Of a DNA stretch of 64,000 nucleotides, positions 1-64,000 are shown in pieces. Numbering within the stretch: the first letter of the stretch is position 1; each line of letters begins with the position of its first letter. Source of the stretch: a virus. Made by a program: the position numbers and the translations under genes. The stretch covers positions 1 to 64,000 of IMG/VR virus record IMGVR_UViG_3300037451_000035, one strand, 5' to 3'. The notes under the pieces were generated by a model that saw only the letters and a program-made list of their open reading frames with translations, ran no database searches and was not told the DNA's origin.

Positions 1-76
1 CCTGGAACGCTCCGCTCGGCGACAAGAAGCGCTCGGCGGCGCCGCCCATGCAGGCCCCGGCCAGCGTGCAAGGCGA

Positions 77-559
77 GTGATCGTTCTCGGCATCGACCCG
101 GGCCTATCTGGCGCCCTCGCCTTCGTCGAAGCCTCTATGAATGGACCGCCGCGGCTTTTGCGCGTGGCGGACGTTCCCACTTCGGGCGAAAAGGCAAAGC
201 GGCGAGTATCCTGCGCCGCGATGCTCAATATCATCCGCGAGTTCATGCCCCAGCACGCCGTAATTGAGCGCGCGCAGGCGATGCCCGATCAGGGCGCCTC
301 CAGCGGCTTTCTCTATGGCCGGGCCGTCGGCGCGCTCGAAGCGTTGGTCGAGCCCATGATGATACCGCTGACGGTGATCGAGCCGACCGCCTGGAAGAAA
401 TCGCACGCGCTGATAAAGCGAGGCAAGGAGGACAGCCGGCAGCGGGCGATTCGGCTTTTCCCGGGCTCTGCCGGATTCGAGCGAAAGCTTGACCATAACC
501 GCGCCGAGGCGGCATTGATCGCGTGGTACGGCATCATGCTTTTGCGGGGAGAGCGGTGA
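77..559 (+). CDS. RuvC-like Holliday junction resolvase
   Basis: N-terminal ILGIDPGLSGA, VIE motif, P-x-x-WKK, HNRAEAALIA C-terminal motif. Confidence 0.85.
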   Translation: MIVLGIDPGLSGALAFVEASMNGPPRLLRVADVPTSGEKAKRRVSCAAMLNIIREFMPQHAVIERAQAMPDQGASSGFLYGRAVGALEALVEPMMIPLTVIEPTAWKKSHALIKRGKEDSRQRAIRLFPGSAGFERKLDHNRAEAALIAWYGIMLLRGER

Positions 560-1842
560 GCGAGGGGCTTCGATCTATTCGGCCGCTGGCGGCGGAATCG
601 CTGCGCGGCGTCGAGCCGGCGGCGGTCAGCAAGAAGCTGCCGAAGTTCGAAATGGTCGATCCGCGGACGCTCTACGTCGAGGAAAAATATCAACGCGGCA
701 TCGCCGGCAACGGCATCAAGCTGATTCGCAAAATCTACGGCGGCTTCAATTGGGCGCGCTTCAAGCCGCCGGTATGTGTGCGCTTGCCCGAGTCGGGCAA
801 TGTGCTGGTCTGCATCGACGGCCAGCACACGGCGACCGCGGCCGCCTCGCACCCGGCCATCGAGAAGATCCCGGTGATGATCGTCGGCGCCGAGGACGTC
901 GCCGCGCGCGCGGCCGCCTTCGTCGGGCACAATCGCGACCGGCTCGGGCTCACGCCGCCCATGATCTATTACGCCGAGCTCGCGGCCGGCGAGGCGATGG
1001 CGGTCGTGATCGACCGGGCTTGCAAAGTCGCCGGCGCGCACGTCTTGCCCACGTCGGTCAATCTTCGGAACGAACAGCCGGTCGGCGCCACCATTGCGAT
1101 CGGCACTATGCGGGCGATTGCCAAGCGCCAGGGCGAGGCCATGCTGGTGCGCGTGCTGCGGCTTCTGGTGGGCGCCAAGCGCGGGCCGATCAAGGCCGAC
1201 GAGATCGCCGCGGTGTCGATGATCCTGTTCGCCGCTGGCGACAAGCGCGGCATCGACAAGCGCCTGCAGGCGACCGTCGAATCCAAAACCACCGAACAAT
1301 GGGCCGCGCTCGGCGCGGTCAAGGCGTCGCATAGCGGCGAGCCGCTGGCGAGCGCGGTGGCCGCCCTTTGGTGCGAGGCCATGGACATTCCCCAGGCTGG
1401 GCCGACGGTGAAGGCCCAGAGCGCCAAGGGGAACGCCACCCGGTTCGTGGCCTCAATCGGCAAGCCCGCCAAGCCGGCCGCCCCGCCGCCCCCGCCAGCA
1501 CCGCCTGCGGCGCCAGCGGTGGCCGGGCACGATCAAAACCGCTTCGTCAATCGCAACGGCGTGGTGCTCGATTTGCGCGACCGGCGAATCACCCACCGCG
1601 GGCTGTCGACCAAATTGCCCGACGACGGGATTCGGCTGGTTGCCTCGCTGGCGCGCGTCATGCCGTCGATCATGGACACCGGGGTGCTGGCGCGGCAGGC
1701 CTTCAACCGGATTGTGCACGATCCGAAAGGTATGGTGCGCACGCTGGTCGACGAATTGAACCCGACGCTCCGCGGCGTGCGCTTGGAAATCAAAACGGTT
1801 CCGAACATCGGGCATACCCTGTTCGATCTCGGCGCCGAGTGA
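556..1842 (+). CDS. ParB/Srx-like N-terminal domain protein with C-terminal winged-helix-like region
   Basis: YQR...IDGQHT motif of the ParB-like fold; C-terminus resembles an OmpR-type wHTH (IKTVPNIGHTL); GTG start overlaps the upstream stop. Confidence 0.65.
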   Translation: MSEGLRSIRPLAAESLRGVEPAAVSKKLPKFEMVDPRTLYVEEKYQRGIAGNGIKLIRKIYGGFNWARFKPPVCVRLPESGNVLVCIDGQHTATAAASHPAIEKIPVMIVGAEDVAARAAAFVGHNRDRLGLTPPMIYYAELAAGEAMAVVIDRACKVAGAHVLPTSVNLRNEQPVGATIAIGTMRAIAKRQGEAMLVRVLRLLVGAKRGPIKADEIAAVSMILFAAGDKRGIDKRLQATVESKTTEQWAALGAVKASHSGEPLASAVAALWCEAMDIPQAGPTVKAQSAKGNATRFVASIGKPAKPAAPPPPPAPPAAPAVAGHDQNRFVNRNGVVLDLRDRRITHRGLSTKLPDDGIRLVASLARVMPSIMDTGVLARQAFNRIVHDPKGMVRTLVDELNPTLRGVRLEIKTVPNIGHTLFDLGAE

Positions 1843-1853
1843 AAGGAAGCCAG

Positions 1854-2522
1854 ATGGCAAAATTCCAAAAGAGACCACCGTCGGAGCGTCCGAAGCCGAA
1901 CAATCGGGCGATCGCCATTGCGATCACAGTCTTGCTCTTGCTGATCGGGCTCGGCTTCTGTGCCTATGAGCCGCGACCGCCCCGGCCGGTCTCAACCTTG
2001 CCGACGTTCAACGAGCAGATTACGCCGCTGCCCGAATTGCCACCGCCGACAACAGTCGAGAAATCGAGCCCGCCGATGGTTGAGGAACCGGCCCGCGTCG
2101 AACCCGCGCCCGTTGCGCACGACCCGCCGCCCGATGCAACGCCGCCCGCGGCAGTGCCACCGGCCGCCCAGATAGCGCCGGAGCCCGAGCCTGTGCCCCA
2201 GCCCGCGCCAAGCGAACCGCCCCAATCGCCGTCCCAGGACAAGTCCATTACCCCGGAAACCGGCGCGCCACCGCCGTCAGAGCCGCCCAATAGCGGCGCA
2301 ACCGCTGCTCCAGCACCGCCGCCGGAACCCGTCGCGACGCCAATTCCTCCGGCGATAATCCCGCCGCCAGATGGCGCCGTAGCGCCAGCGGCGAGCCCGC
2401 CTGCGGCGGCCCAGCCCGCGCCGCCCTCCCACGCCGCTCACCACCGGCGGCCGCACCGCCATGCGCTGCGGCAGCACCGCAAGGCCGCCCCGGTCGAATA
2501 TCTCCGGGCCTGCAGCGGATAG
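1854..2522 (+). CDS. Proline-rich membrane-anchored protein
   Basis: AAGGAAG SD; hydrophobic segment IAIAITVLLLLIGLGF followed by a long Pro/Ala-rich tract. Confidence 0.6.
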   Translation: MAKFQKRPPSERPKPNNRAIAIAITVLLLLIGLGFCAYEPRPPRPVSTLPTFNEQITPLPELPPPTTVEKSSPPMVEEPARVEPAPVAHDPPPDATPPAAVPPAAQIAPEPEPVPQPAPSEPPQSPSQDKSITPETGAPPPSEPPNSGATAAPAPPPEPVATPIPPAIIPPPDGAVAPAASPPAAAQPAPPSHAAHHRRPHRHALRQHRKAAPVEYLRACSG

Positions 2523-2591
2523 CCGGGGACAGCCTATGGCGACCCTTGCGGACTCACGCTAAGGGTGCCGGGAGACAGGGAATTGCTCGCC

Positions 2592-3971
2592 ATGATCCGG
2601 CCCGAAAGCTTCCTCGACGGGCGCGTGACGCTTTGGGGCGGCGATTGTCTTAAACGGCTTCCAAAATTAGCGGAAAATTCGATTGATTCTGGCGTCTGTG
2701 ATCCGCCCTATCACCTGACCAGCATTGTCAAGCGCTTCGGCGCCAACAATGCCGCGCCAGCAAAGCGCGGGAAGACCGGGGCCTATGCTCGAGCGTCGGC
2801 CGGGTTCATGGGCAAGCAATGGGACGGCGGCGACATTGCGTTCCGACCCGAGATATGGCGAGCCGTCCTTCGCGTCTTCAAGCCCGGCGCGCATCTGATC
2901 GCCTTCGGCGGCACGAGAACCTATCACCGGATGGCGTGCGCAATTGAGGATGCCGGATTTGAGATTCGGGACTGCATCCAGTGGCTTTACGGTTCCGGCT
3001 TTCCAAAATCTCACGATGTCGGCAAAGGTATTGATCGCGCGGCCGGCGCGGAGCGCTCCCTTGTCGCCCTAGGCAAGCCCGTCAAGCGCATCATCCCAGG
3101 CGCTGACCAGAACAAGGCCGGCTGGGAAAAGACGAACGGGCGCGTCTATGTGCCCGGCCGGCGCCCGCCTGTAACCGAGGAAGCGCAACGCTGGGATGGC
3201 TGGGGCACGGCATTGAAGCCAGCTTGCGAATTGATCGTGCTGGCCCGCAAGCCGCTCGACGGCACGGTCGCCGCCAATGTTCTGAAATGGGGAACCGGCG
3301 CGCTGAATATCAACGGCTGTCGCATAATGGTGGATGACGAAGCCTACGCCAAGAATTGCAGCGGCGACCGCGGCCATGCCGACAATCGCTCGCGCAACAT
3401 GGATTTTGCGATGGGCTGCGGCACGGCTTCTGATCTTGGCCGCTGGCCCGCCAACGTCATCACCGATGGAAGCAAGGAAGTCGTCGGCTTGTTTCCCGAT
3501 AACCTGACCAGCGGCACTGGCGCCGTGAAGCGCGAGACTGGCGAGGGCTACCAAGCCAACGCCTACGGCAAGGAGAGCCGTTCAGTCGGTACGCCCAACG
3601 TCGAATATGGCGATACAGGATCAGCCGCCAGATTTTTTTATACGAGCAAGGCTGATTCCGATGATCGGCTTGGCTCGAAGCATCCGACGGTCAAGCCGCT
3701 CGACCTGATGCAATATCTTGTGCGGCTGGTCACGCCGCCGCGTGGCCTGGTGCTGGACCCGTTCGCCGGCACTGGCACAACCGGGGAAGCTGCATGGCGC
3801 GAAGGAATGCGCGCGGTGCTGATCGAGCGCGAGGCCGAATATCAAGACGATATCCGCCGGCGCATGAAGCTGGCGCTTGCCGGTCCTGACGAGCGCGCCC
3901 GCGAATCGATAAAGGCAACGCTGAAAGACACACCGGCCGATCCTGGCCCGCTCTTCGGTGGCTCGTCATGA
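2592..3971 (+). CDS. DNA methyltransferase (N4-C/N6-A, beta class)
   Basis: DPPY catalytic motif near the N-terminus; HPTVKP and VLDPFAGTGTTG SAM-binding motif near the C-terminus. Confidence 0.92.
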   Translation: MIRPESFLDGRVTLWGGDCLKRLPKLAENSIDSGVCDPPYHLTSIVKRFGANNAAPAKRGKTGAYARASAGFMGKQWDGGDIAFRPEIWRAVLRVFKPGAHLIAFGGTRTYHRMACAIEDAGFEIRDCIQWLYGSGFPKSHDVGKGIDRAAGAERSLVALGKPVKRIIPGADQNKAGWEKTNGRVYVPGRRPPVTEEAQRWDGWGTALKPACELIVLARKPLDGTVAANVLKWGTGALNINGCRIMVDDEAYAKNCSGDRGHADNRSRNMDFAMGCGTASDLGRWPANVITDGSKEVVGLFPDNLTSGTGAVKRETGEGYQANAYGKESRSVGTPNVEYGDTGSAARFFYTSKADSDDRLGSKHPTVKPLDLMQYLVRLVTPPRGLVLDPFAGTGTTGEAAWREGMRAVLIEREAEYQDDIRRRMKLALAGPDERARESIKATLKDTPADPGPLFGGSS

Positions 3972-4222
3972 GCAAAAAGAAAACCGACTTCCGCACGCTC
4001 CGCGCCCGCCGCGATAGTGCCATGGCGAGGCCGGAACTTCGCGCCGAATCGGAGCGCCGCGAGGCGCCAGCCGGCGCGACGTCGTTTCCGATCAAGGTCG
4101 CCAGCGCCGAAGATTCCCGATTGGTGGCCGATTTCCTGGCGCGCAAGGGACAAAAGCGGGATGTCCCCGCTAATCAAGATGCCAGCGATAGCGGCTGGCA
4201 ACGAGGCCGCGACTCGGCCTAG
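3968..4222 (+). CDS. Hypothetical protein
   Basis: ATGA coupling to the methylase stop. Confidence 0.5.
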   Translation: MSKKKTDFRTLRARRDSAMARPELRAESERREAPAGATSFPIKVASAEDSRLVADFLARKGQKRDVPANQDASDSGWQRGRDSA

Positions 4223-4231
4223 AAAAGAAAT

Positions 4232-4259
4232 GCCCCGGTCAGGTGAGCGCCTGCCGGGG
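4232..4259 (+). terminator. GC-rich hairpin after the methylase operon
   Basis: ccccgg-t-cagg...cctg-ccgggg stem; no clear U-tract. Confidence 0.3.
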
Positions 4260-4669
4260 CCGATCTGGATGGCCTTGATGGAACGGTCCAGACCAAAGGT
4301 TCTTGATGGAAGCCCTATAGATTTGGGCGGATTCCGTCAACCCTTTGTGCCTCGTTATCCAGCCCGACGCGAGCCATTGCGTCGATTGAGCAGGCCTTCG
4401 ATTGCGCCCAGCGGCGCTCGGCCGCGATCAATTCCGGGGATGAAGCGCGGGGAACTTTGCCGGCGGCGACGCCGGATTTCCTACCCCGGCGAGTGCGGCA
4501 TGTCGGCTCGCCGGCAACTTGGGACTTCTAAGGCATCAGTAATTGCGTGGCCGGCGGGCTGGCCCTTCCGAGATCAGGGCATCCCAAGCTATAGCGCGAA
4601 CATGCTTCCCGATCCGCATGGCCCCGATATCCGGGCCGGAAGTTGCGGAAAGCGGCCTATGGAGGAACG

Positions 4670-4894
4670 ATGAGCACCGGACGGAAGATGAAACGCGACG
4701 GCGAGATTCCAAAAACGATTTTGCGCTCGTTGCGCGAATCGTATGCGGAGGCCAACAAACAGGCGGCGGCTTTGATCCGAGCCTATTGGAACAATCCGCT
4801 GGCGCTGGTCGATCTTCAAGGCGAGATTGAGCGCGGCGCCGACAAAGCGAATCAAATTGCGCTGCGCGCCCAGACGCGCGCTGACCGGAGTTGA
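4670..4894 (+). CDS. Hypothetical protein
   Basis: GGAGG SD before ATG. Confidence 0.5.
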   Translation: MSTGRKMKRDGEIPKTILRSLRESYAEANKQAAALIRAYWNNPLALVDLQGEIERGADKANQIALRAQTRADRS

Positions 4895-4899
4895 TCGCG

Positions 4900-5271
4900 A
4901 TGGCCGCAACTCTATTGCCGCCGAACTGGCAACCCTCGAATGGCGATCGTGACTACGGTCACCGCGTTCTTCATCTGACCGACCATCAAATAGATTCCGT
5001 CGCCGAAGATATGCGTCTATGGGTGGAACAAGAGGCACATCGCTCGATCACCAAAAAATCGAGCTGGTCGGCGACGTTCAAAAATTTCATGCGCCGCGAG
5101 GCGAAGAGACAGGGAGAACGAAATGGCAAGCGAATCGGGAGCGGAGCGCGAAGCGGATCGGCGCTCGACGCCTTGGACAGATTACAAGGGTCTATCGGAC
5201 GACGTGGTGATCACGCGCCAGATCAAGATTCTACTTTCCTCCTATCGCCGGGACGATTACGCGGACCCTGA
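4900..5271 (+). CDS. Replication-initiator C-terminal (DnaT-like) domain protein
   Basis: LPPNWQP...W...KKSSWSATFKNFMRR resembles the LP.DW.P...K.DW.ATW.NW.R motif of phage initiators. Confidence 0.5.
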   Translation: MAATLLPPNWQPSNGDRDYGHRVLHLTDHQIDSVAEDMRLWVEQEAHRSITKKSSWSATFKNFMRREAKRQGERNGKRIGSGARSGSALDALDRLQGSIGRRGDHAPDQDSTFLLSPGRLRGP

Positions 5272-5800
5272 AGGGTTCGTGGTCCAGCTTGCCGCGCTCT
5301 TCGAGCGCTATCCACGCAATGTGATCGTCGAAGTGACCAACCCGCTCAATCTTAACAGCATCCAGCGCAAGCATCCGACCTATCCGCCGAATATCGGCGA
5401 GGTCGCCGACGCGCTGGCGGCCGAGGATGCCGAGCAAGCCCGCATTGCCAAGGCTCTCAACAGCCCGAAGCCGGTCTTTCATCGGCGCTATGTGCCGCCG
5501 CCGAATTTCCCGGGCTGTCGCGCGAATATGCTGGTGCTTAAAGCGTCGCCGCAATATGGGGCCGCGAGCGATATTGTGGAGTCCGGTCAATTGGACAAAC
5601 GCGACTGGAAAATCGACGAGCATGGCCGCGGCATCTGGCTCGGGCTGAACGTCTGGAATAATTTTGTCGCCGGTCGGTCCAGTGCGCGCCAAGTCGGCTC
5701 GGTCATCAGCGAGGCGTCCTTGCGCGCCGAATATGGACGCGCCGAGGCGGAGCGGCACGATTCGGACGCGATGTTCGACCCGCCGTCAGCCGCGCTATGA
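5123..5800 (+). CDS. Putative replication accessory (helicase-loader-like) protein
   Basis: Follows the initiator-like gene; YPPNIGEV resembles the F.P.IAE motif of phage loader-like proteins. Confidence 0.4.
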   Translation: MASESGAEREADRRSTPWTDYKGLSDDVVITRQIKILLSSYRRDDYADPEGFVVQLAALFERYPRNVIVEVTNPLNLNSIQRKHPTYPPNIGEVADALAAEDAEQARIAKALNSPKPVFHRRYVPPPNFPGCRANMLVLKASPQYGAASDIVESGQLDKRDWKIDEHGRGIWLGLNVWNNFVAGRSSARQVGSVISEASLRAEYGRAEAERHDSDAMFDPPSAAL

Positions 5801-5901
5801 GACCGCTTACTGATCGCGATATCGAAACGCTCCGCGAGCTTGCCGTCGCCACGAATCCGCGCGACGCCTTCGCCCGAGAGGGTTGGGTAATGCCAATGGA
5901 T

Positions 5902-6011
5902 GGGAATTATATACATGAGTCCATTTCGTTCGTCAGCCGCGTTGCCGGGAAGCGGCTTACCTACAAGGCGCTGATCGCATGAGCGCGCCAGCGAAGCCGT
6001 ATATAATTCCC
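5902..6011. mobile_element. 110-bp MITE-like internal-deletion derivative of the IS1595 element at 21392
   Basis: Perfect 13-bp TIR gggaattatatac/gtatataattccc; interior encodes SFVSRVAGKRLTYKALIA*, nearly identical to the C-terminus of transposase 21462-22391. Confidence 0.88.
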
Positions 6012-6242
6012 CAAATTTGGAATGTTCATACGGAAGGCTGCGCTTCGCTCAACTATTCGAGCCACGATGGCATCCAAGGCCACAACCTGAATATCGACCG
6101 CTGCGACGATGTTTTGCAGGTCGAATTGGTCCGGGGAACTGACGGCGAATCCATCGTCGCCGAGTTCACTTTGGCCGAGGCCGAGGAAATCGCGGCATCG
6201 GTTGCCCACGTCTGCCGCAACATCCGAAAGCATCGGGCCTAA
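5979..6242 (+). CDS. Hypothetical protein (chimeric start inside the MITE; probable IS passenger)
   Basis: ORF starts in the MITE and ends 3 nt before the transposase ATG. Confidence 0.4.
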   Translation: MSAPAKPYIIPQIWNVHTEGCASLNYSSHDGIQGHNLNIDRCDDVLQVELVRGTDGESIVAEFTLAEAEEIAASVAHVCRNIRKHRA

Positions 6243-7308
6243 GCCATGCCCCCCGCTCACGACGTACACCAATGGGAGAACTTGGGATTTCCCAAGTCTC
6301 TCCCCTCGTTCCAGAAGCTTTTCCCGGATGACGCGGCGTGCGCCCGCTACCTGGAAGGCGCCAAGTGGCCCAAGGGCTTCGAGTGCCCGAACTGCCACAC
6401 CAAAGGCGAGCCGTTCCGGTTTGAAGCCCGGCCGCACGTGCTGCGCTGCAAATCGTGCCGGAGCGACGTTTCCTTGAAGGCTGGCGCCGTCATGGAAGGC
6501 ACGCATACCCCGCTCACGACGTGGTTTTGGGGCGCCTATCTGATTTCTACATCGACTCCGGGCATTTCGGGCGTTCAGTTTCAACGTCAGCTTGGCCTCA
6601 AAAGGTATGAGACCGCCTATCAAATCCTGCACAAGCTCCGGGCGGCCATGTTCCGCCCCGGCCGCGACCGGATCGGCGGCAACCTTGGCCGTGGCGATCA
6701 TGTCGAGGTTGACGAAACGTACATCGGCGGGAAGGTCCGGGGCGAAGGCAGCGGCCCGAAACCCGATCATACCGTCCTGGTTTCGGCGGCAGTTGAGGTC
6801 CGCACCCGACCGGCCAAGAAAGGCGACAAGCCGCAACGCCGTGGCGGCCGGTACGCGGGCCGCTTGCGGCTGGCAATCGTTGACGGGCGCAGCGAAAAGG
6901 ACCTGTGCGGCTTTGTAGAGGCCACTGTCGAGCCGGGCGCCATGGTCATTACGGACGCCTACCGGAGCTACAATTCGCTGAGCAAGCGCGGCTACCAGCA
7001 TTTGCCGGTGATCGAAGGCGGCAAGCCGGAAGTCGCCGAAGAGTTCCTGCCTATCGTGCATCTGGTTTTCTCAAATCTGAAATCGTGGTTACAGGGCACT
7101 CACCACGGCCGCGTCGAGCCTAAGCACTTGCAAGCCTATTTGAACGAGTTTGCCTTTCGCTTTAACCGGCGCTTCTACCCGTTCAACGCCTTCCGCTCGT
7201 TGCTCGGCATCGGCGCTAATGGCGAGGCCCCGACTTACGCCGACCTTTACAGCGGTGACTGGCAACACCCTACGGTTAGCGATCATGGGTAACAACCGGA
7301 TAAGCATG
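6012..7308 (+). mobile_element. IS1595-family element, left end missing
   Basis: Transposase followed by right end caaccggataagcatg (7293-7308); no matching left TIR seen upstream. Confidence 0.8.
6246..7292 (+). CDS. IS1595-family (ISXO2-like) DDE transposase
   Basis: Zn ribbon CPNC/CKSC, VEVDETYIGG, ITDAYRSY, HLQAYLNEFAFRFNRR. Confidence 0.95.
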   Translation: MPPAHDVHQWENLGFPKSLPSFQKLFPDDAACARYLEGAKWPKGFECPNCHTKGEPFRFEARPHVLRCKSCRSDVSLKAGAVMEGTHTPLTTWFWGAYLISTSTPGISGVQFQRQLGLKRYETAYQILHKLRAAMFRPGRDRIGGNLGRGDHVEVDETYIGGKVRGEGSGPKPDHTVLVSAAVEVRTRPAKKGDKPQRRGGRYAGRLRLAIVDGRSEKDLCGFVEATVEPGAMVITDAYRSYNSLSKRGYQHLPVIEGGKPEVAEEFLPIVHLVFSNLKSWLQGTHHGRVEPKHLQAYLNEFAFRFNRRFYPFNAFRSLLGIGANGEAPTYADLYSGDWQHPTVSDHG

Positions 7309-7369
7309 ATGACGTAAATGCCAAGGGCCGCACAGTCGTCGAGCAGCACGAACTATTCGAGGCCACGCC

Positions 7370-7558
7370 ATGAATCAATCTGACTGGATCGACATTCTCG
7401 CGCGAAGCGATAGCCTTCGTCCGGTGATCAATATACAGGACGCGCGCGCCGCGGTGCGTCTCGAATTATGGTATTCCGCGGCGTGCGGTGAAGCACCCGT
7501 CGGCATCGTCTCGCATCCTGATTATCTGATCGGAAAGCCGATTCATGTCATCGACTGA
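7370..7558 (+). CDS. Hypothetical protein
   Basis: Short coupled ORF within the operon. Confidence 0.45.
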   Translation: MNQSDWIDILARSDSLRPVINIQDARAAVRLELWYSAACGEAPVGIVSHPDYLIGKPIHVID

Positions 7559-7811
7559 GATCGCACCGGCGCAGCCAGCCATCAACGAGCACGTCGATTA
7601 TCACTCCCCCTATCGCACCGGAGTCTTCGACGCGATCGTCCGCGCCATCAATCCGGACGGGACGGTGGCGGTCGATATCTACTTGCCCGGCGCCGCCGCC
7701 ATGGATCGCCGTATTTACGACGAGCCCGCCGTCAGGCTAAGGTCGGTCAGCTACGGTCCAAATGGCCGGGCGCGCCCGCGGAGAGATCGTGGCGAAACAG
7801 GGAATCGCTGA
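7545..7811 (+). CDS. Hypothetical protein
   Basis: Overlapping ORF within the operon. Confidence 0.5.
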   Translation: MSSTEIAPAQPAINEHVDYHSPYRTGVFDAIVRAINPDGTVAVDIYLPGAAAMDRRIYDEPAVRLRSVSYGPNGRARPRRDRGETGNR

Positions 7812-8571
7812 TCCGTTCAAGACCGACGGCGGCCGGAAGATGGAATCCGGCGTCGCGCCGCTGTCGCGATTTCTCCCCTATCCGCAAAACCCGCGCACGC
7901 ACCCGCCGGAAATGATCGCGTTTCTGGCCTATCTCTTGAAGCGCTACGGCCCCGACCAGCCGATTGTCGTCGACGAAAATTGGATCATCGTCAAAGGCCA
8001 TGGCCGCCGAGAAAGCGCGCTGCAGGCGGGCCTCGAAGAATTTCCCTATGTGCGCCGGCTCGATCTTTCGGAAGCCGAAAAGATCGCGATGCGCATCGAC
8101 GACAACCAGAGCGCCCTTCTGTCGGGCTGGAATATCCCGCTGGTGCACGGCGAGATCGGGCGGCTGAAGGGCTTCGGCTACGACATAAACCGCCTGGGCT
8201 TCGGCCAAGCCGAGCTTGTGCAATTCACCACCACGCCCGGGCCCGAGAATGGCGGCGCGCCGGCTGGAGGCGGCCTTGGCTCGCTCGCGGATCGCTTCGG
8301 CGTGGTGCCGTTCTCGGTGCTCAACGCGCGCGAGGGCTGGTGGCAAGATCGCAAACGGGCATGGCTGGCGCTCGGGATTCAAAGCGAGCTCGGGCGCGGC
8401 GAGAACTTGCTGAAATTCAGGGAGACGCTGCTGGAGCCCGACCCAGCGAAGCGCGGCGCCAAGGCGGATGCCAAGACATTCGGCACCGGCGCGGCGGCAA
8501 AGGGTAAAAATTGGCTCTATGGCAACGACAAGCCGCCGGGACCGAAGGCGCCGCTCGGGGGCGAGGTCTGA
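7789..8571 (+). CDS. ParB-like nuclease-domain protein fused to a methylase-associated N-terminal segment
   Basis: PYPQNPRTH, PIVVDENWIIVKGHGRR, IDDN; then SLADRFGVVPFSVLNAREGWWQDRKRAW typical of phage ParB-methylase proteins. Confidence 0.8.
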   Translation: MAKQGIADPFKTDGGRKMESGVAPLSRFLPYPQNPRTHPPEMIAFLAYLLKRYGPDQPIVVDENWIIVKGHGRRESALQAGLEEFPYVRRLDLSEAEKIAMRIDDNQSALLSGWNIPLVHGEIGRLKGFGYDINRLGFGQAELVQFTTTPGPENGGAPAGGGLGSLADRFGVVPFSVLNAREGWWQDRKRAWLALGIQSELGRGENLLKFRETLLEPDPAKRGAKADAKTFGTGAAAKGKNWLYGNDKPPGPKAPLGGEV

Positions 8572-9855
8572 TGCCGAAGGCTCCGAAGAAAAAGCGCCAC
8601 CTTGGCCCGCGCAAGCCCGGCCGCACGTTCAATAACGACATCATGCGCGGGGAGAGCGCTGTGCCGGCCGACGGCCTCGGGCCCGGCCAGCGGCGGCGGA
8701 GCAATTCGGCAGACGCGGCGCCAGTTGCGGCGTTGACCTATGCGGGCAAGCAAAGGCGCCGACCCGATCTCGATCCGGTCACTCAAAAGATTCTGGGCGG
8801 CAAGCGCGGCATCGCGGTGCCCGGCGGGATGCGGGGCGGCAATTCCGGCAAGACGGGCCTACACCCGCGGCCGCAAAGCCAATGCCGAGCCGGCGGGCGG
8901 CGGAGGAGGCAAGTGGCGAGAAATGCAAGACAAGCTGAATAAAAGCCGCGCGCAGACCGCCTCGCTGGGTAATGGCCTCACGCTCGGAACGACGATTCAT
9001 CCCTACGTCGGCACCGACCCGCAAACCGACGCGAGCGCTACCGGCACGTCGATTTTCGATCCTGTGCTTGCTGAATTGGTCTATCGCTGGTTTTGCCCGC
9101 CCGGTGGCCTGGTGCTCGACCCGTTCGCCGGCGGCTCGGTGCGCGGCATTGTCGCGTCCCGGCTCGGCCGGCAATATCTCGGGATTGATCTCCGCCCCGA
9201 GCAAGTCGCGGCGAACGAAATGCAGGCCAAGTTGATCTGCAAAGCGCCGCTGCCGCAATGGATCTGCGGCGACGCGCTCGACGTCGTCGAGTTCATGGGC
9301 AAGCGCAAGGCGCATCTGATCTTCTCGTGCCCGCCGTATGCCGATCTTGAAGTCTATTCCGACGACGAGCGCGATCTATCGACGATGGACCATGCCGAGT
9401 TTCTGAAGGCATACTCGGCAATTATTGGCGATTGCGCCAAGTGTCTCGCCGACGATTCGTTCGCCTGCTTTGTGATCGGCGAGGCGCGCGGCCCCGATGG
9501 TAATTATTACGGGCTGGTGGCGCGCACCGTCGAGGCTTTCGAGGCGGCTGGATTGCCGCTCTACAACAACGCGATTCTCGTCACCGTCGCGGGCTCGCTG
9601 CCGATCCGGACCGCCAAGCAATTCACCGTCAGCCGCAAGCTGGGAACCACACACCAGCATTGCCTTGTCTTCCTGAAGGGCGACGCCGTCGAGGCGACGA
9701 AAGCCATCGGCGCGGTTGATTTCGGGGAAATCCTCGAAGGCGCTCCGCCGGCCTCGCCCGAGCAGGATTCCGGCACAGCACCAGCGCCGAAGCGATCGAC
9801 ACCGCCAGCGCCGCCCGGCTCCGCCAATCTGGCGGATTATGGGGACGTGCTGTGA
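8571..9855 (+). CDS. DNA methyltransferase, apparently frameshifted near 8855
   Basis: TSIFDPVLAEL, VLDPFAGGSVRG, FSCPPY motifs; the 5' portion (MPKAPKK...) is in a different frame. Confidence 0.8.
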
Positions 9856-10115
9856 AAAAGCCCGTTGTCGAAATGCACTCCGGCATCGCAGTTGTGCGCG
9901 ACGATCTATTTGAGGGCGGTACAAAAGCTCGTTTCCTCCCGGTCTTATTCGAAGGCGTCGACGAGGTCGTCTATGCCAGCCCGGCCGAGGGCGGCGCGCA
10001 ATTCGCCATTGCGACGATTGCCAAGAGTCTTGGCAAAAAGGCGACGATTTTCGTAGCCAAGCGCGCCCAGCCACACCCACGGGGAGGCGGGCGACTTTCT
10101 CGGCGCGCGCGTTGA
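9852..10115 (+). pseudogene. PLP-dependent enzyme (Trp synthase beta/ACC deaminase fold), C-terminally truncated
   Basis: VVRDDLFEGGTKAR with the PLP lysine, YASPAEGGAQ; recognisable sequence stops at HPR (about 10083). Confidence 0.75.
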
Positions 10116-10425
10116 TGCCGGCGACGTCGAGCATGTGCAGGAGATTGTCCAGATGGTAGGCGACTTTCTCGTCCTCTTCCATGCGGAAAAGCTTCTCGAC
10201 CACCGGCAGCATGGCGCGGTCGAGATAAACTTTCTCGCCTAACCGCTCGCTGATATAGGTCCGGACGTCCTTGTTGATATCCGAGCGCGATTCGGACGCT
10301 TCCATGCGCTTGTTCAAGATGTCTTTGACCTGCTTGGCGTTGACCGGCCGCAGGATCTCGCTCGACTTCACATTCTCGGTCTCGCCTTCGGCCTCAGTGT
10401 CTTGTCCGTTCGTTTTCGCCGGCAT
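10084..10425 (-). pseudogene. GapR/DUF2312-like small DNA-binding protein, stop codon lost
   Basis: Helical acidic protein; the frame runs on into the antisense of the + strand genes past 10084. Confidence 0.45.
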
Positions 10426-10705
10426 CGTTCTCTCCGTTGGGTTCGTCGCACAGTTCTTCCCAGAACGTAACGTCGCGCAGCAAGTCCTTCAGCAGTTGGC
10501 CCGCCGCCGGAGCGGCGCCGGCTTGGCCGGTCACCTTGCAGAAGCGCGCGAGGCGGCCGCGCGTGTGCCGGTCCATCGGGACCGGAACAAGCTCGATATC
10601 CTCGTCGTCTTCATCGGCATCCAAGACCGCCTGCATAATGGGCGGGGGTTTAGACGATTCGAGCGAATCGCAACAGCCCTGCGGGGCGAATTTCCCACAG
10701 GTCAA
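10394..10705 (-). CDS. Hypothetical (possibly ribbon-helix-helix) protein
   Basis: Coupled to the Cro-like gene. Confidence 0.45.
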   Translation of the reverse strand: MTCGKFAPQGCCDSLESSKPPPIMQAVLDADEDDEDIELVPVPMDRHTRGRLARFCKVTGQAGAAPAAGQLLKDLLRDVTFWEELCDEPNGENDAGENERTRH

Positions 10706-10995
10706 TTATCGCTGGGGCGGCGGCTCATGTAGATCGTCGGGAGAAGCGGCCAGTCGGCATCCTTGGGCCAATCCGCACGAATTTTATCCAAAATGTCATC
10801 GAGGGTGTGCAGCGCGACCGACTGCCCTTCGGGCGGCGGGCCTTTTTTCAAGTTCTTGAAAAACGAGGATTTTCCATAGAACTGCCGGCTGCAGGTCGAA
10901 AGCGATTTGCCCGTCGCCTCCTGATAGACGGCGAGCACGGCAAATAAATTTCGGAGGATTTGACTGGCGAGCGATTCGGAGCGCGGGGCTGGCAT
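10702..10995 (-). CDS. Cro-like HTH regulator
   Basis: LSTCSRQFYGKSSFFKNL helix-turn-helix and WPKDADWP tail seen in alphaproteobacterial phage Cro-like proteins; divergent from the early operon. Confidence 0.6.
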   Translation of the reverse strand: MPAPRSESLASQILRNLFAVLAVYQEATGKSLSTCSRQFYGKSSFFKNLKKGPPPEGQSVALHTLDDILDKIRADWPKDADWPLLPTIYMSRRPSDN

Positions 10996-11105
10996 GGGGT
11001 GGGACAATAAGCCCGGCCATGGGTATCGCGCAAGCGGGCCTTGCCATCCGGGGAGATTAGCCTTAGTGTCGGCGTTGCGACCTAGGCGAAAGCGAGGTTT
11101 GAGCC
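10996..11105. promoter_or_regulatory. Divergent promoter region
   Basis: Strand switch between the Cro-like gene and the rightward early operon. Confidence 0.45.
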
Positions 11106-11267
11106 ATGACCAGAATCCAGCCCATCGAAGGTTTCCGCCGCGCGCCTCAGGCATCCTCGCCCGATGCGACGTTCTTCATCACCGCCGCGCTCGCGGGCGG
11201 CGCTGGCGTCTTGATCGCAGCGCTCGCGCCTTATATTGCTGCGGTCTTGCTGGTGCTGGCACCATGA
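11106..11267 (+). CDS. Small membrane protein
   Basis: GAGG SD, hydrophobic C-terminus, ATGA coupling to the next gene. Confidence 0.5.
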   Translation: MTRIQPIEGFRRAPQASSPDATFFITAALAGGAGVLIAALAPYIAAVLLVLAP

Positions 11268-11536
11268 GCGCGGCGGTCTGGAAATTCCCGATTCCGATTG
11301 CTGACGAGTTCGTGCTGCGGATGCCGCGCGAAGCCGAGCTTTTGTTCGTCGCGACTCAGAATGAGCAGGGCTGTCTTTGGGCGCGAGTCGTGACTGATGA
11401 TCGAGCCCGACTCGAAGATCGACGGTTCCGCCTTCGCGGGACCGGGCATTTGGTCGATCTCGATTGCAAGCATATTGGCTCGTTCATTTTGTCGGGCGGC
11501 GCGCTCGTCTTCCATCTATTCGAGGTCATCGAATGA
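11264..11536 (+). CDS. Conserved phage hypothetical protein
   Basis: VWKFPIP...MP..AELL...Q...CLWA.V...GTGH...LVFHLFE pattern common in phages. Confidence 0.7.
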   Translation: MSAAVWKFPIPIADEFVLRMPREAELLFVATQNEQGCLWARVVTDDRARLEDRRFRLRGTGHLVDLDCKHIGSFILSGGALVFHLFEVIE

Positions 11537-11748
11537 CCGCCCGGCCGCCCCCGCCCTACGAGCCGCGCCGCGAGCGCGTCCTGATCCACGTCGTCGCGAA
11601 GCTGACGGGCATTGATTATTGCGATGACCCCGACATCAACGCCCGTGCCATCGTCGCCGCGAACGAGACCTACCACGAGCGCATCAATGATCTGGACTGG
11701 AGGGCCGCAATCCTGCGGCGGCTCGGATATGAGGGGCCGACGCTATGA
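11533..11748 (+). CDS. Hypothetical protein
   Basis: ATGA coupling at both ends. Confidence 0.55.
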   Translation: MTARPPPPYEPRRERVLIHVVAKLTGIDYCDDPDINARAIVAANETYHERINDLDWRAAILRRLGYEGPTL

Positions 11749-12041
11749 GCGAGCATACGCCGGGACCGTGGCGCATCGGTCGCCAATCCTATTTTGTGGC
11801 GGCTGGCGCGCGGGGGCGAACATCGATCGCGCACTGCATCTGGACCGGAAGCATTGCCTCCCAGGCGACAAATCCGAGCCTTGAACAAGCTGAGGCCAAC
11901 GCGCGCTTGATCGCTGCTGCGCCGGAATTGCTCGCGGCTTGCGAAGAGTTCGTCAGTAAGTATTCAGCGGACGCTTCGATCATGCTGAAGATGAAGGCCG
12001 CCATCGCCAAAGCCAAAGGAGAACCCGATGCCGCTTCCTGA
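11745..12041 (+). CDS. Phage early protein (HTPGPW...ANARLIAAAPELL family)
   Basis: Characteristic motifs. Confidence 0.8.
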   Translation: MSEHTPGPWRIGRQSYFVAAGARGRTSIAHCIWTGSIASQATNPSLEQAEANARLIAAAPELLAACEEFVSKYSADASIMLKMKAAIAKAKGEPDAAS

Positions 12042-12483
12042 AGGATACCTGCCCCGCAAGGGCGACATTCTCGTTTTGCACGTCAAGACTCGTTTCGATG
12101 TGCGCGACGACGACCTTGAAGGACGGAAGCTTTACGTCAATGTCCATCCGGTCGGCGAATCCCGTTATCACCATTTTCGCGTCCACCTTGACGAGATCGA
12201 GCGCATTTGGTGCCGGCATTGGGAGACGGGCGCCAAGATTCAGTTGAAGCGCCGCGAGCCAGCCGAACGTCGGCCCGGCGAAGTGCTGGCGGTCGAAGGC
12301 GAGTTCGTTTGGGTGAAATTCTCCGACAGCGGCGAGCGCTTCATGACGCTGCACGCGAATCAGATTGAGCCCCGGGAAGAACCACCCGAGGCGCAACAGC
12401 CGGCGTTTGACGTCGCCGGAGCCGCGGTCGAAATGGCCGCAATCCCCGAGCCGGCCCGTACCAACGTCCGGAGCCGATTCTGA
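12028..12483 (+). CDS. Hypothetical protein
   Basis: AGGAG SD, operon position. Confidence 0.65.
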   Translation: MPLPEGYLPRKGDILVLHVKTRFDVRDDDLEGRKLYVNVHPVGESRYHHFRVHLDEIERIWCRHWETGAKIQLKRREPAERRPGEVLAVEGEFVWVKFSDSGERFMTLHANQIEPREEPPEAQQPAFDVAGAAVEMAAIPEPARTNVRSRF

Positions 12484-12501
12484 CCCTGAAGGACGAATCC
12501 G

Positions 12502-13434
12502 ATGGCACAGACTGAAACCTTGGCCCCGATAGGCCATAACAAGCCCCCGACACTCGCCCAGCAGATCGCCGAGGAAGAAGGCGATTTTGCTCAATTGACG
12601 ACCGAATATCTCGAGGCCGAATACGCCAAGCAAAAGAAGATCACGGTCGAATTGCTGGCCGAGGCGACCGCGCTGATGCGCGACGAGGCCGGCAAGATCA
12701 AGGCCATCGACGGCCCGGAAATGAAGTCGAAGGTCGTCTCTCTGATTCGCCGGATGCGCGATCATTGGAAGGCGCTCGATGCTTTCCACACCAAGGAAAA
12801 GCAGCCGTACAAGCGCGGCGGCGAGGCGGGCGATCAATTCTTCTTCGGCGACATGGACAAGCTGGGCAAGCGCACGAAGACGAGTAATCCCGGCGCCGCC
12901 GATATCCTCGGGCAAATCCTGACCGATCACGACAACAAACTGTTGGCTGAGGAACAAGAACGCCGGCGCGTCCAGGCCGAAGAGGACGAGCGCGTTGCCC
13001 GCGAAGCGCAAGCCGAGCGTGACCGACTCCAGCGCGAAGCCGACGAAGCCGCCGAGGCCGCGGCGCGCGCGCGCAATCCCGAGCGCAAGGAGGAAAAGCA
13101 AGAGGTCGCCCAGGAGGCGATGCAAGCCGCTAGCACGGCCGCGGTTACTGCCGCTGTCACCACCGCGCGCGCCGAGGAATCCTATGTCTCCACCCTCGCC
13201 AAGCCTGCCGATATCGTGCGCACGCGCCATGACGACGGCTCTATGTCCACCATGGCCCAAGAGTCCTACGCCGAGATCGTCGATCGCAACAAACTTCCGA
13301 TGGCTATTCTCTGGCCGCACATTCCGCTCGACGGCTTGCAAAAGGCGGTGATGGCTTATGCCAAGCTGAATAATTACAATGTCACGCTCGAAGGCGCGGC
13401 AATCGGGCGGCGGAATAAATCGAGAGTGAAATGA
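12502..13434 (+). CDS. Coiled-coil phage protein of the recombination module
   Basis: IGHNKPP N-terminus, long E/A/R-rich helix. Confidence 0.7.
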   Translation: MAQTETLAPIGHNKPPTLAQQIAEEEGDFAQLTTEYLEAEYAKQKKITVELLAEATALMRDEAGKIKAIDGPEMKSKVVSLIRRMRDHWKALDAFHTKEKQPYKRGGEAGDQFFFGDMDKLGKRTKTSNPGAADILGQILTDHDNKLLAEEQERRRVQAEEDERVAREAQAERDRLQREADEAAEAAARARNPERKEEKQEVAQEAMQAASTAAVTAAVTTARAEESYVSTLAKPADIVRTRHDDGSMSTMAQESYAEIVDRNKLPMAILWPHIPLDGLQKAVMAYAKLNNYNVTLEGAAIGRRNKSRVK

Positions 13435-13735
13435 AAACGCTCGTCGCCCTCGTCGGCACTAAATTCCGCGGCCGGGAAGCAATGGACATGCTGGCGGCGC
13501 TTCCGCAAGGCGAGCCCCTGACACTGATCCGCGAACCGACGAATCAATTCGATCCGCGCTGTGTCCAAGTATGGGCGCGCGGTGTGCACATCGGCTTCAT
13601 TAAGAAAAAGAGCAGAACAAGGCGATCTCGGCGAAGATGGATCGGGCGCGCCTCGATTCGTCTGAGGCCGTGTCCTTTCCGGCGAAGCTGGCAATTGACG
13701 GCGGCAAGCAGCCGATGGTGGAGATCGACGAATGA
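13431..13735 (+). CDS. HIRAN-domain protein (natural C-terminus in the -1 frame)
   Basis: VGTKFR, LIREPTNQFDPRCVQV, HIGFI; the -1 frame after aagaaaaag gives EQNKAISAK...MVEIDE* coupled to the next ATG. Confidence 0.75.
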
Positions 13736-13899
13736 TGAAGGATAGAAGCGACGTTTTCGGCGCGTTCCTTGCAATCGGACTGATCTCGGCGGGCATCGCG
13801 GCGACCTTTGGAGGATTTTGTCTTTGCTATATCGGAGGCGCTTTGCTTCTGGCCATTCTAACCGACCCACCCTCAAAATGGAGAAGGACTGATGGTTAA
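13732..13899 (+). CDS. Small membrane protein
   Basis: MMKDRSDVFGAFLAIGLISAGIAATFGGFCLCYIGGALLLAIL; below the ORF-track size cut-off. Confidence 0.5.
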   Translation: MMKDRSDVFGAFLAIGLISAGIAATFGGFCLCYIGGALLLAILTDPPSKWRRTDG

Positions 13900-14881
13900 G
13901 ACCACGACCAAACAAAAGACCGCGGCTGACGGCGAACTTCTTTTCAACGCCCAGCCGCAGACAGCCGAGCAAGCCGCGAGCGGGAAAGCCGTCGCGGTGC
14001 GCACGCCCTCGGTTCGTAAGAAATTCCTCGAAAAGGCCGCCGAGCCCGAAAGCCGCGTGGTCCCCATGACCGGCCTCGCCGAAATCCTCGGCGTCTTCGA
14101 GCGGCTGGCGGTGAACAAGGATGTCAATCCCGATTCGCTCGACAAGCTGCTCGCCGTGCAAGAGCGCCTTATCGACCGCAATGCGAAGCTGGCCTTCGAT
14201 CAGGCATTCGTCGCCATGACGGCCGAACTTCCTTTGATCCCGAAGCTGGGCCGGATTATCTTTCAAGAAAAAACGACGAGCGGAAGGCGCGACGGCGATA
14301 TCGCTCAGAACACGCCGTATCCGAAATGGGAGACGACCGGCGAACTGATAAAGCCGGTTTTGCAAAAGCACGGCTTCGGATTGAGCCATAGAATGAGTTC
14401 GATCATCGAGAACGGCGAGCGGCGCCTTCGCGTCACCGCCCGGCTGATTCATGTTGGCGGCTATACCGACGAGGGTTGCTATTTCGATTTGTTAGCCGAC
14501 ACGACCGGGAGCAAAAATAATGCCCAGGCCTGGGCGTCTTCCTCGACTTACGCAAAGCGCCATACCGCGTTCGCCGTCCTTGGCCTTCTCACCGAAGATG
14601 ACGACGATGATGCAAAAGGCTCCGGCCGCCCCGTCGTCATGGGCGACCCGCTGACCGAGGAAGAACTGGAAAAGATCAAGGAGTTCGGCTCCGCCGCGCT
14701 GTGCAGCGAGCCGGCGCTGGTCTCGCACCTGAATAAGACGCGGCCGAAAGGCCACCCCGAGATCAAAAAGCTCGCCGATCTTCCGCGCTCCCGGTACGAC
14801 GAAGCCGTGCAGGCGATCTCCAGCTACGACGCCAATCGGCGTGCGCGTGAAGCGGATGCCAGCAAGGCCACCCAGAAATGA
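13892..14881 (+). CDS. erf: ERF-family single-strand annealing protein
   Basis: AFDQAF..M.AELP.I.K, IKPVLQKHGFGL, NAQAWASSSTYAKRH. Confidence 0.85.
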   Translation: MVKTTTKQKTAADGELLFNAQPQTAEQAASGKAVAVRTPSVRKKFLEKAAEPESRVVPMTGLAEILGVFERLAVNKDVNPDSLDKLLAVQERLIDRNAKLAFDQAFVAMTAELPLIPKLGRIIFQEKTTSGRRDGDIAQNTPYPKWETTGELIKPVLQKHGFGLSHRMSSIIENGERRLRVTARLIHVGGYTDEGCYFDLLADTTGSKNNAQAWASSSTYAKRHTAFAVLGLLTEDDDDDAKGSGRPVVMGDPLTEEELEKIKEFGSAALCSEPALVSHLNKTRPKGHPEIKKLADLPRSRYDEAVQAISSYDANRRAREADASKATQK

Positions 14882-15570
14882 GCCGCGCCGTCGCCAAGCC
14901 AAAGCCGCTCGAAGATATCGTCGAGGTCTTCAGCGCCGAGGATTATCCGCAGGGTTCCGAGGCATGGTTCGGCCTTCGGCTCGGCATGGCGACGGCATCC
15001 AATTTCCGCACCATCATGGCGGCCGGCGAGGACGGCGACGAAGCCAAGACTCGCCGGCGGCTGCTCTATCGGCTGGCCGGCGAGCATTTCAGCAAGAAGC
15101 CGGCGAACACCTATGAGAACGAGGCCATGCGCCGCGGCCGCGCTATGGAAGCGGCGGCGTTGGAGGATTACGCTTTCACGCGCGGCGTCGAGGTCGAGCG
15201 CGTCGGTTTTGTTCGCCGCACGATCAAGCGGACGCCCTTTGCCGATCTCGTCGTCGGATGCAGCCCCGACGGGCTGGTCGGCAAGAGCAAGGTCGTCCAG
15301 ATCAAAACCATGGAGCCCGAACTGATCGTCCAGATGGTCGATCATTCCCGCTTTCCCGCCGAGCATCGCGCGCAATGTCAAGGCGAACTTTGGGTGACGG
15401 GGCGCGAAAGCTGCGATCTGAAAATCTTTTACGCCGGAATGCCGCTCGGCCGCACGTTCACGCTGCAACGCGACGAGTCCTATATCGCGACGATTCGGAA
15501 AGAGGTCGAGAAATTCGATTACGAACTTCGGATGCTGATCGACAGCATTAAAGCGAAGGGGATGCAATGA
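14878..15570 (+). CDS. YqaJ/lambda-type exonuclease
   Basis: QGSEAWFGLRLGMATAS, GCSPDGLV, QIK, QCQGELWV. Confidence 0.9.
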   Translation: MSRAVAKPKPLEDIVEVFSAEDYPQGSEAWFGLRLGMATASNFRTIMAAGEDGDEAKTRRRLLYRLAGEHFSKKPANTYENEAMRRGRAMEAAALEDYAFTRGVEVERVGFVRRTIKRTPFADLVVGCSPDGLVGKSKVVQIKTMEPELIVQMVDHSRFPAEHRAQCQGELWVTGRESCDLKIFYAGMPLGRTFTLQRDESYIATIRKEVEKFDYELRMLIDSIKAKGMQ

Positions 15571-16175
15571 AGCACCGCATCCTCCCGATCGTTTGTGTTT
15601 GGCGCACGGTCGACGTGCACGACTCCGAAAGCGGCGAGGTTCGCCAGCGGCGCGCCATGGTACCGCTGGAGCGCTACGACAATCTTTCCGCTCGGCAATA
15701 CCATGAAGGCGAGGAATATCCGCTCGTCCCGCTGGAGCCGCGGTCGCGCGCGAGCCACAACGCGTATTTCGCCGAGCTCAACGAGGCGTTCGACAATCTC
15801 CCCGAAGGCAAGCGGCTTGTGGCAATCGCCGAAGAACTCGGCATCACGACTATTCCGCCCGGCGGCTTTATGAACTCCGAGCACTTCCGCGCCTGGGCGC
15901 TCTGTCAAACCGGCTGGTGCGAGACCATGGAGTTTGACTTCGACGAAAAGGCCGACGCCCGAATGGTTGCCAGCAAATTTCGCAAAAAGGACGCCTACGC
16001 GCAGATCCTCGTGCGCGGCTCTCATGTGACGATCAAGGAAGCAGTATCGCAATCGGCGGCCGCCATGTCGAAAGAGCCCTTCGAGAAATCCAAGCATGAC
16101 GTGTTGGACCTTTTGACGTCGATGGTCGGCGTCTCTCGCGGCGAATTGAAGAAGCAAGCAGGAAGAAGCGCATGA
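15567..16175 (+). CDS. NinB/DUF1367-like recombination accessory protein
   Basis: RS.ASHNAYFAEL, SEHFRAWAL..TGW, MSKEPF; position after the exonuclease. Confidence 0.55.
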   Translation: MKHRILPIVCVWRTVDVHDSESGEVRQRRAMVPLERYDNLSARQYHEGEEYPLVPLEPRSRASHNAYFAELNEAFDNLPEGKRLVAIAEELGITTIPPGGFMNSEHFRAWALCQTGWCETMEFDFDEKADARMVASKFRKKDAYAQILVRGSHVTIKEAVSQSAAAMSKEPFEKSKHDVLDLLTSMVGVSRGELKKQAGRSA

Positions 16176-16492
16176 AGCCGCTGACCGATTTGCCGCTGTT
16201 TCGATACCCCGCGCAGCCCGGCTTCAAGGCTGGCGGTACGTCGCGCGACGCCGCGCGCGCCGTGGCGGCTGGAGCGCCGAATGTCCGCGAAAAGGTTTTC
16301 GACGCCATCGCCGCGTCGGAGCCGCGAGGATTGACCGCCGACGAGGCGGCGAGCGCGGTGGGCCGCAAGCCAGCCTATATCAGACCAAGAATAAGTGAAT
16401 TGCGAGCTGCTGGCCGCATAATGCCGAGCGGAGAACTTCGAAAAAACGAAAGCAATTTGTCTGCCAAAGTGTGGAAAATCTCACATGAATAA
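16172..16492 (+). CDS. Winged-helix DNA-binding protein
   Basis: TSRDAA...GLTADE...IRPRISEL...SGELRKN. Confidence 0.7.
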   Translation: MKPLTDLPLFRYPAQPGFKAGGTSRDAARAVAAGAPNVREKVFDAIAASEPRGLTADEAASAVGRKPAYIRPRISELRAAGRIMPSGELRKNESNLSAKVWKISHE

Positions 16493-17054
16493 AATCAAGC
16501 CGACAGACAAAGTGCCGGATCATGCCGAATGGCGTCCGTTTCCCTTAAACCCGGTCTATTTGGTCAGCGAATTTGGGCACATGACCAAAATCAACGGTCG
16601 CGGTTTGTTGCGTCCATATCCCATGAAAAACAAACCCTATTTCACCTATACGCCAACGCTTCAGACTGGCGGCACGCGGACTTTTGGATGCCATGTAATT
16701 GTTGCCCTCACCTTTATAGGGCGGCGTCCATCGAAAAGGCATGAAGTGGCCCACAATGATGGCGACGGCAGCTACTGTCACTTTTCCAATCTTCGATGGG
16801 CGACTAAGAAAAGCAATTCTGCAGATACGATTCGACATGGGCGAATAGCTACCGGGCTTCGAAACGGACAGCACACCCACCCAGAAAAACGACCGCGCGG
16901 AGAACGCGCTGGCCGAGCCGTTCTGACGGATAATCTAGTCCGCTATATCCGCAAGACCGATAAGTCGATTCGGGCTCTTTCGCGAGAATTGGGCGTTTCT
17001 CGTTTTGCGATCAAATGCGCCAAACGGCGAATATCGTGGACGCACATTCAATGA
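16485..17054 (+). CDS. HNH homing endonuclease (NUMOD4/HNH_3-like)
   Basis: EWRPFP..Y.VSEFG, HVIVALTFIG, VAHNDGD...NLRW; lower GC than its neighbours. Confidence 0.85.
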   Translation: MNKIKPTDKVPDHAEWRPFPLNPVYLVSEFGHMTKINGRGLLRPYPMKNKPYFTYTPTLQTGGTRTFGCHVIVALTFIGRRPSKRHEVAHNDGDGSYCHFSNLRWATKKSNSADTIRHGRIATGLRNGQHTHPEKRPRGERAGRAVLTDNLVRYIRKTDKSIRALSRELGVSRFAIKCAKRRISWTHIQ

Positions 17055-17386
17055 CACAAAAATTCAGCGCCGAGCAAAAGCTGGACGTCCTCGCTGGCGT
17101 CATTGGCCGACTTTGCGGAACTGGCGACCGAACCGCGGTACCGACCGTCGATCAAATCGCCGTCTTGCGCTCAATCGAGGTCGAGATACGGTCGCAATCA
17201 GATCGCCAGATCGGCAAGGTATTAGAAGCGATGACCTTTCAGGTCGAAATGGCGAGGCGCTCGAAGGCGCGGCTGGGTTTCATCGAGCATGGAAATATGC
17301 AGACACTTGCTGAGGGAATTTGCGGCGCTTGGTGGACGACAATCAAACATTGCCTCCAGCACGAGAAAGAGGCGGCAAAAACATGA
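17051..17386 (+). CDS. Hypothetical protein
   Basis: Coupled ORF. Confidence 0.55.
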   Translation: MTQKFSAEQKLDVLAGVIGRLCGTGDRTAVPTVDQIAVLRSIEVEIRSQSDRQIGKVLEAMTFQVEMARRSKARLGFIEHGNMQTLAEGICGAWWTTIKHCLQHEKEAAKT

Positions 17387-19146
17387 GCGACCTACCGATT
17401 CCCGAAGCCGCGCTCGACAAGCACATCGCTTTCCTCGGCGCCACCGGCTCCGGCAAGACCAGCGCCGACAAGGCGGCCGTGATCGAGCCGGTGCTGGAGG
17501 CGAACGGCCGCGCGCTCATCATCGACCCGAAAGGCGACTGGTGGGGCTTGCGGCTCTCCAAGAGCGGCAAGCGCGAAGGCTATCCAATTCCGATCTTCGG
17601 TGGCCGGCACGCCGACTATCCTTTGCGCGTCAAAGACGCCGCCGCGCTCGCCGAAGCCTACGGCACGTCGCATGGCTCGGCGGTGTTCGATACCAGCCTG
17701 ATGTCGGTCGAGGACCGCGCACAGTGGTTTATCAATTTCGCCGAAGCGCTGATGCGCAAGAACCGCGGCCGCGTCCACGTCGTCCTCGACGAGTGCCATA
17801 TTTTTGCACCGAAGGCCGGCGCCAAGATTCACGGCCTCGCGCCGCGAATGCTTCATGCGGCGAACAATCTGGCGAGCCTGGGCCGCGGGCTCGGCTTGCG
17901 AATCTCGATGCTCTCCCAGCGCCCCGCCAAGGTGCACAACGATCTGTTGTCGTGCGCGAAGACCATGGTGGCAATGCAAATGGTGCTGCCGCACGATCGC
18001 GACGCGGTGCGCGATTGGATTGTCGATCAGGCCGACCCGTCGGTCGGCAAGGAAATCGTCGCGTCCCTTCCCTCGCTGAAGCCCGGCGAGGCGTGGGTCT
18101 GGTATCCGCTCGGCGGCTATCTGAAGCGCAAGCGATTCCCTTTGCCGCAGACTTTCGACGCCAGCGCGGCGCCGAGCGACGACCCGGGCGAGGGCCCGAC
18201 GCTGGCGCCGATCAATCTCGACAAGCTCCAAGGAAAGCTTGCGAGCATCGAGGAAGAGCGCAAGGCCAACGATCCGGCGGCGCTGAAGAAGCGCGTCGCC
18301 GATCTCGAAGGCGAGGTCCGGCGGCTCGAGACGGCGGCGCCGGTCGCGCCGGCAAAGCCCGACAAGGACGCGCTGGCCGAAGCACAAAGACTCGGCTTTG
18401 CCCAGGCGGAGCGAAAGCTGGCCGCCGCCATGCGCCGGGAATTGGCCCGCAAGCTGAAGGAAGGGCTCGCCGCCATGCGCCGGCACGCCGCCGGAGCGAT
18501 CGAGCGCATCGACCACGAATTGCGCAAGATCGACGCCAAGGACGTCGCGCTGGCGGCCGCCTATGAACCGCCGGCCGCCCAGCCCGCCCCGGCGCGGCCT
18601 CCAGCGCGCGCCAACGGCCCAGCGCCCTCGCCAGCGCGGGCGCCCGTAGCGCGCCCCGCCAGCCCGCGCTCCGAGGCCGAGGCCGGCAACGGTGCGATCC
18701 CCCAGGGTGAGAGAGCCGTCCTGACGGCTATCGCCATGTATCCCGACGGCGCCGAGCGGGAACTTGTCGGCGTGCTCTCCGGCTACAAGCGCTCGACTCG
18801 GGACCGCTACATTCAATCGGTGACCGGCAAAGGCTACGCCGAAATCCGCGGCAACGATCTCTTCGCCACCCAAGACGGCATCGACGCGCTGGGAGATTTC
18901 ACGCCGCTGCCGACCGGCCGTGCGTTGCAGGAATACTGGCTTCAACGATTGCCGGAAGGCGAGCGCCGAATCCTTGGCTGTCTGATCGAATCGTATCCGA
19001 ATGCGGTCGAGCGCGATCCGCTCGGCGAGGCGGTCGCCTATAAGCGCTCGACGCGCGATCGTTATTTGCAAACGCTGGCGACGCGCAAGCTTGTGACCGC
19101 CGAGCGTGGCATGGTGCGCGCGGCTGATATTCTTTTCGAGGCATGA
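17383..19146 (+). CDS. HerA/FtsK-like P-loop ATPase (DUF87-type) with C-terminal HTH repeats
   Basis: Walker A GATGSGKT, IIDPKGDW, VVLDECH, SQRPA; duplicated GER.IL...YP...YKRSTRDRY modules. Confidence 0.85.
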   Translation: MSDLPIPEAALDKHIAFLGATGSGKTSADKAAVIEPVLEANGRALIIDPKGDWWGLRLSKSGKREGYPIPIFGGRHADYPLRVKDAAALAEAYGTSHGSAVFDTSLMSVEDRAQWFINFAEALMRKNRGRVHVVLDECHIFAPKAGAKIHGLAPRMLHAANNLASLGRGLGLRISMLSQRPAKVHNDLLSCAKTMVAMQMVLPHDRDAVRDWIVDQADPSVGKEIVASLPSLKPGEAWVWYPLGGYLKRKRFPLPQTFDASAAPSDDPGEGPTLAPINLDKLQGKLASIEEERKANDPAALKKRVADLEGEVRRLETAAPVAPAKPDKDALAEAQRLGFAQAERKLAAAMRRELARKLKEGLAAMRRHAAGAIERIDHELRKIDAKDVALAAAYEPPAAQPAPARPPARANGPAPSPARAPVARPASPRSEAEAGNGAIPQGERAVLTAIAMYPDGAERELVGVLSGYKRSTRDRYIQSVTGKGYAEIRGNDLFATQDGIDALGDFTPLPTGRALQEYWLQRLPEGERRILGCLIESYPNAVERDPLGEAVAYKRSTRDRYLQTLATRKLVTAERGMVRAADILFEA

Positions 19147-19370
19147 TGATGACCGCCGCAGAAATTCAAGCCAAGCGCGCCAATCTTCGGGCCATCGCCA
19201 AATCAACAGACGATCCCGGCGAGAAGCATTGGTGCAAAGTCTTTATCGCCAATCTCGACCTGATGGCGTCGGACAACGAGGAAGAACTCGAGCGCGGCAA
19301 GCGGACGTTCGAGCAGAACGTCGATTGGTACACGCGCCTATTTTTGCCAACCCGAAATTCACGGGGTTAA
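19143..19370 (+). CDS. Hypothetical protein
   Basis: Coupled ORF. Confidence 0.5.
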   Translation: MMMTAAEIQAKRANLRAIAKSTDDPGEKHWCKVFIANLDLMASDNEEELERGKRTFEQNVDWYTRLFLPTRNSRG

Positions 19371-19377
19371 TGCCTAA

Positions 19378-20277
19378 ATGAGCGACACCGCGACCATAGA
19401 CGCTCCCGACCGCCCCGTGCTGCGCTGGCACGGCGGCAAGTGGAAGCTCGCGCCCTGGATCATCGGCCATTTCCCGCCGCACCGGGTCTATGTCGAGGCG
19501 TTTGGCGGGGCGGCTTCCGTGCTCATGCGCAAGCCCCGGTCATACGGCGAGGTTTATAACGACCTGGACCAGGACGTAGTGAACCTCTTTCGGGTGCTGC
19601 AAACGCCCCTCTCGGCCGAGGCGTTGCGATTGAAGCTACGCCTTACGCCGTTCGCGCGGGAGGAATTTGAGACCGGCTACCTCGATTGCGAGGATCCTAT
19701 CGAGCGGGCGCGGCGCCTGGTCATCCTATGCTTCATGGGCTTCGGATCCAACGGGCACAACAAGGCGACGCGCACCGGATTCCGGGCCAACTCAAACCGC
19801 TCCGGGACCACGCCGGCGCACGATTGGGCCAACTATCCTGACCGACTACCGGCCATCATCGAGCGCCTGCGCGGCGTCGTCATCGAGAACCGCGACGCCT
19901 TAGAGGCCATGGCGCAGCACGATAGCCCCGAGACGCTGCACTACGTTGACCCGCCCTACGTTTGGGAGACCCGATCATCGGCGATGCACCGGAATCGATG
20001 CTACACGCACGAGCTGGACGCCGCTGGCCATGAGCGCCTTCTGGCCTTCCTGGGCGACCTTAAGGGCGCCGTCGTCCTATCCGGCTATCCGCATGACACC
20101 TACGAGGCCGCGCTTGGATCCTGGCGCCGCGTCGAGATCGATGCCCACGCGGACGGCGCGCGTGACCGGGTCGAAGTGCTTTGGCTCAATCCAAAAGCCT
20201 CGGCCGAGACAAAGGACGCCAAGGCACAGATCGGCCTATTCGACGAACAGGCACTACCAGGACGTCAGTCGCCATGA
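19378..20277 (+). CDS. dam: DNA adenine methyltransferase (Dam/D12 class)
   Basis: LRWHGGKW, YVEAFGGAASV, YNDLD, YVDPPY. Confidence 0.92.
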   Translation: MSDTATIDAPDRPVLRWHGGKWKLAPWIIGHFPPHRVYVEAFGGAASVLMRKPRSYGEVYNDLDQDVVNLFRVLQTPLSAEALRLKLRLTPFAREEFETGYLDCEDPIERARRLVILCFMGFGSNGHNKATRTGFRANSNRSGTTPAHDWANYPDRLPAIIERLRGVVIENRDALEAMAQHDSPETLHYVDPPYVWETRSSAMHRNRCYTHELDAAGHERLLAFLGDLKGAVVLSGYPHDTYEAALGSWRRVEIDAHADGARDRVEVLWLNPKASAETKDAKAQIGLFDEQALPGRQSP

Positions 20278-20612
20278 ACCCGAACAAGGCGTTTCGCAAA
20301 TTTGGCCAAGCCTGTAGGGAGGCGCCCGAAGGCGCGTCCCTAAATGTCGGGCTTGTCTGGATCGAAAAGAAGGGCTGGCGGGTCGCTATGAACGTGCACG
20401 AGGCCATGCTGCATCTTGGTGGCAAGGAGGCGCGCGGCTTGGCTGACATCTACGACAAAAATCTGCGAGTGCCGGAATGGGCTGGAAAGACCGGCCTGGA
20501 ATGGGTGCCCCCGGAACTAAGAAAACTCGCCGATGAAGCGGACCAAAAGAACAGAGACGGCATCGTTCCGCCGGAAATGTTGAACTATGTCGAGCCGCAA
20601 GGAAGCGGCTAA
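20274..20612 (+). CDS. Hypothetical protein
   Basis: ATGA coupling. Confidence 0.55.
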   Translation: MNPNKAFRKFGQACREAPEGASLNVGLVWIEKKGWRVAMNVHEAMLHLGGKEARGLADIYDKNLRVPEWAGKTGLEWVPPELRKLADEADQKNRDGIVPPEMLNYVEPQGSG

Positions 20613-20628
20613 CCGCCGAACAACCGCC

Positions 20629-20838
20629 GTGACCGAACAGATAAACGATACCGAGCGAGCCTTAATGCGGGATGTTCTGCTTACGAGCTACGCTCAACTG
20701 CTTGGGCCGGCCCCAGAAATTTTGACGGGCCTTGTCCGCAAGGGCTTGGTTGAGTGGAAGTGGAACGGCGGCGTTCCCATCTATTTCGTCACGGAAGCGG
20801 GACGTTCCCTGCTTTCTCGTCCAAAGCAGGGAGACTGA
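20629..20838 (+). CDS. Small winged-helix-like protein
   Basis: LVRKGLVE...Y.VTEAGR. Confidence 0.5.
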   Translation: MTEQINDTERALMRDVLLTSYAQLLGPAPEILTGLVRKGLVEWKWNGGVPIYFVTEAGRSLLSRPKQGD

Positions 20839-20839
20839 A

Positions 20840-21064
20840 ATGCCATTGAGCCAGGAAGCCAAAGACAGCCAGCGAGCCGCATTCGAAAACGCTCAAGCCA
20901 GAGCTATCGAAACTGCGACCAAAAAAGCCCAAGAGCAAATTCGAAAGGCCCTGTTCGCGCTTGAACATGACACGATGTTGAGCATCGAAAGTGTTGTGGT
21001 TGACACAAGAAACTTTGCTCAGCTCGAAACAGAGATTTTTCTGACGAAGCGTCAACGTCAATAG
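20840..21064 (+). CDS. Hypothetical protein
   Basis: GGGAG SD. Confidence 0.5.
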   Translation: MPLSQEAKDSQRAAFENAQARAIETATKKAQEQIRKALFALEHDTMLSIESVVVDTRNFAQLETEIFLTKRQRQ

Positions 21065-21087
21065 CGACATATCAGTAGAGAACAGCC

Positions 21088-21273
21088 ATGCCCCTTAACT
21101 CAATCGAGCGCACTTTGGTTGGATGGTTTGAGGTCAACAATTGCCGCGTTGAGCATGACCGGCACGAGTGGTTCGCATGGGTAGGGGAGAGGATGATTCC
21201 GGTGACGGAGATCGCCATCGCCATCAAACTCGATCTCGAAAAGGCACTCGGTGGCTCTCTACCGGCGCGATAA
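21088..21273 (+). CDS. Hypothetical protein
   Basis: Short ORF. Confidence 0.45.
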   Translation: MPLNSIERTLVGWFEVNNCRVEHDRHEWFAWVGERMIPVTEIAIAIKLDLEKALGGSLPAR

Positions 21274-21296
21274 CATCACATAAGTAGGAGACTAAA

Positions 21297-21391
21297 ATGC
21301 TCTACGATCCGAAATGGGAAGCGCCGGCAGATACAAAGCCGCAGGAACTATGGAGAAGCCTCTTGCTTCGAGCCGCCGACACCATTGAAAA
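21297..21391 (+). pseudogene. 5' fragment of an MLYDPKWE-type phage gene cut by the IS
   Basis: AGGAG SD; MLYDPKWEAPADTKPQELWRSLLLRAADTIEK runs into the IS left end. Confidence 0.6.
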
Positions 21392-21461
21392 GGGAATTAT
21401 ATACTTGACTCCATTTCCAATTTGCGCTAGTTTTCGGGCATGAATTGAGGGAAAAACGGCC

Positions 21462-22391
21462 ATGTCCAAGTCCACCATTTCGACGTTTGAACTGTTCGCC
21501 CTGATCCCCGACGCGGAGACGGCGCGGACCTATTTGGAGGCCCGCCTGTGGCCGAACGGGGCAACCTGCCCGGTCTGCGGCCTTGCCGAGCGGGTGACGG
21601 TTCGGAAGGGCAAGCCCGGCTTCTACCACTGCCAGCAATGCGCAGAGGACTTTACGGTGCGCACCGGCACGATCTTCGAGCGCAGCCACGTTCCGCTGCA
21701 CAAGTGGGTTTACGCGATGTATCTGCTCGTGACGGCCCGGAAGGGCATATCCAGCCTTCAACTGGCGAAAGAGATCGGCGTCACCCAAAAGTCGGCTTGG
21801 TTCATGTTGCAGCGGCTCCGCGAAGCCTGCGGCAAAGACCTGACCATGCTGCAAGGGCTGGTCGAGATCGACGAAACTTACGTCGGCGGGATTGAGGCCA
21901 ACAAGCACGAAAAGGACAAACTGCGCATGGGGCGCGGCCCCGTCGGCAAGCAGCCCGTTTTGGGCTTGCGGGAAAAGGGCAAAGGTGGTCGCGTCAAGGC
22001 GTTCAAGATCGACAGCACCGACGCCGGAACGATCACCGACGTTATTGTGCAAAATGTCGCGGTCGGTTCGACGCTGCATACCGACGAAGCCCAAGCCTAC
22101 GGCGAGATCGGCGGCCTGTTCTTCGATCACGCGACCATCAACCACTCCGCCGGCGAGTACGTCCGCGACGGCATTTCGACCAATTCGATTGAGAGCGTTT
22201 TCGCCGTTCTCAAGCGCGGGCTGATCGGGGTCTATCATCACGCCAGCCCGAAGCACATCGGCCGGTATGTCGATGAATTTGCGTTCCGGTTGAACGAAGG
22301 CAACGTCGCCCGGCACACCCTGGAACGGCTCGATAGCTTCGTCAGCCGCGTTGCCGGAAAGCGCCTGACCTACAAAGCACTTACGGCTTAG
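21462..22391 (+). CDS. IS1595-family DDE transposase
   Basis: CPVC/CQQC Zn ribbon, VEIDETYVGG, LHTDE, STNSIESVF, YVDEFAFR, GKRLTYKAL. Confidence 0.95.
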   Translation: MSKSTISTFELFALIPDAETARTYLEARLWPNGATCPVCGLAERVTVRKGKPGFYHCQQCAEDFTVRTGTIFERSHVPLHKWVYAMYLLVTARKGISSLQLAKEIGVTQKSAWFMLQRLREACGKDLTMLQGLVEIDETYVGGIEANKHEKDKLRMGRGPVGKQPVLGLREKGKGGRVKAFKIDSTDAGTITDVIVQNVAVGSTLHTDEAQAYGEIGGLFFDHATINHSAGEYVRDGISTNSIESVFAVLKRGLIGVYHHASPKHIGRYVDEFAFRLNEGNVARHTLERLDSFVSRVAGKRLTYKALTA

Positions 22392-22403
22392 GAGGATTTG
22401 ACT

Positions 22404-23018
22404 ATGAACAGAAAACCCACCGCATGGCGCATTGCCGATACGTTCCTTGAACTGCGGAAAGAGCGCAGGGAAGAACTCGCGAAATTGATCGAAGCCGAAT
22501 TGGACGCCACGGCGGAATTGACGGTGCATTCGCTGCGCAATGAACAGCATGTCTTTTTCTATGAGCGCGATTTTTACGTCCTGTCGAATTTTTCGGCCTT
22601 TACCTTGGATTGGAAAGGATGGCGCTTCGATACATCTGAGGCCGCTTATCAGTGGGAGAAATTTGCTCACAAAAACGAGCAAGATATTATAGGTGGTCAC
22701 GAATGCGATATTTGCTACGCGATACGCCGCGCGCCGTCCGCTCACCACGCCTTTAAACTTGCAGAAGCATCGGCGGATCGCCGTAGGCCAGATTGGAATG
22801 CTGTTCGTGTTGAAATTATGCGTGACATTTTGCGAGCCAAAGCTAATCAACACGAATACGTCCGCCGAAAGCTTCTTGCGACCGGCGACCGCCAACTGAT
22901 TGAAGATAGCTGGCGCGACGACTTTTGGGGCTGGGGACCTAATCGCGACGGCCAAAATATGCTGGGCAAGCTTTGGATGGAGGTTCGGAATGAACTCCGA
23001 CCCGCAAAAGCCGCCTAG
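22404..23018 (+). CDS. NADAR (YbiA/DUF1768) family protein
   Basis: LSNF, TSEAAYQWEKF, RPDWNAVRVEIM, LLATGDRQLIEDS..DDFWG, GQNMLGKLWMEVR. Confidence 0.93.
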   Translation: MNRKPTAWRIADTFLELRKERREELAKLIEAELDATAELTVHSLRNEQHVFFYERDFYVLSNFSAFTLDWKGWRFDTSEAAYQWEKFAHKNEQDIIGGHECDICYAIRRAPSAHHAFKLAEASADRRRPDWNAVRVEIMRDILRAKANQHEYVRRKLLATGDRQLIEDSWRDDFWGWGPNRDGQNMLGKLWMEVRNELRPAKAA

Positions 23019-23127
23019 CGTTCTCGACGCTATCGCCGACCGGGTGTTGCGGTACCGGCCCAAGCCCAAATCGAAGCCAGCGAAGCGGCGCAAGCGTCGC
23101 GCGGCCAAAATCGAGCGGTCAAAATGA
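22990..23127 (+). CDS. Small basic IS-associated peptide
   Basis: LDAIADRVLRYRPKPKSK, just inside the right TIR. Confidence 0.5.
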   Translation: MNSDPQKPPSVLDAIADRVLRYRPKPKSKPAKRRKRRAAKIERSK

Positions 23128-23147
23128 GGGCAGGGAGTCATGTATAT

Positions 23148-23624
23148 CATGCTTATCCGGTTGCCACACACAAACGCTGAGACCTACTAGATATAGGAGC
23201 TAAAAATGGGTCACCACGGTTCGGAAGAAATGTCGTCGGAAATGCAGCAAAAGCTTGAGGATGCCCTGAAGCGCGACAAAGAGGACGGCGTTCTGCGCAA
23301 GCAATTAGCGGCCGAAAGCCCGCAGTTCGGCGCGAGCGGCAAATATCCCATGGGCAAGCTCGACAAATCCGATGAGGGCGAGATTACGTTCGGAATTGCC
23401 TCGCATTGGGGCAAAGTCATCATCAATTTCGGCAAACCAGTGGCTTGGTTAGGCATGGATGCCGCGCAAGCAATTGCTTTGGCCGCGTCTCTTTTGGAGC
23501 ACGCCCACCGCTGCCGCGATATTGGCCGCGAGCATAGGACGGAAAGCAAAGCCACGAGCGGCGAAACCCAGCCGGTGTCATGACCACAAGATGTAGGGCT
23601 GTGTGTCTAAACCGGATAAGCATG
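23148..23624. mobile_element. Transposase-less IS1595-type insertion cassette (MIC), 477 bp
   Basis: 15-bp perfect TIR catgcttatccggtt/aaccggataagcatg; 8-bp target duplication atgtatat (23140-47, 23625-32). Confidence 0.93.
23206..23583 (+). CDS. Passenger hypothetical protein of the cassette
   Basis: AGGAG SD; G.YP.GKL...DEGEI.FGI...GKV.INFGKPV.WLGM pattern. Confidence 0.75.
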   Translation: MGHHGSEEMSSEMQQKLEDALKRDKEDGVLRKQLAAESPQFGASGKYPMGKLDKSDEGEITFGIASHWGKVIINFGKPVAWLGMDAAQAIALAASLLEHAHRCRDIGREHRTESKATSGETQPVS

Positions 23625-23853
23625 ATGTATATAATTCCCTTATTGAGCGCCTAGCTGGCCTCAAAGGAACGTGGCATTGGGGCCATACTAAAATTCACCC
23701 CTGGATTTACGTAGAGGATCGCGATCTTATCGTGCGGGCGCTGCGAAAACTAATCCAAACCGATGGTGAGGATCAACGGACGCTTATACCGTTCGTTCAC
23801 ACTCATAGCGGCGGCGACAGTTAAGCGATCAGACTGAAACAGGGAGCAAACAA

Positions 23854-24231
23854 ATGACCGACTTACTGGAACGGCTGATCGAGGAAGCGCGGCTGCATGG
23901 CCGCGCGGCGCTGGAGCGTGAGAATGCAATTGCCGCGCTGGAGAACTCCGGCAGAGGATTGGCCAAGACCGTCGAGGCGCTGGAGAATCTTCGAATCGCA
24001 CACGGCACATTGCTGAAAACCACCGAGGCATTGCGCGACGAACTGCACGAATCGCGCACTCGCGAGCAGGCTGGCATCGTCGCCCTTCGCGATATGAACG
24101 CGAGCATCGAGAAATACATCTGGCGTGTGCAAAAAGAGCACGGCAAAAAATCCGCCCGCGATCGAGTCGGCGAACTCGTCCTTGCCAAAGCCGCGGCTGA
24201 CAAAACGATTAAATCATTCGTGCCGTTCTGA
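23854..24231 (+). CDS. Coiled-coil hypothetical protein
   Basis: SD within CTGAAACAGGGAG. Confidence 0.65.
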   Translation: MTDLLERLIEEARLHGRAALERENAIAALENSGRGLAKTVEALENLRIAHGTLLKTTEALRDELHESRTREQAGIVALRDMNASIEKYIWRVQKEHGKKSARDRVGELVLAKAAADKTIKSFVPF

Positions 24232-24692
24232 TGCCGCGTCTGCCGCGCCCGAACATTCCGCTCGCCGTCCGCGTCAAGGTGGCGGAACGGCAACTGCGCG
24301 AAGTCCATCCGCTCGCGGCGAGCATTCTTTACGGGTTGGACGAGCCGATGCCGCTCGGCCGGCGCCTTCAGAGATTGTTGGTTGCGATCTTCGGCAAAGC
24401 GAAAATCGAATTGCATCATCGGCCCGCGTTGGTCAATCGCCGCCGATACGTGCGTAGCGGCAAGGTCTTTTACGATCCGCCGGCGAACGACCCGAACCAT
24501 CTGGTCTATTTGCCCGAGGACGATCACGACATCGAGACTCGCGTGCGCGGCTTGCACGGCCAGCACAGCGATCTCGGGCTGGTCCGAAAACGCAAGCGCA
24601 AGGAGCGGAAGGCGAAGCGACCGAAAACCAGATGGCCGTCGCGTCCATTGCAGAGCGCGAGCCGATGGCCGACGAAGAGGAAAATGCGATGA
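24231..24692 (+). CDS. HNH-like/NinG-like basic protein
   Basis: LHHRPAL...ANDPNHL.YL....H. Confidence 0.5.
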   Translation: MPRLPRPNIPLAVRVKVAERQLREVHPLAASILYGLDEPMPLGRRLQRLLVAIFGKAKIELHHRPALVNRRRYVRSGKVFYDPPANDPNHLVYLPEDDHDIETRVRGLHGQHSDLGLVRKRKRKERKAKRPKTRWPSRPLQSASRWPTKRKMR

Positions 24693-24844
24693 GCAAACAG
24701 ACAATAGGCCCGCGAGAATTTGAACTCCGGCGCCAGCGCGAAGCGGACGCGAAAGCCAAGCCGAAGCCGCTGGCGGATATCACGGCGGAATTGCCGAAGC
24801 CGTCAGGGCGAAAGCCGGTCAAGAGAAAGCGGCCGCACAAATAG
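24689..24844 (+). CDS. Small basic protein
   Basis: ATGA coupling. Confidence 0.45.
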   Translation: MSKQTIGPREFELRRQREADAKAKPKPLADITAELPKPSGRKPVKRKRPHK

Positions 24845-24851
24845 CCGAGCC

Positions 24852-25156
24852 ATGGACGGCCGCTCGACCCTCGCCGAGATCAGTGCCGCGGTGTCACTAC
24901 GATGCTTGCTCCGCTCGGCGCAAAAACTTGGGACTATCTCGACAAGAGACGCGCGATGGTCCAACGCCAAGGAATCAATCGCGTGCGGCCAGCGATGCGT
25001 GCGGGCTGGAAAGCAACCTTCGAAGTGATGGTGCTTTTACCAGAGTACATCGATCGCAATATCCTGCGTGAGACTATTGAGGCGGCTGGCCGTCTCTGCG
25101 GCGTCGGTGATTATCGACCGACGTTCGGTCGATTCGGAATTGTTAAGTTCAAATAG
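24852..25156 (+). pseudogene. RAMP/Cas7-like protein, C-terminal part only (5' truncated, 1-nt frameshift near 24897)
   Basis: DKRRAMVQRQGINRVRP...W.ATFEV and glycine-rich G-loop AGRLCGVGDYRPTFGRF at the extreme C-terminus; in-frame ORF only 84 aa (24902-25156). Confidence 0.7.
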
Positions 25157-25285
25157 GCGCGATGAGGCGGGGTGAGCTATGGTGTGGTCCGGCAAGGTCC
25201 GGCGTGGTGGGGTTGGGTCCGGTGCGGTACGATGCGGTTAGGTTGGGCGGGCTTGGGTGGGGCGTGGTAAGGTACGGTCTGGCCT
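25156..25285 (+). repeat. Array of 26 in-phase GGY-NN pentamers (candidate guide-RNA gene)
   Basis: All 26 units have G at position 1 and C/T at position 3; 22 begin GGY, 4 begin GAT/GCT; positions 4-5 vary freely. Confidence 0.92.
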
Positions 25286-25300
25286 TCATTCTCTGAAGGC
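25282..25300. terminator. Hairpin closing the pentamer array, at the point where + and - operons converge
   Basis: gccttca-ttctc-tgaaggc, 7-bp stem. Confidence 0.5.
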
Positions 25301-25777
25301 GATGGCGCCGCTTACCGGACGACACTGGGTCCGGACGGCGCCATTGTCGTTTCCCGATTCGATCATCCAAGTCCCGGCCGGGCATTCTCCGGCGACGATC
25401 TCCCCGACGTGGTGCGACCAAACGACGATAACCCCCGAATGAGGGCCAGCGGCGGCGTGACCCCAATGCGCCCAATTCCGCGCCAAATTGTAGGCCGGGT
25501 CTGATTCGTGCCTTTGCTGGCGCATGTACCAACCGCACCACTCGCGCGGACGGCCATCGCCGCGCTCTTCAGGCGCTCGCAGGCTCACGTTCGCCAGCGC
25601 CGCCCCGGAGGCGCGGAAGGAGGCGGCCACGCTATGGGCAAAGCCCTGGAGCGCGCCGCCTATGGCTTCGGCAAGGCTTGGAGGCTCGGGCTTGCGGTGC
25701 CGGGCTTCGGCCGAGCCGGCGAGAATCAGGAGCACGACGCCGGCCGCAAAAATGACCCGGCAATCGAGCCGGGTCAG
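25286..25777 (-). CDS. Secreted CHAP/NlpC-like peptidoglycan hydrolase (start uncertain)
   Basis: Signal-like VIFAAGVVLLILAGSAEA; catalytic WCGW...ARNWAHWG...VVWSHHVG...SGN. Confidence 0.7.
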   Translation of the reverse strand: MTRLDCRVIFAAGVVLLILAGSAEARHRKPEPPSLAEAIGGALQGFAHSVAASFRASGAALANVSLRAPEERGDGRPREWCGWYMRQQRHESDPAYNLARNWAHWGHAAAGPHSGVIVVWSHHVGEIVAGECPAGTWMIESGNDNGAVRTQCRPVSGAIAFRE

Positions 25778-25823
25778 TATGGGGAGGTTCCGCCCAAGTA
25801 GGGCGAGACTGTACGCGAACAGC

Positions 25824-26318
25824 CTACGCCGTATTGCTCGGCTCGGCAAATCCGGTGATGCCGGCGAGCCGAACGTCGCTGGAATGGCGGAGGGGATCGT
25901 CGCTCGCATCGTCTTCCTCCATATAGCGGCGCCGCGGTAGCGGCTGGAATGCCGGCGGCATCGTCTTGTCCCTGGCCGCATTCCGAAGATGAAGTTGCCA
26001 TAGCTCCCGATAGATGATCTCAAAGCGGTCGTCGTCCTCGCGATTGTGCCGGGACATGACATAGCGGAAATCCTTCGCGACGGCGGCGATCGCTTTCATT
26101 ATCTCGTCTTTTACGGAATAGGTCAGCGCCCGATTGTTCGATAGCTGGCGCAGGATGAAGATCGTCACGACCGCCGTCAGCGTCGAGGCGGCGACGATGG
26201 CGCCGGCGAGCCACGCCAACAAGCCCTGAGTGACGGGGATATCAGCGGCCGAGGACGCAGCGGGAGCGAGCGGAGCTGCGGCGGCGATCGTCAAAAGCAG
26301 CATTCCGCCATTCCCCAA
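25824..26318 (-). CDS. Membrane protein (holin-like)
   Basis: TM helix followed by a charged tail, in the lysis region. Confidence 0.55.
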   Translation of the reverse strand: MGNGGMLLLTIAAAAPLAPAASSAADIPVTQGLLAWLAGAIVAASTLTAVVTIFILRQLSNNRALTYSVKDEIMKAIAAVAKDFRYVMSRHNREDDDRFEIIYRELWQLHLRNAARDKTMPPAFQPLPRRRYMEEDDASDDPLRHSSDVRLAGITGFAEPSNTA

Positions 26319-26402
26319 CCCATAGCTTTCGACACTTTAGTACCATGACCAAAGTCTCGTCACACTCCTTCGAAAGTCCCGGTACTAAAGTATTGGAGGC
26401 AA

Positions 26403-26891
26403 TCACGTCCTCCGATCCGACAAGATCAAACCTAGTTCAGCGATTCGATCCCTGGCACTTTTCAGAGCAGCAAGCGCCTCGACCGTGGGCTCCGATCCGG
26501 CGGCTTTTTTCAGCTCGATCAATTCTTGCAGCGCTGCGGCCTCACGAACGGCCGAGCCGTATTCGCCTTGCATCGATGCCGTCAAATTGCTGTTGACGAG
26601 GCCGTGGATGGTATCGAGCGTCTTCTTGGATTCCTTGGCCGTCTCGGCAACCTCAGCCGTATTGATCGCCAGCAACCTTGCCGCTTCGGCGGCCTTTCCA
26701 GCCGCTGCGTCCTGGCGCTCGACCAGAAGCTCCGCGGCCTCTGCGGCTTGCCTCGCAACTTTGTCCAGACGCTCGTAATCCTCAGCCTTTTCCTTGCGCC
26801 TGTTTCGGCTGTTCAAGGCGGAGAGTAGGAGCGGGGCAACCGTGCTTGAGACTCCGCCCACGATGACTGCCACTAAAACGGTGTCCGGCAT
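26403..26891 (-). CDS. Membrane-anchored coiled-coil protein (holin-like)
   Basis: N-terminal hydrophobic segment; LDTIHGLVNSNLT motif. Confidence 0.6.
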   Translation of the reverse strand: MPDTVLVAVIVGGVSSTVAPLLLSALNSRNRRKEKAEDYERLDKVARQAAEAAELLVERQDAAAGKAAEAARLLAINTAEVAETAKESKKTLDTIHGLVNSNLTASMQGEYGSAVREAAALQELIELKKAAGSEPTVEALAALKSARDRIAELGLILSDRRT

Positions 26892-26971
26892 TGTCGAATC
26901 GGCCCTCCAAAATGCGCTGCGCCCCGGCCGAAAGCCGAGGCGCGATGTTTAACACGAATCGAAGGTTTTCG

Positions 26972-27487
26972 TCAGCCGGTCGCAGCCTCGCGTTCCGTGG
27001 GAATGCGCTCGCCGGCGCGGTCAAGAATCTTCTTCAGCGAGGCGCTTTCCGGGCTTAGCGGTTGCTGCCGCTGCGGACTGCCGCGAAGCTGAGTGACCAG
27101 CTTGTCGCCCACGGCATCGCGATTGATAATGTTGAGGGCGTGGGCGCCGACCGAAGTCAGATGCCGCGAACTCGTCATCATGGAGCCGACCGCCCGGGAA
27201 AGGACGCTGACGACCTTTTCCTTCGCGCTAAGCTGGCCGCGCAACGCCGCGAGTTCTTCGTCGCGCCGGTCGATCTTGTCTTGGTAATCCTTCGATATGC
27301 GCTCGATCTCCGCCGCTTGCATTCTGGCGGTCTCTTGCAGCGAGGCGCAAAGGTTGGCCTGCTCTTCGAATTTGTCGTCGGCGTCGCCCATCTGCTCGAC
27401 CAGAAGCAAGGTCTCCGCCCTCAGTGTCTCCAGCACGCTCTCCGCGCCTTGCTGGATTTGCCTTGCGCGTTCGGAAAAGTCGCTCAT
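26972..27487 (-). CDS. Coiled-coil hypothetical protein
   Basis: AAGGGG SD before MSDFSERA. Confidence 0.6.
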   Translation of the reverse strand: MSDFSERARQIQQGAESVLETLRAETLLLVEQMGDADDKFEEQANLCASLQETARMQAAEIERISKDYQDKIDRRDEELAALRGQLSAKEKVVSVLSRAVGSMMTSSRHLTSVGAHALNIINRDAVGDKLVTQLRGSPQRQQPLSPESASLKKILDRAGERIPTEREAATG

Positions 27488-27509
27488 CGGGTAGCCCCTT
27501 TGTGTTGAT

Positions 27510-27538
27510 AAAGCCGCCGCGAATCCACGCGGCGGCTT
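27510..27538 (-). terminator. Intrinsic terminator after the outer-membrane protein gene
   Basis: aagccgccgcg/cgcggcggctt stem followed by TTTAT on the minus strand. Confidence 0.6.
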
Positions 27539-27566
27539 AGAGGTTAGCGTGCCTTTTCGCGGCGCG

Positions 27567-28382
27567 CTATCGGACAGGCAAGGCGAAATCGATGCCAGCC
27601 AAGTAAGTCTTGTTTCGACTGACACTGGCGACGCCGATCGGCCCGATCTTGCCGAACACGTTGTTAAATTCCAAATCCTTCCCCGACCAGTCCGCCGACG
27701 CCCACACCTTGATGGCGCCGCCGTTCGGCGTGCCGTTGGTGGCCAGAGTCGGGTAGATGAACTGCGTAAGCAGACCACCAGCGATGGCCGTGGTCGTGCC
27801 ACCGACGCCGCCGAACTGACCGCCAACGCCATACTCGCGCACTTGGACGCCGAAGCACTGTTTCGGGATACCGACTTGCACGTTGGCCGGCAGTGATGGG
27901 GTCCACGTCGGCCAGCTAAGGCCGAGGTTGCCGATCACCGAGGTCACGGCCAGCACCACGTCGGCGCCAACGCAAGCGTCCTGGGTCGCCGACCACCGGC
28001 TCCAGAAACCGGCGCTGCCGCCTGGCACCTGAAAACCGCCCTGGACGTTCTGATAGGCGGCCTTGGCCTCGAGCATGTACCAGTTGCCGAAGCCGACCAC
28101 GTTGGTATTGCCGTGGACGTAGCCGAACCCGACCTCGACGCCGCCCCCTGAAGCGGTGACATTGGAACTGACGAGGCTCGGGATCAGAAGGCTATTGCCG
28201 TTCACACTGGACTGCTCGACGCCGGCATAGGTGCCGACTTCCCAGAAGAGGCCAGAACCGCTCCAGTTGACGAATGGCGAGACCACCGGCGGCGATGCCT
28301 TGACCGCCATGTCGGCGGCGGCCGCCGGGAGCGAGAGCGCGGCCAGCGCGGCGGCCGCAGCGAAGATCGACTTGCGCATCAT
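27567..28382 (-). CDS. Outer-membrane beta-barrel protein (Omp25/RopB-like)
   Basis: Signal peptide, AADMAVKA.P...NWSG motif of Rhizobiales porins, alternating beta strands, terminal GIDF. Confidence 0.75.
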   Translation of the reverse strand: MMRKSIFAAAAALAALSLPAAAADMAVKASPPVVSPFVNWSGSGLFWEVGTYAGVEQSSVNGNSLLIPSLVSSNVTASGGGVEVGFGYVHGNTNVVGFGNWYMLEAKAAYQNVQGGFQVPGGSAGFWSRWSATQDACVGADVVLAVTSVIGNLGLSWPTWTPSLPANVQVGIPKQCFGVQVREYGVGGQFGGVGGTTTAIAGGLLTQFIYPTLATNGTPNGGAIKVWASADWSGKDLEFNNVFGKIGPIGVASVSRNKTYLAGIDFALPVR

Positions 28383-28472
28383 GGGAATGTCCCCCTGTTT
28401 GATGATTCGGAATTTACCGGATCATCCTAGCCGGGGAGGGTGTGTCGTGCGCGCCACACCTATCGGAAATCG

Positions 28473-28622
28473 TCACGCCTTCGGCTGGACTTCCTGTGCG
28501 GTCTTCGCAATGGCAAGAAAATGCGGGGTCAAGGCGAGCAGGGCTTCGAGGCCGATCTTATCGACGATCGCTTTGATGTCGGTTTGGTTCTTTTCGAGAA
28601 TTGCAGCGATAGTCGGATTCAT
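28473..28622 (-). CDS. Small hypothetical protein
   Basis: AAGGGAG SD; MNPTIAAILEKNQTDIKAIV... (49 aa). Confidence 0.55.
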   Translation of the reverse strand: MNPTIAAILEKNQTDIKAIVDKIGLEALLALTPHFLAIAKTAQEVQPKA

Positions 28623-28640
28623 GTCGTTCTCCCTTTTGGG

Positions 28641-29456
28641 TCAAGCCGGGTGGGGCGCGGCGGCCGGATCGGCGGGCGGGGCGGCTTTCGTAGGATCGAG
28701 AACCGCGGGCGTCGGAACCTTCGGGTCGGCGATCGCCGTCTCGATGCGCGCCTTGATGGCCTCGACCGCGGCGCCGCTGTTCGGGTCGAGGCCGAGCTGC
28801 TTGATTGTATCTGCACCATGCGCCTGGGTGTAGGCGACGGCCTCGGCCACGACAGCATTCTTGATCTCGATTTGTCCTTTGCCCGCCATGTTGGTTGTCA
28901 CCACGGCAGCGCCGGAATTGATTCCGTTCAAGAGAATGCGATCCAATTTGTCGCTAAGAAGTTCGGTGCCTTGAATGCCGGCGTTCTTCAAAAGCCGCCT
29001 GATGTACGCCGCCAAAAACGAACTTATCACCGACCCGAAAGCCAGCGTTGCCCATGTCAAAACTTGCCCGGCCAGCGTGCCAACACTGATCGTCGTCTCG
29101 CTCGATACCGGGCCGGACGTTGTGACCGTGTTTTGCGTCACCGGCGGAACGCCGGCTGGCGGCGTGACCGCGGCCGGCGTGGCTGGCGCGACAACCGGAG
29201 GCGGGGGAGGCGGCGGGGGTGGCTCGGTTACAGGCGGCGGCGGTGGCACCTTCACCGGAATTTCCGGCGCGGCGGACTGAGATTGCTTCGCAAGCCAGTC
29301 GTTTAGCCGCTTGGTTTCGGCGGCGGTCGGGCATCCAGGGCACAGTGGCTTCTCCGCAGCCTGAAATGGCGGCGGGACGAGCATCGCGAGCAGGATGGTG
29401 AATGCGAGAACGCGACCTACAACAGCCGCCGCTATCTTGACACGCCTTGCGAGCAT
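28641..29456 (-). CDS. Holin-like membrane protein with a Pro-rich linker
   Basis: Two hydrophobic segments; C-terminal LL-H-holin-like helix pattern; adjacent to the endolysin. Confidence 0.55.
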   Translation of the reverse strand: MLARRVKIAAAVVGRVLAFTILLAMLVPPPFQAAEKPLCPGCPTAAETKRLNDWLAKQSQSAAPEIPVKVPPPPPVTEPPPPPPPPPVVAPATPAAVTPPAGVPPVTQNTVTTSGPVSSETTISVGTLAGQVLTWATLAFGSVISSFLAAYIRRLLKNAGIQGTELLSDKLDRILLNGINSGAAVVTTNMAGKGQIEIKNAVVAEAVAYTQAHGADTIKQLGLDPNSGAAVEAIKARIETAIADPKVPTPAVLDPTKAAPPADPAAAPHPA

Positions 29457-29508
29457 GGAGCCCCCCTGTTTCAAATTCGCAACGCGATCAGCCTACCACC
29501 GGCGCCGG

Positions 29509-30543
29509 TTAGGGCGCAAATTGCCAATCCACCGTGGTCATCCCCCATTGCGGATCATGCGGGGCGATGCCGAGCGCGGCAAAGGTGGCTGGCGTCATGT
29601 CGATGCCGGCAGGATTGGCGGGCACGACGCCGTTCTGTGCCTTCTCGCCGCGCGCGTGCTGCCCTTCGGCCATCGGGCGCGCGCTGGTCGTCCAATAACG
29701 GTCAGCCGTATTGTGCGGGCCGACGTCGACGATTTCGCAGATCACCGATTTGCCGGAGCGGAACACTTCGACCTTCGGCCGCGGGGCGGGAAAATGGAAC
29801 GGCAGCGCGACGCCCGGCTTGTTCGGATCGACGGTCCCGCCATAGGTGCTCGATTCGTGATCGCCGGCGCCGCCGAAGCAAGTCGCGACGATATCGCTTT
29901 GACGCCCGAGCACGGCCGCGACGGTTGGCGGCCCAAGATGCGCCTCGATCGGCGCGGCGACATGATCACCGGGGTGCGCCGCTTGCATGTAGGCGACGAC
30001 ACCGGCGACGAGCTCCGGCTTGACCATGTGCCGGCCAGGGCACGACTTGTGCGTCGTGATGGGATCTTCCTTGTGGAAGTGAATCCCGCGGACGCCGAAT
30101 TTATAGTCGGCCGGATTGAGGCCGATGCGCGCGTGAAGGATGCCCAGCACGGCGATCAGATTGGCTCGCGACGGGTCAGCGAAAGATTCGATTTCAAACT
30201 CGCCGACCGTCTCGATGCCCCAGGTGATCGCGTTCCAGGCTGGCGAGTGCGTACCGCGCTGAGTGAACGGCGTGAAGAGGCCGACGCCGTCGGGACATAC
30301 GAAAGCGTGCGGGCCCGAGCTCCAATGGAGCCCGCTGTAATATCCGGCCAGATTCTTCAGCCATTGCTCGGGCGTCCAATTGCCGTGCCGCTCCGGGTGC
30401 GCTCGCCAATCGGCATAATTCGCCAGCGTCGGCGCCGAGGTATTATGAACAACCGTGAACTGCGGCGTCCAGCCAGTGAAGACGAGTCCTTCGACGTGAG
30501 CAGCGAAGCCGGCGAGATCGACGAATTTTCCGACGATGTTCAT
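29509..30543 (-). CDS. Endolysin: N-acetylmuramoyl-L-alanine amidase with a C-terminal DPBB/RlpA-like domain
   Basis: VVHNT, GPHAF, GIETVGEF, HKE...HKSCPG; C-terminal VDVGP...GIDMTPA. Confidence 0.85.
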   Translation of the reverse strand: MNIVGKFVDLAGFAAHVEGLVFTGWTPQFTVVHNTSAPTLANYADWRAHPERHGNWTPEQWLKNLAGYYSGLHWSSGPHAFVCPDGVGLFTPFTQRGTHSPAWNAITWGIETVGEFEIESFADPSRANLIAVLGILHARIGLNPADYKFGVRGIHFHKEDPITTHKSCPGRHMVKPELVAGVVAYMQAAHPGDHVAAPIEAHLGPPTVAAVLGRQSDIVATCFGGAGDHESSTYGGTVDPNKPGVALPFHFPAPRPKVEVFRSGKSVICEIVDVGPHNTADRYWTTSARPMAEGQHARGEKAQNGVVPANPAGIDMTPATFAALGIAPHDPQWGMTTVDWQFAP

Positions 30544-30722
30544 GGGTGATACCCTGTAAGCTGAAAGAGAACGTAGCCGGCCATCAGCGTGAACGCGCAG
30601 ACGTTGTCGAGTAGCGGCGACGTGATCACCCCGACCAGATAAGCGGTGATGAGGGTCAAAGCGAGTGCGGAGTAGCCGCCGATGAAGCCCTTCGTTCTCG
30701 CGGAGATTTTTGCGGTGATCAT
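30540..30722 (-). CDS. Small two-TM protein (holin candidate)
   Basis: Two hydrophobic helices, coupled to the endolysin. Confidence 0.5.
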   Translation of the reverse strand: MITAKISARTKGFIGGYSALALTLITAYLVGVITSPLLDNVCAFTLMAGYVLFQLTGYHP

Positions 30723-31291
30723 GGGTCGATTATCGGCCGGAGGGCGTCGAGCGTCATTCCCTGGATCGGATTTTCGCTCAATTTCAGATCGCCGCGCTTG
30801 ATATGGAAGAGCTTGGCGACCGATACTTCGCTGTCCATCAGCTTTTGAAGATCAGCGTTTAGAGCGATTTGAGCATCGGATAATTCGGCCGCCGTGACGA
30901 CCACTCCATTCGAATTGAGCACGGCTTCCTTTTTTGGCTTCAGCGGGCCGCCATTCAATTTTTCCGCCGCATCGATCGTGGCCCTTTGTTTTTTCTGGAC
31001 GGATTCGATCACGGCATTCAGTGCGCCGAGATCGTCAGTCAGAGCCCATCGCGTGTCGGCGCTGATATTGTAGGGCATCGACACTGGGCGCGCGCTTGCA
31101 CCTTGGCCGACAGTTTCGTCATGCAAGCCGGTGACGGCGGCGATGGCATTGGCGAGCGCGACGGCCTTGCTGACCACAATCGTTTCGGTTTCGCCGGCCG
31201 GGGGATTCGCCGAGACCTGCGCGGACAGCGCCGGCTCGCTCAGCGCGGCGGCGAAGGCGAGCAGGGCGATGGTTAGATAAAAGCGGATCAT
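30719..31291 (-). CDS. Signal-peptide-bearing protein (tail-fibre chaperone position)
   Basis: MIRFYLTIALLAFAAALSEPALSA leader. Confidence 0.6.
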   Translation of the reverse strand: MIRFYLTIALLAFAAALSEPALSAQVSANPPAGETETIVVSKAVALANAIAAVTGLHDETVGQGASARPVSMPYNISADTRWALTDDLGALNAVIESVQKKQRATIDAAEKLNGGPLKPKKEAVLNSNGVVVTAAELSDAQIALNADLQKLMDSEVSVAKLFHIKRGDLKLSENPIQGMTLDALRPIIDP

Positions 31292-31449
31292 GAGGTTTCC
31301 TGACGGGTTATGTGCAGCACGGCGGCGACTCAACCCGTCAGAGGAAAAGCCGCCGCCGCTATCACCGCACGGGATCAGAGTTGAGCTGTTGCCTGACGGG
31401 CGACGCGGAACATAGCACAGCCGGGGAGCAATTGTCATAGGCGCAGCCA

Positions 31450-34400
31450 TCACGCCCCGACCCACGCGGTTCCGTTATAAAAAACCGGACAGACGGTTGA
31501 CCCGCCTCCCGTCAGGGCGGCCAAGAACGTGCAGGCGACGGCATCGGTGACGAACGCGAAATCGCCCTGCGATGGAGACGCCGGCAGGGTCGAGACCGTG
31601 TAGCCTCCCGTTCCCATCTGCGCTTGGCTTCGGATCGTGCCCTTGGCGAGCAGCGCGCCCTGGCCGGGATCGGTCGCGATGATGCTATTGCCGAGTGTCA
31701 GGCCGCCGCTGTTTTGCAGCCGCATGTTGATTTGTGTCGTCGTCGTCGAGTTCGCGGTTGTCGAGAAGTCAATTTGGAGGCCGTCAGCCCCAGAAGCCCA
31801 AAGCTGTGATGCGGTAAAATTTATCAGTCCTCTCGCGGCAGTATATGCGGTGTCATAACCCCGCGCTTGAATGCCGCCAATAACGCCGCTCGCGGTCGCG
31901 GTCGGAGTACCATTAGGGCCTTCCGAACGTCGAAAAGCGATGAATGATTGCTGCGCAAAGGTGTCGAGGCTCAAGCCTACAGAAGTCGAGTCTTTCCCAA
32001 GCAGGTGAATGAGAGCGTTCCCGGCCGCCGCAGGCGGCGCAGTCGCATTGGCTGAAATGACAAATGCGGCCGCGCTTGAAGAGGGCGAAGTCGTTCCAAG
32101 TGCAATTTGCGGAATACTGTTAAGCGACGCAGATGTCTTTGTTGCGGCTAAGTAAAGCGAGTTCACTAAAGCGTTTTGACTTGTCCCTGTCGATCCGGCT
32201 GGCGCGACCTGGAACTGAATCGCGCCGCCAGCACCGGTGCCCGTACCCTGCGACCCGGCGATGGTCAGCAGCGCGCCAGCCGTGTTGCTGATGCCGGCGA
32301 CGACTCCCTGCGCGCCCACGGTCTGCGCAACCGGGGCGGCGGCATCGGCGGCGCCGAGGTGCAACGTGGCGGCACTCGGTCCGGTCAGAATCGCGTTGCC
32401 GGCGACGGCAAAGTTAGTTCCGAACGTCGATGAGTCCGGCATCGTGACCGTGCCGGTGAACGTCGGCGATGCCAGCGGCGCCGCCCCGGTGACCTGGGCC
32501 ACCGCGTAGTCCCCGCTGGTCGCGACGACGGCGCCGGTGCGCCCGAACACCGAAGTCACGTCGGACGGATCGGCGGCGAAGGTATAGGTACCGGCGCCGG
32601 TGCGCTTGATGAAGCCGGTGCTAGAAAAGCCGGTGATGTTGTCGAGGCACGTTCCGCTCGCCGCCGAGCAGTTCGTGCCGCCGTTGGCGACCGCAAGCTG
32701 ACCGCTGACTGCGGCCGATGATCCCAGCGCGACTTGGCCCCAGGCGGCGAGGCCGCCGCTGACGATCATCACATTGTTCGTCGAGCCGACGCCCAGCCGC
32801 GTGACGACGTTGCTGGAACCGCCGTTCTGATAAATATCGCCCTTGGCGTCGGAGCCGAATGCCGCCGTCACCCCGCCTAGGCTGTTTGTCGATGAGGTCA
32901 GCGTCTTGTTGGTCAGCGCATCCGCCGTCGCTCGGCCGACCAGCGTGTCGGTGGCGGCCTGTACGGTGACCGTGAACGGGCTGGACGTGGAAGCCGATAC
33001 CAGCGTCACGCCGCTTAGCGCGGTCGCGCCGCCCGAGAGCAACACGCCGGTCTGAATGTTGAGGACGCCGCTGCCCGGATCATTACCCGCTAGAGCGTTG
33101 AAAGTTCCATTGCCGATCCCGACGCCGCCGCTGGCGTAAAGATGCACCGCGTTCACGGCGGTAAAGGTGCCGGTCGGCGTGATGAAAAAGAGTAGCTCGG
33201 TCCCCTTGTTCGTATTGCTGGCCCACGTCTCCGTGGCGTTGGCGCTGATCTGCGCGCCGGGCGCGACGTTGTAGGTGGAACCATTGTAGCCGCTGAACAG
33301 GACAGCCCCGATGGTGTCCCCCGCCACGAGCGCCGTGGGCGACGCGAACGTGCCGTCCGCCCGGCGCAAATTGAAGATTCCTTTATGCGCAAAGCCGTCG
33401 ATCAAGACTTCTGGCTCCTGGGTGTTGCTGCCGACCACTTGCAGATACGGCGAGCCCCCCGGAAGCGCTGGGCATCCGGTATTGGCCGTGACGCAGACCA
33501 GCGTCGAGCCGAATAGCGCCGTGCCGGTGACGGCGAGCGCGTTGCTGCCGATGGTCGCGCCGCCGACGGCAAGCGTTGTCCCGCTGGCGCCGGTCAGGTC
33601 GTTGGTGCCAGCCGTCGTCCAGTTCGTGACGCCGGCGAACGCGCCGCCGTTGTTCCACTGGATCGTGCCCGAGGCGCCGCCGGGAGTTCCGCCGCCGCTG
33701 CCGCACGCCGCGCCCGCGTCGGCAACGCCGCCGGCCGTGCCGGACGCCTGAAGGCAGTGACCGCTGGTGAGTGCGCCGACCTGATAGGCCAGGTTCGCCG
33801 CCGCGCCGGGGAACGTATAGGTGAAGCCGGACGACGGGAACGCCAGCGTCGGCGCGCCGGCGCCGGTCGTGGTCAGCGCGGCCGAGGTTGTCAGCGTGCC
33901 GCCAAGCGAAAGATTGCTGGCCGACACCGGCCCGGCCGCCATCAGGCTATTGTCCTGGTTTATTGTGAGCGCGACGCTGGGAGACGTAGCGCCATTCGCC
34001 GTGACACCGAAAATGATCTTGGTTCCCTCGGCAGAGCTGGACCAGTTCTGTGTCGCGATAAATTCAATATAAGTAGCGCTGGTCGTCCAGGCAGAGCCGT
34101 TGTAGCCATTGCCGAGAATTTGACCAAGGACGTCCCCAGAGTTCAGGGCTGTTAAAGCAGCGAACGTTCCGTGCCCCCCTTGAAGATTGATCGCTGCCCC
34201 AACGCCACCGACCGCTGTGCTCGAGATTTGCAGCATCCCAGGAAAGCCGTTCCCGGCTTGATCGAAGCCATTTATCAGCATCCCGTAATAGTTGGCCTGC
34301 AGGCTCGGGAAAGCGCCGTTCTGCGCGAAGTTAAGATTTAGCCCGAGCGTCACGCTGGAATTGATCCTCAGCAGCGTGGTCAGCGTCGGGCTGATCGACA

Positions 34401-35166
34401 GCACGACGTTGCCGGCACTCCCGGTGACTGGAAGATTCCCTAAAATTCCACCATTGTTGTAGAGAACATCGCCGCCAGTGCCGCTCGTTACGGCCGTCGT
34501 GCCAACCACGATGGACGACGCGGGTGGTGAGCACGTCGAGCCCAGCGTGCAGGTCGCGCCGTTGACGGTGACCGACGGGTTGGCAAGGTCGGCCACCGTC
34601 ACCAGCCCCGTAGCGGTGAACGCCCCGGTGATCGTTGGCGACGTGATGGTTGGCGATGCCGACAGGACGACGCTGCCGGAACCCGTGATAGGGTATTCCC
34701 CGAGCACCCCCGCGTTGTCGTAAAGCACACGGGTCGTGCTGCCGCTAAGGACCGTCGTAGTGCCAATAGTCATAGATGTCGCGGAGCCGGAGATCGTGCA
34801 GGAGCCGCCAAGCGGGCAACTTACTGAATTGATCGTGGTCGCCTGCGGACCAGCGAGGAACGGGCCAATTGTGGCGCCATTGATTCGCGCGAACAGTCCT
34901 CCGGTGGTCGTCCAGAGATCGCCATTGACCGGAGACGTCGGCGCAACGCCATGAGGAAGATTGAGCCCAGCATGTGCCGCAGTTGACGGCGCCGCAAGAA
35001 TTTCGAGACCGCTTATCGGGGTTACCGCATTGCCTTGGACGACCCACGGACTCGGCGGCGGCTGCGGACCTGGACCGCCGCCCGTATTCGGCCCTTGCGC
35101 GAGCGCCGCGACTGACGAGGCAAGAAGCGAGGCCGCGACGAGAGCAAGGCGCGCGATCTTCAGCAT
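31450..35166 (-). CDS. Long tail fibre/adhesin-like protein
   Basis: G/T/S/A-rich; VTSVFGRTGAVV motif; three repeated GY.G...A.(Q/E).W modules; N-terminal signal-like peptide. Confidence 0.75.
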   Translation of the reverse strand: MLKIARLALVAASLLASSVAALAQGPNTGGGPGPQPPPSPWVVQGNAVTPISGLEILAAPSTAAHAGLNLPHGVAPTSPVNGDLWTTTGGLFARINGATIGPFLAGPQATTINSVSCPLGGSCTISGSATSMTIGTTTVLSGSTTRVLYDNAGVLGEYPITGSGSVVLSASPTITSPTITGAFTATGLVTVADLANPSVTVNGATCTLGSTCSPPASSIVVGTTAVTSGTGGDVLYNNGGILGNLPVTGSAGNVVLSISPTLTTLLRINSSVTLGLNLNFAQNGAFPSLQANYYGMLINGFDQAGNGFPGMLQISSTAVGGVGAAINLQGGHGTFAALTALNSGDVLGQILGNGYNGSAWTTSATYIEFIATQNWSSSAEGTKIIFGVTANGATSPSVALTINQDNSLMAAGPVSASNLSLGGTLTTSAALTTTGAGAPTLAFPSSGFTYTFPGAAANLAYQVGALTSGHCLQASGTAGGVADAGAACGSGGGTPGGASGTIQWNNGGAFAGVTNWTTAGTNDLTGASGTTLAVGGATIGSNALAVTGTALFGSTLVCVTANTGCPALPGGSPYLQVVGSNTQEPEVLIDGFAHKGIFNLRRADGTFASPTALVAGDTIGAVLFSGYNGSTYNVAPGAQISANATETWASNTNKGTELLFFITPTGTFTAVNAVHLYASGGVGIGNGTFNALAGNDPGSGVLNIQTGVLLSGGATALSGVTLVSASTSSPFTVTVQAATDTLVGRATADALTNKTLTSSTNSLGGVTAAFGSDAKGDIYQNGGSSNVVTRLGVGSTNNVMIVSGGLAAWGQVALGSSAAVSGQLAVANGGTNCSAASGTCLDNITGFSSTGFIKRTGAGTYTFAADPSDVTSVFGRTGAVVATSGDYAVAQVTGAAPLASPTFTGTVTMPDSSTFGTNFAVAGNAILTGPSAATLHLGAADAAAPVAQTVGAQGVVAGISNTAGALLTIAGSQGTGTGAGGAIQFQVAPAGSTGTSQNALVNSLYLAATKTSASLNSIPQIALGTTSPSSSAAAFVISANATAPPAAAGNALIHLLGKDSTSVGLSLDTFAQQSFIAFRRSEGPNGTPTATASGVIGGIQARGYDTAYTAARGLINFTASQLWASGADGLQIDFSTTANSTTTTQINMRLQNSGGLTLGNSIIATDPGQGALLAKGTIRSQAQMGTGGYTVSTLPASPSQGDFAFVTDAVACTFLAALTGGGSTVCPVFYNGTAWVGA

Positions 35167-35204
35167 TTTCTTTCTTCCAGATATTTGATCCGCCAAGCGG
35201 TTCC

Positions 35205-35525
35205 CTACCACGAGACTCCCGCGATCTTATGTCCGCTGCCCGCGGCATTCATCGAGGTCGGCGTCGTTTGACCAGCGATCACTTCCCAGCTTCCGCCGGG
35301 AGGGATTCGGAAATTAGTGCCGTTGACGCCGCCGGCCACCCCCGGCGCGGCCGCGGTCGTGACAGGATTGACGATCAGATCCTCGGCCGTCGCGAGGCCC
35401 TGGTCGCCGGCGAGAAGGGGATTCTGCAAGAAGCCGCCGTTCGGATTCGGTCCAAACGCATTGACCGCCGTATTGCCAGTGGCGACCTGCGAATTGAGCG
35501 CCGGGATCGGCGTGACGCCTGCCAT
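35205..35525 (-). CDS. Small tail/baseplate accessory protein
   Basis: Paralogous to the N-terminus of 37555-38628. Confidence 0.65.
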   Translation of the reverse strand: MAGVTPIPALNSQVATGNTAVNAFGPNPNGGFLQNPLLAGDQGLATAEDLIVNPVTTAAAPGVAGGVNGTNFRIPPGGSWEVIAGQTTPTSMNAAGSGHKIAGVSW

Positions 35526-35527
35526 TT

Positions 35528-36907
35528 TCAGCCCACCATGCGCAACGGTTCGTTGTCGTTTGCCGCCGGCTCCAGCGCCGACATGATTTCTTCCACGATG
35601 ATGCTGCTCGACGGCGCGTAGGTCGCGGCAATGTCGTTAACCACGATATTGTTGGCCGAGGATTTGCCGAAAATATAATAGGTCAGCGAGCTCGTCGTGA
35701 AAGGCGAGTCGATACCGCGGATCGGCTGAATACAAACCTGGACCGCGCAAGTGAACGATCCCTGATCACCAAACAGAGTCGGCGCCGTTCCCCGCGAAAG
35801 CTGCACGATGCCATTTGAGCCGGAGCCGCCGAGCACATTCACGTTGCTCGATACCTTGATGACATTCGCCGCCGACGTCGGCACGATCGTTGCCGAGATT
35901 CCGGTTTGCGTCTGGGTGGTAAGCAGCGTCGTTTGCGTAGTGTTCGGCGCCGGAGCGACGATCTGCACCGTATCGCCCGGCTTTTTGATACCGGGACCGA
36001 AAAGCTGCACAAAGGTCGGCCCAGTCGCCCAAGTGCCGGCCGTCACTTCGCTGATTTCGAGGTAGCCGAGGATGCGGATCGCCTTGTTGGTTACCGATGT
36101 TGTCCCGCAGGCCAGAACTTGCGCAAGGCTACTGCCGTTGTTGTTGGTGTTGCTGGTCCAGAGAATCCCTTCATTGATCGCGGCAACAGAGGTTCCGCTG
36201 AGAGCATTGAACGCGCAGAGCGCGACCGTCCCAGCATTGTTGATAGCGATGATCCAGAGCCGACACATGTTGCCGCTGGTGCACCCCATCGACAGGGTGG
36301 AATTGACCGTGAAGCTTAGAGCGCTTTGAAGCGAGACGATGACGGGATCACCATTGGCAATCGTGGTGTCTCGGAATGGGATCAACACCGGATTGGTCAC
36401 GCTCGGGTCGCTGCCATTGTTGCCTTTGATCGCGATGGTCAGGTTGTTGGACCCGACGCTGGCATTGAGTTGCAGATTGACCGGCACCCCGAATTGGAGC
36501 GACGAGTTCGCCAGATTGGCGACTGCCACCGTCGTGCTCGTCACACTGAGTAGAACGAAGACGGTTCCGTTGTACATTAGGAGCGCCGGCTGGCCCGCTA
36601 CAAGTTCGGTGCCGGTGAGCGCGACGAGCCCCGCCGATGTCGGTTTGTTGATTGCGATTGGACCGATGGAATTGAGATTTAATGTCGCGGCCGTAGTATT
36701 GCCTGTGGCCGGCGCCGGCGTAAGCTTCACTAGCACGTTCAGCACATCGGCGTAGGAAACCACGTTCGGCAAAGTGCCCGTGATCGTATTCGTTCCAGCC
36801 ACAGATTGAATGGCTGTCGCCTGATCAGCGAATTGCGCGCGCGCGGGAAGCATCGCCGCCGCAAAGACGAACAGCGCGACCAGAGCGGCGCCGATTTTCT
36901 TCATCAT
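35528..36907 (-). CDS. Tail fibre-like protein
   Basis: NTTAATLNLN.IG, IAIKGNNGSDPS...VLIPFR, KKPGDTVQ; signal-like N-terminus. Confidence 0.7.
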   Translation of the reverse strand: MMKKIGAALVALFVFAAAMLPARAQFADQATAIQSVAGTNTITGTLPNVVSYADVLNVLVKLTPAPATGNTTAATLNLNSIGPIAINKPTSAGLVALTGTELVAGQPALLMYNGTVFVLLSVTSTTVAVANLANSSLQFGVPVNLQLNASVGSNNLTIAIKGNNGSDPSVTNPVLIPFRDTTIANGDPVIVSLQSALSFTVNSTLSMGCTSGNMCRLWIIAINNAGTVALCAFNALSGTSVAAINEGILWTSNTNNNGSSLAQVLACGTTSVTNKAIRILGYLEISEVTAGTWATGPTFVQLFGPGIKKPGDTVQIVAPAPNTTQTTLLTTQTQTGISATIVPTSAANVIKVSSNVNVLGGSGSNGIVQLSRGTAPTLFGDQGSFTCAVQVCIQPIRGIDSPFTTSSLTYYIFGKSSANNIVVNDIAATYAPSSSIIVEEIMSALEPAANDNEPLRMVG

Positions 36908-37533
36908 GGCTTGAAGCTCCAAAGGCTGGGTGCATAGAACCGGAACTTAGCGCTTTGCCCATTCACGTTCAAAACGGCGGTCGGCTGACCATCCGGCCCG
37001 GTCGTTCCGCCCGGAAAGCTGACCGTGACTGGAAAGGCATTGAAATTCTTGGCGAGGTCTTCGATCCAATAGGTTTGCCCGTCGGATGAAGTCGGAAGCG
37101 TCGTCGAAGACGCCGCGGGAGCGACGAGACGATTGAGGCCGACACCGCCGCCGGCGTCCGATGTCGTCATAGCGAAAGCGCCCGAGGCCGTCACGATGCG
37201 CGCCGGCGAGAGCGCCGCCGTTTGCTGCATCGCCGCCATCTGGCCCGCCGTGCACAGATTGGCGATCAGATCGCCGGCAAGCCAATTCTGGGCGACGGTG
37301 CCCTCTTGGGCGCGCACGATGGTGGTAAAGGTGTCCCCGGTGCGGACCGTGCAATAGACGATTTCGGTGAGCAATCCGGTCGCCGCATCGTTCAAGGTCG
37401 CGGCAAATTCCTGCTGTGCACTCGGATTCGGGAACTCGGCGCCTTGGCCCGAGGCGACCGTAAGCGTGGTCGCACTGTTCGAAATCGGCGCTGCCAGCGT
37501 CGACGAGGCGTCATTCGCGAACAGAAAGATCAT
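36904..37533 (-). CDS. Tail fibre attachment/baseplate protein
   Basis: FANDASSTLA...EIVYCT.RTGD...RAQEGT.A..W.AGD motif. Confidence 0.75.
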   Translation of the reverse strand: MIFLFANDASSTLAAPISNSATTLTVASGQGAEFPNPSAQQEFAATLNDAATGLLTEIVYCTVRTGDTFTTIVRAQEGTVAQNWLAGDLIANLCTAGQMAAMQQTAALSPARIVTASGAFAMTTSDAGGGVGLNRLVAPAASSTTLPTSSDGQTYWIEDLAKNFNAFPVTVSFPGGTTGPDGQPTAVLNVNGQSAKFRFYAPSLWSFKP

Positions 37534-37554
37534 GTGAGCATCCCCTCGCCGCCA

Positions 37555-38628
37555 TTAGAAGTTCGCGGCATACGAATACTGGAACGGAAGCTGCAGCACC
37601 CCGGACTCGATAGCCTGCTTTAACACAGGTTCGAGCGGAAATTGAGTGCCCCCAGGCACAAATTGTGTCAGCAGCCGATTATAGGCCATCCGATTGAAGC
37701 CGAATCGATTGTAGAGCGCGCCGCCCAGGATTGTCCGCACGCCGGGTGTGATGCTGATCGAGATAACCCCGGGCCCGGTGGTGACGCTAATCAGGGACGT
37801 GTTATCCACATTCGGCGCCGTCCCGTTCGGCCCGGTCAGGAAGCGCATAATCCGCCGCTTCAGCCATCGGATATTGAAGCGATTGCCGTCGCCACGATAG
37901 AGGTTCCAAGTCAGAATCCGCTTGAAGACGTCGTCGGTCGTAAACGCGATATTGGTCGGGCCGACGATCTTCGAGACGTTGAACGGAATCGTATTGAACG
38001 CCCAGGTGTTGTACGGGCCGCGACGGCGATTGCGCCCGGAGGACAGCGTCGGCCGGACCATGCCGTAGAGCCCGGCCGCCACCCAATCGAGCAGCGATCC
38101 GGCGATCGACAGGTCGGAATAGACCGGCAAAGGCGTGCCGACGAACCAATCGACATACCCTTGCGCCAGCGAATTGTAGGCCGCAACGAAGGCCGCGCAG
38201 GATTCGTCGTCGTTATATTGCTGGTAGAGATAGGACGGAATGATTTTCGTGAGCGTCGTCGGCTTGGCCGGCGGAAACGAGCCGGCCTGCGGCGTCGGCG
38301 GAAAAGGTGACGGCGGCTGGAGGACGATGCCAGCGATCTTGTGCCCGGCGCTCTTGGCATTGACGCTGACCTTGGTGGCGAGGCCCGCCGGGAAGGTAAA
38401 AAGCGCTCCGGGCTGGATTGCCTGCGTCGTCGCCGTCTCTTCCGCGGCCGCCGGATTGCCGCTGACGTCGACATAGATCGGCTCCGAAGCGGCCAAGCCC
38501 TCATCGGCGGCATTGAATGGATTTTGAATAAATCCGCCCAGCAAAGGACCGAAGGCGACGTCGATCGGATGGCCGCCAGTGCGCACAAAGGTTTGCGCCA
38601 AGGGAAGGACGACGACCGGATTTGCCAT
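37555..38628 (-). CDS. Baseplate wedge protein (DUF2612-like) with an extra N-terminal domain
   Basis: IIPSYLYQQYNDD, LLDWVAAGLYG, DDVFKRILTW, WLKRRIMRFL. Confidence 0.75.
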   Translation of the reverse strand: MANPVVVLPLAQTFVRTGGHPIDVAFGPLLGGFIQNPFNAADEGLAASEPIYVDVSGNPAAAEETATTQAIQPGALFTFPAGLATKVSVNAKSAGHKIAGIVLQPPSPFPPTPQAGSFPPAKPTTLTKIIPSYLYQQYNDDESCAAFVAAYNSLAQGYVDWFVGTPLPVYSDLSIAGSLLDWVAAGLYGMVRPTLSSGRNRRRGPYNTWAFNTIPFNVSKIVGPTNIAFTTDDVFKRILTWNLYRGDGNRFNIRWLKRRIMRFLTGPNGTAPNVDNTSLISVTTGPGVISISITPGVRTILGGALYNRFGFNRMAYNRLLTQFVPGGTQFPLEPVLKQAIESGVLQLPFQYSYAANF

Positions 38629-38632
38629 TGCG

Positions 38633-40075
38633 CTATGCCTGGGTGACCGTCACGCTGCCCGGGGCGGCGAAGAAGAACGACTCCGGGTCGCCGAAGATCA
38701 GTTGCCCGACCGGCGCGGTGCCGATGCTGTTGATCGAGACGGAAAACGAAAGCGCCGAGATTGTCGTCGGGTCGAGGACCGAGGCCACCGCTTCGACGAA
38801 AGCGGCGCTGAGTTCCAGCAGACTCATCGGCGCGCCGACCAGTATCGAATTGACGTAGGCGATGATCGCGGGCGCGGCGAGTTGCGACACCGAGGCTTGG
38901 CTGACGAAATTCGCAAGCGTCGTGTTCCAGCTTACCGCAATCGTCACTGTCTGCTGGGGTGGCGAGACAAAGGGAATCGCATACAGATTTGGAGGATCGA
39001 CGATGTTCGGAGTCACATTGCGGGGATTTGGCGAGCAGACGCCGCCGCTGACATAGGGCGCCATCAGCGAAGTATTGACCGGGATGCTGAAGCGTTTTTC
39101 GTCGACGACTGTGATCACGAAAGGCGTGCCATTGATCGGCGGCCCGACAATCCCGCTCATGGTCACGGTTTCGCCGGTCGTATAGCCGTGATTGAGATTC
39201 GTCGTCACCACGCCGGGATTGGCCGACGAGATATTGGTGATCAGCAACGTCGATCCGACCAGCACCGAGATATCGAGCCCCGAGGCGAAAATGGCACCGG
39301 CCACCAGATAGGGGTCGCCGCCGCCGACAATGATTTCCCAGCCGCCGCCGGACTGCTGGAGCGTCGAGATCAGCCGCGCTTGGACGCCGGCCACCTGATT
39401 TAAGAGCGTCTTCAGATAGGCCGTGGTGCCGGTTGAGACCGATTGCAGCGCTTGATTGACGCGCGCGCGATATGCCTCTTCCGTCTCGGCATTCGGATTG
39501 CCGGGAATGCCCGGCGCCGGATTGAAGCACGAGATCGCAAAGCGCGTGGTGTCGTAGGAACTGACGATTTGCGAGACGGCATCGGTCGCAATCGCCCATG
39601 AGCCCGGAATCGTCGCCAAGCAAAAGAGTGCCGGCGACGTGCCACCCGAATCGGTCACCCCGCCGTCTTGGACCACATACTGATAGGTGCCGTCGGAGAC
39701 GGTGAATCCGACCGGGATCACATAGCCGGGCACCGGGTTGGTGCTGGCGTCGAGCACGACGAATTGCACAAAAACCGAAGTGTTCGTAGGCACGCCCGGC
39801 GCAGATCCAGGCCCGATGAAAAGTTGCCCCAGCGCCAAGAGCAGGAAGGCGTTGGCGCCCATGGTGGTGAGCGAATTGATCGTCTCGACGCGGGCGCTGT
39901 CGATCTCGGCGATGCCGTAGACCTCGGTGCTCGAGATATCCTCGATCATCGAGCCCGGCAGAATCGCCGTATAGCCGGGGACCGCGGAGGCGACGAGCGC
40001 GATCAGCGCGGCTTGAATGACGGCCGGAGGCGTCGGCTGCGGGCCTGCGGCGGTGATGACGAGAGGAAAGCTCAT
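38633..40075 (-). CDS. Baseplate J-like protein
   Basis: PGYTA.LPGSMIEDI, ETEEAYRARV, GGDPY.VAGAI. Confidence 0.85.
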   Translation of the reverse strand: MSFPLVITAAGPQPTPPAVIQAALIALVASAVPGYTAILPGSMIEDISSTEVYGIAEIDSARVETINSLTTMGANAFLLLALGQLFIGPGSAPGVPTNTSVFVQFVVLDASTNPVPGYVIPVGFTVSDGTYQYVVQDGGVTDSGGTSPALFCLATIPGSWAIATDAVSQIVSSYDTTRFAISCFNPAPGIPGNPNAETEEAYRARVNQALQSVSTGTTAYLKTLLNQVAGVQARLISTLQQSGGGWEIIVGGGDPYLVAGAIFASGLDISVLVGSTLLITNISSANPGVVTTNLNHGYTTGETVTMSGIVGPPINGTPFVITVVDEKRFSIPVNTSLMAPYVSGGVCSPNPRNVTPNIVDPPNLYAIPFVSPPQQTVTIAVSWNTTLANFVSQASVSQLAAPAIIAYVNSILVGAPMSLLELSAAFVEAVASVLDPTTISALSFSVSINSIGTAPVGQLIFGDPESFFFAAPGSVTVTQA

Positions 40076-40419
40076 TGCGCCACCGTCGCTGAAATCTTGA
40101 CCCCGGTATTCGTGGTCACGTTCACCTTATACGTCGGCTTTTGCGCGCCCGGAACCCGGCTGATAATGAGCGCTGCAAAATAGGGAGCGAACTGCTGTTG
40201 CGTTCGCGCAACGTCATAATCCGGCCAGAGCTGCTGAATCACAGCTTGCTGGGCGGAAATTCCGAACGCTGCGTAAAAGGGGCTTTCCCCAAGATTCAGT
40301 TGAAGGCACTGCAAGAGCGTCGTCAGCCAGATGGCGTCATTGCTCCCGTTCGGGTCGGTCTGAACGACCTTCCACTGATAGGTGCCGTCGGGATTGTACG
40401 TGCGGCCATAGGTGCGAAT
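40072..40419 (-). CDS. Baseplate wedge (gp25-like) protein, probable ATT start
   Basis: IRTYGRTY...W..VQTD.NG.NDAIWLTTL.Q.LQLNLGESPFY; SD AAGGGGG 8 nt upstream of ATT. Confidence 0.7.
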   Translation of the reverse strand: MRTYGRTYNPDGTYQWKVVQTDPNGSNDAIWLTTLLQCLQLNLGESPFYAAFGISAQQAVIQQLWPDYDVARTQQQFAPYFAALIISRVPGAQKPTYKVNVTTNTGVKISATVAQ

Positions 40420-40442
40420 TGGAGCATCCCCCTTGCGAAGCT

Positions 40443-41030
40443 TTATACCACGTTGACGACGTTGCCGTTATTCCAGAGCGAGCCGGGCGGCAGGCCCGCG
40501 GCGGAGACCGGAAGCGTCGTGATTTGCACGCTCTTGCCGAGCGGGACCTTGATCACCGCGCCGGCCGCGGACACGGTGAGCACGCTGGCCTTATCCACAG
40601 TCCGGAGAATGCAGCCGTCGGGCCCGTAGAGCACATAGGCGCGCGCGTCGTCGGTCGAGCCGAACCCGGTGTTGCCGACCGGAATGAAAATCAGCGCCGA
40701 GAGATTGCCGGGCAGCGAGAGATCGGCATTGCCGCCGCCGAGCCCGGTCACGTTCCCGATATAGGTGTCCATCGACCAGACGACGCCCTTGACGCCGGCG
40801 CCGAGCGGCGCGCGGGCGAATTGCGACGTCGCCACCGCGCATTGGACGTTCGGCAAGGTGAAGAGGCTGGTTTGCACAAGGAAATTCACCGTGGCGATGG
40901 TTCCGGTCCCGTCGATCGAGACGATTTGCGCCGGCAGCGCCTTGCCGAGAAGCGCAATCGCGTCTTGAACCTTCTTCTGGGCGGCGTTCTGCAGCGAGAT
41001 CGCCAGCGGCGTCTTTTGCGCGTTCCTCAA
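40443..41030 (-). CDS. Baseplate spike/puncturing protein
   Basis: NAQKTP, GKALPAQIV.I OB-fold, GNLSALIFIP. Confidence 0.75.
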   Translation of the reverse strand: MRNAQKTPLAISLQNAAQKKVQDAIALLGKALPAQIVSIDGTGTIATVNFLVQTSLFTLPNVQCAVATSQFARAPLGAGVKGVVWSMDTYIGNVTGLGGGNADLSLPGNLSALIFIPVGNTGFGSTDDARAYVLYGPDGCILRTVDKASVLTVSAAGAVIKVPLGKSVQITTLPVSAAGLPPGSLWNNGNVVNVV

Positions 41031-42031
41031 TTGAAGACTCCCTGCGGCCCGCCGAGCACCTGGGTGGCGTTTGAGCCCGGCACGCTCGCGGCATCGATGA
41101 TCGTGCACCACGACGCGGCGTCGGCTTGGCGGGCGCGGCCGACGTGCCGGATTTGCTGGACCATGTATTTGCCGGCGAACGAGACGCTGTTGCGCGGCAA
41201 GAGCGCGGCTTGCGGCGTGACGATCGCAATGGCTGGCGGAAGCTGAACGAGATCGCCGACCGAGATATCGGCGCGCAGCACCGTCTTCAGATTGACGGTA
41301 AATCCGAGCCACGTCGGCTGGCCGATCAGGTCTTGATAGGCGATCTGCTTGGTGGTCGACGGCGCCGTGGTTCCGTCATAAGCCATGATCTTGTTGCCGG
41401 CCGTGACAAGCTGGACGCCGAGATAGGTTTTGTCGCCGAGTATCTTCTGCGACATCGAGCGCGCGAATTGCGCGAGTTGCTGGAGCGTGCCGTAGACGAA
41501 CGGCTGGTCGTAATTGAGCACAAGGTTCGGGCTGATTTTGATATCGAGCGTGAAATTGGGGAAGGCCGCGCCGAGCGCCGTCTTCAGCGCCGCCGATAAT
41601 TGCGTCCCCTTCTTCCAATTCGTCGAGATATTGACCGGCGCGTAATTCGAGCCGAGCGGCGGCGCCAGCACGAGGTCGAGCGTGGTGTCGGTCCCGATCC
41701 AATTGCCCAGGGCCGGGTAGATCGTGCCCTTGGCGAGAAGGCCCGCCTGATTCGCGGCCGCGGTCGCGAGCGGGAAGCCCTTTCCCATGCCGCCGTAAAC
41801 CGCCACCGGCTGGCCGTTCAAATTAGTCGCCTGGGCCACGACGGAAAGCGGCACGCCATAGATGCGCACGAAGGAGCGGACGTCCATGCCGCCGCCGGCC
41901 GCGGTCGCATAATTGAAGGCGAAGATATCGAGCTCGACGTCGAGGCAAGCCGGATCGAATACGCCGCCGGGGTGCGACGTATAGACCTTTTGGGCGGCGC
42001 CGGTGCCGATTTCGATGCGATAGAAGCGCAC
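41027..42031 (-). CDS. Baseplate hub protein
   Basis: RFYRIEI, GGMGKGFPLA, GNWIGTD, DLIGQPTW, RHVGRARQ. Confidence 0.75.
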   Translation of the reverse strand: MRFYRIEIGTGAAQKVYTSHPGGVFDPACLDVELDIFAFNYATAAGGGMDVRSFVRIYGVPLSVVAQATNLNGQPVAVYGGMGKGFPLATAAANQAGLLAKGTIYPALGNWIGTDTTLDLVLAPPLGSNYAPVNISTNWKKGTQLSAALKTALGAAFPNFTLDIKISPNLVLNYDQPFVYGTLQQLAQFARSMSQKILGDKTYLGVQLVTAGNKIMAYDGTTAPSTTKQIAYQDLIGQPTWLGFTVNLKTVLRADISVGDLVQLPPAIAIVTPQAALLPRNSVSFAGKYMVQQIRHVGRARQADAASWCTIIDAASVPGSNATQVLGGPQGVFN

Positions 42032-42033
42032 GC

Positions 42034-42357
42034 TTACACTCCGGTGATCTGGCCGTTCGTAATAAAGCCGTGCCACAGGCCGCCCGAACTGCCGTCAAGA
42101 GAAGGCGTCACCGTCATAGTTTCGAAGTTTGCGGCTGCGATTCCTCCAGAAACCGTCCACGCAAAGTCTGGACGGCACCCTTGGATTTTGAAATTCTCGC
42201 CAGCCTCGTCTTCGAAGAGTTGCCATTGCTCGCGCCTTGGGGTGTTTTCCACAAAGCAGCTTTGCCGCCATTCGGGATTTGTCGGCGAGCGAAAGGTGAA
42301 GCCGACGCGCGAGCCTCCCTTTATTAACCATTTCGGATCGAGTTCGATCAGCTTCAC
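42034..42357 (-). CDS. DUF6527-like small protein
   Basis: KLIELDPKW...TVTPSL...WHGFITNG. Confidence 0.6.
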   Translation of the reverse strand: MKLIELDPKWLIKGGSRVGFTFRSPTNPEWRQSCFVENTPRREQWQLFEDEAGENFKIQGCRPDFAWTVSGGIAAANFETMTVTPSLDGSSGGLWHGFITNGQITGV

Positions 42358-42842
42358 GGATAGACCTCGAATTGCCGCGCGGGCGTGCGATAGATCAGGC
42401 TCGACGTCGCGAACAGGCCCGACACCAAATTGATATTGTAGCTGACCGAGCCGAGCGCGGTCACGGTTCCCGGGTTCGCGCTGATCGAAAACGTGAATGT
42501 CGACGGCCCGGTGATCACGCATTGAAAGGTGCCATTGTAGCCGTCCGGGGTTACACCGAAGACCGTCAAGGTTACGACGTTCCCGATTTTCAGCCCATGC
42601 GGCGCCACGGTCGTCGCCGTCGCCTTCCCCGCCAGCCATGTGAGCGCCTGGAGCGGGATCGAGCCCGGCGAGCCGACGAGCGCGCGCGCCACCACCAGCA
42701 CGTTCGAGAGGCTGTAGAGATTGAGGTAATAGCGCTGGCCGAACAGCGACCAAGTGACGATGCCCTGATATTGCTGGCCGTCGAGCGTCGGGCTGAAGGT
42801 GAACGTCGCTTGCGCCGTCGGATTGAAGGGGAAAGGCGTCAT
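42354..42842 (-). CDS. Baseplate protein with an inserted beta domain
   Basis: F.PTLDGQQY...W.LFGQRYY, INLVSGLF..SSLIYR. Confidence 0.75.
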   Translation of the reverse strand: MTPFPFNPTAQATFTFSPTLDGQQYQGIVTWSLFGQRYYLNLYSLSNVLVVARALVGSPGSIPLQALTWLAGKATATTVAPHGLKIGNVVTLTVFGVTPDGYNGTFQCVITGPSTFTFSISANPGTVTALGSVSYNINLVSGLFATSSLIYRTPARQFEVYP

Positions 42843-42845
42843 GGC

Positions 42846-43592
42846 TCACCCCAAGGCCGGCAATGGCGAGGACGTCACCGGCACCAGCGGCGCCACGCCT
42901 GCGGCGCCGACCGAAGAGGCGGCCGGCACCGTGCTCATGCCGGCGAGGCTCGGGGGCACGTTGACGGTCTGGCCGAGGCCGGTCAGCGCGCCGTCGGTCG
43001 GCAAGCCGCCGGTGATCTTGCTCATGGCGGCGTTCTGGACTTGCTGGGCTTGCTGGAGCGAGATCAGCGGGGCGACGAAATCCCATTGCCAGCGATATTG
43101 TGGCTGCTTGCTCTCCGCGCTCGAAATGTCCCGAAGGTCGAGCATCACGCAATCGGTGAAGAAATAGGACGGCGTCGCCACGATGAAGGTGCCGCCCAGC
43201 GCATTGTGCGCTTTGAGCGCCGCGGTGAGCGCCAGCATGGTCGCCAGCTTGACCGCATAGCCACCCGGGGCCTTGGCCGGCACGAGCATGTGCATCGAGA
43301 TCGGGAGCGGGTCTGTGATCGCCGCGTTCGCGGCCACCGATTGATTCGCGAACGGGGAAGTCGCAATTTTCTGCGAGATCAGTGCCGTGCCCGGTGCCGG
43401 GTTGAAGTGCGCGAAATACTCGTCGAGCGTGGCCGGACCTCCGCCCGAAAGCACGCCGGCGACAAAATCGACCGATTGCGTCAGTGAAATAATCGGTAAC
43501 ATTCCGCCGGGCATGAAGGTGGCGATCCCGTTCGTGAGCATGATCGGCGAGATTTCGAACGTCAGCTTGTAGAGATCGCGCGCGGCGCTCAT
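42846..43592 (-). CDS. Tail tube initiator/baseplate protein
   Basis: ISPIMLTNGIA, PFANQSVAANA, WQWDFVAPLI. Confidence 0.7.
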   Translation of the reverse strand: MSAARDLYKLTFEISPIMLTNGIATFMPGGMLPIISLTQSVDFVAGVLSGGGPATLDEYFAHFNPAPGTALISQKIATSPFANQSVAANAAITDPLPISMHMLVPAKAPGGYAVKLATMLALTAALKAHNALGGTFIVATPSYFFTDCVMLDLRDISSAESKQPQYRWQWDFVAPLISLQQAQQVQNAAMSKITGGLPTDGALTGLGQTVNVPPSLAGMSTVPAASSVGAAGVAPLVPVTSSPLPALG

Positions 43593-45238
43593 GGCGTCCC
43601 ACCCAGCCCGATCTGCGAGCCGGCGGTAATAGCGCTGGCGCCGGTCGCGTCGTGAATCTCAATTATCACCTTTTGATATCCCGGCATTCCGTGCGCGCGG
43701 TCCAGATAGCCGCGGCCCTCGGGCCCGATTGGGAATTTCCCTGGTTGCTCAACGGCTCCTCGGCCGGAATGATAGGCCAGAAGCACCTTGTCGATGTCGC
43801 CGTGATAGCGGCGCACCAAATCGCGCAAGATCAATTGCGCGGTCTGCTCATTGTAAATCGGGTCGGTCAGGAATTGCGGGTCGCGATTATAGGCGCGCGC
43901 TGTGTCCGGAGTGATCTGATAGCGACCGATCGCGCCCTTCGGGCTGACGGCGGCGTCGCCGCTCCCTTCCAATTTCCGAACGAGGCCAAGGAGATCGCCT
44001 TCGGCCTGGGCGCCTTTGAGAAATGGCGGCGTCTGGAACTTAAATAGCGGGTTGTCGCCGCTGAAGACTCCGGTCGGCAATTTGAAGAGATCGCCGCGGG
44101 AGCCAATTCCAGGCGGCCCGGCCGGGATGGAATCAGCCGGCACGAACGATTTGATCCACCCGGCCGCCGCGCCGACAGCCGAAGCCAGCGCGCCTAGATT
44201 GTCCTTGAATCCGGTGACGTCGCGCTCGAAGTCCGGACTGACGAGATATTTGGCAAAACGCTCGATCGCCTTGCCCATCGGCTCGATCCACTTCTCGGCG
44301 CCGGACAGGAAGGTGTCCGTCGCCTTCGCCACCGAGCCGGCGAGCTTCTCCAGCGGGGCCGTCAGACCGACGAGGTTCTTGACCAGCGTGTTCTCGATTC
44401 CGAGCCCGGCGCGCTCCAGACCGGTATTGAAGTCCTGCCAGCCGCGCGTGACGTCCTTTTGCAGATTGAGATTTTGCGCGTCGGTCTTGAAGCGCTCGAT
44501 CTGGACCCGCCGTTCCTCCTTGCTGGCGCCCAGGAACCGCACGATATCGTCCGGGCTTAGGAATTGGTCGAGCCCGAGCGCCCGGGCCCGGGGGAGAACG
44601 AGGCCCTGTGGCGTGCCCGCAAACAGCCCTGGAAGGCGCTCCAGAAGCTGCGCCGATACGGACGCCGCATTGCCGCCGCCCGCACCAGGATTGATGCCAG
44701 CGGCGCGCAGGCCAATCTGGGCGGGATTGGTGATGTCGAAGAGGGCGTTGCGTGCGGCCGCCAGCACCGCGCCCGGGTCGACGAAGCGCCCGAGATTGAG
44801 CCCGAAGGCCTGCTGCTGGCCGTAGCTGATGCCCAGGCCGCCCGCGGCGCGCCGGGTGCCCGATACCGATTCGGCCAGCCGGTCGAGGCTTACCGCGCCG
44901 ACAATGGCGCCGAGCGCCCCGGTAATGCCTGTCCATTTCGCCAGCGTCAGCGTCATGCGCCCGAGGCTGGCCGCCGTCTCCTTGGCGCGCGTCGAGATTC
45001 CCGTCCAGGCGCGCTCGCTCCGCTCCGCCTCTTGGGCGACGCGCTTCTCGCCCTCCAGCACCCGGGTGAGCAATTGCGTCTGTGCCGCGATCGCGGCGAC
45101 GACGGGCTGCTCGGCCGCGGCGACCTTACCCCATAGGCCGGGCAACTTGCCCATGGTCTGCACATATTTTTCGACGAGCGCGAAATAGGCTTTTGCCTTC
45201 GTATCGTCGAGTTCCACTTCGAAAATCGACTTCGCCAT
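43589..45238 (-). CDS. Tape measure protein with a C-terminal lytic transglycosylase
   Basis: Ala-rich helices; LEGSG..AVSPKGAIGRYQITP.TA, LAYHSG. Confidence 0.85.
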   Translation of the reverse strand: MAKSIFEVELDDTKAKAYFALVEKYVQTMGKLPGLWGKVAAAEQPVVAAIAAQTQLLTRVLEGEKRVAQEAERSERAWTGISTRAKETAASLGRMTLTLAKWTGITGALGAIVGAVSLDRLAESVSGTRRAAGGLGISYGQQQAFGLNLGRFVDPGAVLAAARNALFDITNPAQIGLRAAGINPGAGGGNAASVSAQLLERLPGLFAGTPQGLVLPRARALGLDQFLSPDDIVRFLGASKEERRVQIERFKTDAQNLNLQKDVTRGWQDFNTGLERAGLGIENTLVKNLVGLTAPLEKLAGSVAKATDTFLSGAEKWIEPMGKAIERFAKYLVSPDFERDVTGFKDNLGALASAVGAAAGWIKSFVPADSIPAGPPGIGSRGDLFKLPTGVFSGDNPLFKFQTPPFLKGAQAEGDLLGLVRKLEGSGDAAVSPKGAIGRYQITPDTARAYNRDPQFLTDPIYNEQTAQLILRDLVRRYHGDIDKVLLAYHSGRGAVEQPGKFPIGPEGRGYLDRAHGMPGYQKVIIEIHDATGASAITAGSQIGLGGTP

Positions 45239-45249
45239 GCGCGCCCTCG

Positions 45250-45941
45250 TCAGAACCGCCGCAGGCGATTCCGCCACTCGAAGGCGGTACTATACGGCAA
45301 ATCGACCGCTTCCATCAGGTCGCGAAAGCCGTTCTCCGCAAGCTCGTTCAGGAGGGAACCGACGACTCCACCTTCGGCCCAGAATTGGCGGTCTCGATCG
45401 ACGTCGGCAAGGAACTCGCGAACTCCGTAGAGGTCAAGGACACGGCGCGCGCCCGCCATAAGCCAATCGTCTCGTAGAGCACCGGAAGATCGGACTTCTG
45501 GTTCATCCACGAGGCCACAGTAAAAAAAACGAGGAAGCTTTCAACCTCCGCCGCGGTCTCCGGGTCGATCTTGCCTTGCTGAGTCGCGACGTCGTACGGG
45601 AGCGTTTGCCAGCCGCCGGCGTCGCCCAGCACCACCACCGACGTCAGCCGCCGGATCTCCGCCAGCAAGCCGCGCTCGACGCCCGGCCGCGTGATCTCCT
45701 TGGTGGTCGGGTCGCGCCGGTCCTCCCATTGCCCGAGCTCGGTCGCTACGTCCTTGAGCGCGAGCGCGGCAATCCGCGGCGCGGCATTGCCGGCAACCCC
45801 GGACATGCGCACCATGGTGCGCGATATCGGCTCCCAATACCGCTCGAAGATTTCCCGGCTGATCGGCACCGAATGCACCCAGAGGGTAGTGCCGTCGTCG
45901 TCAATCGGGAGCGCGATGTTTAATCTTTTGTCTATACGCAT
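45250..45941 (-). CDS. Tail assembly chaperone G (45348-45941) and frameshifted GT product (to 45250)
   Basis: Between tube and tape measure; T8 slippery run at 45522-45529; the -1 frame is open to 45250. Confidence 0.75.
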
Positions 45942-46717
45942 GATAAAAGCCCCGCTGAGGCGCCGTCGCCCCATTGCGCAAATGCTGACGGAAAAACTGG
46001 ACATTCCCGTTTCCATCTCTTTATAGCATGGCCGACGCTTATATTGCGGCGGTGATCTGCTGAAAGCTGTCTTCCAGTAAGAGCGATGCTGATACTTTGA
46101 CAATGAGCATCCGATAATTTCACGCCTCTCCGACGCGTGCTTATGGCTTGGCAAATTTCTTGAGTGCGTTTTCTGCCTTTATTTTTCAGCGTAGTTTTTT
46201 CAACCGCCAATGGATCGCGTTTTTTGTTGAGCTTGGCGAGGCGCATCACTTGTTTGGTTTCATCGCTATGCTTCCGCCCCAAGAAAGGAGGATTTAACTT
46301 TACTCTCGCACTGCTGGCCGCCCGAAATTCTAGAGAATGAACGGCCCCTCGATGGCCGATGCCATATTTGTTTCCTTTGCTTCTAGCAATCAACGCACGG
46401 ATAGTTTTGGCCGACACTTTTCTCCCAGACACTCCTTCGCCGCCATCAGTCTGATTGACAAGTGGGCCATTCTTTCCTCGGCCGATGGCAGCGATCAGCG
46501 CGATCTCGATTTCAAATGCCTCTGGCTCTGTGAGATTAGACCGAATTATCACTATAGGAATTTCGCCGCCAGCCTTGGCGATGATTCGCTGAAGGTGTGA
46601 GTTGTGGCTTTTTCGCAGATGAACACGCCAACGATCACGTTGGCCCTTGCCGACGTAGCACGGCGAGCCGTCCCAGGGCCGGAAGGCGACGTAAATGTAG
46701 TATTTCCGTTTCAGCAT
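45932..46717 (-). CDS. GIY-YIG homing endonuclease with NUMOD3 repeats
   Basis: YYIY...CYVGKG...R, LVNQTDGGEG, KHSDETK repeats; AT-rich. Confidence 0.85.
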   Translation of the reverse strand: MLKRKYYIYVAFRPWDGSPCYVGKGQRDRWRVHLRKSHNSHLQRIIAKAGGEIPIVIIRSNLTEPEAFEIEIALIAAIGRGKNGPLVNQTDGGEGVSGRKVSAKTIRALIARSKGNKYGIGHRGAVHSLEFRAASSARVKLNPPFLGRKHSDETKQVMRLAKLNKKRDPLAVEKTTLKNKGRKRTQEICQAISTRRRGVKLSDAHCQSISIALTGRQLSADHRRNISVGHAIKRWKRECPVFPSAFAQWGDGASAGLLSCV

Positions 46718-46763
46718 GATAGCGATTCCCTGTTTGCGGAAATCACTATAAGCCGACGTCCGG

Positions 46764-47210
46764 CTAAAAGAAAAGCGCGTTTCCGACCACGTAGAAGCCG
46801 GTACAGGTCACTGCAAAAATCGGGGTCGTGCCATTGAAGAGCAAGTCGCCGACGCTTTCGATGGCGCAATTCTGAAGTTGATATGAGCCGAGGCCGGTCG
46901 AGACGTCTGGAAATACCGTGCCGGGGCCGATCACGGCGTTTAATTCCATTTGCGTCTTGTATTGGTCGGCGAGCAATTGCGTCTTCAGCAACGCAATTAC
47001 CACCGAAATCGGCATATAGCATTCCGGCGATTGCACCGTGCCGGTGAGCGTCGGCAATTGCGCCGAGGCTTGCCCGGTGAGCCGGAGATTGATGCCCTCG
47101 CGGTCCAGATAGGGCGCGGTGACGTTGAGCGTCGGGAAATTCGACCAGACGACGGCACCGCGAACGCGATTCAAAATTCCCTGATCGATCAACGGATTCC
47201 CAGAAGCCAT
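46764..47210 (-). CDS. Tail tube protein
   Basis: NPLIDQG.LNRVRG, LPTLTGTVQSPE; follows the sheath. Confidence 0.8.
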   Translation of the reverse strand: MASGNPLIDQGILNRVRGAVVWSNFPTLNVTAPYLDREGINLRLTGQASAQLPTLTGTVQSPECYMPISVVIALLKTQLLADQYKTQMELNAVIGPGTVFPDVSTGLGSYQLQNCAIESVGDLLFNGTTPIFAVTCTGFYVVGNALFF

Positions 47211-47228
47211 GTTCGATTCCTCTTTCGA

Positions 47229-48857
47229 TCAGGTCGACAGCGGGAAGCTGGACACCGTCACATTGAAGACGATTGCCGTGAACCCGCGCAGCGGCACGTA
47301 GAAGATCGAAAAGCCTTTGTAGATGCCCGCCTTATAGTCGTTCGGATTTTCCGTGACGTAGGCGGCGAACGGATCGGCGTTGATGATCGTGAAGCCAGCA
47401 TAGGTCTGCGCCGCGAGCGCCGCCTGGAATTGGGCGGCGTTGAGCGCGAGCGCCTTGATCGGATTGAGCACCAGGCCTGCGGCAATGCCCGCGCCCATGG
47501 TCGAGATCGCGACCTGCAGAAGCGCGTTGATGCCGGCTTGATTGTAATAGAGCGGATTCGACGGGTTGTTCGATCCCGAGATCAGCGCCGCGGTGATCGC
47601 CAGCGCGACATTGATCTGGACCCAATCGACCGAATACCAATAATTGAACGGGTTGCCGTCCAGATTATTGCCGCCGAGTAGGATGGCGGCCGAGATACCG
47701 CCCGCGGCGCCGGTGCCGACCACGCTGACATTCGCGGCGTTGAGTGTCGAGAGCAGCGCCGCATTGCCGGCCGGCGGATAGGGCGTCACGCCCACCAGGA
47801 ACGCCAGATTGAGCGGCGTCACCCGATTCGTCGACGAGGGCGAATAATTGAGCGTGACCCAGAAGACGGCCGCCATCGAGAACTCGGTGGCTTGCACCCC
47901 GGGCGCCTCGATCAGCAGCAAGGCGCACTTCATCGTCGCGGCATAGCTGGCGTAATTCGCAAGCGTTGTCGTGATGAAGAAATAGGTTTGCGCTGTCGTT
48001 CCATTGAAGCCGGCGAGGAAGGTCAGGAACGACGCCACCGCGTCCCAGGACCTCGGCACCAAATACGAATAGAAGATGCCCGGATTGGCGGTGATATAGG
48101 CCGACAGCGCGGTCACGCCTTGCGCCGGCGTGCCGGTGCCCAGCTCGAGCACATAGACGCCCTGGCCCGTCCCTTGGGCGAAGAACGTCGTCGCCATTTG
48201 GAGAAGCTCGGCCGTGGTCGCCGGCGTGAATGTCGGCGTGCCGGTGGCCGGCGAAACGGTCCCCGAGGGCACCGCAAAGGTGAAAGTTTGTGCGCCGGTG
48301 ACGGTGGCAAGGAACGTGCCGTTGTAGCCGGCCTGAGCGGCGCCCGCGATCGTGGTGAGGAAGGTCGCGTTCGTAGCGAGCCCGATGGTCGCCTCGCAAG
48401 TCCCGCCGGTGATCGTCATGGTCAAGCCGGCGGCGACGAAGAACGTAATCGTCGCGCCGCTGGTGCCCGCCGCGCACGGCCATGTGCCGTTGATCGCCGC
48501 GAAAGAACCGGTACCGGTAGCGCTCGCCACAAGAACCGGATCGCCCGGATTGAGGCCGATGCCGGCCGAGAGCGTCAGCGTCACAAGTCCAGTGGTCGTG
48601 TTGTAAGTGCCGCTGGAGATATCCGAGGCCGTGCCTTCGAGCGTCGCCGTGGCGAGCCCGGCCGATTGCGTGAGGCTGGCAAGCGGGATTGCGAGCGCCA
48701 GCAATGGCGTCAGATCGGAAAGCTGGGTCAGCAACGCCTTCGAATTGGCGGCGAGGCTGGTACCGCCTTGGCTGATGAGCGCGCCGGTTTTCTGGAGCGT
48801 CGATGGCGTCGGCGCCACCAGAACGTTCACGTTAACTTTGCAAATCGGATTTGCCAT
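47229..48857 (-). CDS. Tail sheath protein
   Basis: APTPSTLQKTGALISQGGT, FFAQG...VYVLELG, YWYSVDWVQIN, NPLYYNQAGIN. Confidence 0.85.
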   Translation of the reverse strand: MANPICKVNVNVLVAPTPSTLQKTGALISQGGTSLAANSKALLTQLSDLTPLLALAIPLASLTQSAGLATATLEGTASDISSGTYNTTTGLVTLTLSAGIGLNPGDPVLVASATGTGSFAAINGTWPCAAGTSGATITFFVAAGLTMTITGGTCEATIGLATNATFLTTIAGAAQAGYNGTFLATVTGAQTFTFAVPSGTVSPATGTPTFTPATTAELLQMATTFFAQGTGQGVYVLELGTGTPAQGVTALSAYITANPGIFYSYLVPRSWDAVASFLTFLAGFNGTTAQTYFFITTTLANYASYAATMKCALLLIEAPGVQATEFSMAAVFWVTLNYSPSSTNRVTPLNLAFLVGVTPYPPAGNAALLSTLNAANVSVVGTGAAGGISAAILLGGNNLDGNPFNYWYSVDWVQINVALAITAALISGSNNPSNPLYYNQAGINALLQVAISTMGAGIAAGLVLNPIKALALNAAQFQAALAAQTYAGFTIINADPFAAYVTENPNDYKAGIYKGFSIFYVPLRGFTAIVFNVTVSSFPLST

Positions 48858-48898
48858 CGCGGCCTTCCTTCCCAGCCTAGAGGACTAAGGGTCGCGAA

Positions 48899-49195
48899 TC
48901 AGCGGTAGGAGACCGAGACCACCTGTCCGGCGCCGGGCACGACCGTAATGCCGGTAAGGCACGGAAAGCGCAGAACCACTGGCCCGACCGTCGCCGGGAT
49001 CACGGCGACCTGATTGCTCGTGTTCGCGGCCGCAGTCGTGGCCGCATCGTTGATTGATCCGGCGGCACCGGCGACTTGCACGTCGACCGTGCCGATCATG
49101 CCCGGCTGGGCTTTCACCACCGTCGGGACTGAAATCCAAAGCTTGTTGAGCGTCCCGTCGTTGACGTTGATGGTCGCAATGGGATTCTGGGGCAT
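48899..49195 (-). CDS. Small virion accessory protein
   Basis: Paralog of 56100-56396 (TVVKA.PG, PCL.G.TV.PG.GQ...VSY). Confidence 0.7.
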   Translation of the reverse strand: MPQNPIATINVNDGTLNKLWISVPTVVKAQPGMIGTVDVQVAGAAGSINDAATTAAANTSNQVAVIPATVGPVVLRFPCLTGITVVPGAGQVVSVSYR

Positions 49196-49238
49196 CGTGC
49201 CTTCCTCTGATTTATCGGGCTACAAAGTCGCAAAACAC

Positions 49239-50198
49239 TCAGAGCAACGCTTCGAGAGACTCCTTGTAGGGGCAAAGCCGGAGGACTTCGTCAGCGACCT
49301 CCGAATCCGAAACCCCGACACCGTCGCCGGCTAGCATAATACGATGCCGCCAATTCCACCAGTGCATAGGTGTGGCCCCGCGCAAGGCAAAGGCGACAAT
49401 CTGGGAGACGGTCAAAACCCGGTCCGATTCGTAGTGCCCCTTGCCTTTCTCGCTGATCTCGGCAATCGCCAGTTCGTCGACGTCGGTCACGACGTGGATT
49501 TCTTCGAATTTGTAGGCTTCGACGAGGTTTAGGTCGACCGAGCCATTGAACGGCAGCGCCCGGTCCTTGACCACGGCCAGCGGGTGAATATGGAAGCCGC
49601 GAAGCACCACGCTCGGGCCGTTGCTGAAATAGACGATTGAGGGGTGCGTGGTCGTCCCCGAGCCCCAGACGAAGTTGCGGGTGATCTTGTGCGGGTGATC
49701 GAAGGCCCAGCGGGCGAGCGCGCGCGCCGGGAGCGGCGGCGGCGCCCAGGTCAGCGGGCCAAGCTGCGTCCTTGTCCCGCCGCACACGACTGCCTTCTTG
49801 CCTTTCCGAAAGCGCTTTTCGACGGCAAGGAACGCCTCCCGCGAGACCATGATGTCGGCATTGAGCATGACGACCCGGTCGCCGGTTCGAGCCACGTCGA
49901 TGCCGCGGGCATGGCCCTCGCAGAGCGTACTGAAGATGCGGCTCCGCGGCGGCGCCACCATCGGAACAAGCGTCAGGTCGAAGCCTTCGAGCGCTCGCGC
50001 GACCGCCGAGGTCTGGTCCGTCATCACCACATAGCGGACCTCGATGGTGTTGCGGAGTTCCCGCTTCATTTCCTCGATCGCCGCCAAATGCGAGCGCAGC
50101 ACCGGGCCGAGGAAGGTTTTGACGTAGCTGCCCCAGACCGGGACTGTTATCACCATGCGGCGGCGTTCGTGGTCGGCTCCTTTGACGCCATAGGTCAT
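49239..50198 (-). CDS. Glycosyltransferase-like protein
   Basis: ITVPVWG.YV..FL, VMTD, MLNADIMVS (DxD-like position). Confidence 0.5.
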   Translation of the reverse strand: MTYGVKGADHERRRMVITVPVWGSYVKTFLGPVLRSHLAAIEEMKRELRNTIEVRYVVMTDQTSAVARALEGFDLTLVPMVAPPRSRIFSTLCEGHARGIDVARTGDRVVMLNADIMVSREAFLAVEKRFRKGKKAVVCGGTRTQLGPLTWAPPPLPARALARWAFDHPHKITRNFVWGSGTTTHPSIVYFSNGPSVVLRGFHIHPLAVVKDRALPFNGSVDLNLVEAYKFEEIHVVTDVDELAIAEISEKGKGHYESDRVLTVSQIVAFALRGATPMHWWNWRHRIMLAGDGVGVSDSEVADEVLRLCPYKESLEALL

Positions 50199-50455
50199 CG
50201 TGGCGGTCTTTCTAATGCTTCATCTACGCGCTTGCTCCATTCCTCTTTCGGAAACGACCGCGCATAGAGGAAGGCGACCAATTCCCCCACACCAAAGCCG
50301 CCACGGCAGTCTCGTCCCGCAAGATCAACCATCGCCGGTTGAGGGCCGAACACATGGCAATAGACCTCGTAGGCTCGTAGGGTGACGGTCGAAGGCATGA
50401 AGCCCGCTCCGCGCTGCTTCACGTCGTGAGTCTGGATTGGATGAAATTCGGTCAT
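50195..50455 (-). CDS. Hypothetical protein
   Basis: AYEVY...Q......RGGFGVGEL pattern. Confidence 0.6.
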   Translation of the reverse strand: MTEFHPIQTHDVKQRGAGFMPSTVTLRAYEVYCHVFGPQPAMVDLAGRDCRGGFGVGELVAFLYARSFPKEEWSKRVDEALERPPR

Positions 50456-52218
50456 GTGGCGTTCTCCAGGCGATTTACCGTGGCGTCGTAGCCGGCGGGC
50501 GCCGGCTTCGGCCGGTCGCTGAGATCGAACAGCGCGACGACCGGATGCTTGGTGGCGACCCCGTACGACACGGCGATCAGCTTGTCGTCGATGAAAGCCT
50601 CGACCCGCTCGTCGTCGACCTCAATCCGCAAGCCGAGCGTTTCGCCGGGGACGATATCGCGGTGGTAATCACCGAAGGTTAAAACGCCGTAGCGTAGAAC
50701 AAAGCCGAGCCCGCCGTCAGGCAGGCGCGACGGCCGGACCTTGCCCGAGGCGAAGCCGGCGAACATCAGCAACCCCTCGGTGCGGACGAATTTCAGCTTG
50801 ACCATGTAGACCTCGACGCCGGCTACGGTCTCCCAATAGAAGCCGCCGAAGTCAGGAACCTCGATCCCAGCCATCGCCATTGCGTCGCGGACTGCCTGTG
50901 CGTCGCCATGCCGCGTCCCGGCGCCCGGATCGCGCGGGTCATCTTTCGGCGCGCCGACGAAGAAGTCGTAGACTTTCCAGAATGAGCCAACCAAATCCTC
51001 GGGCGGCACGAACCGCCAGTCGGCCGGCTTCGGCCCCCTCGCCTGATAGAAGACGTTGGCGTCCGGATCGTAAAATATCGCCCCGAGCCATGGCGGCTCC
51101 AGCACCCCGGTCGGATCATGAAGCACCACCTTGTCGCCGTAGCCGTCGTCGAGCATTTGGAAGGCCGCCGCCAGCGCGGCCTCGATCTCCGCCTCGGTCA
51201 TCAGCGGATTGACCCACGGCCGGTAATCTTCGGGAAATTCGATCCACGTCGGCGTCGCGAGGAAATCGAGCCAGCGCCGGTCCTTGCCGGTCAGTCGATA
51301 AAACCCAACGCAATAGTCCCAGGGCGTCCAGCGCATATTCGGCGCATTGGCCGGCTTCTCCGGCCCCGACAATTCGATATAGACGATGCCGTCGTCCGGC
51401 TTCGGCACGTAATGCTGGGCGCCGATCAGGTCGGGAAGCTGACCGTCGATGGCGACGAGCGGTTTCAATTCCGCGCGGCATAAGAGCGTGTGCGCCAAAT
51501 AGAGCGGCGCCATGTGCGGGCTCACGACGCAGGCCTTGTGCTCGGATACGCACAGATAGAGCGTCGAATAAGGGAAGTCGTCGCGGCCGTTCTTTATCAG
51601 CGCGCGGAATTGCGGGTGCAGCGCGTCCATGCCCCAGGCGTTGAGCATTTTCGGCTCGACCGCGCATTCGACCGAACTCAGCTTGTGCCCGATCGCATTG
51701 ACGTCGGCGCTGATCGCTCCGCCGACGATGACCTGATGGCCCTCGTCGGCGAGGCGCATCAGATTGCGGAAGAAGCCCGTCGCATAGACGTGGTCCGGCA
51801 CTAGCATGTGGAAGGCCGCCCCGGCGGAGCGCGCGGCGTGCATTTGAATCGTGGTCGCCGCGCTCACCAGCGCGAAGCGATCGGCTCCGGTGGCCTTGCC
51901 CATGACCTCGTCCGGGATGACATGGACGTCGAATTGCGCGCGCTGATCGAAGCGGCCCAGCACCGTGCGGATCATTTCGGCGTGGGCACCGTCGGTGTGG
52001 ATAACAAGGATCGGCTCCGCGATCGCGCCCACATTGCCCGGCGCAAGAAGCGAGGGCACGCAAAACCGCAGGAAGCGCTCGACATGAAGATTGCCGAACA
52101 CCACGCATCCCAGAACGATTCGGCCGTCCACGGCCGGCGGCACCGATGTCGCATAATCTTTAAGCCTATCCTCGCGCCACGCGAGGACGGCCTTCTCGAA
52201 GGCTGAATTTTCGGTCAT
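50452..52218 (-). CDS. Glycosyltransferase-like protein with a C-terminal extension
   Basis: CVVFG..HVERFLRFCVPSLLAPGN, IHTD, LVPDHVY; related to 49239-50198. Confidence 0.5.
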   Translation of the reverse strand: MTENSAFEKAVLAWREDRLKDYATSVPPAVDGRIVLGCVVFGNLHVERFLRFCVPSLLAPGNVGAIAEPILVIHTDGAHAEMIRTVLGRFDQRAQFDVHVIPDEVMGKATGADRFALVSAATTIQMHAARSAGAAFHMLVPDHVYATGFFRNLMRLADEGHQVIVGGAISADVNAIGHKLSSVECAVEPKMLNAWGMDALHPQFRALIKNGRDDFPYSTLYLCVSEHKACVVSPHMAPLYLAHTLLCRAELKPLVAIDGQLPDLIGAQHYVPKPDDGIVYIELSGPEKPANAPNMRWTPWDYCVGFYRLTGKDRRWLDFLATPTWIEFPEDYRPWVNPLMTEAEIEAALAAAFQMLDDGYGDKVVLHDPTGVLEPPWLGAIFYDPDANVFYQARGPKPADWRFVPPEDLVGSFWKVYDFFVGAPKDDPRDPGAGTRHGDAQAVRDAMAMAGIEVPDFGGFYWETVAGVEVYMVKLKFVRTEGLLMFAGFASGKVRPSRLPDGGLGFVLRYGVLTFGDYHRDIVPGETLGLRIEVDDERVEAFIDDKLIAVSYGVATKHPVVALFDLSDRPKPAPAGYDATVNRLENAT

Positions 52219-52245
52219 TTGGCAGAACCCTGTTTCGATTGAAAA

Positions 52246-52446
52246 TTATTTAGATTCTCTTGCCGGTAGCCGATTCTGCCGACGCAACATTCTGATTTCT
52301 TTTCCTTCGCGCATTTCTCTTATAGAAGCGACCGGCAGATGATGCTTGCGCGCGAGATATCGCGAAGACAGCCGCGTAAAAGCTAAATCGTAAAGCAACT
52401 GACCTATTGCTGTTTTTCCGTAGACGATTTCGTTGTAAGGTTTCAT
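52246..52446 (-). CDS. Small HTH-like protein
   Basis: Coupled ORF, AT-rich. Confidence 0.45.
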   Translation of the reverse strand: MKPYNEIVYGKTAIGQLLYDLAFTRLSSRYLARKHHLPVASIREMREGKEIRMLRRQNRLPARESK

Positions 52447-53009
52447 GGCCGCAGCACGACCCCGTAGCCCATTTTCGACCCGGGCGTAATGAACTCGCGA
52501 GTCTCAAGTCCCGGCGCCAGCGTTGCCTTCAACTCGCGCCAGAAGCGGCCAACCTCGTTCGGCAGGCCGCTCGATTTCCAGCCGTCCGGCGCGTCGACGT
52601 CGTGCACCGCAATTGCCTTGCCGAACGTCCAATAATCGTTCCAATCGGAGGCCACGCCGTTGAGCGTGTGGTCGCCGTCGATCAGCACCAGGTCAAACGG
52701 CGCAAATGCTCGGGCCGCGGCCTTGGCCGCCTCGTAGCGCGACGAGCCGTAGAACAGCGCCGTCTCCATATTCAGGTCGCGCAATTCCATGACTGTTTCC
52801 GTCATGCGCCGCATCGTGAAGATGCTCTCGGGAAGGTCGATCGACATGCCAAACGACCCGGGCATCAGATTCGCCATGACCGCAAAGAACGAATCGCCGT
52901 TGCGGCTCCCGATCTCCAGATAGCGCCGCACGTCGAGATCGACGGCAAACTTCACGAAGGCTTTGAGCTCGTCGATATCCTGGTGCTGATTTGAGTCGCG
53001 AAGTCTCAT
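52443..53009 (-). CDS. Class I SAM-dependent methyltransferase (Methyltransf_24-like)
   Basis: YLEIGS..G.S, SIDLP, FDLVLIDGDH, AVHD. Confidence 0.85.
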   Translation of the reverse strand: MRLRDSNQHQDIDELKAFVKFAVDLDVRRYLEIGSRNGDSFFAVMANLMPGSFGMSIDLPESIFTMRRMTETVMELRDLNMETALFYGSSRYEAAKAAARAFAPFDLVLIDGDHTLNGVASDWNDYWTFGKAIAVHDVDAPDGWKSSGLPNEVGRFWRELKATLAPGLETREFITPGSKMGYGVVLRP

Positions 53010-53044
53010 AGGCGGGCCCTGTTTCCCGATTCGCTTTTATTCAA

Positions 53045-53698
53045 TTACAGCAGATTTTGCTGGTGTACTAGAGGCGCTGCCGTCGACGCTTTTCTCTTGA
53101 TCCAGCTTTCTCGAATCAAAGCACAGTGGGCTTCGTATTGATCGGGATGCCGTTTGCGCTCTTCCCAAATCGCCTTGTTGGCCTCGCTTATTGCTTTTCG
53201 ATGGGTCTCAGATTTTGAACTTTTCGCATGGCGCAGCAGGATTTTAACGGTCTTAGGGTGTGCCGGTTTTCCTCTTTTCGCGCGGCTGATCGCCAGCCGT
53301 CGTTCGGGTGACTGCGGTCCCGTTTTCCGCCCTTTCCTTTTCTCTCCGCCTTTTCCAATGCGCCGCCGAGCATCAGCCGACACAGGTCGCCCAACTGTGC
53401 CTTCCCCGCCGTCCGTCATATTCACCAGCGGGCCCCTATACCCTCGACCGATAGCCGCGATTAGCGCCACTTCCACGGCACAAGCTTCAGCGTTCGTCAG
53501 ATTTTCCTGCAATTTTATTTTGGGCAATCTTTTCGGCGCTGCATCTGTAATTATTTTTGCAAGACGCTTGTTCCGATGCTTGGCCCCGTACGCCTCGGCT
53601 TCATGGATGAGCCAGCGTCGGCCGGCGCCCTTGCCGATATAGCAAGGCGAGCCGTCGAGCCGGAAAAGAACATAGACGTAAAATCGCCGTTCGTTCAT
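53045..53698 (-). CDS. GIY-YIG homing endonuclease
   Basis: FYVYVLFRLDGSPCYIGKG, LIAAIGR..GPLVNMTDGGEG. Confidence 0.85.
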   Translation of the reverse strand: MNERRFYVYVLFRLDGSPCYIGKGAGRRWLIHEAEAYGAKHRNKRLAKIITDAAPKRLPKIKLQENLTNAEACAVEVALIAAIGRGYRGPLVNMTDGGEGTVGRPVSADARRRIGKGGEKRKGRKTGPQSPERRLAISRAKRGKPAHPKTVKILLRHAKSSKSETHRKAISEANKAIWEERKRHPDQYEAHCALIRESWIKRKASTAAPLVHQQNLL

Positions 53699-54714
53699 CC
53701 GATGATGAAGGTTGGAATTGCGGCAGTAATCAACTGCCTAGCGATATTTCTCATTGTGGATTGATTGTAGGACACGTCAAAATCTACGGTTTTCTTTTGG
53801 CTCAGCGTCAGAAGCTCGGGCTGGACGCGCTTGTCGTCGCGCGGCACCGGCATGTTCATCACCCCGAGCACGCCCACGTCCGCGCTGTATTGGTAGAAAC
53901 AGTCCATGAAATCCATCGCCCGGTCGTTGCTCAATCCCCAGAGCGTGACGCGGACCTTATCCGCGCAAAGCTGGGAATGGCTCCCGTCGGTCGCGATTAC
54001 CGGCGCGCCGCCGAGCGCGCGCGTGCCCTCGGGGACGATGTGCACCGCAGCAAAGGGCGGCTTCAGATTGTCCGGCACCAGATGCGACGGGAAGAGCGGA
54101 AAGCCCGGATTGCCGAAGCCATAGGGCGGGAAGTAGCTGTTGATCGCCAGCCATGCCGGCAAGCTGTTGGAGACGATTTGCGCTCGGCTGAAGCCGATCG
54201 GTGAGTCGATAATTTGCGTCGCCATGTCGGAATACACCGCAAACCCGACATAGTGGAAAAGATCGGCCTGCCGATAGAACGACGAGCGGCTGGAGAAGGC
54301 GAAGCGCAAGCCGTCGAACTCGCCAATCCAAAGCTGGTCGGGAGCAACCTCGCTGAGATCCTGCACTTCGGTGAGCGAGGTAAAGACGACTCGGTTTGCC
54401 GCATAGGTATTTGGCTCGTCCTGGCGCGTCTCGCTGGAATAATGCAGCGAGCCCTCGACGTCGAAGGTCGGCGCCTCGGTGAGCACCTTCGGCATCGCAT
54501 TGTAGCCGAAGCGATTGAGCAGCATCCGGTTATAGATCGCGCTCGGCGAGATGATGCTGGCCTTCACCCAAAATGCGAATCCGTCCAAAGGCAGGATCAG
54601 CCGATGGTATCTCGTGAAGGTGATCGTCTGGACGTTGGAAAGAACTTCGACGCCGGCGGCGAGCGCTGACGCAAGCGGGTCTTTCGCTGAGACGGCTTCT
54701 TCAGCGGTGGCCAT
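53695..54714 (-). CDS. Head-tail joining/tail completion protein
   Basis: ILPLDGFAFWV, GSLHY, IVSNSLPAWL, GVMNMPVPRDDKR.QPEL. Confidence 0.7.
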   Translation of the reverse strand: MATAEEAVSAKDPLASALAAGVEVLSNVQTITFTRYHRLILPLDGFAFWVKASIISPSAIYNRMLLNRFGYNAMPKVLTEAPTFDVEGSLHYSSETRQDEPNTYAANRVVFTSLTEVQDLSEVAPDQLWIGEFDGLRFAFSSRSSFYRQADLFHYVGFAVYSDMATQIIDSPIGFSRAQIVSNSLPAWLAINSYFPPYGFGNPGFPLFPSHLVPDNLKPPFAAVHIVPEGTRALGGAPVIATDGSHSQLCADKVRVTLWGLSNDRAMDFMDCFYQYSADVGVLGVMNMPVPRDDKRVQPELLTLSQKKTVDFDVSYNQSTMRNIARQLITAAIPTFIIG

Positions 54715-54922
54715 TCAAGTTCCGCCACGAATGGATATTTGCCATCGCGAATGTCCGAGTCGACATGGTCTCCAGATCGACGGCTTCCAAGAGCCATTGC
54801 GTTTCGGGATGCCATTCGTTGTTTTCAAAGGCCACACGGCCTGTCGGTCGAATACGCCGAACAGCGCGTTCGCCGCGCCAATTTGTGTAGTCAATTAAGA
54901 CTTCCTGACGAGGATCAGCCAT
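54701..54922 (-). CDS. Stand-alone WYL-domain protein
   Basis: IDYTNWRGE...RRIRP...WLLEAVDLE....RTFAMANI. Confidence 0.75.
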   Translation of the reverse strand: MADPRQEVLIDYTNWRGERAVRRIRPTGRVAFENNEWHPETQWLLEAVDLETMSTRTFAMANIHSWRNLNGHR

Positions 54923-55259
54923 TTTGCTTCACCGGCCCGACGTATTCCCAGCCGGCGCGCGATAGATGCTCGACGCTCCAGGCCAGCCGATTGCCCTTGT
55001 CTGGCTTGGTCGAGGCCCACGCCGATTCGGCCGCCACCCAGGTCATGACGATATCGGGATGGCCGTTGCCGGGTTTGAGCCAATGCCGCGAGCCGTTCGC
55101 CGAGCCCGCCTTCGGCGCGCAATTCTTCTTGCCCTGGTGGTGGGGCTCGAGATCGGGCGGCCCGCTGTGCGCGAGAAAGCCGACGCTCCGGATGAATTGA
55201 TGGTGCGTCATCTTGCCCATGGCGACGGCGCGGGAGACGAGCGGCGAGGCGGCTGGCAT
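54915..55259 (-). CDS. Hypothetical protein
   Basis: Operon position. Confidence 0.5.
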   Translation of the reverse strand: MPAASPLVSRAVAMGKMTHHQFIRSVGFLAHSGPPDLEPHHQGKKNCAPKAGSANGSRHWLKPGNGHPDIVMTWVAAESAWASTKPDKGNRLAWSVEHLSRAGWEYVGPVKQNG

Positions 55260-55562
55260 TTAGGAAGCCTCCATCGTGGCGATCTGGGAAGATCGCTCCA
55301 TGTCCGGTTCCGGCTTCGGCCAGTTCGGATACTTTTCGCGGTCGGCGACCGGGCGGCAACACATCACCGCGTTGCCTCTCTTGTCGCGATAAATATGGTA
55401 GTCCATCAAAAGATGGAATCCCATGTATTTGCCTTGCTGCTCGCCGTGAAGTTTCCCGACGAGAACGAGCGGGTTGAGTTCGCCGGGATCAATACCGTCC
55501 TCGATGGTGATTTGCCCGTAGCCTTCATATTCGGAAGTGCGGAGGAAAATCTTGTCGGTCAT
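55260..55562 (-). CDS. Hypothetical protein
   Basis: SD within CTGAAACAGGGAG. Confidence 0.55.
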   Translation of the reverse strand: MTDKIFLRTSEYEGYGQITIEDGIDPGELNPLVLVGKLHGEQQGKYMGFHLLMDYHIYRDKRGNAVMCCRPVADREKYPNWPKPEPDMERSSQIATMEAS

Positions 55563-55609
55563 GGTTGCGCTCCCTGTTTCAGTCGCGGAGCATATCCCTT
55601 GCGGGCGGC

Positions 55610-56092
55610 TCAATCCACCCAGGCGGTGATCGAGCCTTCGTACAAGCCGCTATCCACAAAGCTGACCGCCGCCTTGCTCGCGCCCGTCGCGGCCGCGGTC
55701 TTGAAGCGCGCGCCGCGGCGGCGCCCGGCCGCTCGATCTCGGGCCGCTTGCGTCGGCACGCCCGGATAGCCGAGCGTTTCCATCTCGCCGGTGGCGATGA
55801 ATTGCTTCAGCCCGTCGGCGATCTTGGACGTCGCGGTACCGAACGGATTATTCGTCGGCGGCGCGCCGAGCATGATGCTTTCGATGGCGCCTTGCAGCGA
55901 ATCGTCGATGGCTGGCGCGACGATATCGTCGACGTGAGTCATATAAAATATCTCGAAAATATGATATTTTGCTTCGAGCCACTCAGCCACATCGCCTGTT
56001 GTCACCTGTCCAGCGCGCGCGCGCTTGCGGCGGCGTTTTGCTGGCGGCTGGCTGTAACTGACGTCAAAAACGCCAAGGTGAAGCGTCGGCAT
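55610..56092 (-). CDS. Neck/tail completion protein
   Basis: LHLGVFDV.Y, TTGDVAE.LE.KY, GVPT.AA, SFVDSGLY. Confidence 0.75.
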   Translation of the reverse strand: MPTLHLGVFDVSYSQPPAKRRRKRARAGQVTTGDVAEWLEAKYHIFEIFYMTHVDDIVAPAIDDSLQGAIESIMLGAPPTNNPFGTATSKIADGLKQFIATGEMETLGYPGVPTQAARDRAAGRRRGARFKTAAATGASKAAVSFVDSGLYEGSITAWVD

Positions 56093-56099
56093 CGCCGGC

Positions 56100-56396
56100 T
56101 CACTGGTACGAGACGGTAATCTGCTGCCCCGGCCCCGGCTTGACCGTGACGCCGACCAAGCACGGAATGCTGATCTCTTGGACGCCCACGGTATTGAGGA
56201 TGGGCGCCACCGCATTTGACGTCGAGGCGTCGCCCGTAACGGCGCAATCGTAGACGGCGCCGGCGCCGCTGCCGGCGACCAGAACCGACACCTGAAGGAT
56301 TGCCCCAGGCGCGGCCTTGACCGTCGTGATAGCGGAAAGCGCCTTCGAGGTTTGAAGGTTACCGCCCGGAGCATTTGCCAAGGGTCCGCCAGCCAT
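56100..56396 (-). CDS. Small virion accessory protein
   Basis: Paralog of 48899-49195. Confidence 0.7.
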   Translation of the reverse strand: MAGGPLANAPGGNLQTSKALSAITTVKAAPGAILQVSVLVAGSGAGAVYDCAVTGDASTSNAVAPILNTVGVQEISIPCLVGVTVKPGPGQQITVSYQ

Positions 56397-56405
56397 TCGA
56401 TTCTC

Positions 56406-56939
56406 CTACGACAAGCCCCACGTTGTGGGCCCAAAACTCTGCGCCAGCGAAAGATATTGCCTGCCCCAGAGGGTCTTAAGCTGCTGGATGTTCATCAGTG
56501 TAAATTGCTTCGCCGCTTCCTGCACGACAAAACTTTCGCCCGTCGTCTCGTCGTTCGACGATTGAATGACCCCCGGCACAAAACCGTTGATATTCAACTC
56601 CTTGCGCTGCCATTGGAAGAACGGCAGGCCGGGATCACCGCTGCCTTTGACGGGCTCGGCATTGGGCTGGTCCTGCGCGAAATTGATAATTCGATCTGCC
56701 GCGAAATTATAGACGGCGAACGTGTAGATCGTCAGGCCACCGGAATTGAGCGACACGCCGGCGGCATCGGACGATGGAATCGGCATCGCCTGAAGGGCCG
56801 GGTTGACAATCGCCAGCGCCACGGCAAAGGCGAGCGGAATGCTGGGGTCGTTGTCCGGAAGGATTGTCGAACTGATTCCCATTCCCTCGCGGATAAAGAC
56901 CAAAAAGCCGGCGAGCGTCGGTGACGGGGGTGGCGCCAT
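56406..56939 (-). CDS. Head-tail adaptor (DUF4054-like)
   Basis: PTLAGFL.FIR, AVYN, LKT.WGRQYL. Confidence 0.75.
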   Translation of the reverse strand: MAPPPSPTLAGFLVFIREGMGISSTILPDNDPSIPLAFAVALAIVNPALQAMPIPSSDAAGVSLNSGGLTIYTFAVYNFAADRIINFAQDQPNAEPVKGSGDPGLPFFQWQRKELNINGFVPGVIQSSNDETTGESFVVQEAAKQFTLMNIQQLKTLWGRQYLSLAQSFGPTTWGLS

Positions 56940-56951
56940 CGGGCCTCGCGA

Positions 56952-57560
56952 TCAGGTCTTCGGGCGGCGATGGCTTCCCGGCTTCGGCCCGGGCTTGCGG
57001 CGCTCGGCCGGCGCCTTGCCTTTCGGCGGCGGCGCCGCGGCGCTGACGCGCACGCCTTCCTCGATGCGGCTCTCGCCGGCCTCGCTTTGCTCGAGCTGCT
57101 CGAAATCGACGACCGTCTCGACGGTCTCGGGGATGGCCTCCGGCGGCAATTCCTGCCGGGCGAGTTCCGAGGCAACCGCGTTCACCACCGTCTCGTTGCT
57201 GGCAACGGCGGCGCGCTGGCGGCGGTCCTTGCCCTGGATGATCCGGATGCGCTCATTGTGCTGCATGACTTCGACAATGGCGTTCTTCTTGACCGGCACG
57301 CCGGTGCTGAAGACGATCGGCACGAAATCGGTCGCGCGCGGAATGTCGGTCACGCCCTTCAGCCCGTAAATCTGCAATTGCTCGCAGACGGCCTGAAGCT
57401 GGTCGATGGTGTCGGCCTCGATCTTGACCTGCTGGCCCGGCTCGATTGGCCGTTGCACCGCCGGCCTGAAGGCGCGCTGCGGCCCGTCGATCTGGTCGAA
57501 GTCCAGCCGATAGCAAATGGTCTGCTTTTGTCGCGTGCAGTTCGCGATGAAGAGGTTCAT
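56952..57560 (-). CDS. Head-associated hypothetical protein
   Basis: LFIANCTRQ motif; follows the capsid gene. Confidence 0.7.
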   Translation of the reverse strand: MNLFIANCTRQKQTICYRLDFDQIDGPQRAFRPAVQRPIEPGQQVKIEADTIDQLQAVCEQLQIYGLKGVTDIPRATDFVPIVFSTGVPVKKNAIVEVMQHNERIRIIQGKDRRQRAAVASNETVVNAVASELARQELPPEAIPETVETVVDFEQLEQSEAGESRIEEGVRVSAAAPPPKGKAPAERRKPGPKPGSHRRPKT

Positions 57561-57589
57561 GGTTTCCGTTTCCCTGTTTCAGCTTCGAA

Positions 57590-57795
57590 ATCGAATGGGC
57601 CGGTGCTGTGCACCTTCCCTCGCGTCGTGAGATCTAGGCGTGTTGCTCCGCCGCGACCCGGCCCGCGTTGCCCCATTGCTGGGGAGCGTTGCACTTACCT
57701 TACGCCGATAGCTACCTCGGCGCCGCGAGTTCGGGGGTGCCAGATAACACCCCGCTGGGGGCCTTGCGAGCCGTACCAAGCCCTCTTGGTGTCTC
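57590..57795 (-). ncRNA. Candidate structured non-coding RNA
   Basis: Several short perfect hairpins, one with a GCAA tetraloop, in a 240-bp intergenic gap. Confidence 0.45.
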
Positions 57796-57799
57796 TCCC

Positions 57800-58819
57800 T
57801 TATTGATATTGCATCGATACGACGGTGAGCGCCTGCGAGCGCGGCACCCAGCCCGACGTGATTCGCATTTCCTGTAGGAAGTCGGTTGCGCCGCCAGCGA
57901 GCGGGGAAATGATCTCGCGCGGCGCGGCCATGTCGCCGTATTGCGTGATGCACGTCCGCTGCGCCGGCGTGACCGAGGCGAAGATGTTGGTGTTGATCGT
58001 CTCGCCGGCCGGCTTCTGGACTTCCGGCATGGCGATGATCACCGCGTCGGTGCCGCCCGCGCCCTTGCCGATCAGCGTATCGTCGTAGGCCCAGACCAGC
58101 GAATCGCCGTTCGCCATCAAGATTTCCTTGGTGGTGCCGGCGGTCGAAGTCGTGCCCGCGCCCGCGCGCTGGAATTGGACAAGCTGGACGACGTTGTACT
58201 CGAAGGTGCCGAGCGTGCGCTGCGGGCCCAGGATCGTGAAATCGCGCGCGAGGCCAAGCTGGTTCGTCCTCGTCTTGATCTGCATGATCTGATTCGCGAG
58301 GAAGAACGCCATTTGTCCGTTGTCGTAGGTGACGACGGTGGTGTTGCCGAAGGTGTCCGGCGGCAGATTGATCGCGGTGGCGCCCGGCGCGTTCAGCAAG
58401 CCCTCGCCGTTCTGCGGATTGAATCCGTTCAGATTGGCGTCGCGGATAAGCTGGAAATGTGCCTGCCGGCAACCGAGTCGGTAGGCTTCCGGCACCGCCA
58501 GCCCCCAGCGCGAGCCGGCCGCTACGTCGTGATGGTCCCATTCCGCGCGGACGCGCTGGAGATAGGTCGGAGTCGAGAACATCGTCGCCTGGATATCGAC
58601 GCCGGGCAATTCGTTCGCCGCCGATTGGCCCGCCGCCATCTTGGTGCGCAGATTGAGCGCCTTGGCATAGACGACCAGATCGTCCTCGGCGAGCCGGATG
58701 CGAAGCGCTCGATCGGCGAGCGTCTCCAAAAACCCCGAAGCCTGGGAGTATTGAACGTAGAACTCCGGCTCGATGAAGGACGGATTCAGTGTGATATAAG
58801 CGTGCGCCTGGAGTGACAC
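57800..58819 (-). CDS. Major capsid protein
   Basis: 339 aa, follows the decoration and scaffold genes; YSQASG, APREI.SPLAGG, MRITSGW. Confidence 0.85.
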   Translation of the reverse strand: MSLQAHAYITLNPSFIEPEFYVQYSQASGFLETLADRALRIRLAEDDLVVYAKALNLRTKMAAGQSAANELPGVDIQATMFSTPTYLQRVRAEWDHHDVAAGSRWGLAVPEAYRLGCRQAHFQLIRDANLNGFNPQNGEGLLNAPGATAINLPPDTFGNTTVVTYDNGQMAFFLANQIMQIKTRTNQLGLARDFTILGPQRTLGTFEYNVVQLVQFQRAGAGTTSTAGTTKEILMANGDSLVWAYDDTLIGKGAGGTDAVIIAMPEVQKPAGETINTNIFASVTPAQRTCITQYGDMAAPREIISPLAGGATDFLQEMRITSGWVPRSQALTVVSMQYQ

Positions 58820-58866
58820 TTGTTATGCTCCTGATATTGCAGATATTTCCCGCGTATTTAGCTGCC

Positions 58867-59742
58867 CTATATCTGCAGGACCGCAGCCGCGCCGTTATAG
58901 GCCCAAGTTGCGAAGCCAGTCACCGGATCATAGACGACGGTCTCGCAATTCGTGGATTGAACGTCGAGCACCTTGCACGGCAAGGCTTGGCTGGCCGCGC
59001 CGCCGACCGTGGCGCTGCCGCCGGTGATCGTCGAGGCGCCGACGCCGACCGGGCCTTGGAGCGTGACGCCGGTGCCGCTCGCGGTGAGCGCCGTCCAAGT
59101 GCCGTCGAGCGACGCAAATGCGCCAGTGCCGGTCAGCGCGGCGAGCGTGACCGAATCGCCTGGGCTGAAGGTGACAGGCGCCGACATGACCAGCGTAATC
59201 ACGCCGGTGGTGTTGTTGTAGGTGCCCGAGGAAACCGTCAGCGTGCCGAGGAACGGCACGAGAAGCTGATTGGTGAAATCCCACGACACTTGCGCGCCGA
59301 TGGGGCCTTGCCGGAGCGAGACCAGCGACGGGTCGGCCTCGACCACGATGCGCGCCAGCGAGCCCAGCGGATAGACGTTGACCATGCCGTAGGAGCCGAT
59401 CAGCGGCACCGGCGATTGCGGGCTGGTGATCATGGCGTAGTCCTGGTCGAAGACCGAGAAGCCAGCGAGAGCCGATGCGCCGGTCAGCGCCAAGGCGCGG
59501 CCGCAAACCGGCCCGAGGCTATAGTTCGGATTGCCGCTGCCACCGGGCACGTTCATAAAGACGCCGACGCCGCCCCACATGGGCAAGGTCTCGGTCGAGG
59601 CCAGCGTGCAGCCGCGGAGCCGGAAGCGGGTCGATGGATCGGGAAAAGCTGTGCCTTGCCGAAGGCCGTCAGCGCTGACATTGAACAGCCCGGCATTGCC
59701 CGCCGAAGTCTTGTATGGATTGAACGTGACGGTCGCTACCAT
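58867..59742 (-). CDS. Capsid decoration/cement protein with an inserted beta domain
   Basis: TLPMWGGVGV, PQSPVP, VSWDFTNQ.L. Confidence 0.75.
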   Translation of the reverse strand: MVATVTFNPYKTSAGNAGLFNVSADGLRQGTAFPDPSTRFRLRGCTLASTETLPMWGGVGVFMNVPGGSGNPNYSLGPVCGRALALTGASALAGFSVFDQDYAMITSPQSPVPLIGSYGMVNVYPLGSLARIVVEADPSLVSLRQGPIGAQVSWDFTNQLLVPFLGTLTVSSGTYNNTTGVITLVMSAPVTFSPGDSVTLAALTGTGAFASLDGTWTALTASGTGVTLQGPVGVGASTITGGSATVGGAASQALPCKVLDVQSTNCETVVYDPVTGFATWAYNGAAAVLQI

Positions 59743-59804
59743 TTGGCTTCGCTCCTAAAAAGTCGTCGGTTTTTCCCTGTTTCAGACCGCCAGCACCCGT
59801 CCGC

Positions 59805-61739
59805 TTATCGTCGGGTATTGCGCACGCTGGAATCGTCGAAGCGCCCGCTCGCATATTGCCGGGTCGGCCCGGCGAACGGATACATCCAGACGCGCGAATC
59901 GCCGCGATATTCGATAACCGTGTGGCCCGATTCCCCACGCCGTCTGATAGGAAGCAACTCACCATTCGGCGCGGTCGATGGACTTAGGGCATCCTTGCGC
60001 GCGTCTTCGAAAACCTGATCGCGCACTTCGCCGAACGAGGCATCGTCGGCAAATGCCGATGAGACGTCCTTGTCTTTCCAGCGCGGCGAATGGGATTTGA
60101 GATCGCGAACAATGCGTCGCTCGTAGATTTGGACGGTATCTCCGGCTTGCGGCCGGGGAGCGTATTTCCCAAACAGCGAATAGATTTCGTCGGCTCGCGC
60201 CTGCGAATCCTGTAGCGCGTGGAAGTCGGGATCGCCGAGGCTCTTCGGAATCAGGCCCTCCAGCCGCTTGATCTCATCGCGGAGCGAAGCGGAATCCTTT
60301 TTGGCCTTGTCCTCGCGCTCCTTGCGCTCTTTTTCTTCCTTTTCCTCCGCGTCTTTTTTGGCCTTGTCGGCCGCGGCCTTTTCGGCCTCTTCCTTCTCCT
60401 TAGCGGATTTTTCGTCCGCGTCCTTCTTGGCCGCGTCGTCCCGCTCCTTGTCCTTGCCCTCGACCGCGTCGAGGCGCTTGCCGAACGCGTCCAGCTTGGT
60501 ATGCGCGGAATCGACATGCGAGAGGATTTTGTCGAGCTTCTCGCCAACGCTGGCGTCGCCGGCATCCTTCTTCGCCGCGGCGTCATTCTCGGCTTTTTCC
60601 TTGTCCTCAGCATCCTTCTTGGCCTTGGCGTCGGCGGCGGCCTTTTCCTCGGCGTCTTTCTTCGCCTTCGCGTCGGCTGCGGCTTTCTCTTCAGCTTCAG
60701 TCATTGAATCCTCTCTCGATTCGCTTCGGATGCCAGCGGGCTCGCCGCCCTTGTCCCAGACGCCCAACTCGCAAATGGCAATGTGGTCGACGAGGCTCGG
60801 ATCGCCTTCGAACAGAACCACTTTGCCATCGTCAAGGGTGATTTTCGTATTGACGGAGAAGTTCGCGAAGTTCACCCCAGGCGATGTTGAAAGCCCCTCC
60901 TTCGCCATCAGGTCCGCGACTTCGTCAATCCAGATTTTGACGATCGCCCAGACCTCATCGCCGGCAACATACGGCAAAAAGACCGTTCCTACAATACGCT
61001 TAGAAAATTCCTCCGCATTTAGGATCGGCGCCTCTTTCGGGTGCTTGAAGATGACGGGCAGGCCGTTGCAGCGGGCGAGAAATTCCGAGTTTAAATAAAG
61101 CGTAGGATCCCGGTGCACGAACTCTTCGTGCTTGGGCCGATAGGCGACGTTGGTGCCGGTGATGCGAATCGCGAAAAGCCAAATGTTCTCGTACTTTTGC
61201 GGGCTGGTCAGCCGGCCGTCAGCAATGGCGCGGGCGACCCCCAATTCGTTCATGTCGAGGCGGTCGAGAGCAATCCGGCACCCGGGGTGCAATGGCTCCG
61301 GCGGTGAGTCGATCGGCGCCCAGGCATAGCCATCGTGCTCGGAATTGAGGTCCGGGATAAATTCGTTCGTCACCCGCTGGATGAAGGTCGTGTAATCGAC
61401 ATCCGGCATGACGGCCGGCACCAGCGTGGGCGCGGCTTCAGCGGGCGTGGGCGGGACCGGCGAAACAGGGCGTAACTCCGGCCCCGCCGACCCAACCCCG
61501 ACGCCATAGGACGACGGGGAAGCCGTGCGAGTGTGAATGAAGCGCTTGCCTTCGGGCAGGAACCCGATCTCTTCGCGGGTCTCGCGAATGGCGGTAATCT
61601 CGGCTGTCTCGGTGGCGCCCTCCTGGGCGCCACCGGGAAAATCCCACGCACCAGGAAAATCGGGCGCGCTCTCCGTGCGGCGCAGGAATAGCGCGTTGCC
61701 GTTATTCGAGACGAACAAGATGCCTGCGGCCTTGCTCAT
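59805..61739 (-). CDS. NUDIX hydrolase domain fused to a DUF2213 prohead protease/scaffold
   Basis: WDFPGG..E..ETAE.TAIRETREEIG NUDIX box; AIRITGT, LSTSPGV, DHIAICELGVWDKG; K/D/A/E-rich scaffold. Confidence 0.85.
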   Translation of the reverse strand: MSKAAGILFVSNNGNALFLRRTESAPDFPGAWDFPGGAQEGATETAEITAIRETREEIGFLPEGKRFIHTRTASPSSYGVGVGSAGPELRPVSPVPPTPAEAAPTLVPAVMPDVDYTTFIQRVTNEFIPDLNSEHDGYAWAPIDSPPEPLHPGCRIALDRLDMNELGVARAIADGRLTSPQKYENIWLFAIRITGTNVAYRPKHEEFVHRDPTLYLNSEFLARCNGLPVIFKHPKEAPILNAEEFSKRIVGTVFLPYVAGDEVWAIVKIWIDEVADLMAKEGLSTSPGVNFANFSVNTKITLDDGKVVLFEGDPSLVDHIAICELGVWDKGGEPAGIRSESREDSMTEAEEKAAADAKAKKDAEEKAAADAKAKKDAEDKEKAENDAAAKKDAGDASVGEKLDKILSHVDSAHTKLDAFGKRLDAVEGKDKERDDAAKKDADEKSAKEKEEAEKAAADKAKKDAEEKEEKERKEREDKAKKDSASLRDEIKRLEGLIPKSLGDPDFHALQDSQARADEIYSLFGKYAPRPQAGDTVQIYERRIVRDLKSHSPRWKDKDVSSAFADDASFGEVRDQVFEDARKDALSPSTAPNGELLPIRRRGESGHTVIEYRGDSRVWMYPFAGPTRQYASGRFDDSSVRNTRR

Positions 61740-62182
61740 CTAGCCGCGGCTTTCGAGTATTCCGCAGCGCGCTCGGCTCGGTTTTCAAGGTTTTCCGCTG
61801 CGTCGCACAATGCGTCCAGCTTGGCGCCAACAACGGAACGCTCATCGTCTCGCACATTCTCGGCGGCTCTTACGGTCGCCGATTTGCCAGCGGCTCGCAA
61901 TTCCCGAGCAAGCTTATTCGCTTCGTCGATATTGGAGAAATGGCGGTGCTTCTTGTCGTATAGCAAAACCCAATACCCAGCGCTCGCGTCGCCACGCTCG
62001 AGCGCCGCGCAAGTCTCCAGAATATCCTCGTCGGTGAAAGCGTCCATCCAATTCGCGGTGTCGATGCCGGTGATCGTCCCTTTGTTTTTGCTGGCATAGA
62101 GGACTTGCTTAGCCTTTTCGGGCCCGTAGGTCTTTTCCATTCCGGCGAGGATTTCGCGTCCCTTCGACGTGAGCGGCATCAT
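61736..62182 (-). CDS. Head-region protein
   Basis: MPLTSKG.EI...M...YG.EK...V.YAS.NKGTITG motif. Confidence 0.7.
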   Translation of the reverse strand: MMPLTSKGREILAGMEKTYGPEKAKQVLYASKNKGTITGIDTANWMDAFTDEDILETCAALERGDASAGYWVLLYDKKHRHFSNIDEANKLARELRAAGKSATVRAAENVRDDERSVVGAKLDALCDAAENLENRAERAAEYSKAAAR

Positions 62183-62472
62183 TGCACCCGATTGGCTCGC
62201 ACGGCTTCGATGAAGATGCTCTCGCTGGCGCCCAGGCGCTCGGCGATTTCGGTGTCATGCTCTTGGCTGATCGTCCAGATGCCGTCCGCATCCCGGGTCA
62301 CAGTGCACTTGCCGCCGATATTGGGATTGATCGGGAAATAGAACGCGCAATCGAGATCGTCGTCGCCACGCATTGAGGCGCCGGGCGCGAAGCCGGCCTT
62401 GCGCAATCGCTTGCGGAGCGCGGCCCCGATCAGGTCTTGAAGCTCGCGGTCGCCGATCTGGAACGTGCGCAT
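62179..62472 (-). CDS. Hypothetical protein
   Basis: GGAGG SD before MRTFQIG. Confidence 0.55.
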   Translation of the reverse strand: MRTFQIGDRELQDLIGAALRKRLRKAGFAPGASMRGDDDLDCAFYFPINPNIGGKCTVTRDADGIWTISQEHDTEIAERLGASESIFIEAVRANRVQ

Positions 62473-62560
62473 CCCCGCCTCCGAGTGTGTGCTATACCAC
62501 GGCGGAACCTTGCTCGTCAGCCGGAGTTTTAGAGGCAGGGCCACAATGGCGGAGGAAGCC

Positions 62561-62809
62561 ATGTGCTTTTCATTGGCATGGGTCGAGCAGCTTTGCATCT
62601 ACCTGATTTTCGTGATCGGTATCATCGCCATTATCCGCCTGCTGGTGCCGTGGGCGCTCGCGCAATTGGGCGGTGGAGGCGGAATTATCGCCGGCATCAT
62701 CAATATCGTCTTGTGGATGGTCGTCGCGATCTTCGTCGTCTATCTGGTCTTTGCGCTGCTCGCTTGCGTGGTCGGGGGCGGCGGCCTGCCGCTCTTCCCG
62801 CATCACTAA
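62561..62809 (+). CDS. Small two-TM membrane protein, opposite strand to the late operon
   Basis: GGAGG SD; two long hydrophobic helices. Confidence 0.65.
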   Translation: MCFSLAWVEQLCIYLIFVIGIIAIIRLLVPWALAQLGGGGGIIAGIINIVLWMVVAIFVVYLVFALLACVVGGGGLPLFPHH

Positions 62810-63081
62810 TCCGGCAAGTGCATCGAGCAAAACCAGAACGATTCGTCCCGAATCGAAGCGCTTCCTTGCATCGAGCCAAGCACCATTTCGCGCACCGCTG
62901 GCGCACCGCATACGCAACACCGATAGATCAGCCGCCGCGGGCGCGGCGCATTGTCATTGGCGATCTCGGGGAGCCACCAGACCTTCCGATAGCCTTTGTG
63001 GAATTGCACGCCGGCGCCATAGGTCAGCGAGCCCAGCGGCAAATCGCAAATCGTGCGTGTCTCGACGCCGATCAAGTGCAT
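62806..63081 (-). CDS. Hypothetical Cys-containing protein
   Basis: CCVCG...WFCSMH Zn-finger-like motif. Confidence 0.45.
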   Translation of the reverse strand: MHLIGVETRTICDLPLGSLTYGAGVQFHKGYRKVWWLPEIANDNAPRPRRLIYRCCVCGAPAVREMVLGSMQGSASIRDESFWFCSMHLPD

Positions 63082-63083
63082 CG

Positions 63084-64000
63084 TTAAGCCTCTTCCAATT
63101 GCGCCCGCAACCGCGCCAGCCGCATCGCCATTGCCTGATAGCCGACGGCCGGGCGGGGAATTTCCTCGAGCGCGTCGGCGCGCGCGGCCTCGAAGCGCTC
63201 GCAATGGCCGGCGCGCTGAATAGGCCCAATCACCAGCGTGCACGCGTGGCCGCCCGGCGCATTGGCGTCGGTGCGCACAAACATCGAACACTTCTGGCAT
63301 TGGGTGGAGAGATCGCCCCAGAACTCGACGTATTCGACTTCGCCTTTGGACATGGTGGCGGCATCCTTTCGCGCGCTGTCCGCCCGGCCTTTGCGCGCGG
63401 CGCGGACCTCTTCCATTCCTTGCACTGAGGCCAGCGCCTTCTTGCCTTTCGCCGTCAGCATGTCCTCGGGCAAGTCTCTCAAATTGTATTTGTAGATGTA
63501 ATAGCAGTTGTGGGATAGGATGCCGTCAGCGACGTACCACCCTTCCTCAGTTTCGAGATTATAGACATGCCCCGCAAAAAAATTCCGCTGAATGTCTACG
63601 ACCTTGCCGAATCGTACCGTAGCGGCGTCGATGCCATGGTGCTTGCAGAGCAATTCCAAATTTCCGACGCTACTATTCGTAGGCGTCTTCGAGAGGCGGG
63701 AGTCGCAATCCGCAACAAATCCGAAGCCAAGATCAATCTCGGCGACACGGTTGATCTTCCCGATGGCGAGATCATCGCGGCTTATCTCAGCGGAACTAGT
63801 CCTGATGTTCTCGCTGCCGATTACGGCACTTGCGCAGACACCATTCGACGTCGCGTAGAGCGAGCCGGAGTGACATTGCGCGACGGTTCGGCAGCTCAAC
63901 GACTTCGCATTCTCAACGAGACCACAGATATCAAAGTTGCGAGAGCAAAACGCATGAGCGCTCTCCATCGCGGCAAGCCAAAGTCGGACGCTATGCTTGA
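63084..64000 (-). CDS. Head morphogenesis (Mu gpF-like) protein with an intein, 5' partial
   Basis: C-extein CYYIYKYNLRDLPEDMLT.KG; frame open to the window end. Confidence 0.75.
   Translation of the reverse strand, partial: KHSVRLWLAAMESAHAFCSRNFDICGLVENAKSLSCRTVAQCHSGSLYATSNGVCASAVIGSENIRTSSAEISRDDLAIGKINRVAEIDLGFGFVADCDSRLSKTPTNSSVGNLELLCKHHGIDAATVRFGKVVDIQRNFFAGHVYNLETEEGWYVADGILSHNCYYIYKYNLRDLPEDMLTAKGKKALASVQGMEEVRAARKGRADSARKDAATMSKGEVEYVEFWGDLSTQCQKCSMFVRTDANAPGGHACTLVIGPIQRAGHCERFEAARADALEEIPRPAVGYQAMAMRLARLRAQLEEA
63507..64000 (-). other. Intein, C-terminal part
   Basis: Block F/G GHVYNLETEEGWYVADGILSHN followed by Cys+1. Confidence 0.9.
63567..64000 (+). CDS. HTH-repeat/NUMOD-type protein (homing-endonuclease-like), 3' partial, antisense within the intein
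   Basis: MPRKKIPL..LAESYRSG...LAEQFQISDATIRRRLREAGV and IIAAYLSG...LAADYGTCADTIRRRVERAGV tandem HTHs; no stop before 64000, so absent from the ORF track. Confidence 0.75.
   Translation, partial: MPRKKIPLNVYDLAESYRSGVDAMVLAEQFQISDATIRRRLREAGVAIRNKSEAKINLGDTVDLPDGEIIAAYLSGTSPDVLAADYGTCADTIRRRVERAGVTLRDGSAAQRLRILNETTDIKVARAKRMSALHRGKPKSDAML

Follow-up and report, generated by a model that had tools for sequence, protein, structure and literature searches.

The locus analysed here almost certainly derives from a VIPR (Viral Interference Programmable Repeat) system with a truncated vipr gene. The explanation that best accounts for the whole of the data, and which is considered probable, is that of a VIPR locus in a contractile-tailed soil phage from which the front of vipr has been lost and in which the array is intact. 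It is located in the window (the whole stretch of 64,000 nucleotides that was analysed), which comprises the first 64 kb of the virus record IMGVR_UViG_3300037451_000035, a sequence of 74,496 bp with terminal repeats. The remnant of the gene is homologous to Vipr proteins and lacks its 5' part, a phased array of GGY-NN pentamers adjoins it, and arrays of this kind are associated with vipr genes in the homologous loci.

VIPR systems consist of the protein Vipr and the RNA vrRNA, with or without a Vap protein (bioRxiv 10.64898/2026.04.26.720920 and 10.64898/2026.04.26.720927). The characterised examples are the type II system of Escherichia phage SUSP1 (PDB 36pp) and that of a Pseudomonas fulva prophage, and vrRNAs are defined in the same preprints by conserved GGY triplets alternating with hypervariable NN dinucleotides. 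A 1-nt skip rule is also part of the definition of VIPR. One Vipr protomer is bound per repeat, which generates a right-handed filament; the NN bases pair with DNA, every third base being skipped, and transcription is silenced. In SUSP1 Vipr, G1 is contacted by His17 (β-sheet) and Asp177 (G-loop), G2 is placed between Arg138 (thumb) and Trp178, and the pocket of Y3 is made up of helix-1 (Glu71, Met72) and Arg179 of the G-loop. Helix-1 has been called the primary RNA-binding surface.

The original prediction described the locus as a candidate RNA-guided system and pointed to a link with VIPR, which turned out to be real, the remnant matching SUSP1 Vipr with an E value of 9.2e-8. The parts are indeed of VIPR type. 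On the other hand, only the C-terminal 87 codons of a protein of ~202 aa are present, so that the locus does not by itself make up an RNA-guided system; moreover, VIPR has already been published, which makes the locus a known kind in damaged form and not a new system.

The truncated vipr gene

The 5'-truncated vipr gene (24893-25156, plus strand) is homologous to residues ~116-202 of Vipr homologues of ~202 aa. Similarity to relatives at the DNA level starts between 24887 and 24893 and ends at the vipr stop codon, and the vipr frame is open for 87 codons. The sole ORF of this remnant, 24902-25156, encodes 84 aa ending in ...AGRLCGVGDYRPTFGRFGIVKFK and is preceded by an in-frame TAG at 24842-24844. 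The start coordinate 24852 given in the original prediction corresponds to an ATG in another frame, outside vipr. The 84-aa ORF aligns with positions 122-189 only of the 194 positions of phrog_4652 (E 5e-14). Homologues of ~200-202 aa amount to 485, the best being 87% identical across the whole window ORF and the next closest 85%. When five full-length homologues were compared by tblastn with the window and the full genome, only residues ~116-202 were recovered, from base 24893, and the first 115 residues left no trace in the whole genome. A second vipr copy is also absent from the whole genome, and the phage therefore cannot build an effector of its own.

Judged by its sequence, the window ORF belongs to the Vipr family. 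Its match in the PDB is chain 36pp_D, the 'SUSP1 Vipr protein' of 202 aa (the E value given above), and the same structure is matched by the full-length homologue P0001 (E 5.7e-8) and by a family profile built from 24 sequences (A1; E 1.3e-9, profile positions 68-198). The G-loop LCGVGD(W/Y)RP.FGRF is common to the window ORF and SUSP1 Vipr. Related proteins were found by tblastn in cultured phages, namely SUSP1-like Felixounaviruses (26-40% identity) and Pseudomonas phages (~30%), and Pfam and NCBIfam returned nothing for the family. Related to this, a full-length homologue 58% identical to P0001 is encoded in GenBank OR003939.1 (Phage DSL-LC04, 22441-23046), where its annotation as 'helix-turn-helix transcriptional regulator' is probably a mis-annotation.

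The full-length homologue P0001 is predicted to fold as a Cas7/Csm3-type RAMP. Its AlphaFold model (mean pLDDT 62, core 70-87) has the topology β-α-β, a β-hairpin thumb and then β-α-loop-β, and nearly all of the 50 PDB entries that Foldseek ranks highest for it are RAMPs of the Cas7 family (type VII Cas7, Csm3, Cas7-11, Csf2), the best with an E value of 3e-3 and a probability of 0.99. A search independent of Foldseek (VIA) placed Cmr4 (Z 7.1), Csm3 (6.6 and 6.3) and type VII Cas7 (6.5) among its top ranks, together with type I Cas7, over ~140 aligned residues and with single Z values that are middling. Because the fold matches are consistent in family and the sequence matches Vipr directly, the RAMP/Vipr identity can be regarded as settled, as had been anticipated when the gene was called RAMP/Cas7-like.

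The stub retains the thumb Arg (NRVRP) and the D-Y-R of the G-loop (LCGVGDYRPTFGRFG), and lacks helix-1 and the β1 His, whose counterpart in the homologues is the near-invariant H41 of an LFHRW motif. At the 48 columns that are at least 95% conserved it deviates once, from F to Y at the aromatic position of the G-loop (W in SUSP1), and a quarter of the intact homologues show at least as many deviations. The ATG at 24902 has a weak GGTG 10-13 nt upstream and no strong Shine-Dalgarno sequence (the preceding gene has GAGGAAA), and its Met is not conserved among the homologues. The missing β1 His and helix-1, the weak Shine-Dalgarno sequence and the unconserved Met together mean that the phage cannot make a working Vipr.

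The GGY-NN array and the homologous loci

The vrRNA-type array (25156-25285, plus strand) consists of 26 phased GGYNN units, 22 of them canonical, with 52 guide-defining NN bases; the units and the NN string are exactly those of the original prediction. It begins on the G of the TAG stop codon (25154-25156) of the 84-codon ORF, and a 7-bp hairpin comes after it, both as predicted. The units that depart from GGY (GAT in units 2 and 16, GCT in units 5 and 20) are all altered at the second G. A vrRNA is recognised by at least four tandem GGY/NN (YNNGG) units adjoining vipr, and here there are 26. The phased array is far beyond chance: its GGY-phase score is 16.5, whereas 100 first-order Markov simulations of the window never exceeded 5, and nowhere else in the 74.5-kb genome does either strand carry an array scoring at least 4. 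Tandem Repeats Finder did not report the array since its units are too unlike one another, as is expected for units composed of a fixed triplet and a variable dinucleotide.

The comparison was extended to 171 loci encoding homologues, 80 from IMG/VR, 49 from genomes of bacteria and archaea (among them Phycisphaerales, Thermomonas, Tepidimonas and Steroidobacteraceae) and 42 from metagenomes. Counting arrays with a score of at least 5 within 400 nt of vipr, a GGYNN array accompanies the gene on the same strand in 144 of the 171, in agreement with the expectation that homologues would be followed by such arrays. Near vipr, 322 arrays lie on the plus strand versus 3 on the minus strand. The column composition of these 322 arrays is G.97, G.91 and Y (C/T).95, followed by two near-uniform N positions; the conserved GGY and hypervariable NN correspond to the definition of vrRNAs, which bears out the proposal that the array is of a guide type. 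The conformity of the window array to GGY (0.85) falls in the normal range of the clade (median 0.89), and in relatives, as in the window, the array often starts a few bases past the vipr stop codon. Compared with the 333 arrays (7,123 units) of the relatives, the window NN string shows no more similarity than shuffled strings do, and it is shared with none of them; it had been foreseen that NN strings would differ among homologues.

The hairpin that follows the array (25282-25300, plus strand; GCCTTCA / TGAAGGC with the loop TTCTC, as given by RNA folding) begins inside the last unit and may represent the 3' end or tail of the array RNA. A convergent minus-strand gene has its stop codon within this hairpin. 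A second, longer hairpin of 10 + 6 bp (25301-25345, plus strand), present in both the MFE and the centroid structures, lies within the 3' end of that convergent gene and could be a two-way transcription stop; it has no T-run, no terminator-like site was called at it, and no promoter-like site was called. Across the clade, hairpins and low folding energies are not enriched after arrays, and the 7-bp hairpin is therefore not shown to be a conserved tail. Array ends are heterogeneous among the loci, a few intact ones ending like the window array with GGCCT and then a T/C-rich stretch, and no conserved 3' tail can be demonstrated for this clade. An Rfam scan of 23500-27000 gave chance-level matches only.

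The locus thus compares with VIPR systems in the sequence-level family match, the G-loop LCGVGD[W/Y/F]RP.FGRF, the RAMP/Cas7-like fold of ~200 aa, the same-strand GGY/NN array directly beside the gene, the hypervariable NN bases and the location in a phage. It differs from them in that vipr is reduced to its last 87 codons, in the 26 units of the array (9-16 in type II VIPR), in the presence of a 7-bp hairpin only instead of a conserved pseudoknot tail of ~40 nt, and in having no recognisable vap gene. With Cas7, Csm3 and Cmr4 of Class 1 CRISPR-Cas systems the family shares the RRM, the thumb, the G-loop and the binding of one subunit per fixed step of guide RNA. Unlike those systems, the locus is phage-borne, has no CRISPR array, other cas genes or spacer-repeat structure, and follows the VIPR step of 5 nt with a 2-nt readout. 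The statement that no CRISPR repeats are nearby was correct, as the window contains no repeat-spacer array and the RAMP stands in it as a lone remnant.

Genomic setting

The phage genome has a G+C content of 61.6%, its sequence is contained in soil-metagenome contigs (no RNA run is listed among the public runs that contain it), and it codes for a tail sheath, a baseplate wedge, a major head protein, a lytic tail protein and a DNA methyltransferase. The sheath, baseplate and head genes indicate a contractile-tailed phage and, together with the terminal repeats, place the locus in a viral setting. With respect to the host, the genome contains no tRNAs and the insertion sequence of the window gave no plasmid match.

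The vipr ORF of 84 codons follows ORFs of 125, 153 and 51 aa that lie in a plus-strand operon. The 153-aa gene (24231-24692, plus strand) has homologues at ~1 kb or less from vipr in loci L002, L004, L008, L133 and L138 (tblastn), and is syntenic with vipr only in the nearest relatives. Its protein family comprises ~250 homologues with the invariant residues L-H-H-R ... N-R ... P-A-N ... H-D-E-T-R. The protein carries an ELHH...N...H motif, and Atlas features give a lead to HNH clusters. No Pfam, NCBIfam or PDB profile was matched, and the fold search with its AlphaFold model (pLDDT 77) gave no clear PDB neighbour; assignment as an HNH nuclease was thus confirmed neither by the Pfam and PDB profile searches nor by the fold search. 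It may be regarded as a possible, unproven accessory gene with an HNH-like motif. Among the 171 loci no conserved accessory (vap) gene was recognised and no neighbour family is common to most of them; the neighbours of vipr are replication and recombination genes (AAA_24, DUF669, RusA, helicase).

Of the intact genes, the 51-aa basic ORF (24689-24844, plus strand), whose start overlaps the preceding stop codon (ATGA), lies closest upstream of the vipr remnant. This ORF has no homologue in the collected vipr loci and sits where relatives such as L008 carry an upstream vrRNA and the start of vipr. L008 is the nearest relative with flanks available, and in it a homologue of the 153-aa gene is followed by a short upstream array, by vipr (3992-4594) and by a downstream array. 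From this arrangement, the window looks like an L008-type layout in which the 51-aa ORF has taken the place of the upstream array and of the initial 345 nt of vipr. None of the collected loci shares flanking DNA with the window.

On the other side of the array, the convergent gene (25286-26062, minus strand) resembles the TIGR02594 family over the final 80 residues of its product (E 3e-5, below the cut-off set for that family). The gene has its stop codon in the loop region of the array-ending hairpin, and the 10+6-bp hairpin is formed by the last 19 codons of the gene.

Upstream of the vipr remnant, the region 21390-23641 of the window contains an IS1595-family transposase gene (E 3e-56) followed by a NADAR-family gene (ribofla_fusion, E 1e-27), the latter with a weak match to a NADAR anti-phage model. 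The element is bounded by perfect terminal inverted repeats of 15 nt (21390-21404 and 23627-23641), and a second, nested pair of 41-nt inverted repeats is found at 23132-23172 and 23600-23640. A transposase 74% identical to that of the window is encoded in L009, 2 kb from the vipr gene of this locus. The end of the IS1595 element is 1.25 kb upstream of the vipr remnant. Deletion of the front of vipr by this insertion sequence was considered and rejected, given that the composite ends at 23641 and no IS end is found at the breakpoint at 24887.

State of the guide and alternative explanations

In an intact system, each GGY of the vrRNA would be bound by one protomer of Vipr, a minimal Cas7-like RAMP, and the filament would present the NN dinucleotides, which would pair with double-stranded DNA, skipping every third base, so that a rival mobile element is silenced. 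The 26 units of the window array would correspond to a gapped footprint of 77 bp. The array would be transcribed by read-through from the upstream operon and the transcript would end at the hairpins. If it acts, it would presumably do so as a solo vrRNA loaded in trans by the Vipr of a co-infecting phage or of a resident prophage. This proposal follows what has been published for VIPR-null SUSP1-like phages and F5 satellites: 346 dereplicated Enterobacteriaceae phages without vipr and vap1 keep one or two solo vrRNAs, whose predicted targets are rival vipr genes, rival vrRNAs or satellites, and the solo vrRNAs of F5 satellites redirect the Vipr of the helper phage to host REP repeats (bioRxiv 10.64898/2026.10.15.759431).

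By analogy, the state of the window resembles that of the VIPR-null phages, in which likewise no working vipr is left in the genome and a vrRNA is kept at the former locus. The VIPR-null phages, in contrast, are Enterobacteriaceae relatives of SUSP1 with a clean deletion of vipr and vap1 and with predicted targets, whereas the window belongs to an unrelated high-GC soil phage in which a vipr stub has been left and for which no target was found. Taking the VIPR derivation as granted, a working solo guide is a real prospect with a little less than an even chance, and the same can be said of a recent relic that has not yet decayed.

The suggestion that the NN string specifies a target, for instance in a competing phage, found no counterpart in the own genome, the 171 loci or the IMG/VR patterns searched. 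The guide was scanned as NN?NN?..., i.e. with a 1-nt skip, on both strands. In the own genome the best site matches 28 of the 52 bases, which is the null level, and skips of 0 and 2 also gave null results; in the 171 loci of the relatives the full guide reaches at most 31 of 52, within the range of shuffled guides, and no DNA-level match to these vipr loci was found. Sub-guides of 8-16 units remained at null level in the own genome and in these 171 loci. Four exact 10-unit patterns tiling the array had 0 matches in IMG/VR, three 8-unit seeds gave 15 loci there with flanks at chance level (5-14 of 36), and a codon-level reading of the guide against 240 proteins of the Vipr family and the family of the 153-aa protein was null.

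The strongest alternative is that of an inert relic, for which the chances are appreciable and somewhat below even: a recent deletion or replacement would have taken the upstream vrRNA and the first 115 vipr codons, and the stub and the array would be inactive and not yet eroded. It is favoured by the untidy deletion, by which the ORF has been beheaded and has no good ribosome-binding site, by the null target searches and by other broken vipr genes that have arrays, truncated in L074 and frameshifted in L079, L127, L129 and L172, which suggest ordinary decay in the family. On the other hand, relaxed constraint is detected neither in the array nor in the stub, neither of which looks decayed, and the published VIPR-null phages retain their solo vrRNAs over long lineages (10.64898/2026.10.15.759431).

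As for these broken relatives, L074 (4001-4420) is a second case of a 5'-truncated vipr, with residues 63-202 only, no N-terminal part upstream and two downstream arrays; in the other four loci vipr is frameshifted or interrupted beside arrays. Loss of the protein with retention of the guide may be recurrent in this clade.

It is much less probable that the 84-aa C-terminal stub is made and useful, either as a cap or poison subunit for the Vipr filaments of rivals or as a minimal GGY binder acting with the array. The frame open over 87 codons, the single deviation among 48 conserved sites and the preservation of the residues that contact G1, G2 and Y3 in SUSP1 (thumb Arg, G-loop D-Y-R) would fit a useful product. 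Nevertheless, without β1 (the His17 equivalent) and helix-1 the stub has only half of the RRM core, no Shine-Dalgarno sequence is clearly recognisable, the Met at which it would start is unconserved among the homologues, and a recent deletion accounts for the intact frame equally well. The related conjecture that the broken locus has been turned into an anti-VIPR device, the stub capping or poisoning rival Vipr filaments and the array soaking up or redirecting rival Vipr, is similarly improbable; if it were true, it would be a protein-plus-RNA counter-measure derived from the very system that it attacks.

It is very unlikely that vipr is complete in the real phage and that its truncation arose in the assembly. 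The record is a metagenome assembly and no contig of a third run (X3) bridges 24873-25453; however, contigs from two soil runs, either of which may be the source of the record, span 23600-26400 and cross the junction without differences (one of 7.3 kb with a depth of 39, the other of 72.9 kb with a depth of 17), and the N-terminal part of Vipr is missing from the entire complete genome. Finally, the possibility that the array is a slippage microsatellite, a G-quadruplex tract or a coding repeat, to which its G-richness (GG every 5 nt) and the short ORFs overlapping it on both strands might point, has practically no credit left and is contradicted by the comparison of sequences, as the 5-nt period rules out a coding repeat, no homogenised repeat appears in Tandem Repeats Finder and, across the 322 arrays, positions 1-3 are fixed, positions 4-5 are near-random and the arrays keep to one strand and one gene family.

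With the locus read as VIPR-derived, the rule of the original prediction, a lone RAMP-like gene with a phased GGY-NN array, is confirmed to find VIPR loci reliably, and the state in which the guide is kept and the protein lost gains a data point outside the phages of Enterobacteriaceae. If solo guides work in trans, Vipr proteins would be a shared resource contested by competing soil phages, and arrays without a protein gene should therefore count in VIPR surveys.

The clade of 171 loci also has arrays much longer than the 9-16 units of type II, with a median of 15 units and a range of 5-161. Uninterrupted GGYNN tracts were observed in L063 (4971-5775, ~161 units), L027 (3234-3813, ~116) and L022 (3446-3930, ~97), and these may be staggered or unpunctuated multi-guide arrays. 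Arrays interspersed with hammerheads were sought in 19 relatives, and a single hammerhead was found, far from arrays: it is a type II hammerhead ribozyme in L063 (1555-1621; 52 bits, above the gathering score), located outside the arrays and 2.4 kb upstream of vipr.
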